From Candidatus Latescibacterota bacterium (GTDB taxonomy: Bacteria > Latescibacterota > UBA2968 > UBA8231), in contig CBDFJF010000002.1 of assembly GCA_965248265.1 (NCBI GenBank), forward strand, positions 768,001-832,000: DNA of 64,000 nucleotides, written 5' to 3'. The position numbers were made by a program, and so were the translations under genes. Below the pieces are notes generated by a model, which saw only the letters and a list, made by a program, of their open reading frames with translations, made no database searches and was not told the DNA's origin. Position 1 is the first letter of the stretch. Each line of letters begins with the position of its first letter. Positions 1 to 64,000 of the stretch are shown piece by piece.

Positions 1-147
1 GAAGGCCAATGGTCACCGTGGCCGTAACGAAGCGGCGCTGCGCTGCCCTGGAGCGGTAGCAAGCAGGCCAATATAATGCGTAGAAAATCATCATAAGTAT
101 CTATCTATAGTAGATATTACAGCGTTTTGTCACAAAAAGACCTCGAC

Positions 148-912
148 TCAATCTCCGGGGTACTTGACATACAGGAGGCACAGTCCGCAGGCCGGCACTG
201 TGGGTCCAGCATCCGACCTGTCCACTCCGTGCTCGCTATCCGGTTCAGAAAGAAGATGGCCGATGGATGCGCTCGCCATCTTGCCACGACCTACCTCCAC
301 CAGGGTACCCACGATGATCCGGACCATGTGACGGAGGAACCGATCGGCTTCGATCTCAAAAGTCAGGTCGTTGCCCTCAACCGTCCACTGGCAATCCGTG
401 ACTTCGCACAAGAAGCTGTTCGGGATGGGGTCGTGATTGCAGAAGGCTTCAAATCCGTGCTGACCGTACAGCAGACGACTGGCATCCTGCATGGCGGCGA
501 GGTCGAGGGCTGGTCGGTACAGGGTCCACACCTGACGCCGCTGCAACGGGGACTTGGCCATTGAGATGCGATAGCGGTACCTCTTGCTGAGGGGACTATA
601 GCGGGCGTGGAAATCGGCCGGGACCTCGCGCACCGCGGTGATGGCGATATCATCCGGGAGCAGGCCGTTGAGGGCGTGCTTCATGCGGTCGGAATCGTGC
701 CTGGAGTCCGTGTCGAAGTGCGCCACCTGTCCGCGGGCGTGGACCCCGGCGTCTGTGCGACCGGCACCCACCGGGACAATCTTTTGCTGCAGGAAGCGGT
801 TGAGCGCGGTGCTCAGCTCACCCTGGACCGTGCGCCCTTGAGGCTGAATCTGCCAGCCGACGAAATCGGTGCCGTCATACTCGATGTCCAGCCGGACTCG
901 GCGCGTGTTCAC
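148..912 (-). CDS. truA: tRNA pseudouridine(38-40) synthase TruA
   Basis: EYDGTDFVGWQIQ, AGRTDAGVHA (catalytic Asp), FHARY and FLRHMVR motifs. Confidence 0.97.
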   Translation of the reverse strand: MNTRRVRLDIEYDGTDFVGWQIQPQGRTVQGELSTALNRFLQQKIVPVGAGRTDAGVHARGQVAHFDTDSRHDSDRMKHALNGLLPDDIAITAVREVPADFHARYSPLSKRYRYRISMAKSPLQRRQVWTLYRPALDLAAMQDASRLLYGQHGFEAFCNHDPIPNSFLCEVTDCQWTVEGNDLTFEIEADRFLRHMVRIIVGTLVEVGRGKMASASIGHLLSEPDSEHGVDRSDAGPTVPACGLCLLYVKYPGD

Positions 913-1736
913 ACGACAATCCCGAGACTGGGCACGAGTCCGAGGATGGTAGCGAGCGCTACGATTATACCGACCGCGACGGCTGCGTGTAGATCGCGCC
1001 GGCCCAATTCCAGCAGGTGGTAATTCGTGCGTCCGACTCCGCCGCGATAGCAGCGGCTCTCCATGGCGATGGCAAGGCGGTCGGCTCGCGCGAAAGCGGA
1101 GAGGAACAGCGGTACCAGAAGCGGCAGGAGCTGACGGGCGCGGCGGATGGGGCCACCGCTGAAGTCGGCGCCCCGGGCGAGCTGCGCCTTGTGCAGCCGT
1201 TCGGCCTCTTCGATGAGCACGGGGATGAAGCGCAACGCGATCGTCACCATCATGGCGAGTTCGTGCGCCGGAAACCCGAAACGGCGCAACGGATTCAGAA
1301 GGCGCTCGAGCCCATCGGTGATCTCAATCGGAGAAGTCGTCAACGTCAACAGGGACGCCAGGCTGACGACGACGGCCAATCGCAAAGAAAAGAACGCTCC
1401 GAAGCGAAGTCCCTCATAGGAGAAGCCGAGATCGGTCAACGGTATTCGCACAATGACGACACCGGGACTCATCAGGCCATGCATGATCAGTGTGAAGGCG
1501 AACAACCAGAGAAACGGTCGAAGGTTGCGCAGCAGCAGCGTCATCGTCAGTAGAGACAGCCGTGCCGACACCAGGACGAACACTGAAAAGAGGATCAGCG
1601 CCGGAAGTCTGTCACACTGAACGGCCGCGATCATGAGCGCCAATGTGGCGACGAGCTTGGTACGCGGGTCCAGTCGGTGGACGGGTGAGTCGAGGGCGAC
1701 GTACTTGCCGAGGGCGATGTTCTTGAGGGTGTTCAT
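909..1736 (-). CDS. ecfT: Energy-coupling factor transporter transmembrane component T (CbiQ/EcfT)
   Basis: SPVHRLDPRTKL N-terminus, several TM helices, ALRFIPVL..AQLARG and AMESRCY (two conserved Arg motifs). Confidence 0.92.
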   Translation of the reverse strand: MNTLKNIALGKYVALDSPVHRLDPRTKLVATLALMIAAVQCDRLPALILFSVFVLVSARLSLLTMTLLLRNLRPFLWLFAFTLIMHGLMSPGVVIVRIPLTDLGFSYEGLRFGAFFSLRLAVVVSLASLLTLTTSPIEITDGLERLLNPLRRFGFPAHELAMMVTIALRFIPVLIEEAERLHKAQLARGADFSGGPIRRARQLLPLLVPLFLSAFARADRLAIAMESRCYRGGVGRTNYHLLELGRRDLHAAVAVGIIVALATILGLVPSLGIVV

Positions 1737-2650
1737 GCCTGTGGATGGTGGGTATGGGAACCATAGATCAGGGTCGTTGACATCGAGGCGTGGCCCAGAA
1801 GTTGTTGCACGTCACGCACGTCTCCCCCGCCGTCGACCAGATGGGCGGCGAAGGTGTGGCGCAAGGTCTGTGGGCTGACTTTCCGCTGAATCCCCGCGGC
1901 TCGAGCAGCCGATTTGATGATTTTCCACACACTCATGCGAGAGAGCGCGCGTCCGCGCACGCTCAGAAAAAACGTTCTGACGTCGTCAGGGTTCAACCTG
2001 TGCAGTTCGGGTCTTGCATGGTCGGCGTAGCGCCTCAATGATTCAACAGCTGGCTCGCCGATCGGAACCGTTCGCTCTCTGGCGCCCTTGCCTGGAATGC
2101 GGACCAGGCCGGATTGCGGCAACACGTCATGCTCATTCAGCTGGATCAACTCCGACGCCGTTATTCCGGAAGCATAGAGCAACTCGAGAAGGGCGCGATT
2201 TCGCAAACCCACAGGATGATCCTCCCTGGCCGTTTCGACGAGTCTCTTGGCCTCGGCTATGCTCAAGAAATCCAGTGACCGTGGGATCGGTACGACGGTG
2301 GTGATGCGCTCGGCCGGATTGCGGTGACATAGGTTGCGGGTCTGCAGGAATCGATGGAACTGCCGTACGGACGAGGTGTTGCGTGCGAGGCTGGCCGTGG
2401 ACAGTCCCTGATTTTGCAGCTTTTCGAGCAATCCGTGGACATGGTCGGGACCGACCTCCTCGAGGCTGCTCACGCCCTGGGCGTCGAGGAACTCAAGATA
2501 GCGCTGTACATCGCGGCGATACGCGGCGCTGGTGTTGACACTCAGCGTCTCGTCGAGCGACTGCAGAAAGATCAAGAAGGGGGAGCGGAGATGTTCCGGT
2601 AACCGGATGGGAGACGCGCTACTGTGCCCCGGGGAGGCGGACCTTGTCAT
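1733..2650 (-). CDS. XerD-like tyrosine recombinase with degenerate active site
   Basis: N-terminal SAM-like domain (LSVNTSAAYRRDV), RNRALLELLYASG, GKG..ER.VP, TLRHTFA.HL, VQQLLGH..STT.IY; first catalytic Arg replaced by Thr and HxxR His replaced by Gln. Confidence 0.88.
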   Translation of the reverse strand: MTRSASPGHSSASPIRLPEHLRSPFLIFLQSLDETLSVNTSAAYRRDVQRYLEFLDAQGVSSLEEVGPDHVHGLLEKLQNQGLSTASLARNTSSVRQFHRFLQTRNLCHRNPAERITTVVPIPRSLDFLSIAEAKRLVETAREDHPVGLRNRALLELLYASGITASELIQLNEHDVLPQSGLVRIPGKGARERTVPIGEPAVESLRRYADHARPELHRLNPDDVRTFFLSVRGRALSRMSVWKIIKSAARAAGIQRKVSPQTLRHTFAAHLVDGGGDVRDVQQLLGHASMSTTLIYGSHTHHPQA

Positions 2651-3209
2651 AGTCGATCTGAACCCCCTCGAACTCCAAAAGTGCCTTTTTCCAGTGCGGT
2701 CCGGCGGAGTAGCCGATCAGGCCTCCTGTCGCCGCCACGGCACGGTGGCACGGATAGATGATGGGCAGCGGATTCTGGCTCACCGCGTTGCCGATAATTC
2801 GTGCCTGACTTTCCGGCAGGCCCAGTCGCATGGCGATCTGGCCGTAGGTTTCGAACTGGCCGTGCGGAATGCTATTCAGCGAGCTCCAGATTTTGCGCTG
2901 AGCATCTGTTCCCACTCCGGGCGGCAATGGGACATTGAACTCGGTCGGCTTGCCGATGAAATACTGCATGAACTTGGTGATCAGCTCCTGCCCGCCTGCG
3001 TGGGGAGGCAAGAAGCGGCGGATGCTGGTGCGGCGCTCGCCGGGATCGAATGGACCGATGACGATATTGATGACCGTTTCCTCATGCCAGCAAATACGCA
3101 CCGTGCCAAACTGGGTGACGACGTCCGTGGACGCGGTCATGGTGTTGTTGATTTCGTCGTGGAACTTGGGTCGAACAGATCCCTGGCCGACGTCGTGGTC
3201 TTCGCTCAT
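2619..3209 (-). CDS. ogt: Methylated-DNA--protein-cysteine S-methyltransferase (Ogt/Ada-C family)
   Basis: IPHGQFETYGQIA, NPLPIIYPCHR active-site motif, K.ALLEFEG; start uncertain. Confidence 0.9.
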   Translation of the reverse strand: MSEDHDVGQGSVRPKFHDEINNTMTASTDVVTQFGTVRICWHEETVINIVIGPFDPGERRTSIRRFLPPHAGGQELITKFMQYFIGKPTEFNVPLPPGVGTDAQRKIWSSLNSIPHGQFETYGQIAMRLGLPESQARIIGNAVSQNPLPIIYPCHRAVAATGGLIGYSAGPHWKKALLEFEGVQIDYDKVRLPGAQ

Positions 3210-5080
3210 GCCGTCTCCGAGTCTTGCGGGCGAAGCTCGTTTTCAGCCAGTTGTTCTTTGATGGCACGCGCTATCTTGAGGCTGATTCCCCTGGTCGTGG
3301 CGATCTCGTCAACCGGGGCGGAGCGCAAGCGATGCACCGAACCGAACTGTTGCAGCAGGGCCTGTCGACGTCCCGGCCCGACGCCCGGGATGCCGTCCAG
3401 CTCGGATGCCACCGTACGCTTGCCACGCAGCTTCTGATGATACTTGAGGGCGAACCGATGTGCCTCGTCGCGCAACGTCTGCAACAGACGCAAGCTGGCG
3501 GATGCTCTCGGCAGCAGGACAGCCTCGCTGCTACCGGGGACGAACACTTCCTCCAAGCGCTTTGCCAGGCCGATGACGGGTTGATTCCGGATACCGAGTT
3601 GGTGCAGGGCGGAAACGGCATTCGACAGCTGTCCCTTGCCGCCGTCGACCATCAGCAGATCCGGGAAGGGCTCGCCACGCTCTTGCAGACCTCGGAACCG
3701 CCGCAACACGACCTCGCGAATGCTGGCAAAGTCGTCGGGAGCGCTGACCCCTTTGATGCGGAAGTGGCGGTACTCGCTCCGGCGGGGCTTGCCGTCAACG
3801 ACGCAGACGACCGAACCCACGGTGTCCGTACCCTGGAAGTTGGAGATGTCGATCCCTTCCACCCGACGAGGCGCTGACGGCAAACTCAGATCGCGCTGCA
3901 AGGCTGCCACCGCCTGGGGCATTCGATCCTTCGTGAGCTCGCGCTTCATTTGACGTTCCCGCAGGATGTGACCGGCATTGATGTCGGCCATCTCCTGGGA
4001 CTTGGCCTTCAAGCCGCGCTGACTGACGGCGATTTCCACCTTTCCGTCAGCCTTCGTCGACAACCACTCGCTGAGTACGACGGCATCCGGTAATGCCACA
4101 CGGCAATGGATCTCCCGTGGGATGAAATCGGTATGCAGGTAGAACTGGCCGACAAAAGCGGAGACGATCTCCGCATCCTCGTGATCGATGACGCCATTGA
4201 GGAAGTGGTGTTTCTGTGCCAGCAAGCGGCCCTCCCGAATCTCGAGCACGGTGCAGCAGGCCTCGTCGTCGCTCCGGGATAGCCCGATTACATCGCGGTT
4301 CACGTTCTGGTCGAGGACCACTTTTTGCCTAGCCTGCGTCATCCGCAGGGCGTGGATCTGGTCACGAAGTCGAGCTGCCTGTTCGTAGCGCATCTCCCGA
4401 GAAGCCCGGGTCATTTGTTGATCCAGTTCCCTCACAACGCTGGTGTTATTGCCCTTGAGAAAGCGCACGGCGCGATCGACGACGGCGCGGTACTCTCCCT
4501 GTTCGACCAGGGCTTCACACGGACCATCACAGCGATGGATCTGGTGTTCCAGGCACAGCTTGACGTTGGCCGCCGGCAGGTCGTAATCGCAGCTGCGCAC
4601 GGGAAAAATCTTGTGCATCACATCCAGCGCCGTCCGCATGGCCTTGGCGTTGTGATAGGGTCCCAGGTATCGCGACCCATCGCGCACTATATCCCGCGTC
4701 CAGAAGATTCTCGGAAAGGTCTCATGGGTGATCCGGATGAACGGGTACTTCTTGTCGTCCTTGAGATAGATATTGTAGCGTGGCCGATGGGTCTTGATGT
4801 AGTTGCTCTCGAGAATGAGTGCCTCTTTGTCGCTTTCAGTCACGACGTAGCCGATGTCGCGGATCTTGGCGACCAAAGCCTGCAGCTGAGGCCTTCCATC
4901 ATCGCCGGCACCCTTGCTGAAATAGGAGCGCACACGGCTGCGCAGGCTTTTAGCTTTGCCTACGTAGATGACCCGGCCTTGCTCATTCTTCATCAGGTAG
5001 ACTCCCGGTTTCGCCGGCAGGCTACCCAACTTGAAATGCAGGTGTTCTGATACCGATTCAGTCATCCCAACGGGGCGCAT
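3206..5080 (-). CDS. uvrC: Excinuclease ABC subunit C
   Basis: GIY-YIG domain (PGVYLM..IYVGKAKSLRSRVRSYF), Cys-rich region, UVR domain, RNase H-like DISN/DGGKGQ, RDEAHRFA, C-terminal HhH. Confidence 0.98.
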   Translation of the reverse strand: MRPVGMTESVSEHLHFKLGSLPAKPGVYLMKNEQGRVIYVGKAKSLRSRVRSYFSKGAGDDGRPQLQALVAKIRDIGYVVTESDKEALILESNYIKTHRPRYNIYLKDDKKYPFIRITHETFPRIFWTRDIVRDGSRYLGPYHNAKAMRTALDVMHKIFPVRSCDYDLPAANVKLCLEHQIHRCDGPCEALVEQGEYRAVVDRAVRFLKGNNTSVVRELDQQMTRASREMRYEQAARLRDQIHALRMTQARQKVVLDQNVNRDVIGLSRSDDEACCTVLEIREGRLLAQKHHFLNGVIDHEDAEIVSAFVGQFYLHTDFIPREIHCRVALPDAVVLSEWLSTKADGKVEIAVSQRGLKAKSQEMADINAGHILRERQMKRELTKDRMPQAVAALQRDLSLPSAPRRVEGIDISNFQGTDTVGSVVCVVDGKPRRSEYRHFRIKGVSAPDDFASIREVVLRRFRGLQERGEPFPDLLMVDGGKGQLSNAVSALHQLGIRNQPVIGLAKRLEEVFVPGSSEAVLLPRASASLRLLQTLRDEAHRFALKYHQKLRGKRTVASELDGIPGVGPGRRQALLQQFGSVHRLRSAPVDEIATTRGISLKIARAIKEQLAENELRPQDSETA

Positions 5081-5456
5081 CGATTGCTCGTAAATGCAAT
5101 AATACAGTATAGATAGCCAAATTGAGCGGATTGCACAACCGGCCGTAGCGGCGATTCAATGTGCGATAAAAACCTGCATGAATATCCAACCGGTGAGGAA
5201 AATCACCGCTCTCCAAATGCGAATCAGCATATTGTACGTGGAGTATAGAACAATTAAGATCATAACGGTGCTATTACCGGCTGTGTTGATGATCACTCAG
5301 AATATCGTCCCGATTGCCGGTTGCTACCGATATCGCGTAGTTCCAGCCACGCCACATACCACTCCGCTGGCTGCCTCCGGTCGCCCCAACCGAGCCCTGT
5401 GCGTGGACGACCAAGAACTCAACAACTACCCAGTCATTGCGCTACCGGAGCCAACG

Positions 5457-5790
5457 ATGACGAAGCGGATAGCAACACTTCTCGCCACGCTGTTTGTGTT
5501 CGCTCACATGAGCCCGGCGACCAGCTTTTCTCAAGATCCTATTCTCGCCTTCGGCGTCGCCGAGGATGCGGCCGTGAATGGTACCGGCGGCGTAATGTTC
5601 CTGGCTGCCCGTTGAAGTGACCGACAACACCGTCTTCATCGATGAGAACTCGAAAAGTCTCGACCCCGACGCACTGCAGCAGGGCGATAACGTGAATGTT
5701 GATGCCAAGTATTCGACGACTAGCGAGCCCACCGCACTGCTGGTTCAGAGAGTCGATCCGGCCGTCGCAGAGGGCCGGCACTGCGAGTGA
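5457..5790 (+). pseudogene. Frameshifted, truncated paralog of the N-terminus of the 10644 surface protein
   Basis: MTKRIATLLATL..MSP matches MTKRIATILTAL..MSP at 10644, with the same CCGGAG RBS context. Removing one G near 5607 gives GGVMFLAPVEV..QQGDNVNVDAKYSTTSEPTALLV, matching MQGDQLNIEACWTKEGVPTATVV. Stop at 5788-5790. Confidence 0.75.
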
Positions 5791-5948
5791 TGTGACTCAC
5801 AGGCTTCCGGGCGAATTGTTGCGATACTAGTTGGCTAAGGTCTGTATGCGTTTTGCGGCAGTCCGTATATTGTGCAACTTGAGGACGGCCCTCGACCGCA
5901 GCGTCTCCTTCACCCCTACCGCAGGGCCGTTTTTCGAAAGGAAACGAC

Positions 5949-8900
5949 ATGTCCATGGCGCTCCGGCACCCGATCCCTCGGCTCTCGTTCACCCTGCTGA
6001 CTGCGTCTCTTCTCCTGTGGGCGGAGGAGAGTTTCGGCACCACCAATGAGAATTTTAACGCGGTCATCGCGAACCAGCAGAAGGTGTTCAAGAACCCGCA
6101 GCCCGGCCAAGAGATTCGGGTTAGAATAGGGGTAGAAGGCATCTCAGAGGTCAGGCAGATCAGCGCTCAGGTCGCCTACGATCCCGAGTTTTTCGACTTC
6201 GATGAAGTCGTGAGGGGAAATCTCCTCGAGGATGGCGAGTTTTTCGTAAGTAGTAATGAAATGGTCGGAAATCTCTCGGCGGTTTCCGCAGGCGTAATCA
6301 GCTTTGGCACAGAGCCCGACCGCTCCAGCAGGGGGATCGTGGGAGAGTGGGTGTTCATTCTGAGGGAGCCGATCACCGAGATGGACGGACACACCGACCT
6401 CTCGCTGACTTACATCAGAGCCGCCATGACGACGGATGATGCCGACGAGCGCGTGTTCGCGCCTGGCGTACTCACCATCACGGCCGCGTTCGATCGGTCG
6501 AACAAGTTCGAAGGCAAGGGGGTGAAGGCCTTCCCGCGGTTCCGCAGTGCCTCGATCCAGTGGAAAACTCAGGAGCGGGGCATCCAGGACGTCGCCAGAG
6601 TCGACGAGTTGAACCTGACGGGCGAGTTCGTGAGGATCGGCGAGTTCGAGCCGAATTACCCGGATCAGGCGCTGGATCTGCTACGCGACATGGATCAATA
6701 CGCGCGCCGAGCGGCGGCGGGAGAAGTGCCGGACGTCGATTTCGTGAACGATGATGTCGAGACAATCCGCGCTGCCCTGAATATTGGCACGCCCGGCTTC
6801 GGGCTACCCGATCTGTTTCCGGACCTGCTGCAGTTAGCCAGACCTATATACAAGCGGTTCCTAGACCAGATACACCTTGTGGAGGTCACCGGGCTCACGC
6901 AGGGCACGCACTACCGGGCCTGTGTCGAGTCGACCAGCCTGACGGGTAACTTGAGTCCTGGGCCTCCTGAGGGGTGCGTGGAGTTCGATACGCGATCGAG
7001 GCAGGATCTGCGCAGGGCGGTGGCCAGCAACTTCGATTGCCAGCGGGGACTCACTTCTTCAACATGCGATTTCGACACCAACCGCCTGGTCAAGACGTCC
7101 TACTCGTTCTTGACGGTCGAAGACACGGGCCCGTCAACGATCGCCGGGATCAGTCAGCCTTCGTTAGGCGAGGTGGTCGCGACCGGGGAAGTCAACCCGC
7201 TTGGAGCCAAGGAGACCAACTTTACCGTCAAAGGTCTCGATCCGGGCACCCGGTACGGCATCGAAATCACGGCCGAACTGGTCGGGGAAATCTCCGACGA
7301 TCTGCCGCCCGGTTTTGCCTTGATCGACCTGCCCACGAGGATCATCAGAACACGGGCCAGACTCCCGGGAGGGGGGGCCATCACGGGCCCTCCCGCCCCG
7401 ATCCCGAGTTCCCAGAGTGCCGTGATCAAGTTCAACACGCCGCTGGCCGTCGTGGCCGACGTGTTCTTCGCAATCGGCCCTGATGTCGATCTTGCGTTGA
7501 AAGCGACCGCGAATCAAGAGGACTTTCCAGAAGATGATTTCACTTGGATGGCCAGCGGACAACGAGGTACGAAACATGAAATTGAGCTTTCCGGCCTCGA
7601 TCCGTTGACGAACTACGTCTATAAGATCGAGTATGACGTCGAGGGTGGTGAGAGGTTCTCCACCCGTGCCGATGGCAACACCAAATTCAGCGGGGTACTG
7701 GAGTTCGACACGACGGACCCCGCCGACCAGTCCCCGCCCGCCCTCACCGAGGGTCCGCGTGTGTTCACGACGGATGTGATCGCGGTAGCTCAATTTCGCA
7801 ACGATGTGGCGTCGACGGCATCCGTCTTTGTCGGCACGGCCTCCACCCTCGGGACCTCCGACGAGTACGAGTTCTCCGATGGGATACTCGACGGCAAGCA
7901 CAGCATCGTCATGTCGGGACTGGATCAAGGGGTCGACTACCTCTACCGCATCGAGTACACCGGCGCCAACGGCGTCACCGGAATCTTCTCCGGATCAGGT
8001 GATGTCGCCGGCAAGGCCACGGCGGCGTTGCAGCCGCCCGGCGGTGGGGGCGCCTTCACGACGACGAATGTTCCCGACACGCAATTTCCTGTGATCCTGA
8101 CCGGCCCCACGGTGTCGTCGAAGACCCACGACACCGCCATCGTCGAGTGGACGACGGACGAGCCCGCCGACAGTGACGTCCAGTTCGGCACGACAGAGCT
8201 GGATGAGCAGGAGGCCTCCGGCGTCAGTGAAACGAGCCACAAGATCACGCTGCCGGGTCTGACGCCGGGGACCACGTATCAGTACATCGTGGCCTCGACG
8301 GACGCTTCCGGCAACGGCGCCACGCAATCGGCCACGGCCGTGTTCACGACGGATCCGGAGATCGACCTGACCGCCCCCTCCATCGTCGGCACGCCCTCGA
8401 TCGGCTACAAGAATGAAAGCTCGGCCACAGTGCTGTGGACGACCAACGAAGAGGCCACCGGCAAGGTCGAATTCGGCACCGATGCACAGCTGGGCTTCAT
8501 CCGCACGCTGCCCGAGACGGAGACCGTGCACGAGATCACGCTGACGAATCTGGAGGCCTCGACGGAGTACTTCTACCGGGTCAGCTCCACCGACCTGAGC
8601 AACAATGGGCCGACGGAGTCGAGCATCCTCAGTTTCACCACCGACGCGGCCCCCGATCTGACGTCCCCGACGATCTCGAACATTCAGGTGGAGGAGGATG
8701 AGACTTCCGTCATCATCACTTGGGACACGAACGAGCTGGCCGACAGCTTCGTCGACTTCGGCACGACCTCGGGGCTGCTGACCTCCACGGTCGGCGACGT
8801 CGAGGATGTGACCGAGCACGAGATCACCATGACCAACCTGGAATCGGCCACGACCTACTTCTACACGGTCGGCTCGATCGACCGGGCCAACAACCCGCCG

Positions 8901-10505
8901 ACGCAGTCTTCCCAATCCAGCTTCACGACATTGGCCACAGCCGACGTGACGGCTCCGGCCGTACCTGCCGGGCTGGATGCCATCCCGGGCTCGGAACAGG
9001 TCGTGCTCAGCTGGGACGCCAACGATGAGCTCGATCTGGCCGGCTACCGCGTCGAGCGCCGGGCGCCGACGCTCCCCTTCTTTACCGCCATCGCCTCGGG
9101 TCTGGAGGAGCCGACCTACACCGATTTGGGTCTGAGCAACTCGGTCGAGTACGAGTACCGCGTCCTGGCCGTGGATCGCTCCGACAATGCCTCGGACCCA
9201 TCGGAGGCGGTCGCAGTGACGCCGGTGTCGACGGCGGCCCCGACGACGCCCACCGAGCTGGCCCACAGCGGCGCCTTGCGGCCGACGTTCCGCTTCGACA
9301 ACGCTGAGCCCTTCGCCGCCGGGGCGACGCTGACCTACACCGTGCAGGTGTCGACGGAGTCCGACTTCTCGAACGTGACCGACTCGGAATCGGGCATCGT
9401 CGAAGACGGCGACGGCGTCACCACCTGGACGATCACGCGCGATCTGGTGGGCGACGCTACCTACTACTGGCGCGTACGGGCATTGGAGGGGGCCCTGATC
9501 GGGCCGTGGACGGAGCCGCAGGAGTTCGCTGCGGCGGCCGTGGCCCTGGTCGCCGACTTCAACGGTGACCTCAAGGTCAACCTCGACGACTTCTTCGATT
9601 TCATAGACGTGTTCGGCGATCCGGTCACCGGGGCGTCCATCGTCTACGACCTGGACGACGACGGCCGTATCGGCCTGGACGACTTCTTCATCTTCATCGA
9701 TCACTTCGGCGACACGGCCACTGCCGGCAGGGTCTGGGCGTATGCCAACGTGATGGACGAGCAAGCCCAGCTGCGGCTGGAAGCGCGTGGTAGCTCGGCG
9801 ATGAGCGCTGGTGGAGCTGGGGCGGCCACGGGCACCGAGACTGACCGCATCACCGTGCGCCTGTGGGCTGATCAGGTCGGCGATCTGGAGGCCTACGCCC
9901 TAGTCGTGGGCTACGACCCGCGGCTCGTGCGTTTCGTCGGTGCGCAGCAGGGGATCGGGCCGCTGCTGGAATCTCAGGGCGGTAGCGCACCGCTGTTCAG
10001 CGTCCTGCACCGGCGCAAGGGGGAGCTGGTCGTGGGCAACGGCCTCACAGACGGCGACCCGGTTTCCGGCTACGGGCTGCTGGGAGAGCTCACGTTCGAG
10101 ACGCTGACGGCGCCGACGTCTGGTCAGGCCTATTTCGAGCTGCGCCAGGCCTTCATCAAGGGAGAGCAGGAGGACGGGCAGGTGCGCCGCGTGCGTCAGG
10201 TCAGCTCGACGAAGTTGCTGCCGCAGCAGTTTTTCCTGGGGGCCAATTATCCCAATCCGTTCAACCCTGCAACACAGATCAACTTCGCGCTACCCGTCGG
10301 CACCAGCGTCGAGCTCAAGGTCTACGACGTGCTCGGCCAACTCGTGCGCACGCTGGTGGCCAAGGAGCACCGCGCGGCTGGTTTTTACAACGTCGTCTGG
10401 AACGGCAGGGACGAGAGCAATCGCGGCGTCGGCAGCGGCGTCTACTTTTACCGGCTCAAGACGCCCGCCGTCCAACATTCGGGGAGGATGACGCTGCTCA
10501 AATAG
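5949..10505 (+). CDS. Large secreted modular protein: cohesin-like, tandem Fn3-like domains, dockerin/EF-hand-like pair, cohesin-like, FlgD-Ig/T9SS-like C-terminal domain
   Basis: Signal peptide; repeated W.T.E.A...V.FGT...H.I.L..L...T.Y.Y units; DFNGDLKVNLDDFF and DLDDDGRIGLDDFF; C-terminal NYPNPFNP..GVYFYRL..MTLLK. Confidence 0.85.
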   Translation: MSMALRHPIPRLSFTLLTASLLLWAEESFGTTNENFNAVIANQQKVFKNPQPGQEIRVRIGVEGISEVRQISAQVAYDPEFFDFDEVVRGNLLEDGEFFVSSNEMVGNLSAVSAGVISFGTEPDRSSRGIVGEWVFILREPITEMDGHTDLSLTYIRAAMTTDDADERVFAPGVLTITAAFDRSNKFEGKGVKAFPRFRSASIQWKTQERGIQDVARVDELNLTGEFVRIGEFEPNYPDQALDLLRDMDQYARRAAAGEVPDVDFVNDDVETIRAALNIGTPGFGLPDLFPDLLQLARPIYKRFLDQIHLVEVTGLTQGTHYRACVESTSLTGNLSPGPPEGCVEFDTRSRQDLRRAVASNFDCQRGLTSSTCDFDTNRLVKTSYSFLTVEDTGPSTIAGISQPSLGEVVATGEVNPLGAKETNFTVKGLDPGTRYGIEITAELVGEISDDLPPGFALIDLPTRIIRTRARLPGGGAITGPPAPIPSSQSAVIKFNTPLAVVADVFFAIGPDVDLALKATANQEDFPEDDFTWMASGQRGTKHEIELSGLDPLTNYVYKIEYDVEGGERFSTRADGNTKFSGVLEFDTTDPADQSPPALTEGPRVFTTDVIAVAQFRNDVASTASVFVGTASTLGTSDEYEFSDGILDGKHSIVMSGLDQGVDYLYRIEYTGANGVTGIFSGSGDVAGKATAALQPPGGGGAFTTTNVPDTQFPVILTGPTVSSKTHDTAIVEWTTDEPADSDVQFGTTELDEQEASGVSETSHKITLPGLTPGTTYQYIVASTDASGNGATQSATAVFTTDPEIDLTAPSIVGTPSIGYKNESSATVLWTTNEEATGKVEFGTDAQLGFIRTLPETETVHEITLTNLEASTEYFYRVSSTDLSNNGPTESSILSFTTDAAPDLTSPTISNIQVEEDETSVIITWDTNELADSFVDFGTTSGLLTSTVGDVEDVTEHEITMTNLESATTYFYTVGSIDRANNPPTQSSQSSFTTLATADVTAPAVPAGLDAIPGSEQVVLSWDANDELDLAGYRVERRAPTLPFFTAIASGLEEPTYTDLGLSNSVEYEYRVLAVDRSDNASDPSEAVAVTPVSTAAPTTPTELAHSGALRPTFRFDNAEPFAAGATLTYTVQVSTESDFSNVTDSESGIVEDGDGVTTWTITRDLVGDATYYWRVRALEGALIGPWTEPQEFAAAAVALVADFNGDLKVNLDDFFDFIDVFGDPVTGASIVYDLDDDGRIGLDDFFIFIDHFGDTATAGRVWAYANVMDEQAQLRLEARGSSAMSAGGAGAATGTETDRITVRLWADQVGDLEAYALVVGYDPRLVRFVGAQQGIGPLLESQGGSAPLFSVLHRRKGELVVGNGLTDGDPVSGYGLLGELTFETLTAPTSGQAYFELRQAFIKGEQEDGQVRRVRQVSSTKLLPQQFFLGANYPNPFNPATQINFALPVGTSVELKVYDVLGQLVRTLVAKEHRAAGFYNVVWNGRDESNRGVGSGVYFYRLKTPAVQHSGRMTLLK

Positions 10506-10643
10506 CGACCGATTTTCAGCAGCTCGCGCTTCATGTAGCGCTTGCGCAGCAGGTGATCGGCGTTGTATCCGCCATCTCCTGCGACTTCGCCCTCAGGCCA
10601 CGCTGGCTAAGGGCGATTTTCACCGCACCACCGGAGTCTGACG

Positions 10644-13426
10644 ATGACGAAACGGATCGCTACAATCCTCACGGCGCTGTTGATGTCCACCCAAATGAGC
10701 CCGGTCAAGGGCTCTGCCCAACAGCCCACCATAGCCGAAGGTGCGATCGATGTCGTCACGCAGATCGGGACCGGTGGCATCCTGACGCTGAGAAGCGTGC
10801 CGCCGATCGCCTACACAGCCCAAACCAAGTTTCCCGACGGTATGGCTTTCATGCAGGGCGATCAGTTGAATATCGAAGCGTGTTGGACCAAGGAGGGGGT
10901 GCCCACGGCAACGGTCGTCAAGGTCGTCCAGGATGGGGATCCGCCACCAGATGGTCCATCGCTGCGAGTGCCGTTCGGCGATTTCGGCACGGGCGAAGAC
11001 GTCCTGGTTCCCCTGGTGCCTGTCTTCGTCTACGACGAAAACGTCCTCGTCTACGACGTGACCGTCCTCGACAACAACGGGTTTCCAATCGGGGTTCCAA
11101 TCAACCAGGCTATCGCCGCGGGGGACTTGCAGCCCGGCCGCCAGGTGGAAGTGTCAGTCGAACCGGATCCGAGTTCAGGTGACTTTGTCGCCACGCAGAT
11201 CTTCCTGTTGCCTTCTACGGGCGACTTTCCTCCGTTTTCGGACTTCTTCCAGGTTGTCCACGAGATCGACGAGGTGAACTGGACTGTGACGTTCGGGTTC
11301 GATCCCATCCTGATACAGAGCGACACCGTCATCGACCTCGGGGCCGGCGTCAGCCTGGGCGATTTGCAAGAAGACACCGAGCTGGTCGTTATGATGGAAA
11401 ACGACGTGCCGACGGATTCCGAGGGACGACTACTCCCCACGCGGGTGGAAGTCAAGGACGCAAGCAAGGACTACTTCTCTGATCCGTCCCTCTTTCCGTT
11501 CTTCGTCGGCTTCCTCGGAACCGAGGATGTACCTGAGGGCAAGTTGCTGCGGTCATACGACTTCTACATCCCCAGCTTGGCTTCGAATGCCGAGATTCTC
11601 GAGAATCCCACGATGACGTTCAAGGAGCTCGAGGGAAGATTCGTGAGGGCGAATATCCGCCACCCCCACGGTGAGGTCGTCATACCGGTGGATCTGGTGG
11701 TGGAGTTTGAGCTGTTGGATGGGGACCCGGGGGATGTTGGAGGTTTTCCGGAGGTGGCGTTTGGGGTTGTGGAGGTGGCGGATGTGCCTGGTGGCCTTCT
11801 TAGTCTTGCGCCGGTGGATGTGGGTTTGGAGGACGGGGTTACGAAGTATGTGACGGAGTTGGCGGACGGGACACTGGATGAGTCGACTTCCTTGCCCATG
11901 CCTCCGATAGAGTTGGGTACTCCTGTGACGGCGCAGGTATGTTGGACTCGGGAAGGAGAGGCGACGGCGACGAAGGTGTATGTGGGCGTTGCGCCTTTGG
12001 AGGATGAGGCGGGGGTGTTGCGTTTTGATTTTGGCTCTTATGTGGAGGCGGCTGACGGTACGGTGACGGGTATGGTGTCTGAGTTGGTGGCCTATACGAT
12101 CGATCCGACGATGGACCCGGAAGTGCTGGTATTTTCAGTGGGCGTGCAAGGGGACTTGGTAGAGCAGCCGTTTTCGTCGGTGCAGGCGGATGCTCTGTTG
12201 GGAGAGCGGGTGGATGTGACTTATGTGCGGGATGCGGGAGGGCTTCGTCTGGTGGAGTCGGTGTTTGTGCATCCTGAGGAGGTGTTGGAGGAGTCGGTGA
12301 TTTTGGAGGTGGCATCGCTGGATCGTTCGACGTGGACGCTGGGGTTGTTGAACAGTTTTCCGGTGGATCTGCCGTTGTGGTCGAGTCTCACTCCGGTGCC
12401 GATGGCGGGTGACGAGCTGGAGCTTCGTTTTGATCCGGAGGGTCGAGTGGTGGAGGTGCGGCTTGCACCGGTGTCTGCGGATCCACTGCCGGATGATCCG
12501 GTGCCGGATGATTCGTTTGTGGGTGAGTTTGCGTTGTATGACCCGGATGAGGAGGTGTTGCAGCTGAAGGACCCGTATCGCCCACCCGTGGCCAGTGACG
12601 TGCGTGTGTTTAACGCGCTGGGTCAAGAAGTGACGGCTTCGTCTGAAATGATGGATTATTCTGATGTGACGGGTATTGTGGAGGCGCGTCGGATCGCGGG
12701 GCCGTCGGGTTTGGTGCCGCCGGATTTGGTGGTAGAGCTCGAGCTGTTGGATGGGGACCCGGGGGATGTTGGAGGTTTTCCGGAGGTGGCGTTTGGGGTT
12801 GTGGAGGTGGCGGATGTGCCTGGTGGCCTTCTTAGTCTTGCGCCGGTGGATGTGGGTTTGGAGGACGGGGTTACGAAGTATGTGACGGAGTTGGCGGACG
12901 GGACACTGGATGAGTCGACTTCCTTGCCCATGCCTCCGATAGAGTTGGGTACTCCTGTGACGGCGCAGGTATGTTGGACTCGGGAAGGAGAGGCGACGGC
13001 GACGAAGGTGTATGTGGGCGTTGCGCCTTTGGAGGATGAGGCGGGGGTGTTGCGTTTTGATTTTGGCTCTTATGTGGAGGCGGCTGACGGTACGGTGACG
13101 GGTATGGTGTCTGAGTTGGTGGCCTATACGATCGATCCGACGATGGACCCGGAAGTGCTGGTATTTTCAGTGGGCGTGCAAGGGGACTTGGTAGAGCAGC
13201 CGTTTTCGTCGGTGCAGGCGGATGCTCTGTTGGGAGAGCGGGTGGATGTGACTTATGTGCGGGATGCGGGAGGGCTTCGTCTGGTGGAGTCGGTGTTTGT
13301 GCATCCTGAGGAGGTGTTGGAGGAGTCGGTGATTTTGGAGGTGGCATCGCTGGATCGTTCGACGTGGACGCTGGGGTTGTTGAACAGTTTTCCGGTGGAT
13401 CTGCCGTTGTGGTCGAGTCTCACTCC
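10644..13426 (+). CDS. 5' segment of the interrupted surface protein (signal peptide and repeat modules); reads into the IS to a stop at 13670
   Basis: ORF 10644..13670 departs from the repeat sequence at SSLTP|ESPRG, which is the IS left end. Confidence 0.85.
11709..12611 (+). repeat. Copy 1 of a 903-bp intragenic direct repeat (1032-bp offset)
   Basis: Matches 12741-13426 + 14744-14960; the ORF track shows identical antisense ORFs at 11839..12315 and 12871..13347, and at 12388..12585 and 14737..14934. Confidence 0.93.
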
Positions 13427-13477
13427 TGAATCGCCCCGGGGTTGCCGGAGGCTCCATTTCTTGAGAGGATTGGAGTC

Positions 13478-14709
<1,232 letters not shown>

Positions 14710-14743
14710 CCGAGTCTCCGAAAAACCCGGGGCGATTCACTCC

Positions 14744-15716
14744 GGTGCCGATGGCGGGTGACGAGCTGGAGCTTCGTTTTGATCCGGAGGGTCGAGTGGT
14801 GGAGGTGCGGCTTGCACCGGTGTCTGCGGATCCACTGCCGGATGATCCGGTGCCGGATGATTCGTTTGTGGGTGAGTTTGCGTTGTATGACCCGGATGAG
14901 GAGGTGTTGCAGCTGAAGGACCCGTATCGCCCACCCGTGGCCAGTGACGTGCGTGTGTTTGAGGGGGGAATGCCGGTGTCGGTGCCCAATGAGTGGGGCT
15001 TGGTCAGGGCGCGCAGGATCGCGGTGCCGCCGGGCATGGTGCCGCCGGGCACGGCGCCGCGAGATCTGGTGGTGGAGATCGAGCTGGATGTGTTCGCCGA
15101 GCTCGAGAATTCAGCTCCAACCCAGCCAGGTCCGAACGCCAGCGCCCTGCTGTCGCTCGATCTGGACCCCCAGGTCGACAACCAGAACGTCGTCCACCGC
15201 CAGAATGTCGATCAGACCATTCTGTGGGCCATTTACGCGGACAATCTGATCGACGTCACCGGCTTGTCCGTGGATCTCACCTACGACTCCGATCAGGTGG
15301 AGTTCTTAGGCGAATCGCCGCGCGTCGCAGACGAGGCCAGCGTGTTGCCCAGTGAAGCTGTCTTCCCCGCCCCAAAGATGCCGGCACCGGGAACCATCAG
15401 GTATACGGGGCTCCTCCTGCCAGGCGCTAGATCTGCGGCAGGCCAGCCAGTGTCCGGTCCGTTGGTGGCCATGTTCGAGTTCTCCGCGCTGCAGCTCAGC
15501 CGCGCCCATATCGGCCTCGAACGGGTGGTGCTGAGATCACCCGGCGGAACAGATATCCTGCGACCGAATCTAGTCGCCCAGGTCGTCCCGGAGGCCACCG
15601 GCATTGCTGACTTCGATGACGATGGGTTCGTGGGCTGGATCGATCTATTCATGCTGTCAGATGCCACGCTGCTGGTGATGTCAGGTGCCACGCTGCTGCA
15701 GGAAATCTTCAATCCG
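14744..15716 (+). CDS. Middle segment of the interrupted surface protein (end of repeat, cohesin-like domain, first dockerin-like Ca loop)
   Basis: Repeat resumes after the IS; LWAIYADNL..LTYDSDQVEF; DFDDDGFVGWIDLF; ends at FNP before the intron. Confidence 0.8.
15651..15698 (+). repeat. 24-bp imperfect tandem duplication (MLSDATLL/VMSGATLL)
   Basis: ATGCTGTCAGATGCCACGCTGCTG versus GTGATGTCAGGTGCCACGCTGCTG, 21/24 identical. Confidence 0.85.
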
Positions 15717-16335
15717 GATGCGACCAGGCAAGTCTGGTCCGTAGGAATAGAAGGAGGTGATACTTTCTTGAAATACGGTTAGTCGTCCCGCGGGTGCAAA
15801 ACCCGCCTGGCCAAAGCTGAGCCCGGCAGGCCAGAAACGAGCCCTTGCGTGTGTTCCCGGTAACGGGGCAGGCGAAGCAGTAGGGCAGTGAGCGAGCGGG
15901 CTGTGGAATTGCGGCCCTGAAATGAGACCGTTCCGGGATAGCTGAGGGTGCCGGATTACCTGAAGGCAGCAGTGTCGTCGGCGTTATGTGGGCAAGGCGA
16001 CGACACCCCGGCGGGGTGTGATACGACCAGGGCACGCTCGCAGAGGATGACCCAGGAACCTGGGAGGCCCCAGCCTCTCCACGGATTGATTCCGGTGCTA
16101 CGGAGAGCCGGTGAAGAAGTCTCCGACGCGCCACGCGTCAGCACACGCACGCGTGGCCGATTAAGAACAAGCGTGGGCACCGTGGTAGGTCGTTTGCGAG
16201 GGGAACCGGAGCGGCGACCGATGGAGCATGGGGAGTCGGAGGACCGTGTAGTAGCTGAGAAGTCGGGGAACGGTTGGCAGCTGGACCCGGCGGAGCCAAG
16301 GCGGTCCGTGTTGACACGAACTTCAGGAGGGCACC

Positions 16336-17664
16336 ATGACCGATGCATTGACTTCGGGGTCCATGTCACCGGGACTTTTGGAGGTAGCGGAGAGAGCGAG
16401 GCGAGAGCCGCAGGCCAAGTTTCACTCGCTGGCACACCTGATCGACGTGGAAGCTCTGCGTAGGGCGTTCGACCATCAAAAGCCGAGCGCTGCAGTCGGG
16501 GTAGATGGCGTGACCAAGGAGCAGTATGGGCAGGACCTGGAGAGGAATCTGCAGGATCTGCACCGGCGACTGCGCACTAAGCGGTGGCGCCACCAGCCCA
16601 TTCGTAGAGTCCACATCCCCAAGGACGGCAAAGGCAAGAAGACTCGTCCCATTGGCATCTCGTGCTTCGAGGACAAGATTGTCCAGGAGGCGTTACGCGA
16701 GGTGCTGTCGGCGGTCTACGAGCAGGACTTTCGGGATTGCTCATACGGCTACCGTCCGGGACGCAGTGCCCACGACGCTCTGCGGGTGTTGAATCGGGTG
16801 GTGATGAACGGGGAAGCGAAGGTCATTCTGGAGGCGGATATTACATCCTACTTCGACAGTTTGGATCGATCCAAACTGATGGAGTTTCTCCGGGAGCGGA
16901 TTCCCGATGGGTCGATCACCCGGCTCGTGGGGAAGTGCTTGCACGTTGGGGTGCTGGATGGCGAACAGTTTTCTACGCCGGACCGAGGCACCGCACAGGG
17001 CTCCTGTTTGTCGCCACTGCTTGGCAACCTCTACCTGCACCACGTCCTCGACGAGTGGTTTGAAGTCGAGATCAGACCACGGTTGCGTCGTAGAGCAACG
17101 TTGGTCCGATACGCCGATGATTTCATCATTGGTTTCGAACTGCCGGAGGATGCCGAGCGCGTGAGGGCAGTGCTGAGCAAGCGGCTGGACAAATACGGAC
17201 TAACCCTGCAGCCAGACAAGACCCGGCTCATCCCTTTCGAGCGGCCACCACAGGAGCAGACGAAGGGTAAAGGGCCAGGTACCTTCGACCTTCTGGGTTT
17301 CACGTGGTTTTGGCGGAGAGCCCCGAATGGTCGATGGGTGCTGACGAGCAAGACACGGCGTGATCGGCTCAAGCGGTCTGTGCAGGCCCTGTATCGGCTG
17401 TGCCGTCGCCATCGGAACTGGCCGATACCAAAGCAGCACGCCGACCTCGTAAGGCGCATCCAAGGCCACATCAACTACTTCGGTATCAGCGGGAATGGGA
17501 ACAGCGTAACCCAACTCACTACCGCAGCGATGTTTGCGTGGTACAAGTGGTTGAATCGACGTAGCCAGCGATCGCGCCTGACGTGGGAGCGATACTACCG
17601 GGGGTTGCTCCGGCAGTATCCACTCCCAAGACCCCGGATCGTTGTATCGATCTGGTTTTCCTAA
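16336..17664 (+). CDS. ltrA: Group II intron reverse transcriptase/maturase, no endonuclease domain
   Basis: AVGVDG (RT0), RRVHIPK..RPIGI, SYGYRPGRSAHDA, EADITSYFD, QGSCLSPLL.NLYLH, RYADD, FDLLGF, domain X GHINYF..WLNRRSQR; RBS CAGGAGG. Confidence 0.95.
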   Translation: MTDALTSGSMSPGLLEVAERARREPQAKFHSLAHLIDVEALRRAFDHQKPSAAVGVDGVTKEQYGQDLERNLQDLHRRLRTKRWRHQPIRRVHIPKDGKGKKTRPIGISCFEDKIVQEALREVLSAVYEQDFRDCSYGYRPGRSAHDALRVLNRVVMNGEAKVILEADITSYFDSLDRSKLMEFLRERIPDGSITRLVGKCLHVGVLDGEQFSTPDRGTAQGSCLSPLLGNLYLHHVLDEWFEVEIRPRLRRRATLVRYADDFIIGFELPEDAERVRAVLSKRLDKYGLTLQPDKTRLIPFERPPQEQTKGKGPGTFDLLGFTWFWRRAPNGRWVLTSKTRRDRLKRSVQALYRLCRRHRNWPIPKQHADLVRRIQGHINYFGISGNGNSVTQLTTAAMFAWYKWLNRRSQRSRLTWERYYRGLLRQYPLPRPRIVVSIWFS

Positions 17665-17685
17665 CCGCGAGACGTGTCAATGGAG

Positions 17686-17761
17686 GAGCCCAGTGCGGGA
17701 AATCTGCTCGCTGGGATCTGGTGAGGGCCGGGGCCGCATGACAGGGCCTCGGCTACTCGAC
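17686..17761 (+). ncRNA. Group II intron catalytic domains V-VI
   Basis: GAGCCCAGTGCGG-GAAA-TCTGCTCGCTGGGATC (AGC triad, GNRA loop), followed by a GAGGGCCGGGGCC...GGCCTCGGCT-A-CTC stem and terminal AC. Confidence 0.92.
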
Positions 17762-18580
17762 ATCTTCGACCTCGACGGGAACGGAAGGCTCAACAGAATC
17801 GATCTGGACCTGTTCCGCGACCAATGGCAGCAAGGGGTCGGCAAGCCGCTGGCCCGCCGCGATCAACCGGCGAGTGATGGCGTGCTGGATCTCGAAATCG
17901 CGCGCGTGGATGACGGCACGGTAGAGCTTCTGTTGCGGCTGGATGGGGCGCACGTTCTCGGGTACGGTGCGTCGCTGCGCTATGACGCCGACGCCTTCCG
18001 TATCAAGAGCATCACCGACGAGCGCGCGCGATCGACGCCATCCCCGCCAGAGACGCTGTTGAACCTCGACAGCTCTGGCGAGGTCCTCCTCATCGGCGGT
18101 ACTCTCGAAGCGCCAGTCGACGGAGCTCTGGCGCGCATCGAATTCGAACGGCTCTCACCGGACGTCGCCGGCACCTTCCGGATCGCTGAAGCAGCCCTGC
18201 GCTCCTCGGATGGAGCCGTCGTCCAACCGCTCCGGCTGGGCGGCGCAGAAATTCGCCCGACTCCGCAGGTCTTCGCACTGGACCGCAACTATCCGAATCC
18301 GTTCAACCCATCGACGACGATCCCGTACCGGCTGGCCACGACATCGGCAGTGCAGCTGGACATATTCGACATCGCGGGTCGCAAGGTGCGGACCGTGCTC
18401 GCCGAACGCCAGGAAGCCGGCTTCCGTCAGGCGACGTGGGACGGCCGTGACGAGCGCGGTGTCACGGTCGGTGCGGGAGTCTATCTATATCGGTTGACCG
18501 CACGGCCGTACCAGCAGGATGGGTCCGACGTCACGCCGCGCGAGTTCGTGGAAGTGCGGAAGCTGATGTTGCTGAAGTAG
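17762..18580 (+). CDS. 3' exon of the interrupted surface protein (second dockerin-like loop, cohesin-like domain, FlgD-Ig/T9SS-like C-terminal domain)
   Basis: IFDLDGNGRLNRIDL..LRYDADAF..NYPNPFNPSTTI..GVYLYRL..KLMLLK. Confidence 0.85.
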   Translation: MFDLDGNGRLNRIDLDLFRDQWQQGVGKPLARRDQPASDGVLDLEIARVDDGTVELLLRLDGAHVLGYGASLRYDADAFRIKSITDERARSTPSPPETLLNLDSSGEVLLIGGTLEAPVDGALARIEFERLSPDVAGTFRIAEAALRSSDGAVVQPLRLGGAEIRPTPQVFALDRNYPNPFNPSTTIPYRLATTSAVQLDIFDIAGRKVRTVLAERQEAGFRQATWDGRDERGVTVGAGVYLYRLTARPYQQDGSDVTPREFVEVRKLMLLK

Positions 18581-18592
18581 AGCTGGACCTGT

Positions 18593-19798
18593 CTAGCGGT
18601 CCACGGCGGCAAAGATGCACTTGAGGTAGCGACCCTCAGGGAAGGCTGGGTCCACCGGGTGATCCGGGGCGTGCTGGTTGAAGGCGATCATGCGGGTGTT
18701 CACCCGAGCACCGGAGGTGGCGCGCCTGAGGATCTGGAAGAAGTCCTCGTTTGATATTCGTGTGGAACAAGACGCGGTCACGAGCACTCCGTTATCACGG
18801 ACGAGCTTGAGTGCGTTTCTGTTGAGCTTGGTGTAGATGCCCATCGCATGGTTCAGATCCTTCTGCTTGCGAAGCAGTGACGGCGGGTCGATGACGACGA
18901 TGTCGAACTGAGGTCCCTTGCTGGCCAGGTCATCGAGAAAAGAGAACAGGTCCGCCGCTACGTCGTGATACACCGAGCCGGGCGGGCAATTCGACTCCAG
19001 ATTCTTTCGGCCGTCCGTCAGGGCGGCTCTGGCGATGTCAACACACAGACAGCGCCGCGCACCGCCCTTCAGCGCATGGGCGGCGAACCCACCCGTGTAG
19101 GAGAAGCAGTCGAGGACCGATTTTCCCGCGCTCAATTGCTGCAGCAGGGTCCGGTTCGGTCGCTGGTCAAGAAACAGACCGGTCTTCTGTCCGCGGCGCA
19201 CATCGATATGGAGGCGGACTCCGTTCTCCTCGATGTCGATCAATTCTGGTGGTTCCTCGCCCATGAGGAGGCCGCACGGACGGTCCTTGAGGCCATCGGC
19301 ACGTCGGGTGCCGACGTCGCTGCGTTCGTAAATGCCTTTGGGCTTCACCACCTCATCGAGGGCTTTAACGACATCCTGGCGCATGCGATCCATGCCCATG
19401 GTATGCAATTGGAGGACCAGAAAGCCGGCGTACTCGTCGACGATCAACCCCGGGAGACCGTCGCTCTCGCCGTGGATCAGACGACAGGCGTTGGTATCTG
19501 CCAGCAGTGGACTGCCCCGGCGCAACTCCACGGCTCGCGCGATCTGGCGTTGGAGAAACGGTTGGTCAATCGCCGTGTTCTTTTGACGCGTAAGCACGCG
19601 GACGACAATGGTGGAGCGCGGGTTGTAGTAACCGCGCCCGATGAAGCGGCCTTTGCCGTTGACGACATCGACGATGTCACCGGGGGAAACGGAGGGGTCG
19701 CAACCCGCCACGGCGCCGCTGTACACCCAGGGATGACCCTTCAGCAAGAGCTGCTCGCTGTTGCGGCGCAGCTCGAGCTGTGGGTAGCTCACGGACAT
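18593..19798 (-). CDS. rlmI: Class I SAM-dependent rRNA methyltransferase (RlmI-like, PUA domain)
   Basis: GHPWVY, ESDGLPGLIVD, GQKTGLFLDQR.NR, FSYTGGF, FD.VVIDPP, ASCS, YLK. Confidence 0.9.
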   Translation of the reverse strand: MSVSYPQLELRRNSEQLLLKGHPWVYSGAVAGCDPSVSPGDIVDVVNGKGRFIGRGYYNPRSTIVVRVLTRQKNTAIDQPFLQRQIARAVELRRGSPLLADTNACRLIHGESDGLPGLIVDEYAGFLVLQLHTMGMDRMRQDVVKALDEVVKPKGIYERSDVGTRRADGLKDRPCGLLMGEEPPELIDIEENGVRLHIDVRRGQKTGLFLDQRPNRTLLQQLSAGKSVLDCFSYTGGFAAHALKGGARRCLCVDIARAALTDGRKNLESNCPPGSVYHDVAADLFSFLDDLASKGPQFDIVVIDPPSLLRKQKDLNHAMGIYTKLNRNALKLVRDNGVLVTASCSTRISNEDFFQILRRATSGARVNTRMIAFNQHAPDHPVDPAFPEGRYLKCIFAAVDR

Positions 19799-19808
19799 CT
19801 GAGACTCG

Positions 19809-20990
19809 CTATTTTGTTTTTATGAACGTACGAGCGCAGCGGAAGCCGATGTAGGCGGCACCTCTGCCCGGGCTGTGGAAGCTCCTGGCAGCGCCGCGAA
19901 TTTCCACGGCTGGCTGGCTCCATGAGCCGCCGCGCACAACTTTGTAATCGCCCACACTCGGGCCGCGAGGGTTGTCGCTTGGGCTGGAGGCATAATAAAG
20001 GGGATCCCACCAGTCGCCAACCCACTCGGCGACGTTGCCGGCAAGATGGAGCACGCCCTGGGAGCTTGCTCCCTGCGACAGGGCATCGATGGCGACCGGC
20101 TCGGGTGCCGCTCCGCTGTAGCGGGCCAGGCTGTGGTCCGGGGGATTCTCGCCCCACGGATAGGTCGTTGCGCTACTCATGCCTCGGGCCGCGTACTCCC
20201 ATTCCGCCTCCGTCGGCAGCCGCTTATCCTGCCAGCCACAATAAGCCTGTGCATCGCGCCAACTGACCATTGTAGCCGGGCTCGCCGGCGAATCGGGGGG
20301 CGATGTCGTGATTGATGGCTTGCGTCCTTCAGCGTGGAGGAAGGCGCTGTAAGAGGCAGTCGAAACCTCGGTGCGATCGAGCCAGAAGGCGCCAATGGAG
20401 ATCACATGAGGTGGCTGTTCCTCCATGGGCCCGGCCTCCGAACCCATGCGAAAGGAACCGGGCGGGAAGAAAACCATCTCAACCGGGGAAAACGACAACG
20501 CCATCGAGGCCAGGCGGCGCGCGATCCGGCGCGTCATCTCGGTCACCTCGCGATCGCTCTTGCCCAAGGGCTTTGCCTCCGTCCACACGACCTGATTGGT
20601 GGCGACATTCACCACCTTCATGGATACTCGATATCCAGATTTGTCGTAGCGCCCACCCGTTTTGGAGACCTCCACAAATACCAGATTGTCCACATTGGAG
20701 TGCTTGCCGATAGGGGTGGCTGAGGCCCGTTGAGTAAGGCCGGACTGTTGAAATGACAACTCCTCCAGTACATCCTGCAAGCGACTGCGTTCGACCAGAT
20801 CGACGCGCGGGGCCAATGACAGCTCTTCTTCTATCACCGTTTGCACCAGGGTCGTGACGGCTTCCGGGACATAGCGTCCGGATTCTGCCGGAGCAACCCC
20901 GATTGATACCCGGGCCTTGGCCTCTGCATGGCCACACGAGAGGATGACGACGGCAATAAGAGCTGGGAAGAGGGATCGGAATGATGGCAT
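19809..20990 (-). CDS. Secreted protein with CsgG/FlgO-like N-terminal domain and FGE-sulfatase (SUMF1) domain
   Basis: Signal peptide; LVERSRLQDVLEEL; F.MGS, P...VSWRDA.AYC, RLPTEAEWEYAARG, GNVAEW, RGGSW, IGFRC; alternative start at 21008. Confidence 0.85.
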   Translation of the reverse strand: MPSFRSLFPALIAVVILSCGHAEAKARVSIGVAPAESGRYVPEAVTTLVQTVIEEELSLAPRVDLVERSRLQDVLEELSFQQSGLTQRASATPIGKHSNVDNLVFVEVSKTGGRYDKSGYRVSMKVVNVATNQVVWTEAKPLGKSDREVTEMTRRIARRLASMALSFSPVEMVFFPPGSFRMGSEAGPMEEQPPHVISIGAFWLDRTEVSTASYSAFLHAEGRKPSITTSPPDSPASPATMVSWRDAQAYCGWQDKRLPTEAEWEYAARGMSSATTYPWGENPPDHSLARYSGAAPEPVAIDALSQGASSQGVLHLAGNVAEWVGDWWDPLYYASSPSDNPRGPSVGDYKVVRGGSWSQPAVEIRGAARSFHSPGRGAAYIGFRCARTFIKTK

Positions 20991-21100
20991 TCTGTGACGC
21001 TCCTTCAAGGGTGTTCCAGTACTGTTTGACAGGCTCTACCAGATAGGAGCGAAATCTGTTCCACGAACGCCTCACTCGCCTCACTGAGGCATCAGACGCC

Positions 21101-22444
21101 TCAGCTGAGGCATCGTTTCACCTCGTCCTTTGCCAGGTCGAACAAGGCGGAATCTCTTGCACAGAAGATGCGGAATATTTTTGCCTGATCCTCGAAGTTG
21201 TCCAACAGGGATTCTCGAAGGCGCGACACCTCAGGGTCATCGAAACTGAGCGGTTGAGGCTTGTCGCTGGGCACGTAGCCTTCGTAAAACACCTTCAGAT
21301 CGACCTCCGGGCTCTTGTCGAATCGCGGTATGTCGATGAGGATCTCGTCGCCGGTGACCTCCTGGCCAAGGCGTTCGCCAAAACCGCGGCTCAACTCAAT
21401 CTCCTTCACGCGCCGCTTGTCGGGATGTTGATATAGATCATACAAATAATGCATCAACCCCTGCTTGCGCTCGCCGGGATAGATGAAGGTCGCCAGCTTG
21501 TGTAGCTTGCGGTCGACGACGCCGTCCAGCAGCCGGGTGGAGCCCTCGAGGCCGAGCCGCTCCTGCTCGCTGCGCAGCAGCTCTATGAGTTCTCCCTCGG
21601 TTATGCCGCAAAAGTCATCGATCCCCAGATTGCAGTCGGGGTGTACGAGAGCATCCTGCACCGAGCGCTTGAACATGGCCGTGGCCGCTCGAACCGTGTG
21701 GTGCCAGTAGACGTTGCGGTACATGAGATAGTTCGTGAACACCAGGGACTCGACCGCGGAAACCCCCTTGCTGGTTATGGCCAGACGTTGCCTTTGCGGA
21801 TCGTACTTGATGGAGGAAATCAGACGGTCGCGGTTGACGCTCTCACCGAAGGGGACTCCGCAGAACAGGGAATCACGCAGCAGGTAGTCGATCTTGTCCG
21901 GATCCAGGGTGCCGCTGAGGATGTTGGCAAGCAGGAGATCACCCTGAGGCACCTGGCGGTCCATGGCCTGGTAGTCGATGACATTTGCGACGCGGACCGG
22001 ATCGACGTCGAGTACCTGGCGCAGAATTCGGTTGATATCGCCAGCCGGGTCCTCGATGACGGCACGAGCCCGTTCCTCGTGATTGACGAAAAACGTCGTC
22101 AACTCCTCCAATGTGTGCGAGAACGGGTAGTGGCCGATGTCATGCAGCAGCGTCGCGGCCAGAAAAACCCGGATGTCTTCATCCTCCAGGACCAACGGCG
22201 GATCTGACTTGAGCAGGCGGACGAGGAACTGTTTTGCGAGGTGATAGACCCCCAGTGAGTGCTCGAAGCGGGAGTGCCTGGCCCCAGGGTAGACCAGATG
22301 AACGAACCCCAGTTGGCTGATGTTGCGAAGACGCTGAAACTCGGCGGTGTCTATGAGTGCGAGCAGGGGGTGGGGCAGGTAGATATAGCCCCAGACTGGA
22401 TCCCGGATCGCTTTGCCTTCTTCCTCCAGCAGGGGGTGGTTCAT
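21101..22444 (-). CDS. HD-domain phosphohydrolase (SAMHD1/dNTP triphosphohydrolase-like)
   Basis: IRDPVWG, FQRLR.I.QLG, YPGARHSRFEHSLG, LLHDIGH.PFSH, D.DKIDYLLRD, MYRNVYWH. Confidence 0.9.
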   Translation of the reverse strand: MNHPLLEEEGKAIRDPVWGYIYLPHPLLALIDTAEFQRLRNISQLGFVHLVYPGARHSRFEHSLGVYHLAKQFLVRLLKSDPPLVLEDEDIRVFLAATLLHDIGHYPFSHTLEELTTFFVNHEERARAVIEDPAGDINRILRQVLDVDPVRVANVIDYQAMDRQVPQGDLLLANILSGTLDPDKIDYLLRDSLFCGVPFGESVNRDRLISSIKYDPQRQRLAITSKGVSAVESLVFTNYLMYRNVYWHHTVRAATAMFKRSVQDALVHPDCNLGIDDFCGITEGELIELLRSEQERLGLEGSTRLLDGVVDRKLHKLATFIYPGERKQGLMHYLYDLYQHPDKRRVKEIELSRGFGERLGQEVTGDEILIDIPRFDKSPEVDLKVFYEGYVPSDKPQPLSFDDPEVSRLRESLLDNFEDQAKIFRIFCARDSALFDLAKDEVKRCLS

Positions 22445-22451
22445 GGCGGCC

Positions 22452-22480
22452 AAACTATCCCCGCCATGTTACCCTGTCAA
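22452..22480 (-). promoter_or_regulatory. Putative sigma70 promoter for the HD gene (possibly leaderless)
   Basis: TTGACA (22480-22475), 17-nt spacer, TAGTTT (22457-22452), then 7 nt to ATG at 22444. Confidence 0.55.
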
Positions 22481-22496
22481 GCGCTTTTGGAGGTGA

Positions 22497-22525
22497 TTGA
22501 CAGTACCCCTAAAACCGACTATTTT
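22497..22525 (+). promoter_or_regulatory. Putative sigma70 promoter for the ndk-fab operon
   Basis: TTGACA, 17-nt spacer, TATTTT. Confidence 0.55.
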
Positions 22526-22643
22526 AACGCACTTACCGCAAGCCGGGATCGATCTAACACACAGCAAAATCGACGTCCATCCCAAGCAACGCGACACCTG
22601 GAAACTAGGGCCCGTAGGCTTGCGCCCCGGGAGACGAGAGTTC

Positions 22644-23045
22644 GTGCAACAAACGCTGTTGATTATCAAACCTGATGCTGTGGCCAAACAGGCGATAGGT
22701 GAGATCCTCCGCCGTCTCGAAGAAGAGGGTTTCGTCATTCGCCATCTGCAGATGGTGAGGTTGACGAAGGAGCGCGCCGAAGCCTTCTACGCGGTACACA
22801 AGGAACGGCCCTTTTACGGCGAACTGGTCGAATTCATGACTTCCGGGCCGGCCGTACCGGTGGCGCTGGAACGAAACGACGCGGTGACCCATTTGCGCGC
22901 CTTCATCGGTGAAACCGACAGCACCAAGGCGGCCCCTGGAACCATCCGTCGTGATTTTGGCACGGATATCCAATGCAACGCCGTACACGGATCCGATTCG
23001 CCGGAAAACGCGGCCACCGAGATCGCCTTCTTTTTTGGAGATTGA
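22644..23045 (+). CDS. ndk: Nucleoside diphosphate kinase
   Basis: TLLIIKPDAV, FYAVHKERPF, FMTSGP, GTIR, NAVHGSDS; GTG start chosen by homology. Confidence 0.97.
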   Translation: MQQTLLIIKPDAVAKQAIGEILRRLEEEGFVIRHLQMVRLTKERAEAFYAVHKERPFYGELVEFMTSGPAVPVALERNDAVTHLRAFIGETDSTKAAPGTIRRDFGTDIQCNAVHGSDSPENAATEIAFFFGD

Positions 23046-23630
23046 GTGCAGGCCGTGCCTTTTTCACTACACGAAACGCCGGGTACCATGTCGTACGACG
23101 GTACGACCCTGCTCGAGCTTGACGATTTCGCCCAGGGGACGACGCAGTGGAGCTTTGCCATCGATGCCGCCGACCTGGCGTGGGATGATCAATATCTCGG
23201 AATTCCCAAACCACTGCAGGTTTCGCTGAGCGTCATCCGCAGCATCCAGAGCTTTTCGGTGAACGGCACCATCGCCTTTGAGGTAGCCGGTGAGTGCTGT
23301 CGATGCCTTGCTGCCGCAACTGAGCCGGTTGAGGCAACCGTCAAGGTGTTGATCCAGCGCAAGGAAGCCAGTGAAGAAGAGCTTGAAGCACTTGAAAACC
23401 AAGACGAAGTAGAGATCGTCCATCCAGGCACTCGTTCCGTGGACCTGACACCCAGACTGCGTGACAGCGCCATGGTGGAGTTGCCGATGCGAATCCACTG
23501 CCGCCCCGGTTGTAAGGGGCTGTGCCCGCAATGCGGTCAGGACCTCAACGCCGGACAATGCGACTGTGCTGCGTCAACGACCGATCCACGATGGTCGGCC
23601 CTGGCCGAGTTAAAGAACAACCTAACGTGA
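23046..23630 (+). CDS. yceD: DUF177/YceD family protein
   Basis: CCRCL, LPM..HC..CKGLCPQCG.DLN..C.C..DPRW; lies directly upstream of rpmF; start may be 23088. Confidence 0.9.
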   Translation: MQAVPFSLHETPGTMSYDGTTLLELDDFAQGTTQWSFAIDAADLAWDDQYLGIPKPLQVSLSVIRSIQSFSVNGTIAFEVAGECCRCLAAATEPVEATVKVLIQRKEASEEELEALENQDEVEIVHPGTRSVDLTPRLRDSAMVELPMRIHCRPGCKGLCPQCGQDLNAGQCDCAASTTDPRWSALAELKNNLT

Positions 23631-23642
23631 AGGAGTGACCCC

Positions 23643-23825
23643 TTGCCCGCTGTACCGAAACGACGAATATCCCGCACCCGCCGTGACAAACGGCGCACCC
23701 ACTGGAAACTCAGGGCGCCGACCATCTCCTCCTGTTCGCATTGCGGACAGCCGGTTCGACCCCACCGCGTCTGCCGCAGCTGCGGACAGTACCGCGGGAG
23801 GGAGTACATGGAAGGAGAGGCCTAG
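23643..23825 (+). CDS. rpmF: 50S ribosomal protein L32 (Zn-ribbon type)
   Basis: AVPKRRISRTRRDKRR..CSHC..PHRVCRSCG.YRG; RBS AAGGAG. Confidence 0.97.
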   Translation: MPAVPKRRISRTRRDKRRTHWKLRAPTISSCSHCGQPVRPHRVCRSCGQYRGREYMEGEA

Positions 23826-23890
23826 GCACACCCATCCGTTCCACTGCCCGCCCATCAGGCACTCGGCGCAGGTTGTGGAGGTGCTGCTGA

Positions 23891-24904
23891 GTGACTGAGA
23901 GAAAACGCCCTTACAACGCCACCATAACCGCCACGGATCGGTGTCTGCCGAGTCGAGTAGTCAGCAACTTCGACCTCGAGAAGGTCATCGACACGTCTGA
24001 CTCCTGGATTCGCGACCGGACCGGTATATCCGAGCGCCGGTTTCTGGACGAGGAGCCCACGTCCTTCCTGGCGATCGAGGTCGCCAACAATCTACTGCGC
24101 AAGCGTCAGATGAACGCCGATGACGTCGATCTTATCATCGTCGCCACCATCACTCCCGACATGGTGTTTCCGTCAACGGCATGTCTGGTACAGAGCCATA
24201 TCGGCGCTAACAATGCCTGGGCCTACGATCTGTCCGCCGCCTGCAGCGGTTTTGTTTATGCCATCGCCGCGGGAGCCCAGTTCATCGAATCCGGTGCCCA
24301 CGAAAGGGTCATGGTCATCGGTGCGGACAAGATGAGTTCGATCCTCAACATCGAAGACCGTACCACCTACGTGCTTTTCGGTGATGGGGCGGGAGGCGTT
24401 TTGTTGGAGCGTTCGGACCGGGAAGAGGGGCTCATAGATTTCGAACTGCGCAGCGACGGTTCTGGCGGGGACAACCTCTGCCTGCCTGGCGGCGGCAGCA
24501 AGTTACCGGCCTCGCACGACAGCATCGACCAGCGCCTGCACTACGTGCGGCAGGAGGGGCGGGCCGTGTTCAAGGTTGCCGTCACAAAGATGGCGGAGGT
24601 CTCGCTGTCTCTTCTGCAATCGAACGGATTCGGTGTCGATGATATCGATCTGTTCGTACCGCATCAGGCCAACGGCCGCATCATCACGGCCACGGCGGAA
24701 CGCATGAACCTGCCGTTGGACAAGGCCTTCGTGAACGTCGATCGGTACGCCAACACGACCAACGCGACGATCCCGATCGCGCTTTCCGAAGCCAGCGACA
24801 CCGGCCGCTTGGCATCCGGGGATCTGGTGCAATTGACGGCTTTCGGCGGCGGCTATACCTGGGGAAGCGTGCTGCTCCGCTGGGGAACGGTTCACGACGG
24901 TTGA
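23891..24904 (+). CDS. fabH: 3-oxoacyl-ACP synthase III
   Basis: DTSDSWI..RTGI.ERR, AACSGF, LFGDGAG, PHQAN, ANT, FGGGYTWG. Confidence 0.96.
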   Translation: MTERKRPYNATITATDRCLPSRVVSNFDLEKVIDTSDSWIRDRTGISERRFLDEEPTSFLAIEVANNLLRKRQMNADDVDLIIVATITPDMVFPSTACLVQSHIGANNAWAYDLSAACSGFVYAIAAGAQFIESGAHERVMVIGADKMSSILNIEDRTTYVLFGDGAGGVLLERSDREEGLIDFELRSDGSGGDNLCLPGGGSKLPASHDSIDQRLHYVRQEGRAVFKVAVTKMAEVSLSLLQSNGFGVDDIDLFVPHQANGRIITATAERMNLPLDKAFVNVDRYANTTNATIPIALSEASDTGRLASGDLVQLTAFGGGYTWGSVLLRWGTVHDG

Positions 24905-24905
24905 T

Positions 24906-25850
24906 ATGACGGCGTTCCTATTTCCCGGCCAAGCCTCACAGTTCGTCGGCATGGGGGCCGATCTGTGCAGCCAGAACGACCTGGCCCGCCGCTTGTTCGA
25001 GGAGGCCGACGAGGTCATGGGCACGGCGCTGACGAAGATCTGTTTTGAGGGGCCGATGGAAGAGCTGACGCAAACGGCCATCACTCAACCGGCGGTTTTC
25101 GTCCACAGTTGTGCGGTGGCGCACGTGCTGCGGGATCAAGGCCTCGCTCCCAGTCATGTAGCCGGCCACAGTCTCGGGGAATACTCCGCACTCGTGGCTG
25201 CGAGTGCCATCGATTTTCGCCCCGCTCTCGAACTGGTTCGGGAGAGAGGGCGGTTGATGCAGCATGCTGGCGAGCTCGAAGCGGGTAAAATGGCCGCCAT
25301 CATCGGCATGGAAGACGACAGCGTAACGGCGTTGTGCGCGGAACTCAGCCCCAACGGTGATGTCGTGGCCGCCAATTTCAACGCGCCAGGTCAAGTCGTG
25401 GTGTCGGGCACGGCCGCCGCCGTCGAGGAGGTCGCCAGAGTGGCACCCGATCGCGGAGCGAAGCGGGCCATCGAGCTGACCGTCTCCGGGGCGTTTCACT
25501 CAAACTTGATGGCCCCGGCAGCACGGGAGATGCAGACACTCATCGCCGAGGCGGAGTTGAGGATGCCGCAAGTCCCCGTCATTACCAACGTCTCCGCGCA
25601 GCCCGTTGAGGATGTCAGCCAATTGCGCGAACATCTGATCGCCCAGATCACGAGTCCGGTGCGCTGGACAGAAACGATGGAATACCTGGCCGGAGCCGGT
25701 GTGCAACGCGCTCTGGAGGTGGGCCCAGGAGCCGTCCTCAAGGGCATGGCGCGCCGGACGAAACCGGCGCCGGAGGTCCAGACGGTCGGTAAAGACGAAG
25801 AAATCCCGGCGGCGGTGACATGGGCACAAACAGGAGAGACCGATGGGTAA
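24906..25850 (+). CDS. fabD: Malonyl-CoA:ACP transacylase
   Basis: FPGQASQ..GMG, GHSLGEY, ANFNAPGQ, VSGAFHS, SPVRW. Confidence 0.97.
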   Translation: MTAFLFPGQASQFVGMGADLCSQNDLARRLFEEADEVMGTALTKICFEGPMEELTQTAITQPAVFVHSCAVAHVLRDQGLAPSHVAGHSLGEYSALVAASAIDFRPALELVRERGRLMQHAGELEAGKMAAIIGMEDDSVTALCAELSPNGDVVAANFNAPGQVVVSGTAAAVEEVARVAPDRGAKRAIELTVSGAFHSNLMAPAAREMQTLIAEAELRMPQVPVITNVSAQPVEDVSQLREHLIAQITSPVRWTETMEYLAGAGVQRALEVGPGAVLKGMARRTKPAPEVQTVGKDEEIPAAVTWAQTGETDG

Positions 25851-26592
25851 CGACTTTGCAGGTAAGGCGGCACTGATAACCGGGGGTTCGCGGGGCATCG
25901 GCAAGGCCATCGCCCTCGAGCTGGCTTCGGGAGGCGCTGATATCGCGCTGTGCGCCCGTACCGAGGGTGCCGCCGAGTCCGTGGCCGCCGAAATCGAGGC
26001 CCTGGGTGTCAGAGCCGTTGCCTATCAGGCAGATGTCGCGGATTCGGGCCAGGCGGATGCGGCGGTCAAGCAAACACTCGAGACCTTCGGCCGCATCGAC
26101 ATCCTCGTCAACAATGCCGGCATCACCCGGGACAATCTGCTGATGCGGATGAAAGAGGAAGACTGGGACGCCGTACTGGCGACCAATCTCAAGGGGGCTT
26201 TCAACTGTTGCAAAGCGGCCGTCAGGCCCATGATGAAAGCGCGCAGTGGCCGCATCATCAACGTTACCTCCGTCGTCGGCATCAGCGGTAACGCCGGGCA
26301 AGCCAACTACGCCGCCTCAAAGGCAGGGCTCGTCGGCCTGACAAAGAGTTTGGCCAAGGAGTTTGCCTCCCGTAATATCACCGTCAACGCCGTGGCTCCG
26401 GGACTGGTGCCAGAGACCGGGATGACGTCGGATCTGACTGACCAGGTCGTCGAACAGATGGAGGCCCAGATTCCGCTGGGGCGCACCGGCACGGTGGAGG
26501 AAATCGCCCATGCCGTCACGTTTCTCGCGTCCGAGAGAGCGGGCTATATAACTGGCCAGGTCGTAGTCGTCGACGGCGGCATGACCATGTAA
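25843..26592 (+). CDS. fabG: 3-oxoacyl-ACP reductase
   Basis: [28 protein letters not shown]; fab operon context. Confidence 0.97.
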
Positions 26593-26689
26593 GAGTACCG
26601 ATATATATTTGCGTCTATCAGACAAACTTCAAATCCCGAGACACAGTTCAGACTCAAGACAGAGTTCGAACCCAACGAGGAGTGCCAAG

Positions 26690-26929
26690 ATGTCAGAAAT
26701 CACAACCCGGGTCCGCGATCTCATCGTCGAACAGCTGGGGGTCAACGTCGACCAGGTGACCCCCGAGGCTTCCTTCATCGATGACCTCGGAGCCGATTCG
26801 CTCGACACCGTAGAGCTGGTGATGGCGTTCGAGGAGGAATTCGGGATCGACATCCCTGATGAAGACGCCGAGAAGATGGCCAGCGTCAACGATGCCATGA
26901 AGTACCTCGAGGAACACAGCAAGGCTTGA
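26690..26929 (+). CDS. acpP: Acyl carrier protein
   Basis: [20 protein letters not shown]; RBS GAGGAG. Confidence 0.98.
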
Positions 26930-28182
26930 GGCCGTTGTCGCGCCGTAGAGTCGTTGTCACCGGCCTGGGTGTACTGGCGCCCAACGGCAATACCGTCGAT
27001 GCCTTCTGGGAGGCGCTGACGTCAGGCCGTTCAGGCATCGGTCCCATCACCCGGTTCGACGCCTCCGATCAGAAGGTCAAGATCGCCGGCGAGCTCAAGG
27101 ATTTCGATCCTGAGGAGGTGATGGATCGCAAGGAGGTCCGTCGGCAGGATCGCTTCGTCCAGTACACCGTCTACGCCTCGACCAAGGCGTTCGAACATTC
27201 CGGTTTGGAGATCGGTCGTGAAAACCCGGAGCGAATCGGCGTCATTCTCGGCTCGGGCATCGGTGGCATCCAGACGCTCGAGGATCAGCACACCGTGTTG
27301 ATGGAGAAGGGACCGACGCGAATCAGCCCGTTCTTCGTGCCGATGATGATCAGCGACATGTCGGCCGGCTTCGTCTCCATCAAGCTGGGTGCCAAGGGTC
27401 CCAACTACACCACGGTATCGGCCTGCTCGTCAGCTGCCCACGCGATCGGCGAGGCGGCGCGGAAGATTCAGTACAATGAAGCGGATATCATGGTCACCGG
27501 CGGTACCGAATCGGCGATAACGCCGATCTCGATCGGCGGCTTCGCCTCTGCCCGGGCGCTGGCGACCGAAAACGACGACGATCCGACTACGGTCAGCCGG
27601 CCTTTCGATGCCGAGCGCCGGGGATTCGTCCTCGGTGAGGGCGCGGGCACCATGGTGCTCGAAGAGCTGGAACATGCCAAGCAGCGTGAAGCAACCATCT
27701 TCGGCGAATTCTCCGGCATGGGGTTCACCGGAGACGCCTACCACATCACCGACATGGCGCCCGGGGGTGAAGGCGGGGCGCGGGCGATGCGCATCGCCAT
27801 CGCCGACGCCGGCATCAATACCGATCAGATTGACTACGTCAACGCTCATGGCACCTCGACGCCGATCGGCGATATGCAGGAAACGGCAGCGATCAAGTCG
27901 GTGTTTGGTGAGCACGCCCGTTCGCTGGCGATCAGTTCAACCAAGTCGATGACGGGTCATTTGCTCGGTGCCGCCGGGGCCATCGAAAGCATCGCCTGTG
28001 TGCTGGCGCTGGCGAACGGCGTGGTCCCGCCAACCATCAACTACGAACACCCCGATCCTGAGTGCGACCTCGACTGTGTGCCCAATCAAGCCAGAGAGCT
28101 CTCCCCCCACCGAGTCGTCAACAACTCCTTCGGTTTCGGCGGCCACAACGTTGCGCTCGTGTTTAGTCGATTCGACGGATAA
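26926..28182 (+). CDS. fabF: 3-oxoacyl-ACP synthase II
   Basis: [42 protein letters not shown]. Confidence 0.97.
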
Positions 28183-28191
28183 GCAGTTGCA

Positions 28192-28935
28192 ATGGCACTG
28201 CGTTGGCTCGGCAGAATCCTCGGACGGCGATCCAGCACGCCTGCCCTCGACCTGCGTGCCCTGCAGGCCCACGTCGGTTACCGCTTTCGCGATCACAGGC
28301 TATTGGAGCAGGCCCTCAAGCATCGGTCGTACGTCTATGCGCGTCAGGGAACGGGCGTGGAGTCGAACGAGCGGCTGGAGTACCTCGGCGATGCCGTGCT
28401 GGATCTGCTCGTGGCAGAGTTTCTCTATCGCGAATACCAAAGTTTGCGAGAAGGTGATCTGACCCAGATGAAGTCGCTCGTCGTCAGTCGCACGATTCTG
28501 GCGGCAAAGGCCCGTAGCATCGATCTGGACCACTTCATTCTACTGAGCTCGGAAGAGCGCCGCGCCGGCGGTGCGGTACAACCTTCGATTCTGTCCGACG
28601 CGCTCGAGGCCGTGATCGGAGCGATTTACCTCGATGGCGGATTGGAGGCAGCCCGTCGCACGGTCCACGACGTGCTTCTGCAGGATTTCGAGGAGCTGCA
28701 TACGCGCGAAGATTTCGTCAATTTCAAGAGTCGTCTGCTCGAACACACGCAAAGCGAAGGGTCCGGCCACCCGAAGTACCATGTGCACAACGAGGATGGC
28801 CCTGACCACGACAAGCTTTTCAGCGTCAACGTCAGTGTAACCGGAGAAACACTGGGCAGCGGGCAAGGGCGCAGCAAGAAAGAGGCTCAACAGATGGCGG
28901 CGCGTGATGCGCTCAAACGCCTGGGCAAGCTGTGA
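28192..28935 (+). CDS. rnc: Ribonuclease III
   Basis: NERLEYLGDAVL signature, D.LEA.IGAIYLDGG, C-terminal dsRBD (GPDH..G.GRSKKEAQQ.AA). Confidence 0.97.
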   Translation: MALRWLGRILGRRSSTPALDLRALQAHVGYRFRDHRLLEQALKHRSYVYARQGTGVESNERLEYLGDAVLDLLVAEFLYREYQSLREGDLTQMKSLVVSRTILAAKARSIDLDHFILLSSEERRAGGAVQPSILSDALEAVIGAIYLDGGLEAARRTVHDVLLQDFEELHTREDFVNFKSRLLEHTQSEGSGHPKYHVHNEDGPDHDKLFSVNVSVTGETLGSGQGRSKKEAQQMAARDALKRLGKL

Positions 28936-29025
28936 TGATGCGTTTGTACCGCCTCCGGTAAGCACGCGAGAGCCCACATTCCGTTTTTCCCACATCCCGA
29001 AAGGGTGCACGCAGGAGAATCTCCA

Positions 29026-29871
29026 GTGTCTGGTCCATGGCGCTTGATTCAATCCGGGATCTCGACGGGGTCCGACAACATGGCCGTCGACGGTGTGCTG
29101 TTGGATCGGGTCGCAGAGTCCGGTAACCCGCCGGTACTCAGGTTCTACGGGTGGCATCCGCCCGCCGTGTCGATCGGGTACAATCAATCCGCGCCGACGG
29201 AGCTGGATCTGGCCAGGTGTCGGCAAGAACGGATCGACGTGGTCACTCGTCCGTCCGGTGGCCGCGCCGTCCTTCACTGGAACGAGTTGACCTATTCGCT
29301 GTCGTGGTCTGACGATGAATCCGCGTTGGCAGGCGGGGTTTGCGCATCCAGTCGCAGGATCGGACAGAGCCTGGTCGATGGGCTGAGGTCGTTCGGGGTG
29401 GCTGCGGAACTGGAGCGGGGTGAACCCACGCGGGGTGGCTCGTCCGACGCGTCGTCCTCGAAAGGCCCTTGCTTCGCCAGCACCTCGAGATGGGAAGTGA
29501 AGTGCGGCGGCAAGAAGCTGGTCGGCAGCGCCCAGCGCCGAATTCGGGGGGGTGTGCTGCAACATGGCTCTGTGCTGTTGGGCCCGGAGCACGAGCGCCT
29601 CTGCGAACTCATGCACACGGGCCACACCCTGCCTCGGACCAGCACCCACCTGAGTCGTTGGGTCGATGACATCGACATCGCCCGCTTGAGGGCGTGCCTG
29701 GTCGAAGGCTTCGAGCGCACTCTGGGGGTGCGACTGGAACCTGCCGACCTGAGTTGTGAGGAGACGGCCATTGCGGCCGAACGGGCGCATCGGTTCTCGG
29801 TCGTGCCGTCATTCGAGCCGGCGGCGGCCGGCGCGGTCACGGAAACCGCCGCGATGGTGAGGAGGGCGTGA
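29026..29871 (+). CDS. Lipoate-protein ligase/octanoyltransferase (LplA/LipM family)
   Basis: [42 protein letters not shown]. Confidence 0.88.
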
Positions 29872-30866
29872 TCGATTCCGACCAGAACGCGCCGTTGCGG
29901 GTGATGAATCTGTGCACCTCTTTCCACACGCGGGACGGGGTGGCAAGGGCAGTGGACGGCGTGTCATTCCACGTCCGCCGTGGGGAGACCCTGGCCCTGG
30001 TTGGTGAAAGTGGTTGCGGTAAAACCGTCACCGCGCTTTCCCTGATGCGATTGGTTAGTGAGCCTGGTCGTATAGAGAAAGGGCAGGTGATGCTCAATGG
30101 TCGAGATCTGACCGGACTTGCAGAACCGGAGATGTGCGCCGTCCGCGGGGCCGAATTGGCCATGGTATTTCAGGAGCCGATGACGAGTCTGAATCCGGTT
30201 CTCACCTGCGGATATCAGATTGCCGAGGCCGTCAGCCTGCACCACGACGTCTCACGGATGGAAGCTCGCGATCGTGCCATCGATATGCTGCGCCTGGTTC
30301 ACATTTCGGCGCCGGAACAACGGATGAGGGAGTATCCACATCAACTGAGCGGAGGTATGCGGCAACGCGTCATGATCGCGATGGCCCTGTCATGCCGACC
30401 TGATGTGCTGATAGCTGACGAGCCTACTACAGCACTGGACGTGACCATTCAGGCCCAAATACTGGATTTGCTACGGGAGCTGCAGGCTGAAATGGACATG
30501 GCAGTCCTCCTCATCACGCACGATCTCGGCGTGGTTGCGGAAACGGCCGATCGGGTCGCGGTCATGTACGCGGGGCGCATCGTCGAGTCCGCGACAACGG
30601 AGAGGCTCTTCGCCAATCCGCAGCATCCGTACACGCACGGTCTGTTGCGTTCCGTACCGCCCATGGACGGCAGCCGAGACCGGCTAGAAACCATCCCCGG
30701 ATCGGTTCCGGATATGCGGTCTTTAGCCGTTGGATGCCGGTTTGCTCCTCGCTGTGGGTCAGCCGACGCTGAATGCACGAGTGTGCAACCCGAGCTGGAA
30801 CGTGCGCCGGGAGCAGGGGGAGACCACACGGTGAGTTGCTGGAAGGCGGGAATGGAGGGCGCATGA
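29868..30866 (+). CDS. oppD: Oligopeptide/dipeptide ABC transporter ATP-binding protein (OppD/DppD-like)
   Basis: [39 protein letters not shown]-terminal Cys cluster. Confidence 0.9.
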
Positions 30867-31891
30867 GCGGGAAGGCTGAGCCGCTGGTTCGCGTTGTCGA
30901 TCTGAAGAAACAGTTCGCCGTTCGACGCGGTGTGTGGGGGAAAGTGACCGGCGCGGTGCGCGCGGTTGACGGTGTCAGTCTGGAAATCCAGGAAGCGGAG
31001 ACCCTCGGGGTCGTCGGAGAGAGTGGCTGTGGCAAGACCACCCTCGGCCGCTTGATCCTGAATCTTCTCGACGCGACCTCAGGGGAGGTGTATTTTAGGA
31101 ATCGCGATTTAAGGCGATTGGGACGGGCACAAATGCGACTCCTGCGCCGGCAAATGCAGATTGTCTTTCAGGATCCCTACAGCTCGCTGAACCCGAGAAT
31201 GAAAACCGGGCGAATCATCAGTGAGGGGTTGAGGATTCACGGACTCGCAACCGGTTCAGACCTGGATCGACGCGTGATCCGTCTGCTGGACGTGGTGGGC
31301 CTGCCATCCGACGCGGTTGATCGCTATCCCCACGAGTTCAGCGGCGGTCAAAAACAACGGATCTGCATTGCGCGTGCGCTGTCCGTTGAGCCGGAGTTCA
31401 TCGTCGCGGATGAGCCTGTTTCGGCCCTGGACGTTTCCGTCCAGGCTCAGATCGTGAATCTGCTACAGGACATTCAGGCAGAGCTGGGGTTGACGTATTT
31501 GTTCATCGCCCATGACCTCAGCGTGGTCCGGCAGATCTCCGACAGGGTCGCTGTGATGTACCTGGGGAAGATAGTCGAGGTCGGCACCAGCGAGTTGATC
31601 TACAGGGATCCCTCTCATCCGTACACGAGGGCGTTGCTGGCTGCGGTGCCCGTACCTGATCCGGGAAAGCGAGGGCAGCGGGCGAGACACCATCTGTTGC
31701 AGGGTGATGTCCCCAATCCGGCGGCGATTCCCTCAGGATGTCCGTTCCATCCGCGCTGTCCAGAACGGGTGGATGTGTGTCGACAAGCTGTGCCTCCACT
31801 GGCGACGATCGTGGACGGTCGCCAGGTGGCTTGCCATTTGAGACACACCGAGTTGATTGGTAGGACGCCGGGAGAAGAGCAAACCGAATGA
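30863..31891 (+). CDS. oppF: Oligopeptide/dipeptide ABC transporter ATP-binding protein (OppF/DppF-like)
   Basis: [48 protein letters not shown]. Confidence 0.9.
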
Positions 31892-31910
31892 ACAGGAGAC
31901 GTGACAGGTT

Positions 31911-33725
31911 ATGATGACCAAACTGCGCGAGAAAACGGCCATTGTCATGTGGTTCGTCATCCTCGCCTTCGTTGGTTTGATCGTTTTCGAATGGGGTGCC
32001 GATTTCGGAGGAGGGTCTCGGGTCGCCAGCGGGGATGCTGTCGGCGTCATCAACGGCGAAGAAATATCGCTGCGCTTTTTTCAGAGCGCCCTCAAGAATG
32101 TTGCCAGGCAAACGAGCCGCGAAGAGAGGGCCGATGAGGGCAAGCTGATCCGCGACGTGTGGGACAAGCTGGTCGGAGATGCGCTTGTGCGTCAGGAGTT
32201 GAACCGGCTTGGAATATCTATTTCCGACAAGGAGCTGGCGTATTACACGCGGGTGCAGCCGCCCGAGGCCGTGCAGGCGATGGAGGTATTTCAGGTCGAG
32301 GGTGAGTTCGATCCGAATGTCTACAATCAATTCCTCAACGACCGCAATACCTACAGCGATCCCAATAGCAAAAACTTCGTTCTGCAGCTCGAGCAGTTGC
32401 AGCGCAACCAGCTGCTCAACTTCCGGCTGCGACAAACCTTTCTGGAGTCGATCCAGGTGACTCCAGACGAGGTCCGCCAGCACTACGCCCAGAACAATGA
32501 AAAGGTTAGCGTCGAGTACGTGTTCTCCCCGGCAACGGGCATAGCCGATTCAACGGTTGTCGTCTCTGAAGCCGATGTCGAGCAGTATTACGGCGAACAC
32601 GCGGAGGATTACTTCCACCGCGACCAGATCAAACTCGCGTACGTGTTTTTTCCAAGGACTCCAACCAGTGCGGATTCTGCGGGGGTGCTGGCAGACATTC
32701 AATCCCTCAGGGAGGACATCGTGGGCGGTGCGGATTTCGGCCAGATGGCAGCCGCCGTTTCGGAGGACGCGGGCAGCGCTGCCAACGCTGGGGACCTTGG
32801 TGTATTCGGTCGCGGAGCCATGGTCAAGCCGTTTGAGGAGGTTGCCTTCAACCTGTCAATCGGTCAGGTGTCTGAGCCGGTACGCACGCAATTCGGACTA
32901 CACCTGATCAAGGTCGAAGATAAGGTTCAAGAGGACGGCGAGGACAAGATTAGCGCTCGCCATATTCTGTTGAAATACAAGGCCTCGCCGGACACGGAGG
33001 AAGCCATTTTCGAGCGTGCCACGGCCTTCGCGGCCCTGGCAACCGAGCGTGGTTTCGACACGGCCGCGCAGATCGAAGGCGTGCAGGTTCGAACACCCGG
33101 GTACATCAGTCGCGCCGGCGTGATCCCCGGTCTCGGAGGCGGGACTACCTGGGTCGTGAATCAGTTTTTCGACAGCCAGCCCGGCACGATAAGCAGGGTC
33201 GGCTCAGCGGAGACCGGGTATTGGGTTGCCCACGCACTCGAGCACCGAGCTGAAGGGATTGCGCCTCTCGAGGATGCACGGCGGCGGGTGGAACAGAAGG
33301 TGCGCCAGGTGGAAAAAGCCGAAGTGGCCAAAGCGCCGCTCGAGCGCATCCGCGAGCAGGTGCTGGCCGGCACGAATCTGAATGAAGCGGCTCAAAGCGC
33401 CGGCCTGGAAGTCGTCGTTACCGAACCGTTCTCTCGGGCCGACTACGTGCCCGAAGTGGGACGTGGCAATCGTTTTGTCGGAGAGGCTTTTCGATTGCAT
33501 CGTGGCGATCTCAGCGAGGTCATCACCACGAACCTGGGCGCCTACGTCATGCGACTGGCGGACAGGCAGGACCTGGATGAATCGCAGTTCCTGGCGGACA
33601 GGCCGTCCGTGGAGCAGGAGTTGCTTCAACAGAGACAAACTGAGGCGCTGCAGCTTTGGCTCGTGAACATGTACGAATCCGCTGACATCGTTGATAACCG
33701 TCACCTGTTTGATTACAGATTCTGA
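31911..33725 (+). CDS. ppiD: PpiD/SurA-like membrane-anchored parvulin peptidyl-prolyl isomerase
   Basis: MMTKLRE plus N-terminal TM, SurA-N-like region, SED.GS..GDLG.F..MVKPFEE..PVRTQFG.HLIKV. Confidence 0.85.
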   Translation: MMTKLREKTAIVMWFVILAFVGLIVFEWGADFGGGSRVASGDAVGVINGEEISLRFFQSALKNVARQTSREERADEGKLIRDVWDKLVGDALVRQELNRLGISISDKELAYYTRVQPPEAVQAMEVFQVEGEFDPNVYNQFLNDRNTYSDPNSKNFVLQLEQLQRNQLLNFRLRQTFLESIQVTPDEVRQHYAQNNEKVSVEYVFSPATGIADSTVVVSEADVEQYYGEHAEDYFHRDQIKLAYVFFPRTPTSADSAGVLADIQSLREDIVGGADFGQMAAAVSEDAGSAANAGDLGVFGRGAMVKPFEEVAFNLSIGQVSEPVRTQFGLHLIKVEDKVQEDGEDKISARHILLKYKASPDTEEAIFERATAFAALATERGFDTAAQIEGVQVRTPGYISRAGVIPGLGGGTTWVVNQFFDSQPGTISRVGSAETGYWVAHALEHRAEGIAPLEDARRRVEQKVRQVEKAEVAKAPLERIREQVLAGTNLNEAAQSAGLEVVVTEPFSRADYVPEVGRGNRFVGEAFRLHRGDLSEVITTNLGAYVMRLADRQDLDESQFLADRPSVEQELLQQRQTEALQLWLVNMYESADIVDNRHLFDYRF

Positions 33726-33755
33726 TTCCGATTTTCGAAACACAAAGGAGCAAAG

Positions 33756-34667
33756 ATGCCAGCAAGTCCCGGAAACACGAAGGTCGGCGTGGTGGGATTG
33801 GGAATCATGGGGGCGCCGATGGCGATCAATCTGAGCAAAGCCGGATACGCTCTCAGGGTCTACAATCGTACAGACCGGCCACGGGTCCAGGAAGTCATCG
33901 ACGCCGGTGCAGAACGCTGCGCCACTCCGAAGGACACGGCAGCGGGTTGCGATGTCATCATCACCATGGTGACGGATACCCCGGACGTGGAACAGGTAAT
34001 TTTCGGCGAGGATGGTGTCATCGAAGGGGCCGCAAAAGGGGCCACCGTCATCGACATGAGCACGATTTCTCCCAGCGCCACGAAGGACATGGCGGCGCGT
34101 CTCAAGGAGCGCGGAGTGGGCATGCTGGATGCCCCGGTCAGTGGCGGTGACGTCGGCGCGCAGCAGGGTACACTGTCGATCATGGTGGGTGGAGAGCAAA
34201 AGGTGTTCGATGAGTGCATGCCGGTGTTCGAGGCGATGGGAAAGAACATCAACCTCATCGGTGGCAATGGCGCTGGCCAGACGACCAAGGCTTGCAATCA
34301 GATCGGCGTTTCGGTGGCCAACCTGGGTATGGCCGAGGCGTTGATGTTAGCAGCCGCTTCAGGCCTGGATGTACAGCGTGTGCTGGACGCCATCAGCGGG
34401 GGCGCCGCCGGGTCATGGCAAATGAGCAATCTCGGTCCGCGCATTTTGCAAGGCGATTTCGCTCCCGGGTTCATGGTCAAGCTGCAGCAGAAGGATCTCA
34501 AGCTGGTCATAGAAGCGGCCAATGATGTCAATCTCGCCCTCCACGGGGTAAGCACGGCGCACCAACTGTTCAACGTAATCGAAGGGGCCGGATGTGGGGA
34601 TGAGGGCACTCAGGCGTTGATCAAGGCATACGAGGCGCAGGTCGGTACGCAGGCGCGAGCCAAGTAG
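33756..34667 (+). CDS. garR: NAD(P)-dependent beta-hydroxyacid dehydrogenase (2-hydroxy-3-oxopropionate reductase-like)
   Basis: GLGIMGAPMA.NL, DMSTISP, LDAPVSGG, GAGQTTKACNQ, F.PGF...LQQKDL. Confidence 0.85.
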   Translation: MPASPGNTKVGVVGLGIMGAPMAINLSKAGYALRVYNRTDRPRVQEVIDAGAERCATPKDTAAGCDVIITMVTDTPDVEQVIFGEDGVIEGAAKGATVIDMSTISPSATKDMAARLKERGVGMLDAPVSGGDVGAQQGTLSIMVGGEQKVFDECMPVFEAMGKNINLIGGNGAGQTTKACNQIGVSVANLGMAEALMLAAASGLDVQRVLDAISGGAAGSWQMSNLGPRILQGDFAPGFMVKLQQKDLKLVIEAANDVNLALHGVSTAHQLFNVIEGAGCGDEGTQALIKAYEAQVGTQARAK

Positions 34668-34715
34668 CCGTCACCGGCCGCGGCGGATGGTTTCCCGGCA
34701 GAGGGTGAGAGATCC

Positions 34716-35507
34716 ATGATCCAGTTGAGCAAAGTGGGTGTGCTGCTACGAGACGAGTCGCAGCAACATCCGTACGACGAACTGGCAGCTCTGCTCGACC
34801 AGAACGCGATCCAGGCAGTATTCCTCAGCTGGGACGGAGATCCACCCGCCGATCTTGATCTCATCATCGCCATGGGAGGCGACGGCACGGTACTCAAGGC
34901 TCTGGATGTGGGGTCGACGGTACCGGTGCTGGCTGTCAATTTCGGTACGGTCGGTTTCCTCACAGCCGGCGACCGCAGTGAGTTGACGACGATCGTAGAC
35001 CGTCTGATCGCAGGCGATTACATCGTCAGTGAACGACTCGTCCTCCAGTGCACCCATCCATCTGGTGAGATTCGCGCGATCAACGAGGTGATCGTGCGTA
35101 CCAGTAGCCGCTTCTGTTTCGTCGACGTCCACGTGGATGGCACCAAGATTCGCACCATTCAGGGAGACGGAGTCGTCGTCGGCACCCCGACGGGCAGCAC
35201 TGGTTTTCTGTTGTCAGCGGGCGCTCCCATTGTCATGCCCGACGTGCGCTGTTTCATCCTCGACGGCATCCACGAGCACAACTTCACTTCACGTACCCTC
35301 GTGGTGTCTCCGGATTCCAACATTCGCCTGAGTATCAGCCCCCAGACGCGGGATCCGCACGTTTACCTGACCGCCGACGGCCGCCAGGTGCGGGACCTCA
35401 TGCCCGGCGACGAGCTGCTGATCAAGCGCTCGGAAACCTCGGCGAAGCTCATCTATTTCGAGCCTCACTACTTCTTCCACAATCTGTCTTCGAAGCTCGA
35501 CTGGTAA
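34716..35507 (+). CDS. nadK: NAD(+) kinase
   Basis: GGDGT, G.VGFL, INE, GDG..VGTPTGSTG...SAG. Confidence 0.88.
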   Translation: MIQLSKVGVLLRDESQQHPYDELAALLDQNAIQAVFLSWDGDPPADLDLIIAMGGDGTVLKALDVGSTVPVLAVNFGTVGFLTAGDRSELTTIVDRLIAGDYIVSERLVLQCTHPSGEIRAINEVIVRTSSRFCFVDVHVDGTKIRTIQGDGVVVGTPTGSTGFLLSAGAPIVMPDVRCFILDGIHEHNFTSRTLVVSPDSNIRLSISPQTRDPHVYLTADGRQVRDLMPGDELLIKRSETSAKLIYFEPHYFFHNLSSKLDW

Positions 35508-35513
35508 GGCGGA

Positions 35514-37034
35514 TTACAGAATGCCGGTTCGGTTACTCGAGCCGTCTTCGAGCAGGTCCTCTGGCACGGCGATATTGAGCTGTTGAACCTCGCTCGGCGA
35601 CAGGGAGTTGAGCCGCTCTATCAGCGCTCTGAAGCGGTCTGTTTCGGAAGGCTGTGCCAGTCCTTCAGCAAGCGTAGTGAGCTTCTCGACATATTGCGCC
35701 CGAGCGAACGGGCGTGCACCCAGGATGTGGGCGTTGGGATTGTCCAGCGTCTCCAGGATTCTGGTTCCGCCGCCGTTCATTCGGATCTCGACTTCAGCGC
35801 CAAATTTCTTGCTGGCCGGATCAGGATCGTGATAGGCCTCCGTCCATGGGGCGCTCTCTTCCGTGCGAATTCGCTGCCACAGGCGTACTGTTGAAGCCCG
35901 GTGGGCGCGTTCGGCAGTGTAGCTGTCGACGTGATGCCAACTGCCGTCTTCCCAGGCAACGGCAAGGATGTACATGGCGCTATGATCGAGGGTCTCACGG
36001 GAGGCATCCGGGTCGAACTTCTGCGGGTCCTGCGAACCCGTGCCGATGACGTTGTGGGTGTGATGGGAAGTGCGGACGATCACCTCATCGACCTCGTCGA
36101 GCGGTAGATTGCGAGCGTGCAGGGCGAAGCCGATGTCGACGAGTGCCTGTGCCTGATATTCGGCGGAGTGTTCCTTGGTGTAGGAATCCATGATGGCGCG
36201 TAGACGGTTTCCCGGGGGCGGGAGTGCAACCTCATACTCGTGGTCGGGGCCGCTGAGCATCCAGGCGATGACGGCATCGCGCCCTTCATAGATCGGCGAC
36301 GGCGCACATTCGCCGAGAACGGCGCGGCCGACTGCTTCGATAGCGGTCTTTCCCGCCTGTGCAGGGGCGTAGGCCTTCCAGCTGGTGATGTCCCCCTTGC
36401 GGGACTGACGGGTGGCACAGGACAGATGGAGGCTCTGATTGATGGCCTGGAAGATGACCTCAGGCTCAAGGTGCAACAGGGTGCCCAGTCCGGCCGCCAC
36501 GGCCGGAGCGAGGTGGGCGACATGGTCGATCTTGTGTTCGTGTAGGCAGATTCCCGTGACCAGGGCCATCTGGGTCTCGTAGGCCGTCGCGATTCCGAGG
36601 GCCAGGTCCGCTCCCGCGCATCCCTTCTGCTGGGCAACCGCAAGCAAAGGTGGGATGGTGTCTCCCGGATGCGAGTAGTCGGCTGCCAGGTAACAGTCAT
36701 GCATATCGAGTTCGCGCACTGCGACTCCGTTGGCGAGGGCCGCCCACTCACAGTGGAACCGTGACTCGGAGGGCAGGCCGAACAGACAGGCGCCCTGCAG
36801 CGTAGGATGCGGGTACCCGAGCGCGAGAAGCCTGGCATGGCGGACCGGCAAGCGGTTGATGGCAGCGATGGCGACGGCGGCATTATCGATCAGACGGTTG
36901 CCGATCATCTCGCAAACGTCATCGTCGAGTTCTCGATTGGAGGCTGCCATGTTGGCCAGTCTCCACGCCAACTGGTCTTCCCGGGGCAGGACCGCGCCCT
37001 CTGGATGTGTGCGTACCGGGAAACGCTGCATCAT
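35514..37034 (-). CDS. prpD: MmgE/PrpD family 2-methylcitrate dehydratase
   Basis: NGVAVRELD.HD..LAADYSHPGD.IPP, CLHEHKIDHVAH, SWKAYAP, YTKEHSAEYQ, RETLDHS. Confidence 0.9.
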   Translation of the reverse strand: MMQRFPVRTHPEGAVLPREDQLAWRLANMAASNRELDDDVCEMIGNRLIDNAAVAIAAINRLPVRHARLLALGYPHPTLQGACLFGLPSESRFHCEWAALANGVAVRELDMHDCYLAADYSHPGDTIPPLLAVAQQKGCAGADLALGIATAYETQMALVTGICLHEHKIDHVAHLAPAVAAGLGTLLHLEPEVIFQAINQSLHLSCATRQSRKGDITSWKAYAPAQAGKTAIEAVGRAVLGECAPSPIYEGRDAVIAWMLSGPDHEYEVALPPPGNRLRAIMDSYTKEHSAEYQAQALVDIGFALHARNLPLDEVDEVIVRTSHHTHNVIGTGSQDPQKFDPDASRETLDHSAMYILAVAWEDGSWHHVDSYTAERAHRASTVRLWQRIRTEESAPWTEAYHDPDPASKKFGAEVEIRMNGGGTRILETLDNPNAHILGARPFARAQYVEKLTTLAEGLAQPSETDRFRALIERLNSLSPSEVQQLNIAVPEDLLEDGSSNRTGIL

Positions 37035-37215
37035 GATTCCGAGTGGTAGACGGTGGAGGGGTGCATGAGGAACATCCGTCCTATTGAAAGGGAAGGAAAA
37101 TAGAAAGGCATGGAAAATGAACTCTGCGATTGCCAGGCTCAAAATAAGAGCTACCGGTCGAGCGGCAACAGGGCAACATCCGCGTTGAACCCGGGTGGTC
37201 AAACGCGTATGATCT

Positions 37216-38568
37216 ATGGGATGCGACAGCTACATTCTGACATACACATTTTCACAACCTTGCATGGATGATTTCCCTCCGATGAGCAAGACGACGCTGT
37301 TCGACGAACACTACACCCGTAGCAAGCACGACCTGTTGCAGCTGGTGGTGGAACGTCTGCGTCCGATCTACACACCCGAAGAGGCTGCGGCGTTGCGGAT
37401 CGATCCGGTGGATCCGGGTATTCTCTCCCAGCGGTCCGGGCGCGGGTTCGTCAATCGTGATATCCTGGAAACCGTACTGGGCAACTTGCTCGAGTGCGTC
37501 GCTCCTGGCTCGCACAACGCGCTGGACCAACAGGATGAGGGGGACTGTGACCTGACTGCTGCTTTAGGTGAGTTGGCGGATCAACTCTACGCCATGATCG
37601 CGCAGTCGTTTCAGGCGGTGGAGGAGGTGGAGAATTTGGAAGAGAAGTCGCTGAATGCGACGTTCTCGCTGTTGTGGAGCTTGCCCGAACTCAAGGTGCG
37701 CTCCATGTGGAATCGCTTCGCGGCGCTGAAGGACCCGGCGGTGTGGGACGCCTACCTGATGCATCGCTGCGGTCTGACGCCAGAAGAATTGTCGAGACTG
37801 GACTTCGGCGCACACGTGGATGAGACCATCAGGCGGCGCGACCTCGACCACTACCGCTCCTTCCTGCAGGAGCTCGACTGCTCCTATATCCTCAGTTACC
37901 AGATGCAACTGGTGATGAGTACCTATCCGGGATGGCGGGTGCTGCTGTATCACGAAGTCGCCAACGCGCTGACCAAGACGGGATCGGTCGACGATAGCGA
38001 CAACCTGCAGAGAATGCCCGTGCCGCTGTTATCGAGGGCCATCGCAGAACTAGGGGCGCGCTACTACCAGGCTGACATCCATCCGGAGACAGAGATCGGC
38101 GACGCCAATTTCCTCGACCACACCCACAGGGGACTGACCACCGGCCAGACCGGAGTCATCGGGTGCGGATGCCATATCATGCCGTGCACGCTCGGAGGCC
38201 TGACGCGAAGGCTGAGAAGACGGCATCCGCTCATCGGCGATTACGTGATCATCGGAACAGACGCCGACCTACTCGGTCCCGTCCGCATCGGCGACCGCTC
38301 GATAATCGGACCGAGTACGCAGATCTACGGGCTGGTAGAAACCGGTGCCGACTGTCGAATCGGCTCTTCCGTCGTCATCGGCACGGTTAAAACAGGGGAG
38401 ACGAAACCGGGTCGCATTCTCATCGGCAGCGGCGTGCAGGTAGGGGATGGCACGATCGTGGAGAACCGTTCCGAACTCGACCTGGTGATCCCGGACAAGG
38501 CTCAGATTCCGGCCCTCAGTCACCTCACCAACGACGGTAACAGCAACCCGCGTTTCGTGCGAGCATAG
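37216..38568 (+). CDS. Serine O-acetyltransferase-like hexapeptide-repeat protein with long N-terminal extension
   Basis: YPG, DIHPETEIG, LDH, TLGG..RRHP.IGD.V.IG..LGPV.IG; start uncertain (37216/37264/37282). Confidence 0.7.
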   Translation: MGCDSYILTYTFSQPCMDDFPPMSKTTLFDEHYTRSKHDLLQLVVERLRPIYTPEEAAALRIDPVDPGILSQRSGRGFVNRDILETVLGNLLECVAPGSHNALDQQDEGDCDLTAALGELADQLYAMIAQSFQAVEEVENLEEKSLNATFSLLWSLPELKVRSMWNRFAALKDPAVWDAYLMHRCGLTPEELSRLDFGAHVDETIRRRDLDHYRSFLQELDCSYILSYQMQLVMSTYPGWRVLLYHEVANALTKTGSVDDSDNLQRMPVPLLSRAIAELGARYYQADIHPETEIGDANFLDHTHRGLTTGQTGVIGCGCHIMPCTLGGLTRRLRRRHPLIGDYVIIGTDADLLGPVRIGDRSIIGPSTQIYGLVETGADCRIGSSVVIGTVKTGETKPGRILIGSGVQVGDGTIVENRSELDLVIPDKAQIPALSHLTNDGNSNPRFVRA

Positions 38569-38613
38569 GGGCCGCGAGCAGGATAGGATAAAATACGAAC
38601 AGCAGAAAAGGAG

Positions 38614-38647
38614 AAGGGGCGCCTGCGAATCCGCTGGCGCCCCTTTT
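38614..38647. terminator. Likely bidirectional intrinsic terminator
   Basis: AAGGGGCGCC-loop-GGCGCCCCTTTT between convergent genes. Confidence 0.75.
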
Positions 38648-38678
38648 GACGTTAACTCCGCCGTTACTGGGCGAGCCC

Positions 38679-39377
38679 CTACAGGCCGGCCACCAAGGTC
38701 ACCACGAGGCCGACGTCATCCTGCTTCGCGTCGCCGGCGATGCCGATGGTGATGCCGGCGTTGATGACGGCTTTCTCGTTCAAGGTGATGTCGACGTTGG
38801 GACCGAGGTTGATACCAAGGTTGTCGCCGAAGCTATCCGTGTTGGTGCCGACGAGGACGTCGAGGTAGCCCGTGAGCTTGTCTCCCATTGCCTTGGTGGG
38901 TTCGATCAGCAGGTTCAAGCCAATCCCGTCCGCATGATAGCCTTCCAGCAGGGTTGCCTGCAACCAGTGGTTAACAGACAGGCCCGAGTCCATTTCCTTC
39001 GTTTTCATAGCTCCAATGGAGATTCCGGGGTCATCCGCGTCTCCAGTGGGTAACAGTATCGCGCCGGTGAGAGCCATCATCTCATTGGTGCCGAACTTGG
39101 CTCCGACCTCGATCGTGGACAGATCATCCTTGTTGTCATTCATGACGCCGAGGACGGCTCTGGCACCGACTTCGAGGTTGTCGGACACCGAGTATTTTCC
39201 CAAAACATTCAGATCGCTGACGTCGCCGAGGCTACCGATGTCGGCGCTGGCGATTCCCACGTCCACGCCTTTGGTTCCCTTCTCGGCCGGCAGGACGTAA
39301 TACAGATCATAGTGTTGAGCCGCGGCTGGCGTGACCGCGATAGCCGTCAGTAACAAAACGGCAAGAGCGTTGCGCAT
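38679..39377 (-). CDS. Secreted, probable outer-membrane beta-barrel protein
   Basis: Signal peptide (AAAQ), alternating amphipathic beta pattern, RBS GGGAGG. Confidence 0.6.
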   Translation of the reverse strand: MRNALAVLLLTAIAVTPAAAQHYDLYYVLPAEKGTKGVDVGIASADIGSLGDVSDLNVLGKYSVSDNLEVGARAVLGVMNDNKDDLSTIEVGAKFGTNEMMALTGAILLPTGDADDPGISIGAMKTKEMDSGLSVNHWLQATLLEGYHADGIGLNLLIEPTKAMGDKLTGYLDVLVGTNTDSFGDNLGINLGPNVDITLNEKAVINAGITIGIAGDAKQDDVGLVVTLVAGL

Positions 39378-39522
39378 GAGATCCCTCCCTAGTTGGATTC
39401 ATGAGATGTGCAAGGGCTGTGTGATTCGTTCACACAAATTCCAGCAAGCCAAAGATAGCAACAGGCAAACAGGTTGACAAAACGTCCGGAGCAAGACTGG
39501 GGGGGCGAAAATCGAGAAAGGG

Positions 39523-39531
39523 TGCTATACT
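39523..39531 (+). promoter_or_regulatory. Possible extended -10 promoter
   Basis: TGcTATACT ~100 nt upstream of the 39628 start. Confidence 0.35.
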
Positions 39532-39627
39532 TGAGTACTTAGTAATGAGGCGGGAACGCTAACCCCGTGCACCCTTTAGAGGATTTTTTTTATCCACCAT
39601 GCAAGTTACACGGGAGGTATACTTGCG

Positions 39628-40617
39628 ATGAAGAAGACTTTCGTAGGAGTCATGCTGATCTTCAGCATGCTCATGTTGATGTCGACGCTTGCGTTCGCCA
39701 GTGAACCGCGAATCAATGTGCTGACGGGCGGCAACAACCTATCGACGCCGGAAGACGATCTGGATGTCTACAATTTTCCTCACACCTTGGGCTCAAGTGG
39801 CTCTTTCGTGTACGCGGACGCGGGGGCTGACTATGTCGCCTACGCTGGTAGCAACTGGATCGCGGGTATCAACCGCAGCTCATCGGGCATGGATAACGTC
39901 GGTATCGCTCGCGAGCCGATCATCGATCTCGGCTACTCCAACGGTTCGACCGGTATCATCGGGACCCTCGGTCTGGAAGACGCTGGTGGCCGTCAGATCC
40001 TGAGTCTTTCCGCTCGTGGCAGCACCGGTTCGGACGGTCGCGCACTGGCAGCTGAAGTCTCCTTCGTCGACGACGAAGGCGGTGAAACCGGAATCAGGCT
40101 TGGTGTGGATGCTCGGATGGATCGCGATGGCGGTCACTTCAAGTACCTCATCGTCGGTGTGTCCCTGGCCAGCAAGGATGCATCTGGGAACATGATGAGC
40201 AATGGTGGGGGTACCGACATTGAGGCCAGTGCCCTGCTCGCGGACAACGATATGATCTCGGACAGCGTCCGCCTGTTGTACGGTGTCGGCGTGGGTGTCG
40301 AGTTGCTCGACGGCGAGACCACAGCGATCTCGATCCCGACCCATGTCGGTGCGGAGATCGATGCCAAGAAATGGCTGACGCTAAGGGCCGGCGGCATGCG
40401 CGAATGGCGCATGGACTCGTGGGACGCGGATGCCACCATGGGCGGTGTTCCGGATGAGACGACATACGCCACCAAAACGGCGGTGAACTTCGGACTGGCG
40501 ATGACGTCCGGTGACGTTGCTGTCGATGTTCATCTGCTGAACTCGTTTCTGCATGATGGTATCGTGTTCGAGAAGGGTGGTTTTTCCAGCCACACCTCCG
40601 TGACCTACAGCTTCTAA
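39628..40617 (+). CDS. Probable outer-membrane beta-barrel protein (porin/FadL-like)
   Basis: Signal peptide (AFA-S), GAE.....WL.LRAG, C-terminal SVTYSF beta-signal, RBS GGGAGG. Confidence 0.7.
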   Translation: MKKTFVGVMLIFSMLMLMSTLAFASEPRINVLTGGNNLSTPEDDLDVYNFPHTLGSSGSFVYADAGADYVAYAGSNWIAGINRSSSGMDNVGIAREPIIDLGYSNGSTGIIGTLGLEDAGGRQILSLSARGSTGSDGRALAAEVSFVDDEGGETGIRLGVDARMDRDGGHFKYLIVGVSLASKDASGNMMSNGGGTDIEASALLADNDMISDSVRLLYGVGVGVELLDGETTAISIPTHVGAEIDAKKWLTLRAGGMREWRMDSWDADATMGGVPDETTYATKTAVNFGLAMTSGDVAVDVHLLNSFLHDGIVFEKGGFSSHTSVTYSF

Positions 40618-40676
40618 TAAGAACCGGACCGGTTCTAAGGACCGGGTCAGAGTTCAATTCTGAAGCTGAAAAACTG

Positions 40677-40710
40677 AAGGCCGTCCGGCGTATGCCGGGC
40701 GGCCTTTTTT
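40677..40710 (+). terminator. Intrinsic terminator
   Basis: AAGGCCGTCCGGC-GTAT-GCCGGGCGGCC followed by a T run. Confidence 0.85.
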
Positions 40711-40731
40711 CATTTCCCCCAACCCTGTTTG

Positions 40732-41706
40732 TCAGAAGCCGCAACGCGCGGCCGCGCGAAAAAACGGTTCTGCCATCGCCATAGCGCCCCGAAACGTGAA
40801 GTCGCTGGTCATCGGATGGACGCAAATTAGGCGCGCACCGTTGTCGATGGCGCGAACCATGTTGTCCTCGATATCCTTAGGGTCCTCCATCGAGCCGCTC
40901 CCGACCACCCGACCCAGGTGGACGCCACGTTCGGCCCCCGCCCGGAACAGAGCGTCCACGGCATCCTCGACTTCCGGGAGTTCGCCCTCGCGCAGGATGG
41001 CGTCGAAAGGACCCACGAAGCCGCAGGCCTTGTTGGGTCCCTGGGCAGCCATCAGGTCGAGGACCCGGTCCCTCAGGTCAGTGTCGATGATGTACTCGGC
41101 CGTCTCGAATTGGATCCATCCCTGAGTCTCCGTCTCCACGCCCCGTAGTTCATCCGGTGTGAACGCGAAGTTGCGGTCGCCATAGCGAATGGGATAGCCG
41201 CCACGGTCGTCCGCCGTGGCCTGTCCTGGAACCGGGAATTCAACCGAGCGGTAGTAGCGCTCCGCCTGCTCGTAGGTCGTACCGTACGGCTTCAGCGTCG
41301 CCCGGGCACCGATCTGAAACACGTCACCGTGAAAGCTGGCGGCCTCGCGGTGTAGCCGTTGGCAGGTCAGCATGCCGAGGCGGTTGATGGTCGCGTTCTG
41401 CTCCGTGCCGTACCAACCCTCCCACTGGCGGTGCTCCGCATCATTGACGATCCATGAAAACCCTGCCCGCGCCCAGGCATGGGCTTCGTTTTCGCGAAAC
41501 TGATGCCACGGAATATCGTTGAAGATTCCCAGCAGCGGTGGTGTCGCGGCGACGGAATCGGCCTTGTCCAGGATTTCCTTGAGCGCATTGCGGCTGGGAT
41601 TCAGTGTGTAGTCGTGGGCGCGTCTGGCAAACTCCTCCGTCTTTAGTGGACGGCTTCCGCCGATCGCGTCAATGGCACTCATCGGGGTAGTGGTTGGGGC
41701 AGTCAA
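40732..41706 (-). CDS. HpcH/HpaI aldolase-like protein (divergent)
   Basis: AGFSWIVNDAEH, IQFET, FVGPFD; TTG start after RBS GGGAGG. Confidence 0.65.
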   Translation of the reverse strand: MTAPTTTPMSAIDAIGGSRPLKTEEFARRAHDYTLNPSRNALKEILDKADSVAATPPLLGIFNDIPWHQFRENEAHAWARAGFSWIVNDAEHRQWEGWYGTEQNATINRLGMLTCQRLHREAASFHGDVFQIGARATLKPYGTTYEQAERYYRSVEFPVPGQATADDRGGYPIRYGDRNFAFTPDELRGVETETQGWIQFETAEYIIDTDLRDRVLDLMAAQGPNKACGFVGPFDAILREGELPEVEDAVDALFRAGAERGVHLGRVVGSGSMEDPKDIEDNMVRAIDNGARLICVHPMTSDFTFRGAMAMAEPFFRAAARCGF

Positions 41707-41808
41707 AAGATCCTCCCTGGTGTGGGGTTGCCGCACGCCAGGCGGCAACGATGCTTTTTCGGCACTAAAGCCTACTGGTGAGAGGCTGTCGCCGCAACAT
41801 GGGAGCCG

Positions 41809-42582
41809 CTAGTGAGGGGCGGTCGCCGCAACACGGGCGTGATCGCACATGCGCCGCAGGCAACAACTGGAGCACAACGGTGCGGGACGGCAGTGTTCAC
41901 CCGCATGTCGGACGATGAGCGCGTGGAACTCGTTGAAGAGGTCAGCATCACGGGGCAAGCCAGATACGAACAACGATTGCAGCGCCGGGTAGCTGACGCC
42001 CTCCTTAACCCATCCAAGACGGGCGCAGATCCGGCGCGCGAAGGCATCGATGACGAATGCGGGATAGCCTGCAGCATAGAGCAGGATGGAGTCGGCCGTT
42101 TCCGGTCCGATGCCGCGTTGGGCGAGTAATTCCGGGCGCAGTTCGTCATGCGGGCGGCAGAGCATGGCCGCAAGATCGCCGCGGTCGCGTTCGTCGACAT
42201 ACGTGGCCAACTCCTGCAGATGCCTGGCTTTCTGGTTGTAATAGCGTGCCGGACGGATCAGCTCTGCAAGCTCAGCGTGTGGCAGCCCGCGAATACCCTC
42301 CAGTGTCAGGCAGCCATGGCGGGAGAGATTCTCCAGAGCCAACGTCGCATTCGTCCAGTTCGTGTTCTGGGTAAGAATTGCTCCGACGACGATTTCCCAT
42401 TGTTGTATGGCGGTCAGTCGGCGCCCCGGCCTGTCCGGGAAGTATCGCGGGGTTGTGGCCCCGGGTGACGTGGTAGGCCACCAACCTTGAGGTCCGTAGC
42501 GTTCGAGCAGGCGGTCGTACACCCGGCGGATTCTTCTGCTATTCACGAAGGGAAAATGTGGACTCAGACTCAGGGTGGTCAA
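41809..42582 (-). CDS. Endonuclease III-related HhH-GPD protein
   Basis: YGPQGWWP, GAILTQNT.W.N, GIGPETADSILLYA, D...RR, FHALIV, C...P.C..C.L...C Fe-S motif. Confidence 0.9.
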   Translation of the reverse strand: MTTLSLSPHFPFVNSRRIRRVYDRLLERYGPQGWWPTTSPGATTPRYFPDRPGRRLTAIQQWEIVVGAILTQNTNWTNATLALENLSRHGCLTLEGIRGLPHAELAELIRPARYYNQKARHLQELATYVDERDRGDLAAMLCRPHDELRPELLAQRGIGPETADSILLYAAGYPAFVIDAFARRICARLGWVKEGVSYPALQSLFVSGLPRDADLFNEFHALIVRHAGEHCRPAPLCSSCCLRRMCDHARVAATAPH

Positions 42583-42620
42583 GCTTTCTCAAACAGGGCG
42601 CCAGACTTAGATTGACCGTC

Positions 42621-43724
42621 ATGAATGCCATACCGAAAACTTATAGAGCTGTCGCCATCGGACACACGGACCACGGCGGGTACGGACACGGTATCCACCT
42701 GCCCTACGGGGGCCTCGACAACGTCGAGTTCACGGCCGTCGCCGATCCCGATGAGGCCGGGCGGGCTAAAGCTCAGGAGGAAACGGGAGCCCCACGTGCC
42801 TACGCCGACTTCGCTGACATGCTCCGATCCGAAGAACCGGATATCGTCAGCGTCTGTCCGCGTTGGACGGAGAAACGATCAGACATGCTGCTGGCGGCTC
42901 TCGACGTTGGCGCGCACGTATACTGTGAAAAGCCCCTGGTGTCGAACCTGCAGGAGGGGGACAGGATCGTTGCTCGTGCTCAAGAGCTCGGCCGCAAGAT
43001 AGCTGTCGCCCACCAGGCGGTGTACCTGCCCCGGGTGCAGTATGTGAAGGAGATTCTGCAACAGGGGGGAATCGGTGAGGTCCAGGCCATCCATGCTCAT
43101 GGAAAGCAAGACAGTAGGGGTGGTGGGGAGGACATGCTGGTGCTGGGAACTCACCTGTTCAACATGATGCGGTTTTTCGCCGGCGATGTCAGCTGGATCA
43201 GTGCCCATGTCGCGATGGATGGTCACGAGCTCGAGCAGTCTGATGTGCACGAGGCCACGGAACCAGTGGGTCTGGTGGCCGGAGACTGCGTCGATTCCTA
43301 TTACGCCTTCGAGTCCGGGATTGCCGGCTTCTTCGATTCCCGCAAGGACCAAGCCGGTGCGGGCGGCACGCCGTATGGCATGGACATCATCGGCTCGGAG
43401 GGCAGGATCTCGATGCGCGGCGGGGCGGGAGAGGCTCTGATGATCTATCCGCATTCGCTCTACGCGCCGGCCGAGTCGACACAACGCTGGGAGCCATTGG
43501 TTGAGGCACCCAAGAGCCGAATGAAAGATGGCAACCAGCTCGCAATCATCGACCTGATCGAGGCGGCTGAAGAGGATCGCAAGCCGCTGTCCGCCGATAC
43601 CGACGCGCTGGCTGCACTGGAGATGATTCTGGGTACCTATGCATCCCAGATAAGCGGTACCCGGGTGGAAGTACCGATCGCGGATCGCGTCCATCCACTC
43701 ACGCGTTGGACGAGTGAGACGTAG
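42621..43724 (+). CDS. Gfo/Idh/MocA family oxidoreductase
   Basis: GYGHG, AVADPD, GAHVYCEKP, LGTH. Confidence 0.9.
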   Translation: MNAIPKTYRAVAIGHTDHGGYGHGIHLPYGGLDNVEFTAVADPDEAGRAKAQEETGAPRAYADFADMLRSEEPDIVSVCPRWTEKRSDMLLAALDVGAHVYCEKPLVSNLQEGDRIVARAQELGRKIAVAHQAVYLPRVQYVKEILQQGGIGEVQAIHAHGKQDSRGGGEDMLVLGTHLFNMMRFFAGDVSWISAHVAMDGHELEQSDVHEATEPVGLVAGDCVDSYYAFESGIAGFFDSRKDQAGAGGTPYGMDIIGSEGRISMRGGAGEALMIYPHSLYAPAESTQRWEPLVEAPKSRMKDGNQLAIIDLIEAAEEDRKPLSADTDALAALEMILGTYASQISGTRVEVPIADRVHPLTRWTSET

Positions 43725-43730
43725 TCGCTG

Positions 43731-45182
43731 ATGCCGGAGCGCGACGTTCCACACGAGGTCATTCCGAGCCGTATTCTGCCGGCGCCCAAGTACCGCGATC
43801 TGCCGGAGGCGCCAAGCTGGCGCCGGCTTCTGGGACCCAGCATCCTGCTGTTGGGGCTCTCCATCGGCAGCGGTGAGTTCGTCCTGTGGCCCTTCATCAC
43901 CTACTAGTTCGGTTTCGTCGTGTTCTGGGCTTGCATGGTCGGGGTGACGACGCAGTACTTCCTGAACATGGAGATCGAGCGCTGGACCCTGGCCACAGGG
44001 GAGACTGCGGTGACCGGTTTCTGTCGCTTGTGGAAGCACTGGGCGTGGATCTTCCTGGCCTGCAACATCGTTCCCTGGATGTGGCCCGGGTGGGCATCTG
44101 GCGCTGCCACCATCATCACCTGGGAGTTAGGCGGCGGCGAGGGAGCGCGCGTCTTGTACTCCATCATCAGCCTCGTTCTCGTGGGGTTGGCGCTCACGCT
44201 GGGACCCGTCGTCTATAACACGGTCGAGCGCATACAGGTCGTCCTGATCGGTCTCGTCTTCATCGCCATGCTGACGATATTCGCTCTCGTCGTCGAATTC
44301 GGACACGTCGTCGACATGTTCAGCGGCATCGCCAACATCGGCCACATACCAGAGGGGATGGAGTTGCCCCTGTTGCTTGGAGCGCTCGCCTTTGCGGGCG
44401 CCGGCGGCACCATGAACCTGGTACAGAGTGACTTCGTGCGCGATAAAGGCTACGCCATGGGTCGCTACATCGGTCGCTTGACGAGTCCGCTCACGGGGAA
44501 GGAAGAGGTGGTGTCCGACATTGGCTACCATTTCGAGCACACCCCCGAGAATGAACGGCGCTGGCGCGCCTGGTGGAAGGCGGCCAATCGCGAACACGCG
44601 CTGAGTTTTTACCTGCTCTCGGTCGTCTCGCTGATGCTCCTGTCGCTGATCGCCTACGCGACCACCCGACACGCCCCCGGGCTCGAGAAGGGGATCGGAT
44701 TCATCCGACTGCAGGGTGAGTTTATCGGTCAGCAGTACGGCGGAATCTTTCAGCACTTCTTCTTGTGGATGGGTGTGGCCATCCTGTTGACGACGGAACT
44801 CGGTCTCCTGGACGCCTGTGCCCGCATCTCAACCGACATCATCAAGGTCAACTGGTTGCGGGACAACGCGCGTTGGACCGACAGCCGCCTGTACTTTCTG
44901 CTGCTGTGGATCCAGATCGGCCTCGGTTGCGTGATCATGCTGGTGGGTCTGGTGGTTCCCGGATTTACCCAACCACTGGTTCTGCTGGTGTTCAGTGCGT
45001 GCTTGAATGGCGGAGTGATGCTGATCTATTCAGTGCTGTTGTTGTGGCTGAACGTGCGGGTTCTGGGCGGTGGTTTGCGGATGCCGTTTGTCCGGCGCCT
45101 GGCGATCCTCTGGTCATGTGCCTTTTTCGGATATTTCACCGTGGTGACATTGATCGATCGCGTTCCCAAGCTGTTCGAATGA
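43731..45182 (+). pseudogene. Nramp-like (APC superfamily) transporter with an in-frame TAG at 43905-43907
   Basis: ATG 43731..LGPSILLLGLSIGSGEFVLWPFITY*FGF.. continues in the same frame into ORF 43920..45182 (NMEIERWTLATGET, FAGAGG); many TM helices. Confidence 0.8.
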
Positions 45183-45222
45183 ACATGACGGGTAAGCGCT
45201 CGAGCCGCGAGGAGGTTCAGTT

Positions 45223-45984
45223 TTGAGTGGTGCAATGAGAAAAGTCGCCATCGTAACGGGCGGGGGCTCCGGTGTGGGTAAGCGAACGGCCCTGGCGTTA
45301 AATGGCGATGGGTATGCGGTTGTCGTCGCCGGTCGCCGACCAGACGCTCTGGAATCGACGGTGGCAGATTCGGGGGTCGACGACGGTTCCGTCGTCGGCG
45401 TACCCACCGATGTCACCGACGCCGAATCGGTTCAAAGCCTTTTCGCCGTGACGAGGGAGGCCTTCGGGAGGCTGGATGTCCTGTTCAACAATGCCGGCAC
45501 CGGCGCACCCGGGGTGTTGCTGGAAGAAGTGACCCACGAACAATGGATGACGGTCGTCAATGTCAATCTCACCGGGTCGTTCCTGTGCACGCAGGAGGCA
45601 TTCAGGATGATGAAGAGTCAACTGCCGATGGGAGGGCGCATCATCAACAATGGCTCGATTTCAGCCCACATGCCGCGCCCGAACTCAGCCCCCTACACGG
45701 CGACCAAGCACGCAATAACCGGTCTCACCCGATCGACGTCTCTCGACGGGCGCAAGTACGATATCGCCTGCGGACAGATCGACATCGGCAACGCGGCGAC
45801 GGAGATGACACAGCGCATGAACGATGGAGTGCCTCAGGCCAACGGCACCTCCATGGTCGAGCCGCGGATGGATGCCGACAACGTGGCCAGGGCGGTCGTC
45901 TACATGGCGAGTCTGCCTCTGGACACCAACGTCCAGTTCATGACGGTCATGTCAACGAAGATGCCTTACATAGGCCGGGGGTAA
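45223..45984 (+). CDS. Short-chain dehydrogenase/reductase
   Basis: [33 protein letters not shown]. Confidence 0.92.
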
Positions 45985-46010
45985 AGGATGGGCAATCACC
46001 GGAGACTCCA

Positions 46011-47066
46011 ATGCTGATCGTAGATTCGCACCTGGACATCGCCTACAACGCCCTGGACTGGGATAGAGACCTGCTGCAGCCGATCAGGACGATTCGCGAG
46101 TCGGAGGCCGGCATGGGGCAGAAGGGCCGTGGGGCAGGGGTCGTCTGCTTCGACGAACTGCGTCGGGGCAACTTCGGACTCATCATCGTCACCGTCCACA
46201 GCCGTCTGGCCTCGTTGGGCAAGCGCTTCGCGGGAGTCCGGACGCAGGATATCGCCTACGCCAAGTGCAAGGGTGATTTGGCCTACTATCGCCTGATGGA
46301 GCGCAAGGGCGTACTGCGTCAGATCCGTGACGTCGCGCAACTCAATGCCCATCTGTCGGCATGGGAGGCGGACAGCGAATCCACGCCGATCGGGTACGTC
46401 CTCAGCATGGAAGGGGCAGACGGCATCGTCTCCGAGGACTTCGTCGAGGACTGGTGGGAGGAGGGGTTGCGGGTTGCGAGTCTATGTCACTACGGCGTCA
46501 GCTCCTACTCGCACGGCACCCAGGCTCCGGGCGGACTGACGCCGCGCGGGGCTCCACTGCTGAAGGCGTTGGATGCGGCCGGGATCATTCTCGATGTCAG
46601 TCACCTTGCCGAGCGTGCTTTCTGGGAAGCACTCGACCACTTCGGGGGTCGCGTGCTCGCCACCCACAACTGCTGCCGCGCACTGTGCGATGATGACCGT
46701 CAACTCGACGACGCCCAGGTGCAGGCGCTGATAAGCCGGCAGGGTGTCATCGGTACAGCGTTCGATGATTGGATGCTGTCCCCTGCCTGGGACCACGGCG
46801 CCATGGACAACACCGGAATCACCCTGGAAACGGTGGTCGATCACATCGACCACGTGTGTCAGATAGCCGGCAACAGCAACCACGCGGCCATCGGTACGGA
46901 CCTCGACGGCGGTTACGGGCGGGAGCAGGCGCCAGCCGACATCGATACCATCGCCGATCTCCAGAACATTCCCGCCATTCTCGATCAGCGTGGCTATTCC
47001 CAGGAGGATATTGCCAGTATCATGCACGGCAACTGGATCCGCACGCTGCGCGAAGCCTGGGCATAG
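46011..47066 (+). CDS. Membrane dipeptidase (peptidase M19 family)
   Basis: DSHLD, MEGAD, LDVSHL, THNCC, HIDHVCQIAG..IGTDLDGG, GNW. Confidence 0.88.
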   Translation: MLIVDSHLDIAYNALDWDRDLLQPIRTIRESEAGMGQKGRGAGVVCFDELRRGNFGLIIVTVHSRLASLGKRFAGVRTQDIAYAKCKGDLAYYRLMERKGVLRQIRDVAQLNAHLSAWEADSESTPIGYVLSMEGADGIVSEDFVEDWWEEGLRVASLCHYGVSSYSHGTQAPGGLTPRGAPLLKALDAAGIILDVSHLAERAFWEALDHFGGRVLATHNCCRALCDDDRQLDDAQVQALISRQGVIGTAFDDWMLSPAWDHGAMDNTGITLETVVDHIDHVCQIAGNSNHAAIGTDLDGGYGREQAPADIDTIADLQNIPAILDQRGYSQEDIASIMHGNWIRTLREAWA

Positions 47067-47092
47067 CCCACGGCCGCGGATCTGAGATAGCT

Positions 47093-48862
47093 ATGTTTTC
47101 AAACGACGCGCTGTTTACGATCATCGTCGTCCTGGTGACCATGGCGGCGCTGGTTCCGCAGCGGTTTGCGCCAGATCTTGTTTTGATGGGTGCACTCACG
47201 CTGCTGCTCATGTCGGGGGTGTTGTCTCCAGCCCAGATGCTGGAGGGCCTGTCGAATCCTGGCCTGGCTACGGTAGGCATTCTGTTCGTGGTTACGGCGG
47301 GTCTAGTCGGAACCGGTGTAACCCGGCAGATCGGCGAGTGGTTCATGGGCAGGTCGCAATCTGTAGCGACCTCCCTGCTGCGGTTGATGGCTCCCGTGGC
47401 GGCGCTGAGCGCTTTTCTCAACAACACTCCCGTCGTGGCCATGATGGTACCGGCCGTCGAGGACTGGGCGCGCCGCCAGAATGTCGCGGTTTCCAAGCTG
47501 ATGATTCCCCTCAGCTACGCCGCGATTCTGGGGGGCACATGCACCATCATCGGCACCAGTACAAACCTCATCATCAACAGCCTGGCCATAGAATCCGGCA
47601 TCGAGTCCTTGAGTTTCTTCGAGATTGCTCAGGTCGGCTTGCCGTGCGCGCTGCTGGGAATCGCCTTCACGATCGTGTTCAGCAGGTGGCTGTTGCCGGC
47701 GCGGCATACGCTGGTATCTGCGCATCTCGATCCTCGCGAATACGCCGTGGAAGTGCTGGTGGATCCCACCAGTCCGATCATCGGACGCACGATCGAGGAA
47801 GCGGGTCTGCGCCAACTTCCTGGAGCCTATCTGGCAGAAATCGAGCGCGATGGAGAGGTGATGCCGGCGGTGGCACCGAGTGTTCGGCTGCGTGAAAATG
47901 ACCGTCTCGTCTTCGTCGGAATCGTCGAGTCCGTCGTCGACTTGATGAAGACGAAGGGACTGATTCCCGCTGCGGAACAGCTGTTCAAACTGGATGCTCC
48001 ACGCCAGAAACGCTGCCTGATCGAGGCCGTGGTCTCCGATCGATGTCCGATCGTCGGCCGCACGATTCGTGAGGGCCGGTTTCGCTCGAACTATGAGGCG
48101 GTCGTGCTGGCGGTAGCGCGCCACGGTGAGCGTGTGGCGGGCAAAATCGGAGACATCTCTCTGCGTTCTGGAGACACCCTGCTGCTGGAGGCGCGCCCTT
48201 CCTTCGTGAGGCAACACTACGACTCGCGGGATTTTCTGCTGGTGAGTGAAGTGGCGAGGTCGGCTCCGCCACGCCACGAACGTGCCTGGATCTCCCTCGG
48301 CATCCTTGCTGCCATGGTCGCCGGCGTCACCTTGGCGGGCATCTCGATGCTCAAGGCCGCTATGTTGGCCGCCGGGCTGATGGTGTTGACCCGCTGCACG
48401 ACTTCGGAGCGGGCAAGGCGAAGCATCGATTGGTCCCTGCTGACCGTCATCGCCGCTGCCGTCGGGATCGGCAAGGCCATGCAGGTCAGTGGCGCCGCGG
48501 AGGCTGTCGCACAGACATGGTTGAACCTGGCCGGAGAAGATCCATGGGCGACCCTGATGGTCGTTTACATCACAACCGCCTTGTTCACCGCCTTTCTGAC
48601 GAATATCGCCGCCGCCGTTGTCATGTTTCCGATCGCGTTGTCGGCGGCTGTGGGCATTCAGGTCAGTCCGTATCCTTTCATGATCGCCATCATGATGGCG
48701 GCGTCGACGAGCTTCGCCACACCGATCGGGTACCAGACCAATCTGATGGTTTACGGGCCTGGAGGATACCGCTTTGTCGATTACCTGCGCATCGGGTTGC
48801 CGCTCAATGTCGTAGTCGGAATCACTGCCATCCTCCTCATTCCTCGGGTATGGCCGTTTTGA
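47093..48862 (+). CDS. SLC13/CitMHS-like permease with two TrkA-C domains
   Basis: SAFLNNTPVV, GG.CT.IGTSTN, two cytoplasmic TrkA-C repeats, SFATPIGYQTNLMVYGPGGY. Confidence 0.9.
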   Translation: MFSNDALFTIIVVLVTMAALVPQRFAPDLVLMGALTLLLMSGVLSPAQMLEGLSNPGLATVGILFVVTAGLVGTGVTRQIGEWFMGRSQSVATSLLRLMAPVAALSAFLNNTPVVAMMVPAVEDWARRQNVAVSKLMIPLSYAAILGGTCTIIGTSTNLIINSLAIESGIESLSFFEIAQVGLPCALLGIAFTIVFSRWLLPARHTLVSAHLDPREYAVEVLVDPTSPIIGRTIEEAGLRQLPGAYLAEIERDGEVMPAVAPSVRLRENDRLVFVGIVESVVDLMKTKGLIPAAEQLFKLDAPRQKRCLIEAVVSDRCPIVGRTIREGRFRSNYEAVVLAVARHGERVAGKIGDISLRSGDTLLLEARPSFVRQHYDSRDFLLVSEVARSAPPRHERAWISLGILAAMVAGVTLAGISMLKAAMLAAGLMVLTRCTTSERARRSIDWSLLTVIAAAVGIGKAMQVSGAAEAVAQTWLNLAGEDPWATLMVVYITTALFTAFLTNIAAAVVMFPIALSAAVGIQVSPYPFMIAIMMAASTSFATPIGYQTNLMVYGPGGYRFVDYLRIGLPLNVVVGITAILLIPRVWPF

Positions 48863-48947
48863 ACGAGAATCCGCGTCGGTTCGGATGCGCAGGCGACCGA
48901 GGACAAGACTACGTTGACCTTTCAGGCGACGCTGGACCAGCCCAATC

Positions 48948-50360
48948 GTGATCTCGTCCTGCGGCGATTCCCGGATCTATTCTAGGCGTTCCTTTCTCAG
49001 GCACTCAGCAGCCGTTGCCGTCGGGTTCGCCGGCATGCGCTATGTCATTGCTTGCACCGATGGTTCAATGGAACCGGGCCCGAATAGCAATCCGTATGGG
49101 CCTCTCACGCTGATGCAGAGGGTATACTCGATCTACCCGAGGGATTTACCTACCGCATCATCTCGCGCGCAGGCGATCTCATGCAGGACGGCTTGCTGTT
49201 TCCCGGAAAACAGGACGGCATGGCGGCCTTTCCGGGACCAGGAGGCAAAACGATTCTGGTGTGCAACCATGAGGTGGATGTGGGGGGCTTCGACTTGGGT
49301 CCTTTCGGAACACAAAACGAGCATTTTGGCCTTGTCGATGCCGAGTTGTTGTACGACGCCGGTGGGGACAGCCCATGCTTGGGCGGTACTACAACCACCC
49401 TGTTCGATACCCGCTCAGGCCACGTCGAAGCGACGCTTCTGAGTCTAGCCGGTACCATCCGCAACTGCGCCGGTGGACGGACTCCATGGGGCAGCTGGAT
49501 CACGTGCGAAGAGACCGTGCGCAAGGTTGGTGACTACTGTGCCGTCGACCACGGTTACAACTTTGAAGTACCCGCGACCGAGCTTGCCGAGCTGACCCCG
49601 GCCGTGCCACTGACCGGGATGGGGCGATTCAACCACGAAGCGGTTTGTGTGGATCCGCGGACCGGAATTGTCTACCAAACAGAGGACCGCGGCGACGGAT
49701 TGATTTACCGGTATGTCCCTGACCGTCGAGCCCGCGCATATCTTGCAGAAGGGGGTCGGCTCCAAGCGTTGGCCGTGATCGACAGCCCGTCCCTGGATAC
49801 GAGAAATTGGGCATTCCCTCTGGTCACGGCTGACCAGCAACACGCCATCCAGTGGGTGGATATCGAAACAGTCCCCGGAGGATGATCTGCGCCACCAGGG
49901 TTTTGCTCGCGGGGCGGCGCGGTTCGCGCGGGGCGAGGGGATGTGGTTCGGCGACGGTGAGCTGTATTTCGCGTGCACCAATGGAGGTTTGAAGCAGAAG
50001 GGACAGATATGGAGGTACACACCAGGACCTCAAGAAGGGACGGCTGATGAGGGTAGGCAGCCGGGTATGCTCGAACTCTTCATAGAGCCGGATGATGCCG
50101 ATCTGGTGGAGAACGCGGACAATCTCGTTGTTTCTCCATGGGGTGACCTGATTCTGTGTGAGGATGGCCCGTTTGATCAGTATCTGGTCGGGGTCACGCC
50201 CCAAGGGTCTACTTACAAACTGGGACGCAACGCGCTTACCGGCTCGGAGTTTGCAGGGGCGACATTTTCCCCCGATGGCAGTACCCTTTTCGTCAACATT
50301 CAACATGCCGGGCTGACATTTGCCATCGTCGGGCCCTGGCTGCAGAGCAGAAAAATCTGA
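48948..50360 (+). pseudogene. phoX: Tat-exported alkaline phosphatase PhoX (DUF839) family gene with two frameshifts
   Basis: SRRSFLR Tat motif; YGPL|ADAEGILDLPEGF (shift near 49107); DGMAAF, NHE, NCAGG.TPWGSWITCEE, GRFNHEA, TED; shift near 49870 into SPEDDLR..FARGEG..DN..CED..SEFAG.TFSPDG.TLFVNIQ. Confidence 0.88.
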
Positions 50361-50380
50361 GTAATTCCAGGAGGATGTAG

Positions 50381-51604
50381 ATGAGGTTTTTCATGGGTAT
50401 GCTGGCGGCGCTGTCGTTGGCGACGTGTGGAGTCAACGAAGTGACCATCCAGCTTGAGGGTGGGGACGGCAACAAGGTCAGACTGGATCTGGACACGCTC
50501 CAGTTGAAGAGCAACCGGCTGGTGGATGCCGGCTCCTTCAACTTCAAGGAAGTCAAGCAGGGATCCTACACCATCCGCGTGGTCGCCAACGAGTACGTGG
50601 GCAGCAGCACCCTGGAAGTTGACTCACCGCCGATCTCCGGCGTCCACACCTACGGCCTTGCCCTGAAAGTTCCCAGTGGCAGTAATCCCTCCTATCGGCC
50701 TCAGGGCACCATTCTCTACGCGGCTACCCCCACGAAGATCCGGGACTGGGAGCTGTACACGGTGGAGGCTACCGGTGGGAAGCCCGTTCAGCTCACCGAT
50801 ACCCGTGAGTTTGAGCAGCATCCGGCCTGGTCTCCGGACGGCAGCGATATCGTCTTCACCCGGGGAGAGGTCATGACGAACATCGACATCTATGTCATGG
50901 CCGCTGACGGCAGCGGCGAGAGACGACTGACCGAGCATGCCGAGCGCGACGAGCACGCAGCCTGGTCACCGGACGGCGCCAAGATCGCTTTTGACAGCCA
51001 GCGCGACGGCGACATATCCATCTGGCTCATGGATGCGGATGGCGGCAACAAGCGCAAGCTGGCGAACGGACGATATCCTGAATGGTCGCCCGATGGCAAG
51101 ACCATCGCCTTCACAAACTTCGTCGATGCCAGCGACGAGATCTTCACCATCGGCATCGATGGCTCCAACCTCCGTCGCCTGACGCAAAACAAGTACATCG
51201 ACTGGTTCCCATCGTATTCACCTGATGGCCGCCGCCTCGCCTTCAATTCCGAACGCTTTGGCGGTGAGGAACTCATTGTGGCAGACGTTGGAGGCGGCAC
51301 CCAGGTTCGGGTCACTGTGGCCAAACACACGTTCGAGCAGGATCCGGACTGGTCCCCTGACGGCCGGGGCATGGTCTATCAGGGGAAAATGAACTTCCGT
51401 GAGGATGGCGAACTGGACGTACACTTCAGCAACAAGACCGGCAAACATCGTCCGCAGGGCACCTTCGACATCTTTGTGATACCAGCCGTCGGTTTCGACT
51501 GGGATGACACGGATGAGCATCCTATCATGCCCATCAACCTCACCAACACCCCTGATCACGATGAGTGGTCGCCCAGCTGGAAGCCTAACCCGCCGCAGAC
51601 GTGA
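50381..51604 (+). CDS. Probable lipoprotein with TolB-like PD40 beta-propeller repeats
   Basis: Signal ending LATC; repeated P.WSPDG..I.F motifs. Confidence 0.85.
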   Translation: MRFFMGMLAALSLATCGVNEVTIQLEGGDGNKVRLDLDTLQLKSNRLVDAGSFNFKEVKQGSYTIRVVANEYVGSSTLEVDSPPISGVHTYGLALKVPSGSNPSYRPQGTILYAATPTKIRDWELYTVEATGGKPVQLTDTREFEQHPAWSPDGSDIVFTRGEVMTNIDIYVMAADGSGERRLTEHAERDEHAAWSPDGAKIAFDSQRDGDISIWLMDADGGNKRKLANGRYPEWSPDGKTIAFTNFVDASDEIFTIGIDGSNLRRLTQNKYIDWFPSYSPDGRRLAFNSERFGGEELIVADVGGGTQVRVTVAKHTFEQDPDWSPDGRGMVYQGKMNFREDGELDVHFSNKTGKHRPQGTFDIFVIPAVGFDWDDTDEHPIMPINLTNTPDHDEWSPSWKPNPPQT

Positions 51605-51960
51605 CGCGGTCAGGCCATGCCGGGCTCCGCTCTGTCCTGTGACCGGAGGCGAAATTCCCGTTTTCGCACCGGCGTACGTGCGCGCGCAGGGAGACAAAGC
51701 CGTCTGTCTTAATGGATATCCGTCGCCTAGAACAATGTCAACGACTGGCGTCAAGACTGGTGTCATCGCTGTCGAATCAAATGCTTGGATGTTGGACTGG
51801 GGCTGCATATATTATCCGGCACATCGTCTCCGCCATCGGGCGGGGATCCACCACGCGTCAGCAGTCGTTCTTCGCTGTACTGAGTAGATCCTACCCATGT
51901 TCGGTTCGAACGTTCTGCTAGCACCACAGTTCAACAGATCGAAATGGGAGGGTTCGCATC

Positions 51961-52170
51961 ATGGCTGACCGCCAGTCAGGAACAGTGAAGTGGTTCAACG
52001 ACTTCAAGGGCTTCGGTTTCATCGAGGTCGAGGGGGGCGGTGACGTCTTCGTGCACCACAGCTCGATCCAGATGGAGGGCTTCAAGAGCCTCGCCGAGGG
52101 TCAGCGGGTGGAATTCGAGGTCGTCCAGGGCCAGAAGGGTCCCGCCGCGGAGGCTGTCGTAGTAGTCTAA
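51961..52170 (+). CDS. csp: Cold-shock protein (CspA family)
   Basis: GTVKWFN..KGFGFI, DVFVH.S.I, GFKSL.EGQ.VEF, GQKGP. Confidence 0.97.
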
Positions 52171-52192
52171 GGCGGAATCAACTGATTTTGAC

Positions 52193-52230
52193 AAGAGGGC
52201 GGTGGCAGTTGCCATCGCCCTCTTTTTTTT
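52193..52230 (+). terminator. Intrinsic terminator after csp
   Basis: AAGAGGGCGGTGGC-AGTT-GCCATCGCCCTC followed by T8. Confidence 0.9.
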
Positions 52231-52364
52231 CTGGACTGAGTGGGCTACCTTTCCGCTATTGGCGGCGACCTCTTCGCTGCTGGCTCTGGGCTGGATCCGG
52301 AGAAAATTGCGGTTCGCGGAGAGTGCAGAAGTCGCGGTGGCCGAAAGCGCTCAGTGACACGGCA

Positions 52365-53378
52365 CTACCTGTGCAAAGCTGCCAGTTTCGCCGCCAGGTT
52401 ATAGCCCATTTCGATCATGCCGTTGTCGCCGGGGTGGATGAGGTCACCGGTCAAGCCGCTGATGTCCGTGAGCAGCTCTGGACCCTCCACCAGGTGGGCG
52501 TTTCCATGGGGACAAGCCTCCAGTGCCCGGCGCAGTGCATGGCGGTACTCATCCGGAACGCCGCCGTACTCCCCCCCAACGTCCTGGCCGAAATCGCGGT
52601 AATAGGGATACAGCGTGATGCACGCGATCGGACGGCGGGTGTCAGCGCCGGCAATCGTGTTCACGAGGTAGGAAACGCGCGTGTAGAATTCGTCCAGCGG
52701 GAACCCCTGCATGTTGACGGACAGTCCGAGACTCGCGATATGCCAATCGTCTCGCGCTGCGATGTAGTCGGCCAGCTCCGCCTCGCAGTGAGCAGAGCCA
52801 CCCACACCAAGGTTGATTAAATCCGCCCCCAGCCGCCGCGCCGTTTGAGCCACGTAGTTGAGATGAGGACCCTCGGAGAAGAAGCCATGGGTGATCGAGG
52901 TGCCGTAGGACAGGTAGCGCAGAGAGGGGAGCTCGTCGGCTCGAGGCGGCCTGATACCCTCACCCTCGATGCCGTGCAGGTAGACGGGATCCCGCTGCGT
53001 TCCACCGAGTAGTACCCGGTAGACCTTCGGTGAAAAGCTCATGTCGGACCAGTACGCCTGATCCAGCTCTGCCAGACGCGGATTGGCTTCGAGTTCGAGC
53101 GTCTGCGGCTCGGGCCCGATCATGAAGCGCTGCATGTTGTCGAAGAGGCCACAGAAAATGGTGACCTTTGATTCGCCTTCCGACGACAGGGTCAGTCGTG
53201 GCGTGCCCTCGGCGACGAGGCGGATCTCGATGTTGTCCGGCTGCAGCATCCGCATCTGCGCGGTCTCGTTCAAATGTTGGCGGACTTCCTCGGGCACGCG
53301 TTGCAGTCGCAAGCCCGCGACACCGGGAACCGACTGTACATCACCGACGTTGTGCAATTCGATATTGTCGTGAATCAA
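52365..53378 (-). CDS. SGNH/GDSL hydrolase family protein
   Basis: YGTSITHG (block I), NLGVGG, SVN, DLIHP (block V). Confidence 0.85.
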   Translation of the reverse strand: MIHDNIELHNVGDVQSVPGVAGLRLQRVPEEVRQHLNETAQMRMLQPDNIEIRLVAEGTPRLTLSSEGESKVTIFCGLFDNMQRFMIGPEPQTLELEANPRLAELDQAYWSDMSFSPKVYRVLLGGTQRDPVYLHGIEGEGIRPPRADELPSLRYLSYGTSITHGFFSEGPHLNYVAQTARRLGADLINLGVGGSAHCEAELADYIAARDDWHIASLGLSVNMQGFPLDEFYTRVSYLVNTIAGADTRRPIACITLYPYYRDFGQDVGGEYGGVPDEYRHALRRALEACPHGNAHLVEGPELLTDISGLTGDLIHPGDNGMIEMGYNLAAKLAALHR

Positions 53379-54496
53379 TGAGTGCCTTCCTGTGCGAATA
53401 TCGCTTGCATGGTGGTCTCATTCAGGGTGTTCTTGACCGTCAAGCCAAATTCAGTCAACACGGTCTGGGAGCGGCCCGCAAACATACGTGGGGTCCACTG
53501 GTGATCCCATACCCAGGCGGTCCATCCAAGCCCGCGTTCGTCGCAGTAGTCAATCAAGGGTTGCGCGTATCCACGCACCGTCGCCGGGTGTTCATCTCCG
53601 AAAGCCCATTCACCCACGAACACCGGATAGCTCTCCAGCAGTTCGTCGACGACGCTCATCCAGCGATCGGAGACCCAGGGATACGGGTGGATCTCGTAGA
53701 CGACGTTGGCGCGCCGCACAGGGTCGGCGGCGATGCCGGACAGGTCGCTGGCGAAATTGACCCCGGATACCGTGACCAGGGCGCGCGGATCAATATCGTG
53801 AATGGCGTCGACGAGTTCCTCCGCCACCGGGCGCCAGTCCCGCCAGCTGATGAAGGCGGGTTCGTTGAAGGAACCATAGATAACCCAATCCATGTCGTGG
53901 TAGCGGTTGATGATGGCGGTGAGCGCGTCGATGGCGAGTTCGCGGTCTGGGTTGTACGGGTTACCCTGCCACGGTGCCACGAAGGCCCATGGGGTGTCCT
54001 CGACCTCGAGCGTTATGGGATTGCCGTGCGCATGGTACCCCAGGAAGACGTAGATGCCGTATTCGCGACCCCAATCGACGATCGGATCGACGTACCTGCT
54101 GAGGTACAGCGGATCGGAAGCGTACAGCTCTGGATGGATTGGCACCCTGATGATGTTGGCGTTCCAGTCTTCGGCCAACTCCCGAAAGTGACTCTCGCCG
54201 ACACGACGGCTACCGAACCGGTAGTCGTGCCACAACAACGGATCGATGACGGCGACGCCTCGCAGGATTCGCACATTACCCTCGGCGTCGACAATCTGGT
54301 TGTCTTGGACACTGAGACGAGACAGGGTGCCCGCGTCCGGTGGAGAACCATTGAAGGGCCCCAGCCCTGCCGGGTTGGAAGAGTCGCAACCAGCTACTGC
54401 CAGAGGGGCCACCAGGCAGAGCAGCCGGCTGAAGATGGCACACTTCGCTACGCAAAGTGTGGTCTGGGTCACACATGGGGACGTGGCCAAGATCAC
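53375..54496 (-). CDS. Glycoside hydrolase family 5 (cellulase-like), probable lipoprotein
   Basis: LRGV, NANIIRVP, YH, FNEP acid/base, YEIHPY, PVFVGEW nucleophile, GWTAW; lipobox AVAGC; start uncertain. Confidence 0.85.
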   Translation of the reverse strand: MILATSPCVTQTTLCVAKCAIFSRLLCLVAPLAVAGCDSSNPAGLGPFNGSPPDAGTLSRLSVQDNQIVDAEGNVRILRGVAVIDPLLWHDYRFGSRRVGESHFRELAEDWNANIIRVPIHPELYASDPLYLSRYVDPIVDWGREYGIYVFLGYHAHGNPITLEVEDTPWAFVAPWQGNPYNPDRELAIDALTAIINRYHDMDWVIYGSFNEPAFISWRDWRPVAEELVDAIHDIDPRALVTVSGVNFASDLSGIAADPVRRANVVYEIHPYPWVSDRWMSVVDELLESYPVFVGEWAFGDEHPATVRGYAQPLIDYCDERGLGWTAWVWDHQWTPRMFAGRSQTVLTEFGLTVKNTLNETTMQAIFAQEGTH

Positions 54497-54588
54497 AACA
54501 TCCTAGTGGCCCACGTCACTGCTCCCGGAGCCTCGAATCCGTACTCTCTCTGGGGTAGTTTGTTCATCGGTTTCCAGGAGAAAGAAAC

Positions 54589-56235
54589 ATGGACTGGATC
54601 ATTATCCTATTGATAGCCGCTGGTGCCGCGGCAGGTGGTTTCATCGTGTACAAGCGCAGGGCACCGAAAAAGAGCATGGTCCCCAGTCGAGTCGTCCAGA
54701 AGTTGGTCAAACTCGATCCGACTTCGGTATCGGTGGAAACGATCGCTACCAATGTACAAACTGACACCACCGCTGCGCATGGAAGCCGTGGCGGTGTCGA
54801 CCGCACGTCGGTCGGCTCAGCCTCACTGCTGCGCAGCAACCGCAAAATATACAGAGACAAGAAATACTTCTACATGACGACGCCGGACAAGCTCAAGTCA
54901 TCGGGCCAGGCGGACTTCAAGGCCGAAGGTGAGACGGTGCGCTTGAGCTTCGTGCGCCGGGGCGTCCCGCACTCGGTTTCTTGCCGCACGGCCGGCAGGA
55001 CCAAACTGACTCCAGAGCTGACTGAGTTGATGGATGCGCCGGTCAAGGTGGCCTACAAACTCTACCCGGTCGGGCGGATAACGAAGGAAGAGAAGCGCTC
55101 TTTCCTGCGGTATCTCGTCAATTCGACGGACGACAACGCCGCGGACAGCGCAGGAGAGACGACGTCATACGTTTCCTTCGACGTTTTTCTGCGACGCTCG
55201 GACAAGAGGGCAAGGAAGAGTACGAACACGGTGATCACCGATCTTCGAGTGGCCAATTTCAAGAATTCTGGCCGTTCGCACTTCAACGTCCATACCGTGA
55301 TCAATCAGTTTAGGGCCTACATGCTGATCAAGCCCTTCGATCAGCGCAAAGTCCAGGTCGAGAAATTGGCCGATCGGGAAACCCTGGTCGGCAAGATCCG
55401 GACACAGCTCCACCAGCCAGCGCCGAGCTGGACGGTCGAGTTGCTGGACCTGGAAGATGATGTCTCCCTTGACACGTTCTGTATCGAGCAACCCGGCTGC
55501 GGTGAGCGGCGAAGCGGACACCGGACAGCGCTCAATCCTGAGGACCGGGTCCGCATTTTTTTCCAGCGCAATGGCAAGCGTTACGAGATGGAAGGGGAAG
55601 TGGACCAGATCGGGGCTCAATACGCCGCCATCAGACCTGTTGGACCGCTGACCGAGGAGACCGGACTCGAGGTCTCCGTCATCGACTTCAGCGCCGGCGG
55701 TGCCCTTCTGCAGGGTAGCCGCAAGATGCTCGAATTCGTCCTCAACAAACGGATCAAGGCCAGGGAGATGTCGAGCGAGCATCCGGCTCACGAGGATCTG
55801 CTGCGCCGCTTCAAGCGGCAACTCATCCACTTCACATTCTATCCCAAGCTGCAGTTTCCGAATGTGGCCAAGCGCTTTCATCCTCGCATCCCCGAAAAGA
55901 TCTGTCTCCTCGGTCGAGTCATACGGTCGGAGTTCGTCCGCCGCCGAGGCAAGGAGGTGCTTCAGTACGGGATCCAGTTCGTCCATGATGCCCACTACGA
56001 CGCAGAGGCCGAGGGGTCGACTGCCTGGCAGCCGATCAGGGCAGGTCACGGAGAGCGCCATTTCAACGAGATCCATGCCAAGCTGGGACGGCTCAGTGGC
56101 TTTCTGGAAAGCCAAAACCGCGATGGCGGCAGCACCAGTGGATTGACCCAAGAGGTTCGCGATGACAGGGTCGCTCTAGTCGTGAACAAGGGAGCCTCAA
56201 CGGTGGAGCAGCGACGCAAACGCGCCAATTCCTGA
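54589..56235 (+). CDS. Membrane-anchored hypothetical protein with split PilZ-like motifs
   Basis: N-terminal TM; RSFLR (aa 170-174), DFSAGG (aa 366-371), GRVIR..YGIQF; RBS CAGGAG. Confidence 0.6.
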   Translation: MDWIIILLIAAGAAAGGFIVYKRRAPKKSMVPSRVVQKLVKLDPTSVSVETIATNVQTDTTAAHGSRGGVDRTSVGSASLLRSNRKIYRDKKYFYMTTPDKLKSSGQADFKAEGETVRLSFVRRGVPHSVSCRTAGRTKLTPELTELMDAPVKVAYKLYPVGRITKEEKRSFLRYLVNSTDDNAADSAGETTSYVSFDVFLRRSDKRARKSTNTVITDLRVANFKNSGRSHFNVHTVINQFRAYMLIKPFDQRKVQVEKLADRETLVGKIRTQLHQPAPSWTVELLDLEDDVSLDTFCIEQPGCGERRSGHRTALNPEDRVRIFFQRNGKRYEMEGEVDQIGAQYAAIRPVGPLTEETGLEVSVIDFSAGGALLQGSRKMLEFVLNKRIKAREMSSEHPAHEDLLRRFKRQLIHFTFYPKLQFPNVAKRFHPRIPEKICLLGRVIRSEFVRRRGKEVLQYGIQFVHDAHYDAEAEGSTAWQPIRAGHGERHFNEIHAKLGRLSGFLESQNRDGGSTSGLTQEVRDDRVALVVNKGASTVEQRRKRANS

Positions 56236-56303
56236 GGCCTACGACGTCGGCCCCGTGACAGCTCCTTGCGGTGGGTCGCGCTTGAGACTAAATACTCACG
56301 CGA

Positions 56304-58595
56304 TTGATAACACCACAGGGAGGAAGCGTGCTGCTGACGAGCGGACAGCCGGACAAGGCACAGATCCACCACAATCCGGAGATGTCCGACTCTGAACGGG
56401 CCCGGCGCTACGGGACAATCTCGTGTGATGGCCCATCCCGTCTACGCGTGGCGACCTTCACCACACTGCGATTCCTCTACAAGGCAGGAGACAGCGGAAT
56501 CGCATCAGGTGGACGCTTTCGAGTCGCCTGGCGGTGGCCTTTCGACTGGCATGAGCTGCAGACGGAGGAAGCAGCAGCAGCTGGTCACATGACGGTCCGG
56601 GTGTTGGGCGCATCCGGCGGCAGTAATAACTCATCTGTCGCCATCGCCCGCGAGCATACGTGGAATTTCGATCCGTGGAATCATTTTACAGAGGTCGTCG
56701 TCGATGAAGGTCGTCTCGAACCTGGCGATCGCATCGAATTGATATGCGGTGATCAGTCCCAGGGCAGTCCCGGCTGGCGGTCGCCGACGTTTGCGTGCAA
56801 GGCCGCACGTTTTCTGGTTGCCGTCAATTTGGACGGCGGGGATCGCGATTGGTATGAGCTGAACGAGTTGCCAGGTATCGCGGTCGAGCCGGGCGAGCCC
56901 ATGGCTCTCGAAGTCGTGGCGCCATCGCTGTGCATCGCCGGCGAGCACTTTGAGCTGCTGACGAAGGCCCTCGACGCGTGGGGCAACCCGACGGCCTTGC
57001 GTGGCGAGACCGAACTGTCGTTGGCGCCGGCGTTGGACTCCTGGTCTCATCAGTCGGTTGTTGAATCCAATCCCCCCGTTCGTCTACATCAAACCAAGAT
57101 TGACACCGCCGGCATCTTCCGTGTTTGCGCCAGGGCTGCCGGTGCCGCTGGTGATGAGCTCCTCGCTACCAGCAATCCGATCACGATCGAAGCACAGGCA
57201 CCCGATGGGCGACGACTGTTCTGGGGAGACATTCACTCCGGACAGACCGAGGTCGGTTGCGGCGCCGGGAGTCTGGCCGATCACTATCTTTATGCCCGCT
57301 ACGCCGCCGGTCTCCAGTTTACGACGCAGCAATCCAACGACCACTACGTGACCACACATACGTGGCAGCAGATCCATCGGGATACGCAGGAAGCCCACGA
57401 GGACGGTGCCTTCGTCACTTTTCTGGGATGCGAGTGGAGCCCGCTGACTCCTGTGGGTGGAGATCGCAACGTCATCTACAGGGATTTCGAGCAGGACCTG
57501 CACCGCTCGGGCCGGTTCTTCACCGAACGGGAGCCCGATCCAGTGACGGACCTGCCCACGGCCCCCGAATTTCACGAGATGATGAGAGAGCGGTCCGTGT
57601 TGGTGAACATGCATGTGGGTGGACGCCCGACCAACCTAGACTTCCACGAGCCGAAGATCGAGCCGCTGGCAGAGATCCACTCCACTCATGGCACCTCCGA
57701 GTGGTTCGTGGAGGATGCTCTGAACAGAGGCTACGTGGTCGGAATAACGGCCGGCACCGATGGAGTCACCGGGCGTCCAGGAGCTGATCACCCCGGGTGG
57801 CGCCAGTGCCGGAATCTGCACAACGGGCTCACGGGTCTGTATGCCGAAGCCCTGACCCGAGAAGCGGTATGGGAGGCGTTGTCGGCCCGGCGCTGCTATG
57901 CAACCTCGGGGGCGCGAATCCGGTTGTGGATGGAGGCCGACGGGCATTCGATGGGGGAATCATATGAGTCTGTTGAACCACCTACGTTGAAGGCATCGGT
58001 GGACGGCACGGCGGCGATCGAGCGGATCGATGTCCTGCGGGGCAGCGAGGTTGTGTCGCGGTACGCGTTCGCGGAACCCGGCCCGGTAGAGCGTATCAGG
58101 ATACTGTGGAGCGGCACCGAGACACTTGGCACGGCGCGACAGCAAACGGTCAGATGGGATGGCCGGCTCGAGATGACGGACGGATCCATTCTCGCACTGC
58201 GGCATGTTGGCGATCAGGCGGCCGATGATGAGTTCATGGTGGAGTCAGGCAGGTCTGTTTCATGGCGCACCGCCACCGCCGGGAATCGAGCCGGCATCGT
58301 GGTGGAGGTCGAAGGGCAGGAAGGGACAGAATTCCAGTTCAGGTCAGAGCAATGCGAATTCGCCTTTACACTGAGGCAAGCCCGTGAGGGTGTAGTCCAG
58401 CAAGCGGGGGAGTACCACAAGCAGGTCGAGGTGTCCACGGCTCCGCGTGAAGACGGTCCCAGTCATGCTGAGATAACGTGGAACGAAAGGGAAGACGTCT
58501 GGGGAACCCAACCGTACTGGGTCCGGGTCACGCAAATCGATCAGCAGGTGGCATGGAGCAGCCCAGTCTACGTGACTAGGGATCAATCTGAGTAA
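56304..58595 (+). CDS. DUF3604-like PHP-fold metal-dependent hydrolase
   Basis: FWGDIHSGQT, F.G.EWS..GGDRNV, EIHSTHG, G..AGTD, GLT..A..LTRE.VWEAL..RRCYATSG, YWVRVTQ.D...AWSSPV; start uncertain. Confidence 0.75.
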   Translation: MITPQGGSVLLTSGQPDKAQIHHNPEMSDSERARRYGTISCDGPSRLRVATFTTLRFLYKAGDSGIASGGRFRVAWRWPFDWHELQTEEAAAAGHMTVRVLGASGGSNNSSVAIAREHTWNFDPWNHFTEVVVDEGRLEPGDRIELICGDQSQGSPGWRSPTFACKAARFLVAVNLDGGDRDWYELNELPGIAVEPGEPMALEVVAPSLCIAGEHFELLTKALDAWGNPTALRGETELSLAPALDSWSHQSVVESNPPVRLHQTKIDTAGIFRVCARAAGAAGDELLATSNPITIEAQAPDGRRLFWGDIHSGQTEVGCGAGSLADHYLYARYAAGLQFTTQQSNDHYVTTHTWQQIHRDTQEAHEDGAFVTFLGCEWSPLTPVGGDRNVIYRDFEQDLHRSGRFFTEREPDPVTDLPTAPEFHEMMRERSVLVNMHVGGRPTNLDFHEPKIEPLAEIHSTHGTSEWFVEDALNRGYVVGITAGTDGVTGRPGADHPGWRQCRNLHNGLTGLYAEALTREAVWEALSARRCYATSGARIRLWMEADGHSMGESYESVEPPTLKASVDGTAAIERIDVLRGSEVVSRYAFAEPGPVERIRILWSGTETLGTARQQTVRWDGRLEMTDGSILALRHVGDQAADDEFMVESGRSVSWRTATAGNRAGIVVEVEGQEGTEFQFRSEQCEFAFTLRQAREGVVQQAGEYHKQVEVSTAPREDGPSHAEITWNEREDVWGTQPYWVRVTQIDQQVAWSSPVYVTRDQSE

Positions 58596-58606
58596 GGCAG
58601 CGTCCT

Positions 58607-59542
58607 ATGGGGGAAACCATGCTGGCATCAACCGAGCAGATCGACACCGGAGAATTCAAGCGGCAGAAGGACCACTTCACGGGGTGGGTCAAGGCGGATG
58701 GCTCCACTGAGTATCCTGCCGAAGCCGGGCGATATCACCTATATGTTTCGCTCGCATGCCCGTGGGCACACCGTACCGTTATCGTGCGCAAGCTCAAGCG
58801 TCTCGAGGAGGTTGTCGGCATGACCGTCGTCGATCCGATCCGGGACGATGAGGGATGGGCTTTTCGCGACGGGGAGGGTTATTCGGAGGATCCGGTCAAC
58901 GGCTTCAAGTTTCTGAGTGAGGCGTACCGGTCGACGGCACCGGATTACCTGGCGCGTTTCACGGTACCGGTGCTGTGGGACGTGCAACAGGCTCGCATCG
59001 TCAGCAACGATGATGACCACATCATGCGCATGTTGAACAGCGAGTTCGATGCGTTCACGGACAGCGATCTCGATCTGTACCCGCAGGCCTTGCGGGTCGA
59101 AATCGATAGCGTCAACGACCTGGTGTTCCCGAACGTCAACGACGGAGTCTACCGGGCGGGATTCGCTACTACCCAGCCGGCTTATGAGCGCGCCGTGACC
59201 AGGTTGTTCGCTACCCTGGACGACCTGGAGGAGCGTCTTTCAAGCCAGCGTTATCTGGTCGGCAGTCAGATCACGGAAGCCGACTGGCGACTGTTCACGA
59301 CCCTGGTGCGCTTCGACGCCGTGTATTTTGTCCATTTCAAGTGTAACGTGCGGCGGATCTGTGACTATCCCAATCTGTGGGGTTACCTGCGGGACCTCTA
59401 CCAGCAGCCGGGCATCGCCCAGACCGTGAACTTCGATCACATCAAGCGTCACTATTACTTCACGCATGACGATATCAATCCGTATCGAATCGTTCCGGTA
59501 GGCCCGGTGCAAAATTTTCTTACACCTCACGGGCGGGGATAG
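58607..59542 (+). CDS. yqjG: Glutathionyl-hydroquinone reductase (GST Xi/omega-like)
   Basis: GRYHLYVSLACPWAHR, TVPVLWD, GVYRAGFA, LF.TL.RFD.VY..HFKCN, HIK.HYY. Confidence 0.92.
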   Translation: MGETMLASTEQIDTGEFKRQKDHFTGWVKADGSTEYPAEAGRYHLYVSLACPWAHRTVIVRKLKRLEEVVGMTVVDPIRDDEGWAFRDGEGYSEDPVNGFKFLSEAYRSTAPDYLARFTVPVLWDVQQARIVSNDDDHIMRMLNSEFDAFTDSDLDLYPQALRVEIDSVNDLVFPNVNDGVYRAGFATTQPAYERAVTRLFATLDDLEERLSSQRYLVGSQITEADWRLFTTLVRFDAVYFVHFKCNVRRICDYPNLWGYLRDLYQQPGIAQTVNFDHIKRHYYFTHDDINPYRIVPVGPVQNFLTPHGRG

Positions 59543-59550
59543 CTTCGCTT

Positions 59551-59753
59551 TGGTGCCCTGTCACGGAAGTATTCTTGTATTCGGCCGCCGATTCATCCCG
59601 ACCTGCTGCGTGGGACCGAACTCTTAGAGTTCGGCCTCGTCCCTGAGCGCGCTCAATCGGCATATCCCACCGATATGCCTCACTCGCGCGCCTTGCAGGC
59701 CGGCCGACTCGGCGCCCTCATTTTCACAAGCCTACTTCCGTGACAGAGCACTA
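59551..59753. mobile_element. MITE-like non-autonomous element with terminal inverted repeats and internal hairpins
   Basis: Left TGGTGCCCTGTCACGGAAGTATTCTTGT versus right (reverse complement) TAGTGCTCTGTCACGGAAGTAGGCTTGT; internal hairpins at 59616-59634 and 59659-59679; no ORF. Confidence 0.7.
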
Positions 59754-60497
59754 AAAGTTCAATCCAAGACTCGCGCCGATGTGCAGATCGTTTTTTTCGA
59801 CCCCGTCTGGTGGCTCGGTGTCGAGGCGGTAGCGTAACGAGGTCGTCTGCTCGAGCGGCCCGATGATGGTGGTCGAGACTTCGAAATCGCCCAGTACTCT
59901 GGCGTCGCTCGGTTCCCTTATATCAAACTGGACGTAACCGGTGAAACGTGCGGTGGCGTCACCCCGTGCGGCTTGCAGGTTGACGTAATTGCTCGAGCGG
60001 ATGACCGACGTGCCATCTGGATGACGTGCGAATTCGGGCACGTCGATCCGTTCGTACTCCCACATCAGGCTGTTTCCGATGGAAAGGGCGAAGGCTTCTT
60101 GGTTGCGGATCACGGTACGCAGTCCGCTGCCGAAGAGCACACGGCTGTCCAGTTGTCGGGGGGCGGCGTAATCCGACTGCGCAAAGATCTCCAGTTGAAA
60201 CCGGCGCGGCGCGATCCGGGAGTAGCGCAGGTGGCCGAGGCCCTCGTTGGAAAAACGCTCCCCGCTGGCGAAACCGAGCAACCCGCGCCCGACGAAGAGC
60301 AAGCTGTAGGTCCCGGTCGAGTAGGTGATGTTGGCGGTGGCGCCGCCATCGAAGAACTCGGAATTGCCAGTGGCACCACCTGAATGCACGTTGACCTTAC
60401 CTGTGACACCGGGTCTACCCCGGTACAGCTCGATGTTGACCTGAGCTTCAGCGGTCGCGACTATCCCCAGTGTGCAAGCGATCATTAGAGCCTTCAT
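59751..60497 (-). CDS. DUF481-like outer-membrane beta-barrel protein
   Basis: Signal peptide AEA-QVNIE, GNS, HLRY, E.F.Q, G.GLR, C-terminal LGLNF. Confidence 0.75.
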   Translation of the reverse strand: MKALMIACTLGIVATAEAQVNIELYRGRPGVTGKVNVHSGGATGNSEFFDGGATANITYSTGTYSLLFVGRGLLGFASGERFSNEGLGHLRYSRIAPRRFQLEIFAQSDYAAPRQLDSRVLFGSGLRTVIRNQEAFALSIGNSLMWEYERIDVPEFARHPDGTSVIRSSNYVNLQAARGDATARFTGYVQFDIREPSDARVLGDFEVSTTIIGPLEQTTSLRYRLDTEPPDGVEKNDLHIGASLGLNF

Positions 60498-60637
60498 ACA
60501 ACGACCTTCCTTCCGTGCTGTACATCGACGTTTACCGGAAACCTAAGGCATGGCGGTGGCCATGACACACCGGGTCCTCGTGACCCAGGCCGACCTGCCC
60601 ACATTGACGACCATCCCGTCTTCAAACGATCAAGCCA

Positions 60638-61933
60638 TTGGCACGTAACAGGGTGTTCTACGGCTGGTGGATCGTCACCGCCGGCGCTGTCGTGGAGATG
60701 TTGTCGGGTGCGCTGCTGTTCCATGCCTTCACCGCTTACGTGTTGCCGTTGCAGGCGGAATTCGGCTGGAGCAAGACCCAGGTAGCGCTGGCCTTCGCGC
60801 TACAACGCCTGGAGAGCGGAATCCTCGGGCCGTTACAAGGCTGGATGGTCGACCGCTACGGTCCGCGCCTGATGATGTCGATAGGCATCATCATCTTCGC
60901 CGGTGGATTCGCTCTGTTCAGCCAGGTACAGTCGCTGGCCGCGTTCTACATCGCCGCCCTAGTGCTGGCCCTCGGATCCAGTCTTGGCGGATGGATGCCG
61001 ATCATCGCCTCGGTGACTAACTGGTTCGTGCGCCGCCGGGCGACGGCCATGGGCATCGTCATGTGCGGAATAGGGGTCGGTGGCTTCACGGTCCCGGGCG
61101 TGGTGTGGGTCATCTCGAACCACGGTTGGCGTACCATGGCGCTGCTGTCAGCCGGGCTGATCTTGTCGCTGGGCCTGCCGATCGCGCAAATCATGCGACA
61201 CCGGCCCGAGCCTTATGGCTACGCACCGGACGGAGTCGAGGAGGCATCGACGCGGGGGTGGGAGGTGGAAACCGGGCAGCGGCCGGCCAGAGCTCCCAGG
61301 TTGAGCGAGCCCGACTTCACGGCGCGTGAAGCCATCGCGACGCGATCGTTCTGGATGCTGATGCTCATCCACAGTACGGCCGTCGTCTCAGTCACCTCCA
61401 TCCTCGTGCACCAGATTCCGCACATGGTAGAGGGCGTCGGCTTGAGCGATGCAATAGCCGCCTCGATCGTTGCCGTCATGCTGGCTTTCATGATCATCGG
61501 CCAGTTGTTGGGTGGGGTTCTCGGTGACCGCGTCGACAAACGCTATCCGATATTCGTCGGCCTGTGGATGCACATGGTAGGCCTGTTGTCGTTCGCCTAC
61601 GCCACCTCTGTCACGGGCGCGCTCGTTTTCGCCGTCCTCCACGGCCTCGCCTGGGGCACGCGGGGTACGGCCATCAACGCGATACGAGCCGAGTATTTTG
61701 GGCGCCGAGCCTTCGCCACTATCAGTGGTTACGCGTCGCTGCTTATCATGGTGGGTGCGACGGCCGGACCCCTGTTCTGCGGGGCCGTCTTCGACTACAC
61801 AGGCAGCTATCGATTCGCTCTTGTCGGACTGGGGATCATATCCGCAGCGGTATCGATTGCCGTGTTTTTTCTGAAGCCGCCTTTGCAGCCGATGAGGACG
61901 ATACTCAAAAAAAATCCCGCGCCCGTGTCCTAA
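60638..61933 (+). CDS. MFS transporter
   Basis: FYGWWIV, G.MVDRYGPR motif A, WFVRRRATAMG, GDRVD, 12 TM helices. Confidence 0.92.
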   Translation: MARNRVFYGWWIVTAGAVVEMLSGALLFHAFTAYVLPLQAEFGWSKTQVALAFALQRLESGILGPLQGWMVDRYGPRLMMSIGIIIFAGGFALFSQVQSLAAFYIAALVLALGSSLGGWMPIIASVTNWFVRRRATAMGIVMCGIGVGGFTVPGVVWVISNHGWRTMALLSAGLILSLGLPIAQIMRHRPEPYGYAPDGVEEASTRGWEVETGQRPARAPRLSEPDFTAREAIATRSFWMLMLIHSTAVVSVTSILVHQIPHMVEGVGLSDAIAASIVAVMLAFMIIGQLLGGVLGDRVDKRYPIFVGLWMHMVGLLSFAYATSVTGALVFAVLHGLAWGTRGTAINAIRAEYFGRRAFATISGYASLLIMVGATAGPLFCGAVFDYTGSYRFALVGLGIISAAVSIAVFFLKPPLQPMRTILKKNPAPVS

Positions 61934-62006
61934 TCGGAGACCTCTTGTTCGTCATAGGGGTGAATACTCGCATACAGTACACGACACCACACCAGACAGG
62001 AGTAGA

Positions 62007-62372
62007 ATGATGACCGATTTTCTTATCATTTTCGAAGGTGGCGACAAGGAGTGGATGGAAACGGCGACCCCTGAACAGATGCAGGAAGTGATGCAGGAAT
62101 GGGGTGCCTGGTTCAAGCAGCTCGAGTCGACGGGTAATCTGCGCAACCCGGGGGCACCGCTGGCGAACAACGGCAGCATCTTGTCCCGGAACGGTGACGG
62201 CATCGCCACGGACACGACGATGTCTGAGGTCAAGGAGTTGATCGGTGGCTACTCAATTATCGCCGCTGAATCACTCGAAGAGGCGACCGAGTTGGCCAAG
62301 GGTGCTCCCTTTCTGGCCAGTGCGGATGGCGGCCGAGTTCATGTACGGCCGATCCTGGAAATGGGGGGGTAG
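62007..62372 (+). CDS. YciI/DGPF-family protein
   Basis: W..WF..L...G.L..G.PL, E.KELIGGYSII.A.S.EEA..LA...P, V.VRP. Confidence 0.85.
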   Translation: MMTDFLIIFEGGDKEWMETATPEQMQEVMQEWGAWFKQLESTGNLRNPGAPLANNGSILSRNGDGIATDTTMSEVKELIGGYSIIAAESLEEATELAKGAPFLASADGGRVHVRPILEMGG

Positions 62373-62383
62373 GCTTCAGTCCA

Positions 62384-63652
62384 TCATCCCGCGGCTCGTT
62401 GGATCTGCAGTTCCAGCAGATGGCGCTCATGCTCCGTACGAGCGCGGGATAACGCTTCGTCCAGAAAAGCGCGGGCTGGCTCAGGTGAGCCGGCCCGCAT
62501 GTACAGGTTGGCGAGCACGGCAGCCACCGCGTGGGTGTGGGGCAGATTGCCGGCCCGCCGGATCTCCTCCACCAATGGGATGGCAGCGGCCGCGCCATCC
62601 CGGTAGGAAACGGCCACTGCCCGGTTGAGTTCTGCCAGCGGCGAGGGCTCTGCCTCTATCAAGCGATCATACAAATTGCAGATCGACGGCCAGTCCGTCT
62701 CCTCGAAATGGTCCGCGTCACAGTGCCGTGAGGCGATCGCCGCCTCCAGGTGATAGCGCCCCGCCCGCACCGTCTCCATTTGTGCCGTGCGTCCCAGGTA
62801 GGCCAATCCCTGATTGATCAACTGACGGTCCCAAAGTGAACGGTCCTGTCGATCGAGTGGAATCAAGTGGCCTTGAGCGTCCAGGCGGGATTCGAGTCGA
62901 GCAACGACCAGGCACATCAGCGCGAGAAGGGCTACGGTGTCGCTGTTGGATAGCGTCGGTTGGTCGACGAGGAGCCTGGTCAGCGACATGGCCTCGTGGC
63001 ACATCTCCTGCGAGATCGGCTGCTCACCCGTGGACAGGTAGCCTTCGTTGAACAGCAGGTAGAGGACGGCATGAACCGTCTCCAGTGCAGCCGGCAACGC
63101 CTCCGGCGTCGGCAAGGCGAAGTCCACGCCCTCGAGGCCCCGTCGTGTGCGATAGAGACGCTTGTTGATGGTCGATTCGGTTGTCAGCAAGGCGCGGGCG
63201 ATGGCGGGGACACTGAAACCACACAGGGTCTTGAGGATCAGGGTTATCCTGTTTTCCGGTGACAGCGTGTCATTACAACACATGAAAATCATCCGCAGCT
63301 GATCGTCGCGGATAACTTCCTCTTCGAAGGCTTCGTCGACGGTCGTGGACAAGGTCCACTCGCTGTCCAGGTACTTCTCCAGATCCTGTGCAAAGGTTCG
63401 TCGAGTGCGCTCGCGCCGGATGGCATCGATGGCGCGGTTGCGGGCACTCGTCAACATCCAGGCGGCGGGATTGTCCGGAATACCCTGCCCTGACCACGAG
63501 TCCATGGCGGCGATGAAGGACTCCTGCAACACGTCCTCGGCCAGCTCCAGGTTCTGGGGACCAAAGATGCGGGTGAGGACGGAGATCAGCCGTCCCGACT
63601 CGCGCCGGAAGAGGTGCTCGATCTCTGTTCGGATATCGGCAGGATTAGTCAG
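62384..63652 (-). CDS. ECF sigma factor with C-terminal DUF6596/TPR extension (ECF42-like)
   Basis: EHLFRRESGRLISVLTRIFG..LAEDVLQE, W...G.P.NPAAW...ARNRAID.IRR, DDQLRMIFMCC, LYLLFNEGY, Y.LEAAIA; 5' end extended to an inferred CTG start. Confidence 0.88.
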   Translation of the reverse strand: MTNPADIRTEIEHLFRRESGRLISVLTRIFGPQNLELAEDVLQESFIAAMDSWSGQGIPDNPAAWMLTSARNRAIDAIRRERTRRTFAQDLEKYLDSEWTLSTTVDEAFEEEVIRDDQLRMIFMCCNDTLSPENRITLILKTLCGFSVPAIARALLTTESTINKRLYRTRRGLEGVDFALPTPEALPAALETVHAVLYLLFNEGYLSTGEQPISQEMCHEAMSLTRLLVDQPTLSNSDTVALLALMCLVVARLESRLDAQGHLIPLDRQDRSLWDRQLINQGLAYLGRTAQMETVRAGRYHLEAAIASRHCDADHFEETDWPSICNLYDRLIEAEPSPLAELNRAVAVSYRDGAAAAIPLVEEIRRAGNLPHTHAVAAVLANLYMRAGSPEPARAFLDEALSRARTEHERHLLELQIQRAAG

Positions 63653-63926
63653 TGCGTTCCGTGATTTCCAAGAGGTGGTAACCGAATTGCGTTTTCACCG
63701 GTCCGTGTACGACGTTCAGGTCGCCGCTGAAAACGACATCGTCGAACTCCTTAACCATCTGACCGGGTCCAAACTCACCCAGGGCGCCACCCTCGCGGCC
63801 CGACGGGCAGCTGGAATGCTCGCGCGCGACATCCGCGAAGTCGGCACCCCCTTCAATCTCTCCCTTCAACTCCACACACTTCTCTTCGCTGTCCACGAGA
63901 ATATGCCGTGCGCTGGCTGTCGCCAC
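63645..63926 (-). CDS. ppiC: Parvulin peptidyl-prolyl isomerase PpiC
   Basis: ASARHILV, S.CPSG..GG.LG.F..GQMVKEFD, GPVKTQFGYHL; GTG start after AAGGAGG. Confidence 0.95.
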   Translation of the reverse strand: MATASARHILVDSEEKCVELKGEIEGGADFADVAREHSSCPSGREGGALGEFGPGQMVKEFDDVVFSGDLNVVHGPVKTQFGYHLLEITERTD

Positions 63927-64000
63927 AGGGACCTCCTTCACTTTTGAGTGTTCTGATCGAAACGTGTTTCGATAAAGCTACGTGATCGCCGAATTTTCAC

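Follow-up and report, generated by a model that had tools for sequence, protein, structure and literature searches.

XerC and XerD, together with dif, are regarded as near-universal housekeeping machinery of bacteria, the known exceptions being systems that rely on a single recombinase instead, namely XerS, XerH, XerA, and the system of the Legionellales. In solved assemblies of tyrosine recombinases, the subunits exchange their C-terminal helices. Two further cases concern XerD itself. Reichmann & Hakenbeck in 2002 are said to be the source for a degenerate 'XerD' of streptococci, and Karaboja et al. reportedly found in 2021 that the unloading of Smc-ScpAB by XerD of Bacillus subtilis needs no catalysis. 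This unloading is sequence-specific and takes place at dif-like XDS sites of the terminus, as relayed in passages of PMC11840125 and PMC12322038. The catalytic residues have been dissected in Cre, for which passages of PMC2943603 report that the arginine equivalent to Arg-I can be replaced only by Lys and His with retention of activity (R173A being devastating), that the tyrosine and the hairpin lysine are essential, and that H289Q, equivalent to a change of His-I into Gln, stays active. The same source gives Gln at His-I for about 1% of natural tyrosine recombinases.

The locus described here lies in a 64-kb stretch of DNA, the whole of which is called the window, from an organism that is probably of a Latescibacterota-type lineage, to judge by the submitted names of its nearest homologues. 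The locus encodes a XerD-like protein in a tightly packed row of genes (Table 1).

Table 1. Coordinates of the xerD-like gene, its catalytic positions, and the neighbouring genes in the window
Feature	Position	Strand	Details
XerD-like ORF	1733..2650	-	305 aa + stop; PF02899 and PF00589; unbroken frame
N-terminal SAM-like domain (PF02899)	residues 32-105		XerD-like protein
Tyrosine-recombinase catalytic domain (PF00589)	residues 129-299		XerD-like protein
Thr164, Arg-I position	2159..2161	-	ACG codon; motif GITASEL
Lys188, beta-hairpin lysine	2087..2089	-	AAG codon; GKGARER; retained
Gln261, His-I position	1868..1870	-	CAG codon; SPQTLRH
Arg264, Arg-II	1859..1861	-	CGC codon; retained
His287, His-II	1790..1792	-	CAC codon; LLGH; retained
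Tyr296, nucleophile position	1763..1765	-	TAT codon; retained
Shortened C-terminal tail GSHTHHPQA	1736..1762	-	9 residues after Tyr, compared with 19 in canonical relatives
Ogt-type methyltransferase gene (ogt), upstream	2619..3209	-	196 aa; 32-nt overlap (2619-2650) with the start of the XerD-like ORF
uvrC	3206..5080	-	624 aa; 4-nt ATGA overlap with ogt
ECF-transporter T component gene (ecfT; CbiQ family), downstream	909..1736	-	ATG overlaps the XerD-like stop by 4 nt (ATGA, 1733-1736)
truA	148..912	-	GTGA overlap; ends the tightly packed row

The XerD-like protein and its gene neighbourhood

The XerD-like protein possesses the two-domain architecture of canonical XerD (E. coli XerD, 1a0p; NCBIfam TIGR02225), with a SAM-like and a catalytic domain, and E. 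coli XerD was its best match among solved structures. Its catalytic positions were assigned by residue-by-residue alignment to this structure (E 4e-49), which gave the hexad T-K-Q-R-H-Y, compared with R-K-H-R-H-Y in canonical XerD. An earlier note, made from the letters alone, had read a Thr in place of Arg-I and a Gln in place of His-I, with the lysine, the second arginine, the LGH motif, and the tyrosine retained; all of these were found again at the codon level. Similarly, its description of an unbroken frame overlapping both neighbours and of a C-terminus about ten residues shorter than usual was accurate. After the tyrosine, the protein is missing about 10 residues, with its final HHPQA preserved, whereas the XerD of canonical relatives has about 19 residues there and ends with HPRA/G. 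The NCBIfam XerD model TIGR02225 gave 267.6 bits for the XerD-like protein, which is under its equivalog cut-off of 329.6. In an AF2 model, both domains were predicted with confidence (mean pLDDT of 82), and the segment that carries Tyr296 (residues 289-305) was non-helical, with a pLDDT below 50.

The gene order uvrC-(ogt)-xerD was found in family f1, to which this organism belongs, and uvrC-xerD in sister families. This linkage is conserved across the class, and the XerD encoded there in the sister families is fully canonical. Relatives with an intact XerD share this order, which identifies the XerD-like ORF as a vertically inherited, positional orthologue of canonical xerD. It also represents the best match to the XerD model in its own genome. 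A canonical xerC or xerD elsewhere in this genome, for which the earlier note had suggested a check, was not found among the 18 matches to PF00589. Other recombinases with a full hexad encoded in the genome were an integron-integrase-like protein (239 bits, under a cut-off of 265), phage or island integrases, and a terminus recombinase. The position in a DNA-repair operon with uvrC and ogt, which had been taken as a sign of a new role, was rejected as a functional clue, since the uvrC-xerD linkage is ancestral and occurs beside canonical XerD as well, so that this context says nothing about a new function and does not point to a role in repair.

Conservation, selection, and catalytic residues of the XerD-like clade

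All 13 XerD-like orthologues (58-100% identity) carry Thr at the Arg-I position, and in every one of them the reading frame is open over its full length. Because the same Thr occurs in independent assemblies, sequencing error and chance are excluded as its source; recent decay was rejected too, as the residue is shared by 13 out of 13. The remaining changes are distributed differently. Position 261 is occupied by His in eight orthologues, by Gln in four, and by Arg in one, and the deletion in the tail is confined to the five closest sequences (P0001-P0005) and one other. Tail length varies within the Thr clade, and two of its members (P0008 and P0010) have lost the tyrosine and His-II too. The comparison of orthologues that the earlier note had called for thus upheld its Arg-to-Thr change as a conserved trait with a dN/dS below one, confined the helix deletion mostly to the closest relatives, and left the Gln, although correctly read in this gene, without the status of a shared trait. 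Judged from Cre, the change of His-I into Gln is not inactivating by itself, variable as it is.

The dN/dS of the XerD-like gene amounted to 0.15-0.26, alike over both domains, in three pairwise comparisons with dS values of up to 0.88; the number of comparisons followed from a metagenome scan that yielded three loci, two of them full length. Both domains are under purifying selection. A search of genome contigs with patterns from the XerD alignment, which were too general, brought up 80 XerD loci, all of them distant and spread over many phyla, with none from a close relative. Neighbouring genes from the same contigs (ogt, ecfT, truA, and fragments of uvrC) had a dN/dS of 0.08-0.18. The values of the XerD-like gene were 1.3 to 2.5 times those of its neighbours, indicating that constraint is relaxed. 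The contention that this is not ordinary recent decay is supported by the Thr in 13 of 13 orthologues and by the low dN/dS. A conserved loss of an essential residue combined with purifying selection defines a pseudoenzyme, and the XerD-like protein would be one if the essentiality of the arginine is carried over from Cre.

Given the change of Arg-I into Thr and the deletion of the helix after the tyrosine, the XerD-like protein is most likely unable to cleave DNA, an argument that draws on mutagenesis of Cre, not of XerD. It is highly improbable that the protein is still active, with Thr164 tolerated or compensated by another basic residue and one strand pair exchanged at dif. Such activity would fit with the four of six hexad residues that are kept, including the nucleophile and the lysine, and with a Gln at His-I, which is compatible with Cre activity and has its natural counterparts (PMC2943603). 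It would, however, have to do with a Thr where Cre accepts only Lys and His (PMC2943603), and with a Tyr296 segment that is not predicted as the usual helix. Moreover, the tyrosine is gone altogether in two members of the Thr clade, and the XerC-like partner of this genome is devoid of it, so that the two proteins together could not carry a two-step exchange to completion.

The XerC-like partner and a third recombinase at the terminus

The xerC orthologue of this genome is located between topA and hslVU (topA-xerC-hslVU). The protein lacks the Lys, His-I, His-II, and Tyr; these losses are common to 11 out of 11 clade members (62-100% identity), all of which are full-length open frames. Its C-terminal tail, LRAMYNRAHPRA, is nearly invariant in the 11 members, although the tyrosine is gone. 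With the same query, no XerC orthologue was found in two genomes, G009 and G022 (90% and 86% complete, respectively). The tail of the XerC-like protein is predicted to dock on the XerD-like protein, with a complex model scoring 0.83, compared with 0.00 for the best of three controls; at least 73% of the contacts agreed between runs, and the pLDDT of the partner was at least 70. Of 157 solved complexes, 116 attained the score mark applied, as did 2 of 215 mismatched pairs; these counts hold only roughly because our own alignments were used. As helix exchange is known from solved assemblies, this docking may reflect likeness.

Degeneration of the pair extends through the family. The XerD hexad is non-canonical in 19 of 24 f1 genomes, as opposed to none of 15 from sister families, and a canonical XerC is left in only 4 of 21 f1 genomes, 13 having lost its tyrosine, as opposed to 15 canonical out of 15 in other families. 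Different combinations of residues were lost in different f1 lineages. A third Xer-like recombinase is encoded in 59 of 75 f1 genomes and in none of 92 genomes from 13 other families. The other 16 f1 genomes gave no match to it at E<=1e-40; among them are G015 and G017, each a single contig, and G119, with 3 contigs. Its link with the degeneration of XerC and XerD is imperfect across f1. Indeed, G015 and G017 have a degenerate pair, their XerC orthologues being devoid of the tyrosine, and four of the five f1 genomes that keep a canonical XerD hexad carry the third recombinase.

The hexad of the third recombinase is invariant in 19 out of 19 orthologues. These are 57-73% identical to the protein of genome G000, compared with 42-50% for XerD and 33-47% for XerC from the same genomes. 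The gene is single-copy and located outside the window, between leuS and mutL, in a conserved leuS-rec-mutL synteny. In G000, the cumulative GC skew reaches its maximum in the 5-kb bin that holds the gene, and in five out of five genomes checked the distance of the gene from dnaA is about 46-54% of the chromosome (genome sizes rounded). In 17 of 19 loci, the gene has dif-like sites of the canonical type, with a conserved XerD arm, at a distance of 20-360 nt, as counted in consensus-based searches allowing up to 3 mismatches in 13 positions. At this level, an appreciable number of matches in AT-rich spacers are expected by chance, those with 0-1 mismatch being reliable. In G000, one canonical-type site is located on the upstream side of the gene and another on the downstream side. 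A strict search beside the third recombinase of the relatives gave almost nothing, the counts coming from the looser consensus searches. The third recombinase also has a palindrome of its own, a perfect one of the form 11-6-11, and a palindrome precedes the gene in 15 of 19 loci. Of the 9-mers of the XerD arm, 9 out of 24 fell within 0.5 Mb on either side of the terminus site, compared with a pooled 17% in 300 shuffled-motif controls, 7.7% of which matched or exceeded this share, so that the enrichment is not significant.

Probably, the xerD orthologue is a selected pseudo-recombinase that kept non-catalytic DNA binding after a terminus recombinase had taken over cutting. In this sequence of events, the third recombinase of f1, with its intact active site and its location at the terminus, would have taken over the resolution of chromosome dimers, so that the need for catalysis no longer constrained XerC and XerD. 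The XerD-like protein would have become a pseudo-recombinase as part of this family-wide event and would have been retained by selection. With the dead XerC-like protein, it may bind DNA non-catalytically at dif-type sites (XerD arm TTATGTA...). Its role at the terminus might be architectural or regulatory, it might mark the terminus, or it might assist the new recombinase.

Alternatively, xerD and xerC may have become dispensable after the takeover and may be in slow, unfinished decay, their open frames and low dN/dS being due to operon packing, through start and stop codons that overlap and translational coupling to ogt and ecfT, or to a residual and weakening constraint. This is unlikely. 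The catalytic residues did disappear in differing combinations across f1 lineages, the XerD-like dN/dS exceeds that of the neighbours, and no XerC orthologue was found with the one query in the two genomes mentioned above. The further losses in P0008 and P0010 and the varying tail length are compatible both with erosion that is still going on and with a new function that has become settled. Yet the frames are full-length and open in 13 of 13 XerD-like and 11 of 11 XerC-like sequences, down to 58% and 62% identity, respectively, although a dS of up to 0.88 implies ample time for stops and frameshifts. In addition, dN/dS is far from neutrality over both domains, overlaps of only 4-32 nt with the neighbours mean that coupling cannot constrain 900 nt, and the XerC-like tail has remained nearly invariant despite the loss of the tyrosine.

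Slightly less probable still is a mixed complex, in which the XerD-like protein, with or without the XerC-like one, occupies the canonical-type dif arm as a non-catalytic subunit controlling the third recombinase, for example through FtsK sensing or the order of strand exchange, and would thereby remain within the machinery of dimer resolution. The persistence of canonical-type dif-like sites beside the third recombinase gene, with the pair mostly degenerate, would suit such a complex, as would the FtsK gamma domain encoded in the genome and the predicted docking of the XerC-like tail, even if the latter may reflect likeness. Furthermore, a passage of PMC2943603 reports for the Xer system that one partner is stimulated by active-site mutants of the other. 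However, contact of the third recombinase with either protein is only conjectural, its perfect palindrome would suit a homomeric enzyme, and in G015 and G017 the degenerate pair occurs without this recombinase. Also, according to an excerpt of PMC1914069, the degenerate XerD homologue of lactococci neither bound difSL nor influenced XerS.

Within the favoured explanation of a selected pseudo-recombinase, a more specific and rather doubtful proposal is that the XerC/XerD pair of f1 forms a non-catalytic heterodimer on ancestral dif-type sites, as an architectural or regulatory complex beside a new homomeric recombinase. The heterodimer might serve as a terminus marker, as a stop for SMC or FtsK, or as an accessory controlling the new recombinase, which might itself act at a palindrome of its own, some 100 bp from the dif-type sites. 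If true, this would be a natural terminus module built in two layers, for which no counterpart has been described.

Comparison with described systems

The dead XerC partner, the family-wide degeneration of XerD, and the f1-limited third recombinase at the terminus make up a wider picture that is new. The uncultured family f1 would show the replacement of XerC/XerD midway, across dozens of genomes, with lineage-specific catalytic losses in the old pair while both genes stay open and under selection. As such, it may offer a natural series for the jobs of XerC and XerD other than recombination and for the handover of an essential two-enzyme machine to a newcomer. It also calls for caution with annotation, since public records list the degenerate f1 proteins as 'tyrosine recombinase XerD/XerC'.

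With its gene beside dif-type sites at the terminus, the third recombinase resembles a single-recombinase Xer module. Indeed, in XerS/difSL and XerH/difH, the gene adjoins its site at the terminus, as described in passages of PMC2731167 and PMC5357621, just as the third recombinase adjoins its candidate sites. Unlike these modules, it is flanked by canonical-type dif-like sites besides its own palindrome. The XerS model gave 69.5 for the third recombinase, against a cut-off of 267, and no match to XerH was found at E<=1e-5 among solved structures.

XerD of B. subtilis offers a precedent for a DNA-binding job at the terminus other than recombination. It is a working recombinase as well, which the XerD-like protein most likely is not, and in the present genome the XDS-like enrichment (9/24) is not significant.

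A degenerate 'XerD' beside another system is found in streptococci and lactococci, where YnbA accompanies XerS/difSL, likewise in a lineage with another terminus recombinase next to its own site (passages of Le Bourgeois et al. 2007, PMC1914069). The YnbA family model NF002685 gave 29.7 bits for the XerD-like protein, against a cut-off of 178; judged by this sequence comparison, the resemblance is convergent and does not reflect family membership. Set against YnbA, the XerD-like protein is demonstrably a positional orthologue of canonical xerD. Unlike the YnbA system, its clade also retains a dead XerC orthologue, and canonical-type dif-like sites persist at the terminus of f1 genomes.

The XerD-like gene and its conservation

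The XerD-like ORF consists of an unbroken frame with two recognizable domains. The top NCBIfam model of the whole protein was XerD (267.6 bits, under the cut-off of 329.6 bits), and the positions of the catalytic hexad R-K-H-R-H-Y (Arg-I, Lys, His-I, Arg-II, His-II, and Tyr) were assigned by residue-by-residue alignment to the solved E. coli XerD (1a0p, E 4e-49). The tail after Tyr contained nine residues versus 19 in canonical relatives. The gene overlapped by 32 nt with the upstream ogt-type gene. Downstream, it shared 4 nt (ATGA) with the gene for the ECF-transporter T component; overlaps of 4 nt also joined uvrC to ogt and ecfT to truA. Codons and alignment bore out the sequence description of the earlier note, namely both substitutions, the kept residues, the short tail, and the overlaps with both neighbours.

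Coordinates of the recombinase genes, domains, active-site positions, and sites (unmarked coordinates refer to the window; contig 2 is that of the window's own genome; L014 and L164 are extracted loci)
Feature	Position	Strand	State	Basis
XerD-like ORF	1733..2650	-	unbroken frame, 305 residues	
SAM-like N-terminal domain	XerD-like residues 32-105			Pfam
Tyrosine-recombinase catalytic domain	XerD-like residues 129-299			Pfam
Arg-I position	2161-2159	-	Thr164, ACG	alignment to 1a0p, codon check
Lys position	2089-2087	-	Lys188, AAG	alignment to 1a0p, codon check
His-I position	1870-1868	-	Gln261, CAG	alignment to 1a0p, codon check
Arg-II position	1861-1859	-	Arg264, CGC	alignment to 1a0p, codon check
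His-II position	1792-1790	-	His287, CAC	alignment to 1a0p, codon check
Tyr position	1765-1763	-	Tyr296, TAT	alignment to 1a0p, codon check
XerC-like gene	contig 2: 715863-716891 = L014:1405-2436	+	outside the window, ~52 kb upstream	
Third recombinase gene	contig 2: 3483356-3484390 = L164:5356-6390	-	full hexad	
Palindrome of the third recombinase	L164: about 6647-6674			
Upstream dif-like site of the third recombinase	L164: about 6751-6778			

The closest match to the XerD-like ORF adjoined uvrC in 40 relatives of the genome collection, usually with ogt between the two within the window's family and directly in the sister family. Because this linkage is shared with relatives, the ORF is the positional orthologue of an ordinary xerD. 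The proposed role tied to a DNA-repair operon was not supported, as the uvrC/ogt neighbourhood is older than the loss of Arg-I and hence gives no sign of a repair-linked new function. The Ogt-type protein itself (2619-3209, minus strand) was recognized only in its C-terminal DNA-binding/active-site domain (residues 101-183), its first ~95 residues matching no family. Relative to the single ORF of the window, the ogt-type gene was frameshifted in two metagenome relatives, each from a separate record (loci L051:1-431 and L053:733-1319), in which the window's protein was matched in two frames overlapping by ~9 residues. According to the ORF list, a 1518-amino-acid ORF with many repeated segments (5949-10505, plus strand) was divergent from the uvrC row.

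The relatives retrieved from the protein database (94, 87, 83, 81, 80, 67, 66, 64, 64, 63, 60, and 58% identity) form a clade with the query in which all 13 sequences carried Thr at the Arg-I position (consensus G[IMV]T[AV]SEL). Beyond this clade, the next relatives (~50% identity) possessed Arg or, in one case, Lys. Within it, the His-I position was occupied by His (8/13), Gln (4/13), or Arg (1/13), Gln being also seen in several more distant relatives, and the deletion of ~10 tail residues was limited to the five closest sequences, with P0010, another clade member, short too. Pairwise dN/dS, calculated with metagenome-contig sequences of two full-length relatives and a partial one, amounted to 0.15-0.26, varying by method and pair and alike in both domains, compared with 0.08-0.18 for neighbouring gene fragments on the same contigs (ogt, ecfT, truA, and uvrC), indicating that the gene is under purifying selection that is somewhat relaxed relative to its neighbours. 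Hence, of the conservation that the earlier note had looked for, that of the Arg-to-Thr change was found, and that of Gln and of the short tail was not. Its view that this is not ordinary decay was upheld, since no close orthologue has kept Arg-I and the gene is selected; it is a conserved, selected XerD orthologue. Yet, the additional loss of Tyr and His-II in the clade members P0008 and P0010 and the variable tail length point to ongoing erosion, which, like the relaxed selection, counts against a settled function.

For the Cre recombinase, all substitutions of the active-site residues have been tested (PMC2943603). As described in that study, neither Tyr nor the hairpin Lys can be replaced, and the arginines tolerate very little, the Arg-I equivalent being active only as Lys (in vivo) or His and other replacements, such as Ala, being devastating; many residues are tolerated at His-I, including Gln, which occurs there in ~1% of natural family members (PMC2943603). 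Judged by these tolerances, Thr164 would be the disabling change and Gln261 would not, and the Lys substitutions common in other XerD orthologues of the family should be disabling too. The XerD-like protein is most likely non-cleaving. In an AF2 model built on a 21-row alignment, both domains were confident (mean pLDDT 82) and residues 289-305, encompassing Tyr296, formed no helix (pLDDT < 50), a weak indication that order may have been lost in the element carrying Tyr.

Degeneration of XerC and XerD in the family

The window's own genome (7.32 Mb, two contigs, 92% complete) contained 18 recombinase-domain matches. The XerD-like ORF was the top match of the XerD model and the XerC-like gene the second best. 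The latter is located between topA and hslVU, the usual location of xerC/codV. Its product kept Arg-I and Arg-II; the hairpin Lys was missing, as were His-I (PQLLRN), His-II (LGQ), and Tyr. These losses were common to all 11 members of its clade (62-100% identity), although their C-terminal tail (LRAMYNRAHPRA) hardly varied. More distant relatives (44-50% identity) were mostly canonical. The search for canonical xerC and xerD genes elsewhere in the genome, as proposed before, thus yielded a xerC orthologue that is degenerate, and no canonical copy among the 18 matches. Together with the state of the XerD-like protein, these losses imply that the classical pair would be incapable of full exchange in this genome. 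Contig 1 encoded a full-hexad recombinase resembling integron integrases (1754213-1755187, minus strand; L015:1450-2424; TIGR02249, 239 bits versus a cut-off of 265). Four closely similar integrase paralogues of ~290 amino acids (C1:703263-704141, C1:685700-686671, C2:3930247-3931110, and C2:3033496-3034371) suggest a multi-copy mobile element.

A complex prediction with the catalytic domains set the XerC-like tail (residues 305-328) on a XerD-like surface formed by residues 131-138, 156-160, 194-203, and 267-284. Its score was 0.83, the best of three controls reaching 0.00; contacts agreed between runs to at least 73%, and partner pLDDT was at least 70. Of 157 solved complexes, 116 attained this score mark, as did two of 215 mismatched pairs, a calibration that is only rough, since the prediction used our own alignments. 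As solved assemblies of tyrosine recombinases are known to exchange C-terminal helices, the predicted docking represents likeness rather than proof. It does fit a XerC-like protein that would retain the donor tail and a tail-less XerD-like protein that would retain the acceptor surface.

The hexad was surveyed in all extractable orthologues. XerD counts omit genomes G001 and G038 (no match); XerC counts omit G009 and G022 (no match with the query used), G004 (contig-end fragment), G021, and G040, whose XerC match was its XerD locus. In the window's family, 19 of 24 genomes encoded a XerD with a non-canonical hexad, the changes lying mostly at Lys and/or His-I; in G006, Arg-I was changed too. 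Among 21 XerC sequences, four were canonical, three displayed Lys-to-Arg only, 13 had lost Tyr, and one carried other changes. Both hexads were canonical in other families (15/15 each). As the losses differ between genera of the family, they represent repeated events.

A third recombinase at the replication terminus

A further Xer-like gene, referred to as the third recombinase, was flanked by housekeeping genes, asnS-leuS on one side and mutL on the other. The inner dif core, a short motif of known dif sites, had three matches in the genome, one of them ~340 bp upstream of this gene. The maximum of the cumulative GC skew of contig 2 fell in the 5-kb bin that holds the gene (3,480,000-3,485,000), a few hundred bases from the dif-like site. 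The skew minimum, on contig 1, coincided with dnaA; if the contigs are connected in the way implied by the skew, the replication arms measure ~3.70 and 3.62 Mb. Similarly, the orthologue was situated at 46-54% of the chromosome from dnaA in four single-contig relatives (genome sizes rounded). The leuS-mutL synteny was conserved, the hexad was invariant in 19/19 orthologues, and identity to the copy of the window's genome across the family was 57-73%, versus 42-50% for XerD and 33-47% for XerC in the same genomes. At E<=1e-40, the gene was detected in 59 of the family's 75 genomes versus none of 92 genomes from 13 other families of the phylum. Assignment to XerS was rejected (69.5 bits versus a cut-off of 267), and a relationship to XerH was not detectable.

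Canonical-type sites were defined as ATAA-N6-TTATGTAAA with at most 3/13 mismatched positions, the gene being oriented 5' to 3'. In 17 of 19 loci, such a site followed the stop codon at a distance of 20-360 nt (~180 nt in the window's genome), and a second, inverted one occurred upstream in six of 19, including the window's genome (0-1 mismatch); counts at 2-3 mismatches take in some chance matches. In the sister family, with canonical XerCD, a site close to the middle of the chromosome contained the same XerD arm. Near the terminus of the window's genome, 9/24 XerD-arm motifs were found, a share reached by 7.7% of shuffled-motif controls. In six relatives, the two dif-like sites formed inverted repeats around the gene, through which this segment could be inverted. 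Furthermore, 15 of 19 loci had a near-perfect 11-6-11 palindrome upstream of the gene (<=5/22 mismatches; <=3 in 13 of the 15). In the window's genome the palindrome was perfect and ~100 bp from the dif-like site, its only other near-match (three mismatches) lying 54 kb off, at about 3,430,611 on contig 2, also within the terminus region. Between the two, an integrase was encoded next to a tRNA (3462026-3463459). Its symmetry, which would be in keeping with a homomeric enzyme, makes the palindrome the likeliest candidate for the third recombinase's own site; the canonical-type sites may be descendants of the ancestral dif.

The best-supported reading is that the terminus-encoded third recombinase would functionally replace XerCD in this family, the old pair persisting in a non-catalytic form, with probable binding to DNA and to one another. 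However, the gene was not found at E<=1e-40 in 16 of the 75 genomes, including the complete or near-complete G015 and G017 (single-contig) and G119 (three contigs). In G015 and G017, XerC lacked Tyr and XerD lacked Lys and His-I, which counts against such a takeover. Conversely, four of the five genomes with a canonical XerD hexad also possessed the third recombinase, so that its presence alone does not force degeneration.

Comparison with known Xer systems

No published account of this replacement was found; literature on Latescibacteria and Xer and on degenerate or non-catalytic XerD gave only the streptococcal case. In streptococci and lactococci, dimers are resolved by XerS with an adjacent difSL site, and the lactococcal orthologue of the streptococcal degenerate XerD is described as neither recombining on difSL nor binding it specifically (PMC1914069). 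This precedent is exact in kind. The XerD-like protein falls outside the streptococcal degenerate-XerD family (29.7 bits versus 178 for the model score), and the likeness is therefore convergent. In Bacillus subtilis, unloading of Smc-ScpAB by XerD reportedly requires neither catalysis nor XerC. This role, exerted at dif-like terminus sites, is one outside recombination (PMC11840125, PMC12322038), and provides a second precedent for a non-recombination job of the XerD-like protein.
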